From: a virus
Taxonomy: Duplodnaviria > Heunggongvirae > Uroviricota > Caudoviricetes
Length of the DNA stretch: 13,299 nt
IMG/VR virus record: IMGVR_UViG_2537561716_000006
Direction: 5' to 3' (one strand)
The translations under genes were made by a program, and so were the position numbers. How positions within the stretch are numbered: position 1 is the first letter of the stretch; each line of letters starts with the position of its first letter. The notes beneath the pieces are model-generated. The model searched no databases and was not told where the DNA came from. It saw only the letters and a list, made by a program, of their open reading frames with translations. Below are positions 1 to 13,299 of the stretch, piece after piece.

Positions 1-1
1 A

Positions 2-3627
<3,626 letters not shown>

Positions 3628-3647
<20 letters not shown>

Positions 3648-4947
3648 TCTCCCGCATATTGCCAGCATGGCTTTTAATGAGCCGCTGATGCTTGAACCCG
3701 CCTATGCGCGGGTTTTCTTTTGTGCGCTTGCAGGCCAGCTTGGGATCAGCCGCCTGACGGATGCAGTATCCGGCGACAGCCTGACTGCCGGAGAGGCACC
3801 CGCGGCGCTGGCGTTATCCGGTGATGATGACGGACCACGACAGGCCCGGAGTTATCAGGTCATGAACGGCATCGCCGTGCTGCCGGTGTCCGGTACGCTG
3901 GTCAGCCGGACGCGGGCGCTGCAGCCGTATTCGGGAATGACCGGTTACAACGGCATTATCGCCCGTCTGCAACAGGCTGCCAGCGATCCGATGGTGGACG
4001 GCATTCTGCTCGATATGGACACACCGGGCGGGATGGTGGCGGGAGCATTTGACTGTGCTGACATCATCGCCCGTGTGCGAGACATAAAACCGGTATGGGC
4101 GCTGGCCAACGACATGAACTGCAGTGCAGGTCAGCTGCTTGCCAGCGCCGCCTCCCGGCGTCTGGTCACGCAGACCGCCCGGACAGGCTCCATCGGCGTC
4201 ATGATGGCTCACAGTAATTACGGTGCTGCCCTGGAGAAACAGGGCGTGGAAATCACGCTGATTTACAGCGGCAGCCATAAGGTGGATGGCAACCCCTACA
4301 GCCATCTACCGGGTGATGTCCGGGAAACACTGCAGTCCCGGATGGATGCAACCCGCCGGATGTTTGCGCAGAAGGTGTCGGCATATACCGGCCTGTCCGT
4401 GCAGGCTGTGCTGGATACCGAGGCTGCAGTGTACAGCGGTCAGGAGGCCATTGATGCCGGACTGGCTGATGAACTTGTCAACAGCACCGATGCGATCACC
4501 GTTATGCGTGATGCACTGGATGCACGTAAATCCCGTCTCTCAGGAGGGCGAATGACCAAAGAGACTCAATCAACAACTGTTTCAGCCACTGCTTCGCAGG
4601 CTGACGTTACTGGCGTGGTGCCAGCGACGGAGGGCGAAAACGCCAGCGCGGCGCAGCCGGACGTGAACGCGCAGATCACCGCTGCGGTTGCGGCAGAAAA
4701 CAGCCGCATTATGGGGATCCTCAACTGTGAGGAGGCTCACGGACGCGAAGAACAGGCCCGCGTGCTGGCAGAAACCCCCGGTATGACCGTGGAAACGGCC
4801 CGCCGCATTCTGGCCGCAGCACCACAGAGTGCACAGGCGCGCAGTGATACTGCGCTGGATCGTCTGATGCAGGGGGCACCGGCACCGCTGGCTGCAGGTA
4901 ACCCGGCATCTGATGCCGTTAACGATTTGCTGAACACACCAGTGTAA
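3628..4947 (+). CDS. C: Prohead protease / minor capsid protein gpC (439 aa), GTG start
   Basis: GTG at 3628 is preceded by a GAGGAGGAG Shine-Dalgarno inside the 3' end of B, giving a 20-nt B/C overlap as in lambda. The product VTAELRNLPHIASMAFNEPLMLEPAYARVFF... is 439 aa, equal to lambda gpC. The ORF-track start at 3493 is an upstream over-extension through B. Confidence 0.9.
4342..4947 (+). CDS. Nu3: Scaffolding protein gpNu3 (201 aa), in-frame internal start within C
   Basis: ATG at 4342 is in the C frame and begins MDATRRMFAQKVSAYTGLSVQ..., sharing the C stop. It sits 714 nt after the C start, exactly as for lambda Nu3 relative to C (recalled annotation). Confidence 0.8.
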   Translation: MDATRRMFAQKVSAYTGLSVQAVLDTEAAVYSGQEAIDAGLADELVNSTDAITVMRDALDARKSRLSGGRMTKETQSTTVSATASQADVTGVVPATEGENASAAQPDVNAQITAAVAAENSRIMGILNCEEAHGREEQARVLAETPGMTVETARRILAAAPQSAQARSDTALDRLMQGAPAPLAAGNPASDAVNDLLNTPV

Positions 4948-4956
4948 GGGATGTTT

Positions 4957-5289
4957 ATGACGAGCAAAGAAACCTTTACCCATTACCAGCCGCTGGGCAA
5001 CAGTGACCCGGCTCATACCGCAACCGCGCCCGGCGGATTGAGTGCGAAAGCGCCTGCAATGACCCCGCTGATGCTGGACACCTCCAGCCGTAAGCTGGTT
5101 GCGTGGGATGGCACCACCGACGGTGCTGCCGTTGGCATTCTTGCGGTTGCTGCTGACCAGACCAGCACCACGCTGACGTTCTACAAGTCCGGCACGTTCC
5201 GTTATGAGGATGTGCTCTGGCCGGAGGCTGCCAGCGACGAGACGAAAAAACGGACCGCGTTTGCCGGAACGGCAATCAGCATCGTTTAA
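4957..5289 (+). CDS. D: Capsid decoration protein gpD (110 aa)
   Basis: [52 protein letters not shown]... matches lambda gpD. The start ATG at 4957 is 10 nt after the C stop with TAAGGG upstream; the ORF-track start at 4951 adds two spurious residues. Confidence 0.93.
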
Positions 5290-5306
5290 CCTGACCCTTC
5301 ATCACT

Positions 5307-5331
5307 AAAGGCCGCCTGTGCGGCTTTTTTT
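5307..5331 (+). terminator. Terminator-like hairpin in the D-E intergenic region (AAAGGCCGC ctgt GCGGCTTT followed by T-run)
   Basis: Read directly: 5307-5315 AAAGGCCGC is perfectly complementary to 5320-5328 GCGGCTTTT(first 9), with a 4-nt loop CTGT and a T7 tract at 5325-5331. A second T-run at 5338-5344 abuts the E start codon. Confidence 0.55.
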
Positions 5332-5344
5332 ACGGGATTTTTTT

Positions 5345-6370
5345 ATGTCGATGTACACAACCGCCCAACTGCTGGCGGCAAATGAGCAGAAATTTAAGTT
5401 TGATCCGCTGTTTCTGCGTCTCTTTTTCCGTGAGAGCTATCCCTTCACCACGGAGAAAGTCTATCTCTCACAAATTCCGGGACTGGTAAACATGGCGCTG
5501 TACGTTTCGCCGATTGTTTCTGGTGAGGTTATCCGTTCCCGTGGCGGCTCCACCTCTGAATTTACGCCGGGATATGTCAAGCCGAAGCATGAAGTGAATC
5601 CGCAGATGACCCTGCGTCGCCTGCCGGATGAAGATCCGCAGAATCTGGCGGACCCGGCTTACCGCCGCCGTCGCATCATCATGCAGAACATGCGTGACGA
5701 AGAGCTGGCCATTGCTCAGGTCGAAGAGATGCAGGCAGTTTCTGCCGTGCTCAAGGGCAAATACACCATGACCGGTGAAGCCTTCGATCCGGTTGAGGTG
5801 GATATGGGCCGCAGTGCGGCGAACAACATCACGCAGTCCGGCGGCACGGAGTGGAGCAAGCGTGACAAGTCCACGTATGACCCGACCGACGATATCGAAG
5901 CCTACGCGCTGAACGCCAGCGGCGTGGTGAATATCATCGTGTTTGACCCGAAAGGCTGGGCGCTGTTCCGTTCCTTCAAAGCCGTCAGGGAGAAGCTGGA
6001 TACCCGTCGCGGCTCTCATTCCGAACTGGAGACAGCGGTAAAAGACCTGGGCAAAGCGGTGTCTTATAAGGGAATGTATGGCGATGTGGCCATCGTCGTG
6101 TATTCCGGACAGTACGTGGAAAACGGCGTCAAAAAGAACTTCCTGCCGGACAACACGATGGTGCTGGGGAACACTCAGGCACGCGGTCTGCGTACCTATG
6201 GCTGCATTCAGGATGCGGACGCACAGCGCGAAGGCATTAACGCCTCTGCCCGTTACCCGAAAAACTGGGTGACCACCGGCGATCCGGCGCGTGAGTTCAC
6301 CATGATTCAGTCAGCACCGCTGATGCTGCTGGCTGACCCTGATGAGTTCGTGTCCGTACAACTGGCGTAA
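5345..6370 (+). CDS. E: Major capsid protein gpE (341 aa)
   Basis: MSMYTTAQLLAANEQKFKFDPLFLRLFFRESYPFTTEKVYLSQIPGLVNMALYVSPIVSGE... matches lambda gpE at 341 aa. The ORF-track start at 5318 lies inside the upstream hairpin and T-run and is rejected. Confidence 0.95.
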   Translation: MSMYTTAQLLAANEQKFKFDPLFLRLFFRESYPFTTEKVYLSQIPGLVNMALYVSPIVSGEVIRSRGGSTSEFTPGYVKPKHEVNPQMTLRRLPDEDPQNLADPAYRRRRIIMQNMRDEELAIAQVEEMQAVSAVLKGKYTMTGEAFDPVEVDMGRSAANNITQSGGTEWSKRDKSTYDPTDDIEAYALNASGVVNIIVFDPKGWALFRSFKAVREKLDTRRGSHSELETAVKDLGKAVSYKGMYGDVAIVVYSGQYVENGVKKNFLPDNTMVLGNTQARGLRTYGCIQDADAQREGINASARYPKNWVTTGDPAREFTMIQSAPLMLLADPDEFVSVQLA

Positions 6371-6372
6371 TC

Positions 6373-6397
6373 ATGGCCCTTCGGGGCCATTGTTTTT
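6373..6397 (+). terminator. Terminator-like hairpin immediately downstream of E (ATGGCCC ttcg GGGCCAT + TGTTTTT)
   Basis: Read directly: 6373-6379 ATGGCCC pairs with 6384-6390 GGGCCAT around a TTCG tetraloop, followed by TGTTTTTCTG. It is followed by the FI Shine-Dalgarno GGAGGAG (6402-6408). Confidence 0.55.
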
Positions 6398-6411
6398 CTG
6401 TGGAGGAGTCC

Positions 6412-6810
6412 ATGACGAAAGATGAACTGATTGCCCGTCTCCGCTCGCTGGGTGAACAACTGAACCGTGATGTCAGCCTGACGGGGACGAAAGAAGAACT
6501 GGCGCTCCGTGTGGCAGAGCTGGAAGAGGAGCTTGATGACACGGATGAAACTGCCGGTCAGGACACCCCTCTCAGCCGGGAAAATGTGCTGACCGGACAT
6601 GAAAATGAGGTGGGATCAGCGCAGCCGGATACCGTGATTCTGGATACGTCTGAACTGGTCACGGTCGTGGCACTGGTGAAGCTGCATACTGATGCACTTC
6701 ACGTCACGCGGGATGAACCTGTGGCATTTGTGCTGCCGGGAACGGCGTTTCGTGTCTCTGCCGGTGTGGCAGCCGAAATGACAGAGCGCGGCCTGGCCAG
6801 AATGCAATAA
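6412..6810 (+). CDS. FI: DNA packaging / head assembly accessory protein gpFI (132 aa)
   Basis: MTKDELIARLRSLGEQLNRDVSLTGTKEELALRVAELEEELDDTDETAGQDTPLS... matches lambda gpFI. A GGAGGAG Shine-Dalgarno sits 4 nt upstream of ATG 6412; the ORF-track start at 6373 lies in the hairpin and is rejected. Confidence 0.92.
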   Translation: MTKDELIARLRSLGEQLNRDVSLTGTKEELALRVAELEEELDDTDETAGQDTPLSRENVLTGHENEVGSAQPDTVILDTSELVTVVALVKLHTDALHVTRDEPVAFVLPGTAFRVSAGVAAEMTERGLARMQ

Positions 6811-6821
6811 CGGGAGGCGCT

Positions 6822-7175
6822 GTGGCTGATTTCGATAACCTGTTCGATGCTGCCATTGCCCGCGCCGATGAAACGATACGCGGGTACATGGGAACGTCAG
6901 CCACCATGACATCCGGTGAGCAGTCCGGCGCAGTAATACGTGGTGTTTTTGATGACCCTGAAAATATCAGCTATGCCGGACAGGGCGTGCGTGTTGAAGG
7001 CTCCAGCCCGTCCCTGTTTGTCCGGACTGATGATGTGCGGCAACTGCGGCGTGGAGACACGCTGACCATCGGTGAGGAAAACTTCTGGATAGACCGGATT
7101 TCGACGGATGATGGCGGAAGCTGTCATCTCTGGCTTGGGCGGGGCGTACCGCCTGCCGTTAACCGTCGTCGCTGA
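6822..7175 (+). CDS. FII: Head-tail connector / head completion protein gpFII (117 aa), GTG start
   Basis: GTG at 6822 is preceded by GGGAGG. The product (M)ADFDNLFDAAIARADETIRGYMGTSAT...HLWLGRGVPPAVNRRR is 117 aa, as in lambda gpFII. Confidence 0.92.
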   Translation: MADFDNLFDAAIARADETIRGYMGTSATMTSGEQSGAVIRGVFDDPENISYAGQGVRVEGSSPSLFVRTDDVRQLRRGDTLTIGEENFWIDRISTDDGGSCHLWLGRGVPPAVNRRR

Positions 7176-7186
7176 AGGGGGGATGT

Positions 7187-7765
7187 ATGGCCATAAAAGG
7201 TCTTGAGCAGGCCGTTGAAAACCTCAGTCGTATCAGCAAAACGGCGGTGCCTGGTGCGTCAGCAATGGCCATTAACCGCGTTGCTTCATCCGCGATATCG
7301 CAGTCGGCGTCACAGGTTGCCCGTGAGACAAGAGTACGCCGGAAACTGGTAAAGGAAAGGGCCAGGCTGAAAAGGGCCACGGTTAAAAATCCGCAGGCCA
7401 GAATCAAGGTTAACCGGGGGGATTTGCCCGTAATCAAGCTGGGTAACGCGCGGGTTGTCCTGTCCCGACGCAGGCGTCGTAAAAAGGGGCAGCGTTCATC
7501 CCTGAAAGGTGGCGGCAGCGTGCTTGTGGTGGGAAACCGTCGTATTCCCGGCGCGTTTATTCAGCAACTGAAAAATGGCCGGTGGCATGTCATGCAGCGT
7601 GTGGCCGGGAAAAACCGTTACCCCATTGATGTGGTGAAAATCCCGATGGCGGTGCCGCTGACCACGGCGTTTAAACAGAATATTGAGCGGATACGGCGTG
7701 AACGTCTTCCGAAAGAGCTGGGCTATGCGCTGCAGCATCAACTGAGAATGGTAATAAAGCGATGA
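7187..7765 (+). CDS. Z: Tail completion protein gpZ (192 aa)
   Basis: MAIKGLEQAVENLSRISKTAVPGASAMAINRVASSAISQSASQVARETRVRRKL... matches lambda gpZ at 192 aa. A G-rich Shine-Dalgarno (AGGGGGGA) lies upstream. Confidence 0.93.
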   Translation: MAIKGLEQAVENLSRISKTAVPGASAMAINRVASSAISQSASQVARETRVRRKLVKERARLKRATVKNPQARIKVNRGDLPVIKLGNARVVLSRRRRRKKGQRSSLKGGGSVLVVGNRRIPGAFIQQLKNGRWHVMQRVAGKNRYPIDVVKIPMAVPLTTAFKQNIERIRRERLPKELGYALQHQLRMVIKR

Positions 7766-8157
7766 AACATACTGAACTCCGTGCAGCCGTACTGGATGCA
7801 CTGGAGAAGCATGACACCGGGGCGACGTTTTTTGATGGTCGCCCCGCTGTTTTTGATGAGGCGGATTTTCCGGCAGTTGCCGTTTATCTCACCGGCGCTG
7901 AATACACGGGCGAAGAGCTGGACAGCGATACCTGGCAGGCGGAGCTGCATATCGAAGTTTTCCTGCCTGCTCAGGTGCCGGATTCAGAGCTGGATGCGTG
8001 GATGGAGTCCCGGATTTATCCGGTGATGAGCGATATCCCGGCACTATCAGATTTGATCACCAGTATGGTGGCCAGTGGCTATGACTACCGGCGCGACGAT
8101 GATGCGGGCCTGTGGAGTTCAGCCGATCTGACTTATGTCATTACCTATGAAATGTGA
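7762..8157 (+). CDS. U: Tail terminator protein gpU (131 aa)
   Basis: [67 protein letters not shown]... matches lambda gpU at 131 aa. The start overlaps the Z stop as ATGA. Confidence 0.94.
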
Positions 8158-8164
8158 GGACGAT

Positions 8165-8905
8165 ATGCCAACACCAAATCCTCTGGCACCGGTGAAAGGG
8201 GCCGGGACCACACTGTGGGTTTATAACGGGAACGGCGACCCATATGCAAACCCGCTTTCAGACAATGACTGGTCGCGTCTGGCAAAGGTTAAAGACCTGA
8301 CGCCCGGCGAACTGACCGCTGAGTCCTATGACGACAGTTATCTCGATGATGAAGATGCGGACTGGGCCGCGACCGGACAGGGGCAGAAATCCGCTGGAGA
8401 TACCAGCTTCACGCTGGCGTGGATGCCCGGAGAGCAGGGGCAGCAGGCGCTGCTGGCGTGGTTTAATGAAGGTGATACCCGTGCCTATAAAATCCGCTTC
8501 CCGAACGGCACGGTCGATGTGTTCCGCGGCTGGGTCAGCAGTATCGGTAAGGCGGTGACGGCGAAGGAAGTGATCACCCGCACGGTGAAAGTCACCAACG
8601 TGGGACGTCCGTCGATGGCAGAAGATCGCAGCACGGTAACAGCGGCAACCGGCATGACCGTGACGCCTGCCAGCACCTCGGTGGTGAAAGGGCAGAGCAC
8701 GACGCTGACCGTGGCATTCCAGCCGGAAGGCGCAACCGACAAGAGCTTCCGTGCGGTGTCTGCGGATAAAACAAAAGCCACCGTGTCGGTCAGTGGTATG
8801 ACCATCACCGTGAAAGGTGTTGCTGCAGGCAAGGTCAACATTCCGGTCGTATCCGGTAATGGTGAGTTTGCTGCGGTTGCAGAAATCAACGTCACCGCCA
8901 GTTAA
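8165..8905 (+). CDS. V: Major tail tube protein gpV (246 aa) with C-terminal Ig-like domain
   Basis: ATG at 8165 is preceded by GAGGA. The product [57 protein letters not shown]... is 246 aa, equal to lambda gpV. The ORF-track start at 8135 overlaps the U 3' end and is rejected. Confidence 0.93.
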
Positions 8906-8920
8906 TCCGGAGAATCAGCG

Positions 8921-9343
8921 ATGTTCCTGAAAACCGAATCATTTGAACATAACGGCGTGACCGTCACGCTTTCTGAACTGTCAGCCCTGCAGCGTATTGA
9001 GCATCTCGCCCTGATGAAACGGCAGGCAGAACAGGCGGAGTCAGACAGCAACCGGAAGTTTACTGTGGAAGACGCCATCAGAACCGGCGCTTTTGTGGTG
9101 GCGATGTCCCTGTGGCATAACCATCCGAAGAAGACGCAGATGCCGTCCATGAATGAAGCCGTTAAACAGATTGAGCAGGAAGTGCTTACCACCTGGCCCG
9201 CGGAGGCAATTTCTCATGCTGAAAACGTGGTGTACCGGCTGTCCGGTATGTATGAGTTTGTGGTGAATGATGCCCCTGAACAGGCAGAGGACGCCGGGCC
9301 TGCAGAGCCTGTTTCTGCGGGAAAGTGTTCGACGGTGAGCTGA
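8921..9343 (+). CDS. G: Tail assembly chaperone gpG (140 aa)
   Basis: MFLKTESFEHNGVTVTLSELSALQRIEHLALMKRQAEQAESDSNRKFTVEDAIRTGAF... ends ...PVSAGKCSTVS. It matches lambda gpG in length and sequence. Confidence 0.93.
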   Translation: MFLKTESFEHNGVTVTLSELSALQRIEHLALMKRQAEQAESDSNRKFTVEDAIRTGAFVVAMSLWHNHPKKTQMPSMNEAVKQIEQEVLTTWPAEAISHAENVVYRLSGMYEFVVNDAPEQAEDAGPAEPVSAGKCSTVS

Positions 9344-9759
9344 GTTTTGCCCTGAAACTGGCGCGCGAGATGGGGCGACCCGACTGGCGTGCCATGCTTG
9401 CCGGGATGTCATCCACGGAGTATGCCGACTGGCACCGCTTTTACAGTACCCATTATTTTCATGATGTTCTGCTGGATATGCACTTTTCCGGGCTGACGTA
9501 CACCGTGCTCAGCCTGTTTTTCAGCGATCCGGATATGCATCCGCTGGATTTCAGTCTGCTGAACCGGCGTGAGGCTGACGAAGAGCCTGAAGATGATGTG
9601 CTGATGCAGAAAGCGGCAGGGCTTGCTGGAGGCGTTCGTTTTGGCCCGGACGGGAATGAAGTTATCCCCGCTTCCCCGGATGTGGCGGACATGACGGAGG
9701 ATGACGTAATGCTGATGACAGTATCAGAAGGGATCGCAGGAGGAGTCCGGTATGGCTGA
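8921..9759 (+). CDS. T: Tail assembly chaperone fusion gpG-T produced by programmed -1 ribosomal frameshift near 9319-9325
   Basis: The T frame (-1 relative to G) is open from 9325 to TGA 9757-9759, encoding ...FDGELSFALKLAREMGRPDWRAMLAGMSSTEYADWHRFYSTHYFHDVLL... It has no Shine-Dalgarno of its own and overlaps the G 3' end by 19 nt. The slippery heptamer G GGA AAG is in the G frame at 9319-9325. The G-T frameshift is the established mechanism in lambda. Confidence 0.85.
9319..9325 (+). promoter_or_regulatory. -1 programmed frameshift slippery heptamer G_GGA_AAG (G frame)
   Basis: Read directly: gcGGGAAAGtg, with codons GGA (9320-9322) and AAG (9323-9325) in the G frame. A slip to GGG AAA puts the ribosome in the T frame. 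Confidence 0.85.
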
Positions 9760-12301
9760 ACCGGTAGGCGATCTGGTCGTTGATTTAAGTCTGGATGCGG
9801 CCAGATTTGACGAGCAGATGGCCAGAGTCAGGCGTCATTTTTCCGGTACGGAAAGTGATGCGAAAAAAACAGCGGCAGTCGTTGAACAGTCGATGAGCCG
9901 GCAGGCGCTGGCTGCACAGAAAGCGGGAATTTCCGTCGGGCAGTATAAAGCCGCCATGCGTATGCTGCCTGCGCAGTTCACTGACGTGGCCACGCAGCTT
10001 GCAGGTGGGCAAAGTCCGTGGCTGATCCTGCTGCAACAGGGGGGGCAGGTGAAGGACTCCTTCGGCGGGATGATCCCCATGTTCAGGGGGCTTGCCGGTG
10101 CGATCACCCTGCCGATGGTGGGGGCCACCTCGCTGGCGGTGGCGACCGGTGCGCTGGCGTATGCCTGGTATCAGGGCAACTCAACCCTGTCCGATTTCAA
10201 CAAAACGCTGGTCCTTTCCGGCAATCAGGCCGGGCTGACGGCAGATCGTATGCTGGTCCTGTCCAGAGCCGGGCAGGCGGCAGGGCTGACGTTTAACCAG
10301 ACCAGCGAGTCACTCAGCGCACTGGTTAAGGCGGGGGTAAGCGGTGAGGCTCAGATTGCGTCCATCAGCCAGAGTGTGGCGCGTTTCTCCTCTGCATCAG
10401 GCGTGGAGGTGGACAAGGTCGCTGAAGCCTTCGGGAAGCTGACCACTGACCCGACGTCGGGGCTGACAGCGATGGCGCGCCAGTTCCATAACGTGACGGC
10501 GGAGCAGATTGCGTATGTTGCTCAGTTGCAGCGTTCCGGCGAAGAAGCCGGGGCATTGCAGGCGGCGAACGAGGCCGCGACGAAAGGGTTTGATGACCAG
10601 ACCCGCCGCCTGAAAGAGAACATGGGCACGCTGGAAACCTGGGCAGACAGGACAGCACGGGCATTCAAATCCATGTGGGATGCGGTGCTGGATATTGGTC
10701 GTCCTGATACCGCGCAGGAGATGCTGATTAAGGCAGAGGCCGCGTTTAAGAAAGCGGACGATATCTGGAATCTGCGCAAGGATGATTATTTTGTTAACGA
10801 TGAAGCGCGGGCGCGTTACTGGGATGATCGTGAAAAGGCCCGTCTTGCGCTTGAAGCCGCCCGAAAGAAGGCTGAGCAGCAGAGTCAACAGGACAAAAAT
10901 GCGCAGCAACAGAGCGATACCGAAGCGTCACGGCTGAAATATACCGAAGAGGCGCAGAAGGCTTACGAACGCCTGCAGACGCCGCTGGAGAAATATACCG
11001 CCCGTCAGGAAGAACTGAATAAGGCACTGAAAGACGGGAAAATCCTGCAGGCAGATTACAACACGCTGATGGCGGCGGCGAAAAAGGACTATGAAGCGAC
11101 GCTGAAAAAGCCGAAACAGTCCGGCGTGAAGGTGTCTGCGGGCGATCGTCAGGAAGACAGTGCTCATGCTGCCCTGCTGACGCTTCAGGCAGAACTCCGG
11201 ATGCTGGAGAAGCATGCCGGAGCGAATGAGAAAATCAGCCAGCAGCGCCGGGATTTGTGGAAGGCAGAAAGTCAGTTCGCGGTACTGGAGGAGGCGGCAC
11301 AACGTCGCCAGCTGTCCGCACAGGAGAAATCCCTGCTGGCGCATAAAGACGAGACGCTGGAGTACAAACGCCAGCTGGCTGTACTTGGCGACAAGGTCAC
11401 CTATCAGGAGCACCTGAACGCGCTGGCACAGCAGGCGGATAAATTCGCACAGCAACAACGGGCAAAACGGGCCGCCATTGATGCAAAAAACCGGGGGCTG
11501 ACTGACCGGCAGGCAGCGCGGGAAGCCACGGAACAGCGCCTGAAGGAACAGTATGGCGATAATCCTCTGGCGCTGAATAACGTCATGTCAGAGCAGAAAA
11601 AGACCTGGGCAGCTGAAGACCAGCTTCGCGGGAGCTGGATGGCAGGCCTCAGGTCAGGCTGGAGTGAGTGGGAAGAGAGCGCCACGGACAGTATGTCGCA
11701 GGTTAAAAGTGCTGCCACGCAGACCTTTGATGGTATTGCACAGAATATGGCGGCGATGCTGACCGGCAGTGAACAGAACTGGCGCAGCTTCACCCGTTCC
11801 GTGCTGTCCATGATGACAGAAATTCTGCTTAAGCAGGCAATGGTGGGGATTGTCGGAAGTATAGGCAGCGCCATTGGCGGCGGCGCATCAGCGTCAGGCG
11901 GTACAGCCATTCAGGCAGCTGCGGCGAAATTCCATTTTGCGGCCGGAGGGTTTACGGGAACCGGCGGCAAATATGAGCCAGCGGGGATTGTTCACCGTGG
12001 TGAATTTGTCTTCACGAAGGAGGCAACCAGCCGGATTGGCGTAGGAAATCTTTACCGGCTGATGCGCGGCTATGCCACCGGCGGTTATGTCGGTACACCG
12101 GGCAGCATGGCGGACAGCCGGTCGCAGGCGTCCGGGACGTTTGAGCAGAATAACCATGTGGTGATTAACAACGACGGCACGAACGGTCAGATAGGGCCAC
12201 AGGCACTGAAGGCGGTTTATGACGTAGCCCGTAAGGCGGCAATGGATGTTGTGACCGGGCAGATGCGCGATGGTGGTCTGTTCTCCGGAGGTGGACGATG
12301 A
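9752..12301 (+). CDS. H: Tail tape measure protein gpH (849 aa)
   Basis: ATG 9752 is preceded by GGAGGAG and overlaps the T stop. The product MAEPVGDLVVDLSLDAARFDEQMARVRRHFSGTESDAKKTAAVVEQ... ends ...MRDGGLFSGGGR and matches lambda gpH. It is long, coiled-coil and Q/A/K/E-rich centrally, with a Gly-rich hydrophobic segment near the C-terminus. It is 849 aa versus 853 aa recalled for lambda. Confidence 0.93.
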   Translation: MAEPVGDLVVDLSLDAARFDEQMARVRRHFSGTESDAKKTAAVVEQSMSRQALAAQKAGISVGQYKAAMRMLPAQFTDVATQLAGGQSPWLILLQQGGQVKDSFGGMIPMFRGLAGAITLPMVGATSLAVATGALAYAWYQGNSTLSDFNKTLVLSGNQAGLTADRMLVLSRAGQAAGLTFNQTSESLSALVKAGVSGEAQIASISQSVARFSSASGVEVDKVAEAFGKLTTDPTSGLTAMARQFHNVTAEQIAYVAQLQRSGEEAGALQAANEAATKGFDDQTRRLKENMGTLETWADRTARAFKSMWDAVLDIGRPDTAQEMLIKAEAAFKKADDIWNLRKDDYFVNDEARARYWDDREKARLALEAARKKAEQQSQQDKNAQQQSDTEASRLKYTEEAQKAYERLQTPLEKYTARQEELNKALKDGKILQADYNTLMAAAKKDYEATLKKPKQSGVKVSAGDRQEDSAHAALLTLQAELRMLEKHAGANEKISQQRRDLWKAESQFAVLEEAAQRRQLSAQEKSLLAHKDETLEYKRQLAVLGDKVTYQEHLNALAQQADKFAQQQRAKRAAIDAKNRGLTDRQAAREATEQRLKEQYGDNPLALNNVMSEQKKTWAAEDQLRGSWMAGLRSGWSEWEESATDSMSQVKSAATQTFDGIAQNMAAMLTGSEQNWRSFTRSVLSMMTEILLKQAMVGIVGSIGSAIGGGASASGGTAIQAAAAKFHFAAGGFTGTGGKYEPAGIVHRGEFVFTKEATSRIGVGNLYRLMRGYATGGYVGTPGSMADSRSQASGTFEQNNHVVINNDGTNGQIGPQALKAVYDVARKAAMDVVTGQMRDGGLFSGGGR

Positions 12302-12627
12302 AAACCTTCCGCTGGAAAGTGAAACCCGGTATGGATGTGGCTTCGGCCCCTTCCGTAAGAAAGGTGCGCTTTGGTGATGGCTATTCCCAGCGAGCGCCTG
12401 CCGGGCTGAATGCCGACCTGAAAACGTACAGCGTGACGCTTTCTGTTCCCCGTTGGGAGGCCACGGCGCTTGAGTCGTTTCTGGCTGAGCACGGGGGCTG
12501 GAAGGCCTTTCTGTGGACGCCGCCTTATGAGTGGCGGCAGATAAAGGTGACCTGCGCAAAATGGTCGTCGCGGGTCAGTATGCTGCGTGTTGAGTTCAGC
12601 GCAGAGTTTGAACAGGTGGTGAACTGA
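12298..12627 (+). CDS. M: Tail tip assembly protein gpM (109 aa)
   Basis: MKTFRWKVKPGMDVASAPSVRKVRFGDGYSQRAPAGLNADLKTYSVTLSVPRWEATALESF... matches lambda gpM at 109 aa. The start overlaps the H stop as ATGA. Confidence 0.93.
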   Translation: MKTFRWKVKPGMDVASAPSVRKVRFGDGYSQRAPAGLNADLKTYSVTLSVPRWEATALESFLAEHGGWKAFLWTPPYEWRQIKVTCAKWSSRVSMLRVEFSAEFEQVVN

Positions 12628-13250
12628 TGCAGGATATCCGGCAGGAAACACTGAATGAATGCACCCGTGCGGAGCAGTCGGCCAGCGTGGTGCTCTGGGA
12701 AATCGATCTGACAGAGGTCGGTGGAGAACGTTATTTTTTCTGTAATGAGCAGAACGAAAAAGGTGAGCCGGTCACCTGGCAGGGGCGACAGTATCAGCCG
12801 TATCCCATTCAGGGGAGTGGTTTTGAACTGAATGGCAAAGGCACCAGTACGCGCCCCACGCTGACGGTTTCTAACCTGTACGGTATGGTCACCGGGATGG
12901 CGGAAGATCTGCAGAGTCTGGTCGGCGGAACGGTGGTCCGGCGTAAGGTTTACGCCCGTTTTCTGGATGCGGTGAACTTCGTCAACGGAAACAGTGACGC
13001 CGATCCGGAGCAGGAGGTGATCAGCCGCTGGCGCATTGAGCAGTGCAGCGAACTGAGCGCGGTGAGTGCCTCTTTTGTACTGTCCACGCCGACGGAAACG
13101 GACGGCGCTGTTTTTCCGGGACGTATCATGCTGGCCAACACCTGCACCTGGACCTATCGCGGCGATGAGTGCGGTTATCACGGTCCGGCGGTCGCGGATG
13201 AATATGACCAGCCAACGTCCGATATCACGAAGGATAAATGCAGCAAATGA
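12627..13250 (+). CDS. L: Tail tip protein gpL, 3'-truncated (207 aa versus about 232 aa in lambda); possibly a pseudogene
   Basis: MQDIRQETLNECTRAEQSASVVLWEIDLTEVGGERYFFCNEQNEKGEPVTWQGRQYQPYPIQGSGFELNGKG... matches lambda gpL up to ...TSDITKDKCSK. The ORF then stops at TGA 13248-13250, which is the first three bases of an apparent IS terminus. Lambda gpL continues with about 25 more residues (CLSGCKFRNN...) as I recall. Confidence 0.85.
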   Translation: MQDIRQETLNECTRAEQSASVVLWEIDLTEVGGERYFFCNEQNEKGEPVTWQGRQYQPYPIQGSGFELNGKGTSTRPTLTVSNLYGMVTGMAEDLQSLVGGTVVRRKVYARFLDAVNFVNGNSDADPEQEVISRWRIEQCSELSAVSASFVLSTPTETDGAVFPGRIMLANTCTWTYRGDECGYHGPAVADEYDQPTSDITKDKCSK

Positions 13251-13299
13251 ACCGCCCCGGAAATCCTGGAGACTAAACTCCCTGAGAAAGAGGTAAACA
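13248..13299 (+). mobile_element. Left terminal inverted repeat region of an IS3-family insertion sequence (IS629/IS1203-like), partial; continues beyond window
   Basis: The sequence TGAACCGCCCCGGAAATCCTGGAGACTAAACTCCCTGAGAAAGAGGTAAACA begins with the IS3-family terminal TG and closely matches my recollection of the IS629/IS1203 left end, where orfA (MTKNTRFSPEVRQ...) starts a few bases later. Collinearity with lambda L breaks exactly here. Recognition is from memory, not a search. Confidence 0.6.

What the first reader, a model, noticed from the sequence alone, without database searches (positions are those of the whole stretch)
9311..9345. Programmed -1 ribosomal frameshift joining G and T
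The slippery heptamer G GGA AAG sits in the G frame at 9319-9325, 18 nt before the G stop. The -1 frame is open from there to 9759 and has no Shine-Dalgarno or independent ATG. This is the conserved G/G-T recoding arrangement that sets the chaperone ratio for tape-measure-dependent tail assembly.
Basis: partly seen in the sequence, partly recalled or inferred. Interest (0 to 1): 0.45.

Follow-up and report, generated by a model that had tools for sequence, protein, structure and literature searches.

The report
Lambda G/GT tail-chaperone ribosomal frameshift site
This is the textbook programmed -1 ribosomal frameshift of phage lambda, which makes a small amount of a G-T fusion protein needed to build the tail; here it sits in a lambda-like E. 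coli prophage, so it is real but already well known.

Summary
G GGA AAG lies at 9319-9325 in the X XXY YYZ phase of gene G (8921-9343). It is five codons before the G stop. It opens into a -1 frame that runs to 9759 and overlaps the tape-measure gene start.

The window is a lambda-type late operon. It is 98% identical to lambda over G-T, and 9302-9365 is base-for-base identical to lambda. It is 100% identical to E. coli O157:H7 prophages. G matches PF06894 and the -1 ORF matches PF06223. They sit between the tail-tube and tape-measure genes.

In lambda this heptamer is the experimentally established G/GT -1 frameshift site (about 4%; G:GT about 30:1).

My comparison of 26 distinct junctions (G identity down to 32% among the 14 relatives compared) shows:
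- An in-phase A AAG is always kept.
- The T-frame protein is conserved from the slip-site lysine onward, upstream of any Met.
- The GTG that databases use as the "T start" is not conserved.

The T frame does contain start-type codons (GTG 9325, ATG 9370 and later ones), but the early ones have weak Shine-Dalgarno sequences. The gap from heptamer to stop codon is 15 nt, or 18 nt to the end of the stop.

No conserved downstream RNA stimulator was found. Verdict: already known, low interest.

The parts
8921..9343 (+). Gene G: tail assembly chaperone gpG, 140 aa, zero-frame product ending ...PVSAGKCSTVS*
   Evidence: ORF and translation. PF06894 Phage_TAC_2, E 1.8e-59. phrog_42, E 1.1e-53. 96.4% identical to lambda G and 100% to phage PhiR26_1 G.
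8907..8912 (+). Approximate position of the Shine-Dalgarno sequence (GGAG within CCGGAGAATCAGCGATG) that serves G and therefore also GT
   Evidence: Sequence. Anti-SD duplex -6.6 kcal/mol. A ribosome_binding_site is annotated at the equivalent place in phage 434 and lambda imm21 records.
9319..9325 (+). Slippery heptamer G GGA AAG, the -1 shift site. Gly-Lys is encoded in both frames (GGA AAG in frame 0, GGG AAA in frame -1).
   Evidence: Phase checked. Identical to lambda. Named as the lambda G/GT slippery sequence in PMC3296357 Table 1 and PMC7618472. An in-phase A AAG is kept in all 26 distinct relatives.
9280..9340 (+). Overlap in which both the G frame and the -1 (T) frame are open. A shift must happen here to join G to T.
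   Evidence: The last upstream -1-frame stop is TGA 9277-9279 and the G stop is at 9341. In relatives the overlap is only 22-70 nt.
9341..9343 (+). G stop codon TGA, bypassed by ribosomes that have shifted to -1
9322..9759 (+). T segment, read in the -1 frame from the slip-site Lys codon AAA to TGA 9757-9759. It forms the C-terminal 145 aa of the 279-aa GT fusion (...PVSAGK-VFDGELSFALKLAREMGRPDW...).
   Evidence: Translation. PF06223 Phage_tail_T, E 2.1e-14. phrog_32165, a 290-position profile of joined GT proteins, matches G at profile positions 1-142 and T at 138-285. The protein is conserved from the slip Lys onward in relatives.
9752..12301 (+). Gene H: tape-measure protein, 849 aa, the client of G/GT. 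Its start overlaps the end of T by 8 nt.
   Evidence: PF06791 TMP_2 and PF09718. 97% identical to lambda H with a 4-aa deletion. Strong Shine-Dalgarno AGGAGGA, -10.3 kcal/mol.
8135..8905 (+). Gene V: major tail tube protein (maximal ORF; lambda's annotated start corresponds to an internal ATG). It is the reported binding partner of the T domain.
   Evidence: PF16461 Phage_TTP_12, E 2.7e-70, plus Big_2. Role of the T-V interaction from PMC5009743.

Best explanation
This is the lambda-type G/GT programmed -1 ribosomal frameshift, carried by a lambda-like prophage or phage of E. coli.

How it works:
1. Ribosomes start at the G start codon (8921).
2. Most of them read straight through to TGA 9341 and release gpG (140 aa).
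3. A few percent shift when GGA is in the P site and AAG is in the A site (9320-9325). The two tRNAs slip back one base and re-pair with GGG and AAA. E. coli's single tRNA-Lys (anticodon mnm5s2UUU) pairs better with AAA than with AAG.
4. The shifted ribosome then reads the -1 frame to 9759 and makes a 279-aa GT fusion.
5. No RNA stimulator is needed. The slippery site alone gives a low, fixed rate, so the G:GT ratio (about 30:1) is hard-wired.
6. The G parts bind the tape-measure protein H. The single T domain recruits the tail-tube protein V. Neither G nor GT ends up in the virion.

Shown here: the anatomy, identity with lambda's characterised site, family membership, conservation of the arrangement, and lack of a credible independent start for T.

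Taken from the literature on lambda and not tested on this sequence: the shift itself, its rate, and the protein roles.
For: - Identity with lambda: 98% over 8900-9800 and exact identity over 9302-9365. 100% identity to O157:H7 prophages.
- Families and gene order V-G-T-H.
- Phase and frames.
- Uniqueness: this is the only one of 12 in-phase heptamers in the window that opens a long -1 ORF past a stop.
- Comparative, 14 relatives with G identity 32-86%: an in-phase A AAG sits 1-5 codons before the G stop in all of them, and the -1 ORF extends 107-146 codons beyond the stop.
- Comparative, wider set: all 26 distinct junctions (window included) keep an in-phase A AAG and at least 100 -1-frame codons after the slip.
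- The T-frame protein (K[AV][FL]..E[LMI].F...LARE[FM].R.DWR.ML) is conserved from the slip-site Lys onward. In the 15 codons before lambda's first in-frame ATG, variable columns fall 7/5/13 on -1-frame codon positions 1/2/3.
- Six of the 14 relatives have Phe where lambda has that first Met. Lambda's GTG is GTC, GTT, GCC or GCA in relatives.
- Weak Shine-Dalgarno at T-frame starts. No promoter-like site in 8700-9900.
- Literature: PMC3296357, PMC5009743, PMC7618472.
Against: - Nothing in the data contradicts it.
- No experiment exists on this exact prophage copy.
- Several true lambda late genes also score weak Shine-Dalgarno sequences in my measure (D, FI, V), so a weak Shine-Dalgarno alone does not exclude initiation.
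- Many database records, including J02459 and RefSeq/PGAP, still annotate T as a free-standing CDS from the GTG.
Confidence: 0.97

Rival explanations
1. T is an independent gene that starts at GTG 9325 (as annotated in J02459 and by PGAP) or at ATG 9370, and the heptamer is incidental.
For: - GTG 9325 opens a 144-codon ORF.
- Databases annotate it that way.
- One record even marks a 3-nt 'RBS' just upstream of that start.
Against: - Anti-SD energy is -2.2 kcal/mol at 9325 and -1.5 at 9370, below the window median.
- The GTG is not conserved: it is GTC, GTT, GCC or GCA in relatives. Lambda's first Met is Phe in six relatives. Yet the peptide between the slip site and that position is conserved with third-position-biased variation.
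- Fused GT proteins form their own PHROG family.
- Lambda experiments show GT is made by frameshifting.
Confidence: 0.02
2. The two-frame arrangement is a decayed gene, i.e. a frameshift mutation in a once-single chaperone gene of a defective prophage.
For: The copy identical to the window lies in prophages of O157:H7 chromosomes. Many such prophages are defective (general knowledge, not tested here).
Against: - The same split, at the same codon, is present in functional phages (lambda, 434, HK630, and PhiR phages isolated on K-12).
- It is also present in every one of 26 distinct junctions, down to 32% G identity among the relatives compared.
- Both frames remain intact and under coding constraint.
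Confidence: 0.005
3. The shift is made by RNA polymerase slippage (transcriptional realignment) and not by the ribosome.
For: Some relatives carry A AAA AAG, a run of six A. Homopolymer runs can support transcriptional slippage (PMC5009743, context).
Against: - The window has only three A and three G in a row, far shorter than the runs known to slip.
- The rate in lambda responds to tRNA-Lys U34 thiolation, a ribosomal property (PMC3296357).
Confidence: 0.005

Closest known systems
Bacteriophage lambda G/GT programmed -1 frameshift (Levin, Hendrix & Casjens 1993; Xu, Hendrix & Duda 2004, 2013, 2014, as cited in PMC5009743 and PMC7618472)
   Same: - Same genes: G is 96.4% and H is 97% identical in protein.
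- Same order V-G-T-H.
- Identical heptamer, identical 64 nt around it, same five-codon distance to the G stop.
- Same T frame, ending with the same 8-nt overlap with H.
   Different: Only scattered point differences. There are five amino-acid changes in G and no change in the T segment (-1-frame translations identical). H has a 4-aa deletion. The exact sequence is that of O157:H7 prophages and phage PhiR26_1, not laboratory lambda.
Tail assembly chaperone frameshifts of other long-tailed phages (the conserved 'G-T' arrangement; e.g. Stx-converting prophages, mEp237/mEp043, cdtI, Fels-1)
   Same: Two overlapping ORFs between the tail-tube and tape-measure genes. The second is in the -1 frame, with an in-phase A AAG near the end of the first.
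   Different: Those clades use A AAA AAG or the non-canonical G GAA AAG in place of G GGA AAG. Some have the G stop only one codon after the slip site. Their T segments are 30-40 aa shorter.
E. coli dnaX -1 frameshift (A AAA AAG)
   Same: The same A-site event: tRNA-Lys slipping from AAG to AAA on an X XXA AAG heptamer (PMC5009743).
   Different: - dnaX uses an upstream internal Shine-Dalgarno (my own knowledge) and a downstream stem-loop (title of Larsen et al. 1997, cited in PMC3965066) to reach about 50%. The shifted frame terminates early there (my own knowledge).
- Here I found no Shine-Dalgarno-like stimulator upstream and no family-wide conserved structure downstream.
- Here the rate is a few percent and the shift extends the protein.

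Membership tests
Lambda-type G/GT tail assembly chaperone with programmed -1 frameshift | The upstream ORF is a gpG homologue | tested here: met
   PF06894, E 1.8e-59, covering profile positions 1-125 of 126. 96.4% identity to lambda G.
Lambda-type G/GT tail assembly chaperone with programmed -1 frameshift | The downstream ORF is in the -1 frame, overlaps the end of G, and is a T homologue | tested here: met
   -1 frame open 9280-9759. PF06223, E 2.1e-14. phrog_32165, a joined GT profile, spans both parts.
Lambda-type G/GT tail assembly chaperone with programmed -1 frameshift | Location between the major tail (tube) gene and the tape-measure gene | tested here: met
   V (PF16461) at 8135-8905 and H (PF06791, PF09718) at 9752-12301.
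Lambda-type G/GT tail assembly chaperone with programmed -1 frameshift | A slippery X XXY YYZ heptamer in the zero-frame phase inside the overlap | tested here: met
   G GGA AAG at 9319-9325 with 9319 a third codon base. Identical to lambda's site.
Lambda-type G/GT tail assembly chaperone with programmed -1 frameshift | T has no translation start of its own | tested here: met
   In silico only. Weak Shine-Dalgarno at all early in-frame starts. GTG 9325 and ATG 9370 are not conserved in relatives, while the peptide upstream of them is. No promoter-like site.
Lambda-type G/GT tail assembly chaperone with programmed -1 frameshift | A GT fusion protein is actually made at a few percent of G and is required for tail assembly | not testable with these tools
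   Established for lambda in the literature. Here it is inferred from exact sequence identity of 9302-9365 with lambda.
Stimulator-dependent -1 PRF (dnaX or IS-element type, with a downstream stem-loop/pseudoknot or an upstream Shine-Dalgarno) | A conserved RNA structure 5-9 nt downstream of the heptamer, or a Shine-Dalgarno-like element upstream | tested here: not met
   - Folds of 60 and 100 nt downstream are not exceptional (z +0.53 and -1.69).
- A structure suggested by 11 sequences fails on 26 distinct junctions. 74.6% of cells are paired, two pairs are broken in 16 of 26, and the RNAalifold consensus is -2 kcal/mol.
- Anti-SD energy just upstream of the site is -2.2 kcal/mol.

The most novel reading that the evidence does not exclude
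Within the lambda, Stx-prophage and mEp237 subclade only, the RNA just downstream could act as a weak, lineage-specific modulator of the frameshift rate.
- Outer helix: 9334-9340 pairs with 9396-9402, starting 8 nt after the heptamer.
- Inner hairpin: 9359-9394.

Linked to this, the three slip-site types seen at the same codon (G GGA AAG, A AAA AAG, G GAA AAG) could set different G:GT ratios in different clades. Neither idea is excluded by my data. The structure is not conserved family-wide, and reviews state that no stimulator seems involved.
Probability: 0.07. Interest if true: 0.3.

Novelty: already known. Interest (0 to 1): 0.07.

Why it matters
It matters mainly for annotation. RefSeq/PGAP and the original lambda record still list "T" as a free-standing gene that starts at a GTG. 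The biologically real product is the G-T fusion. Sequence matching this G-T region (60-100% identity) occurs in 3,703 of 5,426 complete E. coli genomes, with a median of two places per genome that has any. The mis-annotation is therefore very widespread.

Biologically it is the classic case of a ribosomal frameshift that fixes the ratio of two assembly chaperones. Nothing new about that mechanism is learned from this window.

Tried and rejected
1. Downstream RNA stimulator.
- Single-sequence folds of 9326-9385 and 9326-9425 were unremarkable.
- RNAalifold on 11 relatives proposed a two-helix structure starting 8 nt after the heptamer. It had 90.9% of cells paired and some double changes.
- I enlarged the set to 26 distinct junctions. 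The structure then fell to 74.6% paired. 'Pairs with a change on both sides' was no better than shuffles (249 of 500). RNAalifold's own consensus collapsed to -2 kcal/mol.
- Rejected as a conserved element.

2. Upstream Shine-Dalgarno-like stimulator: none.

3. Antisense ORFs across the site (9041-9412, 9186-9416 and 9459-9692 on the minus strand): no Pfam hits for any of the three, and no PHROG hits for the two that were scanned, 9041-9412 and 9186-9416. Treated as chance ORFs.

4. Statistical significance of the heptamer by itself: not significant.

5. Primary papers could not be read: Xu et al. 2013 (PMC3762263) and Liu et al. 2013, lambda ribosome profiling (PMC3718152), are not held. Statements about lambda experiments rest on reviews and on Maynard et al. 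2012.

6. Note that the body text of PMC3296357 misprints the site as 'GGGTTTG', while its Table 1 gives GGGAAAG.

Full report
**1. What is in the sequence**

The window around the finding reads ...CCT GTT TCT GCG GGA AAG TGT TCG ACG GTG AGC TGA in the frame of an ORF that starts at ATG 8921 and stops at TGA 9341-9343.
- GGGAAAG occupies 9319-9325.
- 9319 is the third base of the Ala codon, so the heptamer is in the X XXY YYZ phase (G GGA AAG).
- Five codons (15 nt) separate it from the stop codon.
- The -1 frame is closed by TGA at 9277-9279. It is then open from 9280 to TGA 9757-9759, which gives 146 codons from the slip.
- The +1 frame closes at 9336.
- A shifted ribosome would make a 279-aa protein...PVSAGK then VFDGELSFALKLAREMGRPDW....

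**2. Is it more than chance?**

The heptamer alone is not.
- GGGAAAG occurs three times in the window against 1.9 expected. Sixty-seven of 200 shuffles have at least three.
- The other plus-strand copy (2956) is out of phase.
- Across about 4,289 codons of the plus-strand genes there are 12 in-phase X XXY YYZ heptamers and 20 in-phase A AAG tetramers.
- The G site is the only one that sits next to a stop and opens a -1 frame that runs beyond that stop, for 146 codons.
- The other eleven hit a -1 stop inside their own gene after 3-85 codons.

**3. What the region is**

The window is a lambda-type late operon.
- 8900-9800 is 98.0% identical to lambda J02459 and 99.7% identical to phage PhiR26_1.
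- The whole window is 97-98% identical to phages 2H10, PhiR26_1, 434 and HK630.
- The G-T segment is 100% identical to prophages of E. coli O157:H7 chromosomes.
- The alignment shows 9302-9365 is base-for-base identical to lambda.
- G matches PF06894 (E 1.8e-59) and the -1 ORF matches PF06223 (E 2.1e-14).
- The upstream gene is the tail tube protein V (PF16461). The downstream gene is the tape measure H (PF06791 and PF09718).
- A PHROG profile of joined GT proteins (phrog_32165, 290 positions) matches G at profile positions 1-142 and the T segment at 138-285.

**4. What is known for lambda**

- Maynard et al. 2012 (PMC3296357) list GGGAAAG as the lambda G/GT slippery sequence. They state that the zero frame is kept about 96% of the time. 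They show that under-thiolated tRNA-Lys(UUU) raises the shift and lowers phage yield.
- Atkins et al. 2016 (PMC5009743) describe a G:GT ratio of about 30:1 that is crucial for tail assembly.
- In their account, G and the G part of GT bind the tape-measure protein, and the T domain binds the major tail protein. Neither is in the virion.
- Hill and Brierley 2023 (PMC7618472) say the same.
- The primary papers (Levin et al. 1993; Xu et al. 2004, 2013, 2014) were not available to me.

**5. Independent comparative evidence**

I collected G-T junctions from annotated phages, species-representative genomes and IMG/VR contigs.
- Among about 100 close relatives, all but one carry the identical GCG GGA AAG ... 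TGA.
- Fourteen diverged relatives (G identity 86% down to 32%) all keep an in-phase A AAG 1-5 codons before the G stop. Their -1 ORFs run 107-146 codons beyond it, and the two-frame overlap is only 22-70 nt.
- All 26 distinct junctions, window included, keep an in-phase A AAG and at least 100 -1-frame codons after the slip.
- The heptamer comes in three forms: G GGA AAG, A AAA AAG and G GAA AAG.
- The -1-frame protein aligns without gaps from the slip-site Lys onward: K[AV][FL]..E[LMI].F...LARE[FM].R.DWR.ML.
- In the 15 codons between the slip site and lambda's first in-frame ATG, variable columns fall 7, 5 and 13 on -1-frame codon positions 1, 2 and 3. That is the signature of coding in that frame.
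- Six of the 14 relatives have Phe where lambda has that Met.
- Lambda's GTG (9325 here) is GTC, GTT, GCC or GCA elsewhere.

The T frame is therefore translated from the slip site and not from a start of its own.

**6. Initiation and transcription checks**

- The -1 frame does contain start-type codons: GTG 9325, then ATG 9370, 9394, 9406, 9478 and later.
- Anti-SD duplex energies upstream of the first nine candidates are -2.5 kcal/mol or weaker. About half of all window positions do better. G has -6.6 and H has -10.3.
- Caveat: D, FI and V also score weak.
- No promoter-like site lies in 8700-9900.

**7. Stimulators**

- There is no Shine-Dalgarno-like element just upstream of the heptamer.
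- Folds of 60 and 100 nt downstream are unexceptional, with z of +0.53 and -1.69.
- RNAalifold on 11 relatives proposed an outer helix (9334-9340 with 9396-9402) around a hairpin (9359-9394). It had 90.9% of cells paired.
- On 26 distinct junctions pairing falls to 74.6%, and pairs 43:74 and 44:73 are broken in 16 sequences.
- Double-sided changes are no more frequent than in shuffles (249 of 500). RNAalifold's own consensus drops to -2 kcal/mol.
- I reject it as a conserved stimulator. This agrees with the reviews.

**8. Mechanism and rivals**

The best explanation is tandem slippage of tRNA-Gly (P site) and tRNA-Lys (A site) on G GGA AAG. It has no stimulator and gives a few percent GT.

The rivals are all contradicted by the comparative data and by the lambda literature:
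- independent initiation of T;
- a decayed gene;
- transcriptional slippage.

**9. Verdict**

The feature is the already-known lambda G/GT recoding site in a lambda-like E. coli prophage.

The only practical point is annotation. J02459 and RefSeq/PGAP still list T as a separate CDS from the GTG. A few records join G and T.

Noticed in passing
L007-L018 and others: Lambda-identical G loci lie on very low-coverage contigs (coverage about 1). Some contigs are about 48.4-48.5 kb, the size of the whole lambda genome. They are in assemblies of unrelated bacteria (Neobacillus, Oceanobacillus, Kitasatospora, Shewanella, Pseudomonas, Leeuwenhoekiella, Paenibacillus and others). This looks like lambda DNA contamination of public assemblies and not prophages.
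   Followed up: no
L086:1891-1923: One IMG/VR relative has GCA GGA AAG in place of GCG GGA AAG. This synonymous Ala change breaks the X XXY YYZ rule but keeps A AAG. The T frame is intact (138 codons beyond the stop). It could be a natural low-shift variant or a sequencing error.
   Followed up: partly
L113, L116-L120, L123-L202 (slip site at 698-704 in L123-L202): Twenty of the 26 distinct G-T junctions use G GAA AAG. This is not a canonical X XXY YYZ heptamer, because P-site GAA would have to re-pair with GGA. Three use A AAA AAG. Only the A AAG tetramer is universal, which suggests that single-tRNA-Lys slippage is the core event in this family.
   Followed up: partly
window 9325-9759; L203:826-1260; L001:1926-2360: RefSeq/PGAP (WP_000459457.1) and the original lambda record annotate 'T' as a free-standing 144-aa CDS starting at the GTG inside the slippery site. 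Only some records (e.g. phage 434, OL657226) give the joined GT CDS. Sequence matching the G-T region is present in 3,703 of 5,426 complete E. coli genomes.
   Followed up: partly
window 9752-12301: The tape-measure protein H is 849 aa against 853 in lambda. It has a 4-aa deletion (GGAV) in the glycine-rich stretch after residue 708, plus changes clustered in the last 20 residues. Overall identity is 97%.
   Followed up: partly
window 9696-9717: A strong Shine-Dalgarno-like GGAGGA precedes in-frame ATGs at 9709 and 9715 near the end of T (anti-SD -9.5 kcal/mol). These would give only peptides of 14-16 aa in the T frame. It is probably a by-product of the TEDDVMLM coding sequence.
   Followed up: no
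window 9334-9402: In the lambda, Stx and mEp237 subclade a two-helix RNA fold starting 8 nt after the heptamer is well paired (90.9% of cells in 11 sequences). It is not kept in the cdtI and Fels-1 clades. The nucleotide conservation is also explained by the highly conserved LAREMGRPDWRAMLAGM peptide.
   Followed up: yes

Follow-up and report, generated by a model that had tools for sequence, protein, structure and literature searches.

We found that the tail-tip gene L of a lambdoid prophage of Escherichia coli O157:H7 is disrupted by the terminus of an insertion sequence (IS) at codon 207/208, and the analysis described below confirmed this disruption. The DNA analysed, referred to here as the window, is one stretch of 13,299 nt, which an exact-protein look-up identified as the entire contig AOEA01000078.1 (13,299 bp) of the draft assembly GCA_000334995.2. 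The disrupted gene belongs to prophage Sp8, and the inserted terminus is identical to the left end of annotated copies of IS1203, an isoform of IS629.

The late region of Sp8 and the truncated gene L

Gene calls in the window (contig locus L005) together with Pfam family assignments were used to define the late operon and the gene that follows it:

Positions 1..12626, plus strand: Sp8 late operon, from 80 nt inside the terminase large-subunit gene to M, all genes open
Positions 12627..13250, plus strand: truncated L, 207 codons followed by TGA (the intact gene has 232 codons)

The genes of the late operon are arranged in the order terminase large subunit, W, B, C/Nu3, D, E, FI, FII, Z, U, V, G/G-T, H and M. 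Positions 1..13249 of the window align without gaps to Sp8 of strain Sakai (NC_002695.2, 1630821..1644069) with 15 mismatches, corresponding to 99.89% identity over 13,249 nt, and to strain H6437 (NZ_CP038339.1), also without gaps, with 12 mismatches. The Sakai alignment falls inside the feature annotated as 'prophage Sp8', which adjoins icd. A previous reading of the window, made from the sequence alone, had proposed a prophage residing in a bacterial chromosome, and the window indeed represents the collinear late region of Sp8 of E. coli O157:H7. Gene order and gene lengths are the same in Sakai Sp8, including a tape measure protein of 849 amino acids, and the Sakai orthologue of L is ECs_1645. 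The two differ at L: in Sakai Sp8 an L of 232 amino acids is followed by K, I and J, whereas L of the window comprises 207 amino acids and ends at the IS. L is intact in H6437 as well as in Sakai, with K, I, J, lom and a side tail fibre gene downstream of it.

Two further observations concern the late operon. Mismatches are concentrated in the first 1.6 kb of the window (43-1582, within the gene for the terminase large subunit), which holds 10 of the 12 mismatches to H6437 and 11 of the 15 to Sakai Sp8; the other 11.6 kb is almost identical. This patch in the terminase gene suggests either recombination or gene conversion with the terminase of a paralogous prophage, or mixing of reads between repeats in the draft assembly. 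A lambda-type -1 frameshift heptamer (G GGA AAG) is present at window 9319-9325 in the zero frame of G (8921..9343), and since the T frame is open to 9759, the frameshift that produces the tail assembly chaperone is conserved.

The open reading frame of L (12627..13250, plus strand) encodes 207 amino acids with the C-terminus ...KDKCSK and is terminated by the TGA at 13248-13250, while intact L in H6437 and Sakai Sp8 measures 699 nt and encodes 232 amino acids. The product is identical to residues 1-207 of lambda gpL (PDB 8iyk_L) at 204 of 207 positions, with the residue numbering unchanged. It matches the Phage_tail_L family (PF05100) with an E-value of 3.4e-90 and a score of 301 bits (cut-off 25), and covers positions 1-180 of the 206 profile positions, all of which (1-206) are spanned by intact Sp8 L. 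In the structure of the lambda tail tip, Cys173, Cys182, Cys205 and Cys212 surround density that was modelled as a [4Fe-4S] cluster (PMC10721106). The truncated L keeps Cys173, Cys182 and Cys205 and loses Cys208 and Cys212, which lie beyond the stop codon. Three of the four cluster ligands are thus present, and the gene is therefore a truncated derivative of the gpL gene and not a gene for complete gpL. Lambda gpL as represented in PDB entries 8iyk, 8iyl, 8k35, 8xcg and 9e7m has residues 208-232 (CLSGCKFRNNVGNFGGFLSINKLSQ), which are missing from the product of the window. No foreign residues are added to gpL(1-207), because the first codon contributed by the IS is itself a stop codon. It is a reasonable inference that gpL(1-207) would be non-functional, amounting to loss of function, and that tail-tip assembly would be compromised because 25 residues including the Fe-S ligand Cys212 are gone.

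An L product identical to these 207 amino acids was also found in JADPZC010000003.1 (L004 10612-10616), where it results from a TGC-to-TGA nonsense mutation at codon 208. This record is free of an IS at L and continues with normal L sequence and intact K, I and J. The lambdoid prophage concerned is unrelated to that of the window and is 96.5% identical to it over the aligned 6.2 kb (window 7047-13250). The nonsense allele therefore represents an independent origin of the same loss of 25 C-terminal residues of gpL.

The IS1203/IS629 terminus at the end of the window

The features at the junction between L and the IS are as follows:

Positions 13248..13299, plus strand: first 52 nt of IS1203/IS629, consisting of the left terminal inverted repeat (IRL) and the orfA leader, 100% identical to annotated IS1203 copies
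Positions 13248..13272, plus strand: IRL, beginning with 5'-TG and identical to positions 2501-2525 of the copy in PV15-279 (locus L001)
Positions 13248..13250, plus strand: stop codon TGA of L according to the open reading frame call, equal to the first three bases of the IS
Positions 13245..13247, plus strand: predicted target triplet AAA, or CAAA (13244-13247), assuming a simple insertion

In codons of L, the 3' end of the window runs from AAG GAT AAA TGC AGC AAA into the IS, which reads TGA ACC GCC CCG GAA ATC CTG GAG ACT AAA CTC CCT GAG AAA GAG GTA AAC A up to the last base. Intact L of H6437 and Sakai Sp8 reads TGC CTG AGC GGT TGT AAG... from codon 208 onwards. The junction was searched with a 400-nt query in which query position 350 corresponds to window 13249. 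In BLAST searches against E. coli genomes and phages, thousands of L genes matched this query, and the best 50 listed all end at 13249; a full-length match was found in no E. coli genome or phage record. The true boundary lies between 13247 and 13248, because the dinucleotide TG is common to codon 208 of L (TGC) and to the IS terminus (TGAACC...). Collinearity with lambda gene L, which the sequence-only reading had placed up to about 13247, hence stops at 13247-13249, and the coordinates and letters quoted there are right. The same holds for its proposal that the in-frame TGA ending L is supplied by the IS, as the reading frame stops at the first triplet of the element.

The window from 13248 to 13299 matches positions 2501-2552 of locus L001, the left end of an annotated IS1203 copy, at 52 of 52 positions. 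Among 5,426 complete E. coli genomes (28 Gb), 2,939 contain this 52-mer, at 16,601 places in total, and with an E-value of 4e-18 against 28 Gb the match is far above chance. The 52-mer occurs on chromosomes and on plasmids, beside unrelated genes, at a maximum of 50 places per genome. In PV15-279 it is located directly 5' of a CDS annotated as 'IS3-like element IS1203 family transposase, programmed frameshift'. This reference copy is 1310 bp long, starts with TGAACCGCCCCGG... and ends with ...CCGGGGCGGTTCA (last bases ...GGTTCA); the first 25 positions of its IRL and right inverted repeat (IRR) agree at 22 positions, and the copy is flanked by AAG on both sides. The orfA start codon in the reference copies begins 3 nt beyond the last base of the window, so that the contig stops 2 nt before the ATG, and the orfA product beginning MTKNTRFSPEV, which had been predicted just beyond the window, was found there in the identical reference copies. 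In copies with the identical 52-mer, orfA matches HTH_Tnp_1, orfB matches rve (DDE) and NCBIfam transpos_IS3 (317.6 bits, cut-off 160), and a programmed frameshift is annotated in the transposase. Records with an IS copy at a coverage of at least 80% number 4,484 and records with the 52-mer 4,375, indicating that, at the level of records, the 52-mer is normally part of a full-length element. The terminal 5'-TG and the complete match of the IRL to annotated IS1203 thus bear out the assignment to the IS629/IS1203 group of the IS3 family. Elements of this group occur in E. coli O157:H7 and in Shigella.

According to Rump et al. (PMC3271280), IS1203 is an IS629 isoform and one of the sub-types found in O157:H7, and 62% of the IS629 copies of O157:H7 are located in prophages or prophage-like elements. 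The visible 52 nt show no difference from known copies, with the same IRL and orfA leader and a typical location in a prophage gene. What sets this copy apart is its site, codon 207/208 of Sp8 L, at which none of the complete genomes searched carries an insertion.

It was considered whether the 52-nt tail could instead be the native sequence of a variant L allele of lambdoid phages, with no IS involved. All top listed L matches from phages and E. coli stop at 13249 and none spans the full query, while the 52-mer is the end of a multi-copy IS that recurs beside unrelated genes and directly 5' of IS1203 transposase genes. The only IS-free L found to end at codon 207 is the point mutation in JADPZC010000003.1, where normal L sequence follows. 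The probability of a native allele is therefore negligible.

Origin of the junction

The junction is probably the result of transposition of IS1203 (1310 bp) into codon 207/208 of Sp8 L in one O157:H7 strain or sub-lineage. Members of the IS3 family transpose by a copy-out-paste-in route via a circular intermediate, produce OrfAB by -1 frameshifting and duplicate 3-4 bp of target. IS1203, the most abundant IS in E. coli O157:H7, would have inserted along this route through a circle. The left end of the IS faces the 5' part of L, so that the transposase reads along the late operon, and the first IS triplet, TGA, ends L after codon 207. On the far side of a full-length IS copy, a target duplication followed by the 3' end of L and by K-I-J would be expected. 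That side would read ...GGTTCA-AAA(or CAAA)-TGCCTGAGCGG; in full, a simple insertion predicts a right junction consisting of CCCGGGGCGGTTCA and then AAATGCCTGAGCGG or CAAATGCCTGAGCGG, depending on a 3- or 4-bp duplication, and then K. The full-length IS, its IRR, the transposase and the duplication are predicted for this strain on the basis of reference copies that are 100% identical.

As the contig breaks off within the repeat, simple insertion is no more than the likely reading when set against a deletion or rearrangement next to the IS. In the latter case the junction is real and the remainder of L is not on the far side of the IS. IS629 could have landed in K, I, J or beyond, followed by an adjacent deletion back to codon 207 (e.g., dependent on IEE or transposase), or, after the insertion, the segment downstream could have been inverted or translocated by recombination with another IS629. 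In either case the 3' end of L, with or without K-I-J, would be missing or located elsewhere, and no target duplication would be present. This is a realistic alternative, because IS629 is known to duplicate 3-4 bp of its target and yet, in four O157:H7 genomes, only 21 of the 47 sites occupied by IS629 have matching 3-4 bp duplications (PMC3271280), and because the deletions documented next to IS629 in IEE-dependent excision range from a few nt to over 40 kb (PMC9943667). Potential recombination partners are also available, as an O157:H7 genome contains about 20 or more copies of IS629 (complete-genome search; also PMC3271280). Against it, the closest complete genomes have no IS629/IS1203 downstream of L in Sp8 or in its right flank, where only ISEc8 occurs, and the sole IS1203 in Sp8 of H6437 is upstream, between bor and ybcV. 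Moreover, a deletion or rearrangement requires two events and simple insertion only one. We consider such a secondary event possible, though clearly less probable than simple insertion.

The IS1203 copy between bor and ybcV in H6437 Sp8 (L003 6001-7310, NZ_CP038339.1) is located 3.65 kb upstream of the position at which the window starts and is oriented like the late operon. It is shared by many of the complete genomes closest to the window and is absent from Sakai Sp8. The copy in L may have been donated locally by this one. The copy between bor and ybcV also accounts for whole-window BLAST matches with '100% coverage', which were rejected as an artefact: in these matches the 52-nt piece is joined to the IS1203 between bor and ybcV, and L is intact.

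The exact junction between L and the IS was found in none of the 5,426 complete E. coli genomes (including Sakai, NC_002695.2), nor in phage records, JGI metagenome contigs, IMG/VR contigs or GTDB-representative contigs. Its absence from all collections searched points to an insertion that is private to a strain or lineage. A right junction, searched as the IS right end followed by 2-6 nt and TGCCTGAGCGG or as a synthetic 165-mer with AAA as the duplication, was found in none of the complete E. coli genomes, metagenome contigs or GTDB contigs.

The junction is supported by one assembly and by one contig end, the latter being possibly a coincidence. This contig, AIFL01000040.1 (assembly GCA_000249395.2), is an independent draft contig that is 99.97% identical to the window and ends exactly at window 13247, which would fit a related strain that shares this insertion. 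It was given moderate weight only, because the look-up selects 207-aa products and contigs often break here. Coincidence has to be considered because partial L products of 191-214 aa reveal frequent breaks in this zone. A comparison of single-nucleotide differences between the window and AIFL01000040.1 yielded no informative sites, all differences being private.

Contigs ending in this part of L are common. Many draft and metagenome contigs with differing L alleles end within L codons 191-214 (L006, L008-L012; P0008, P0010-P0013), and the protein cluster of L also holds partial products of 191, 205, 213 and 214 aa. Six other contigs, which carry different L alleles and three of which come from metagenomes, end at ...GCAGCAAA, ...AAAT or ...AAATG. 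Assemblies probably tend to break in codons 191-214 in general, at the point where lambdoid prophages of the same host diverge from one another. Contig ends were rejected as evidence for an IS hot spot at L codon 207, since the look-up is length-selective, the alleles differ and the cluster has products of other lengths.

These breaks also bear on the question whether a chimeric read or a mis-join in the assembly graph could have fused an IS tail to an L gene that is intact in the strain. The junction is unique to AOEA01000078.1 across everything searched, L-like genes and IS629 are both multi-copy repeats, and contigs frequently break in the same part of L, all of which would fit such an artefact. 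However, the break falls on base 1 of the IS terminus (TGAACC...), where a junction made by transposase would lie, and not at some random position within the element, and the 99.97% identical contig of a second, independent assembly ends at the same base. Because the break coincides exactly with the first IS base, an assembly chimera is very unlikely. As for the contig end itself, the assembler could not resolve the multi-copy element and therefore stopped after 52 nt of it; draft contigs normally end in this way, a few dozen bases into a multi-copy IS, when a repeat is left unresolved, and such an end is not a biological one. Relative to H6437 and Sakai, AOEA01000078.1 starts 80 nt into the terminase large-subunit gene and ends 52 nt into the IS, and both ends look like assembly breaks at repeats.

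Consequences for Sp8 and comparison with known insertions

The sequence-only reading had also raised the possibility of polar effects on the genes downstream of L. Scanning the reference IS for terminator and promoter consensus sequences gave nothing above shuffled expectation and therefore no basis for a claim of transcriptional polarity. Any polar effect on K, I and J is speculative. Polymerase modified by Q reads through terminators.

Sp8 is among only three lambdoid prophages of Sakai with a complete morphogenetic gene set (Asadulghani et al. 2009; PMC2669165), and the disruption of L removes one of these three sets. The practical consequence is minor, because cI/cro are already missing from Sp8, and no excision, circularisation, replication or packaging of it was seen in Sakai (PMC2669165). 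The insertion adds a further lesion to a prophage in decay and at most removes a potential source of tail parts in trans. A broader interpretation, in which lambdoid prophages are repeatedly targeted by IS629 or broken at codon 207/208 of L, or in which the junction marks an IS-mediated loss of K-I-J, is unlikely. If true, loss of K-I-J would leave the O157 prophage pool with one fewer of its only three complete sets of tail genes and would alter which defective prophages can be mobilised in trans.

Other lesions were observed in Sp8 of H6437 (NZ_CP038339.1). Gene O, beside xis/int, is annotated as a pseudogene that lacks its N-terminus, and the cI/cro region is missing (L014 3418-4206). Near the right end, ISEc8 interrupts a tail fibre assembly gene (L013 9410-11953). 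The O pseudogene, the missing cI/cro region and ISEc8 are further signs that Sp8 had already decayed.

The kind of event is already known, as IS disruption of O157 prophage genes has been described repeatedly (PMC3271280, PMC2669165, PMC9943667) and IS629 insertions in O157 prophages are the rule. Among the ISs of O157:H7, IS629/IS1203 is the one that has been catalogued best. Only the specific site, codon 207/208 of Sp8 L, appears to be unrecorded in the collections searched, and its importance beyond bookkeeping is little. For annotation, L in AOEA01000078.1 is better recorded as IS-disrupted than simply as 'partial', and as an IS629 site specific to a strain or lineage, the junction could serve typing in the way of IS-printing. 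Within Sp8 itself, the IS629 sites IS.8 and IS.9 represent the same kind of event at a different site (PMC3271280), and nu1 of Sakai Sp4 is likewise a lambdoid prophage gene of O157 that is disrupted by an IS, although a different gene is affected (PMC2669165).

Follow-up and report, generated by a model that had tools for sequence, protein, structure and literature searches.

We found that L, the minor tail/tail-tip hub gene of a lambda-like prophage of the Escherichia coli O157:H7 type, stopped after codon 207, and that the stop was followed directly by the left end of an IS629/IS1203 element. We consider it very probable that this reflects the insertion of a 1.3-kb IS629/IS1203 into L, that the remaining product, L(1-207), is non-functional, and that the event was a late and minor step in the decay of the prophage. 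The window, i.e. the whole stretch of DNA analyzed, comprised 13,299 bases and was identified by an exact-product look-up as the complete contig AOEA01000078.1 of the draft assembly GCA_000334995.2 (locus L003; 0 mismatches). The truncation, the identity of the IS, and the count and conservation of the cysteine ligands are shown in Table 1 together with their coordinates.

Table 1. Positions in the 13,299-base window of the L truncation, the adjoining IS end, and the cysteines discussed in the text.
Feature	Position	Strand	Status	Basis
Lambda-type morphogenesis genes upstream of L	1..12627	+		ORF list; translations without internal stops; Pfam
Truncated L, minor tail/tail-tip hub gene	12627..13250	+	207 codons plus TGA stop	Translation; PF05100
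Retained part of the Fe-S binding domain	13143..13241	+		Ligands per lambda cryo-EM; 35-homologue alignment
Cys173	13143-13145	+	Retained	35/35 homologues
Cys182	13170-13172	+	Retained	35/35 homologues
Cys205	13239-13241	+	Retained	35/35 homologues
Cys208			Lost from truncated L	Variable, 7/35 homologues
Cys212			Lost from truncated L	35/35 homologues
L-IS junction	13245..13250	+	Last L codon AAA (Lys207), then TGA	Base-by-base comparison with EDL933
IS629/IS1203 (IS3 family) left inverted-repeat end, first 52 bases	13248..13299	+		52/52 identity

The genes of the window were analyzed with respect to their order and their relatives. They were arranged, intact and without interruption, as A-W-B-C-D-E-FI-FII-Z-U-V-G/T-H-M up to L, which is the order of a lambda-type head-tail module; the 5' end of A was cut by the contig start. 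A G/T slippery heptamer (GGGAAAG) was present at 9319, and Pfam families were assigned to H and M and, along the contig, to the entire series of genes. Comparison with a prophage of E. coli O157:H7 strain EDL933 showed 99.9% identity (13 SNPs in 13,249 bases) and the same gene order, and many further O157 genomes also matched the window at 99.9%. Downstream of L, the EDL933 prophage carries K, I, J, lom, stf, and tfa. Ten of the 13 SNPs were located within the first 1.6 kb (window 43-1582, terminase gene A), six of them in the first 283 bases; this cluster may have arisen when terminase genes of paralogous prophages recombined, or through collapse of repeats near the contig start. The tape-measure gene H (window 9752-12301) encoded 849 residues, compared with 853 and 859 in the similar modules at loci L002 and L004, which shows small tail-ruler length polymorphisms among these prophages. 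Furthermore, the head-tail module was broken by a ~2.4 kb insert with a group II intron ltrA in NZ_CP038372.1 (3205905-3221557) and three other records; with this reverse transcriptase/maturase insert, a further mobile element has struck the prophage in some O157 strains.

Next, we analyzed the product of the truncated gene. Translation of 12627-13250 gave a 207-residue L whose C-terminal end was ...NTCTWTYRGDECGYHGPAVADEYDQPTSDITKDKCSK, followed by the stop (protein accessions ELV40756.1 and EHU98885.1). This end was identical to the peptide quoted in the initial annotation, which had counted three cysteines in the retained C-terminus; as shown, these are Cys173, Cys182, and Cys205. A Pfam profile search matched the protein to PF05100 (Phage_tail_L) with an E-value of 3.4e-90 and a score of 301 bits (cutoff, 25). 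The match covered positions 1-180 of the 206 in the profile, indicating that the C-terminal end of the domain was cut. Over residues 1-207, the product was identical to lambda gpL (chain 8iyk_L, 232 aa) at 204 of 207 positions, with three substitutions. With the first 207 residues of the intact L of the EDL933 prophage (WP_001152612.1; NZ_CP120944.1, 3019739-3020437), the identity was 100%; the EDL933 L contains no IS and, past ...CSK, goes on with CLSGCKFRNNVGNFGGFLSINKLSQ to a total of 232 aa. Because the truncated L ends at residue 207 of 232, it does not contain the complete C-terminal iron-binding domain (lambda residues 154-232). The lambda continuation had been described as missing, and L does stop at this residue; however, the contig ends inside the IS, so the 3' piece of L is out of view and a deletion is not implied.

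The sequence beyond the L stop was then compared with known repeats. The last 52 bases of the window matched thousands of copies of one repeat without any mismatch. In an annotated copy (locus L001), the matching repeat is followed on the same strand by a gene annotated as "IS3-like element IS1203 family transposase"; the element at that locus is 1310 bp long, has the termini TGAACCGCCCCGG...CCGGGGCGGTTCA, and is flanked by a 3-bp target duplication, AAG. The repeat in the window begins with the TG-starting inverted repeat of IS629/IS1203 and is identical to known copies. The element lies in the same orientation as L, and the contig end falls just before the transposase start codon; the part corresponding to the orfA/orfB transposase of the reference copy, with its programmed frameshift, is thus beyond the contig end. 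Among the IS elements of O157, IS629 has the most copies and is the most mobile (PMC7430833), and gene inactivation by IS629 has been documented (PMC7430833; PMC9943667).

As for the junction itself, the window was collinear with the EDL933 prophage through base 13249 and diverged from 13250 on, and the TG at the junction belonged both to TGC, the codon for Cys208, and to the terminus of the IS. Since the first three IS bases supply TGA, the L stop codon is TGA, and because this stop is formed at once, the product is gpL 1-207 with no foreign residues. The last L codon, AAA, is predicted to be the 3-bp target duplication of the insertion. The right junction is predicted to read ...CCGGGGCGGTTCA followed by AAATGCCTGAGCGGTTGTAAG, i.e. 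...GGTTCA-AAATGCCTGAGC, and the L 3' remnant (75 bases) and K-I-J would follow the IS. A polar effect of the IS on K-I-J is possible; in one studied case, stx2::IS629, the downstream late transcripts and phage production were not abolished (PMC7430833).

It is very unlikely that the genomic L is intact and that the 52 IS bases were produced in assembly by a chimeric join or by mis-extension into a repeat. The junction is situated where a draft contig built from short reads runs out, and it contains a 2-base microhomology (TG) between L and the IS end; it was present in 0 of 5,426 complete E. coli genomes, and its exact sequence gave no match in the GTDB species representatives. These observations would suit an artefact. 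However, short-read contigs usually end about a k-mer inside real multicopy repeats, which is the pattern seen here, and the IS starts exactly at its true terminus, TGAACC, which fits transposition and not a random chimera. Moreover, a near-identical contig of another assembly, AIFL01000040.1 (locus L005, 1-6514; GCA_000249395.2), stops at the same base; over its 6,514 bases, 2 SNPs separated it from the window, and it ended exactly with ...AGCAAA. A contig that ends at the IS boundary suggests the same insertion in one or more related strains. The junction is thus supported by one draft contig, perhaps two, with the left junction alone in view.

We then analyzed the meaning of the truncation for the Fe-S cluster of gpL. 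The initial annotation had noted that the C-terminal cysteines of gpL are reported to hold an Fe-S cluster, and this agrees with lambda cryo-EM, in which Fe-S density sits between gpL Cys173, Cys182, Cys205, and Cys212 (PMC10721106). The iron-binding domain of gpL is formed by residues 154-232 and, with the gpJ N-terminus, corresponds to the HDII-insertion domain of T5 pb3; in the tail tip, L forms a trimer with gpJ below the gpM ring and is required for the tip (PMC10721106). The full-length L was searched against 1.84 billion representative proteins, and 35 full-length homologues, with about 35-100% identity, were aligned for conservation. Counting the conserved cysteines lost, a check that had been proposed with the annotation, gave one among these homologues, namely Cys212. 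The loss of further cysteines (CLSGC) thus held for Cys212, an invariant and true ligand, but Cys208 was variable, so that one essential cysteine only was removed. Therefore, the four-cysteine [4Fe-4S] ligand set is incomplete in the truncated L, with three ligands kept and Cys212 gone.

The truncation removed 25 residues (208-232), 20 of which follow Cys212. From Cys212 on, the distant relatives showed C-(K/R)-L-R-F...L-P-F-G-G-F-P, and after it the close ones showed N-N-x-x-NFGGFLSINKL. Because one invariant ligand and this conserved 25-residue tail are gone, the truncated L is likely to have lost its function. Tam et al. in 2013 reportedly found that substitution of any one of the four cysteines abolished the activity of lambda gpL. 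Judged from these comparisons, the earlier view of a cluster-deficient or unstable, and hence non-functional, L appears well founded. An AlphaFold2 model of full-length L (25-sequence alignment) gave pLDDT values below 50 for residues 155-232 and was uninformative on the lost segment.

In the mechanism that we propose, IS629/IS1203 (1.3 kb, IS3 family) would have inserted right after L codon 207, in the same orientation as L. L(1-207) would still have its tube-like N-terminal domain (HDI), and of the four [4Fe-4S] ligands it would hold three; the missing Cys212 and last 25 residues would leave the C-terminal domain cluster-less and misfolded. Three-cysteine [4Fe-4S] sites occur in other protein families, and a three-cysteine L could conceivably retain residual cluster binding. 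The small iron-binding domain of gpL packs with the gpJ N-terminus in the tail tip (PMC10721106). With a non-functional L, the prophage alone would be unable to build a tail tip.

Alternatively, the 207-residue L might still function with a three-cysteine cluster or with no cluster, which we regard as a slim chance. The same 207-residue product has arisen independently at another locus, L002 (GCA_015693455.1, JADPZC010000003.1, 10001-10700), through a TGC-to-TGA nonsense change at codon 208 (...AAATGACTGAGCGGTTGTAAG...) in an otherwise intact tail module, and some gpL relatives have no cysteines in this region (PMC13243795). Nevertheless, the invariance of Cys212 and the conserved residues beyond it argue against a functional product. 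In addition, L002 was found by the exact-product look-up, i.e. with a selection bias, and its allele may equally well represent an inactive gene or an error in sequencing. Unlike the window, L002 has a point change in place of an IS, and its L remnant runs straight on into intact K, I, and J. Its stop context is UGA-C, a leaky stop context in E. coli, and low-level read-through to full-length L is conceivable at this locus. We rejected the idea that the L002 TGA is an IS excision footprint; the length is unchanged, and a single C-to-A change is more parsimonious.

Several contigs end at codon 207, and a hot spot for IS629 or for contig breaks was therefore considered at this codon and rejected, because the look-up selects exactly 207-residue products and this explains the apparent recurrence, the L002 allele included. 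Partial L proteins of 191, 205, 213, and 214 residues were found in about as many contigs as the 207-residue product, and most of these contigs had different DNA backgrounds. It is extremely improbable that codon 207/208 is a recurrent break point that reflects selection, either to switch off tail-tip assembly or for an altered three-cysteine gpL, and not chance. Many L variants of 186-215 residues were observed in E. coli and Shigella assemblies, and some were on long contigs and were not contig-end artefacts. C-terminally damaged L genes seem to be common in resident prophages.

The initial annotation had also concluded that the prophage is tail-defective or cryptic. No tails are expected from this prophage alone, so this part stood; however, the IS as the cause was unsupported, since the EDL933 relative already lacks cI, cro, and N. 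We examined this relative (locus L011, 1-2900; NZ_CP120944.1) and found that int and xis adjoin a partial, 5'-truncated O gene and that cI, cro, N, and the recombination genes are not annotated, so that, from the gene content, the whole immunity, N, and recombination region appears to be deleted in the EDL933 copy. The nin region of this copy carries emrE and ybcK-type cargo genes, as in DLP12. In strain Sakai, prophage Sp8 has the full set of morphogenesis genes and no repressor/antirepressor, and it was found neither to circularize nor to replicate or be packaged (PMC2669165, Asadulghani et al., Table 1). The same pattern (no CI/Cro, no general recombination genes, full morphogenesis set) was seen in the 99.9%-identical EDL933 prophage, which would fit an Sp8-type prophage, an assignment made by matching feature patterns and not coordinates. 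If the copy of the source strain is the same as that of EDL933, it would have been cryptic before the IS arrived; because its early region lies on other contigs, we infer this from the relative. The IS event would then be a late and minor step of decay, coming after the loss of the immunity region in this prophage lineage.

These data also bear on a further reading, in which the insertion is real but without consequence: the prophage was already cryptic, paralogous prophages can provide L in trans, and the IS-excision enhancer, IEE, can take IS629 out again. We consider this reading somewhat probable, and it complements the IS-disruption explanation and does not replace it. In addition to the early-region losses and the inactivity of Sp8 described above, each of the best 12 matching complete genomes, several of them O157, had 2-6 L matches by megablast, and the whole module had 5-9 matching places per genome. 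An intact second L copy in the source strain is thus likely, judging from these genomes. The annotation had named such a copy as evidence against a tail defect; it is probably present, with the counts taken from the 12 complete genomes and not from the source strain. Functional interplay and complementation among the O157 prophages have been described in the "defective prophage pool" study (PMC2669165). Furthermore, IS629 excision is promoted by IEE (PMC9943667), and IEE-mediated excision restored lacZ in another STEC (PMC9397093), so that the L lesion may be reversible. However, the early-region losses and the L counts come from the genomes of relatives and not from the source strain itself.

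Taken together, the preferred reading is an ordinary IS disruption in which both the element and the type of prophage are well known, and it calls for no new biology. Events of this kind have been described before; what finished genomes have not recorded is this particular site. To the O157-type prophage pool it adds a further IS629 insertion specific to a strain, with little import beyond annotation. Even so, the L insertion site could serve as an IS-typing marker, and the allele, a natural gpL short of exactly one Fe-S ligand, could be used directly to test what the gpL cluster does.

Compared with lambda gpL (PDB 8iyk, 8k35, and 8xcg, chain L; PF05100), the truncated L has the N-terminal HDI domain and the positions of Cys173, Cys182, and Cys205 in common, whereas residues 208-232, with the ligand Cys212 among them, are absent. 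Similarly, other IS disruptions are known from O157 prophages, namely nu1 in Sakai Sp4, stx2::IS629 in FRIK1275, and espY2::IS1203 in PV15-279. The L insertion resembles them in the element itself or in the type of event, the insertional inactivation of a prophage-borne gene; the target gene is different.
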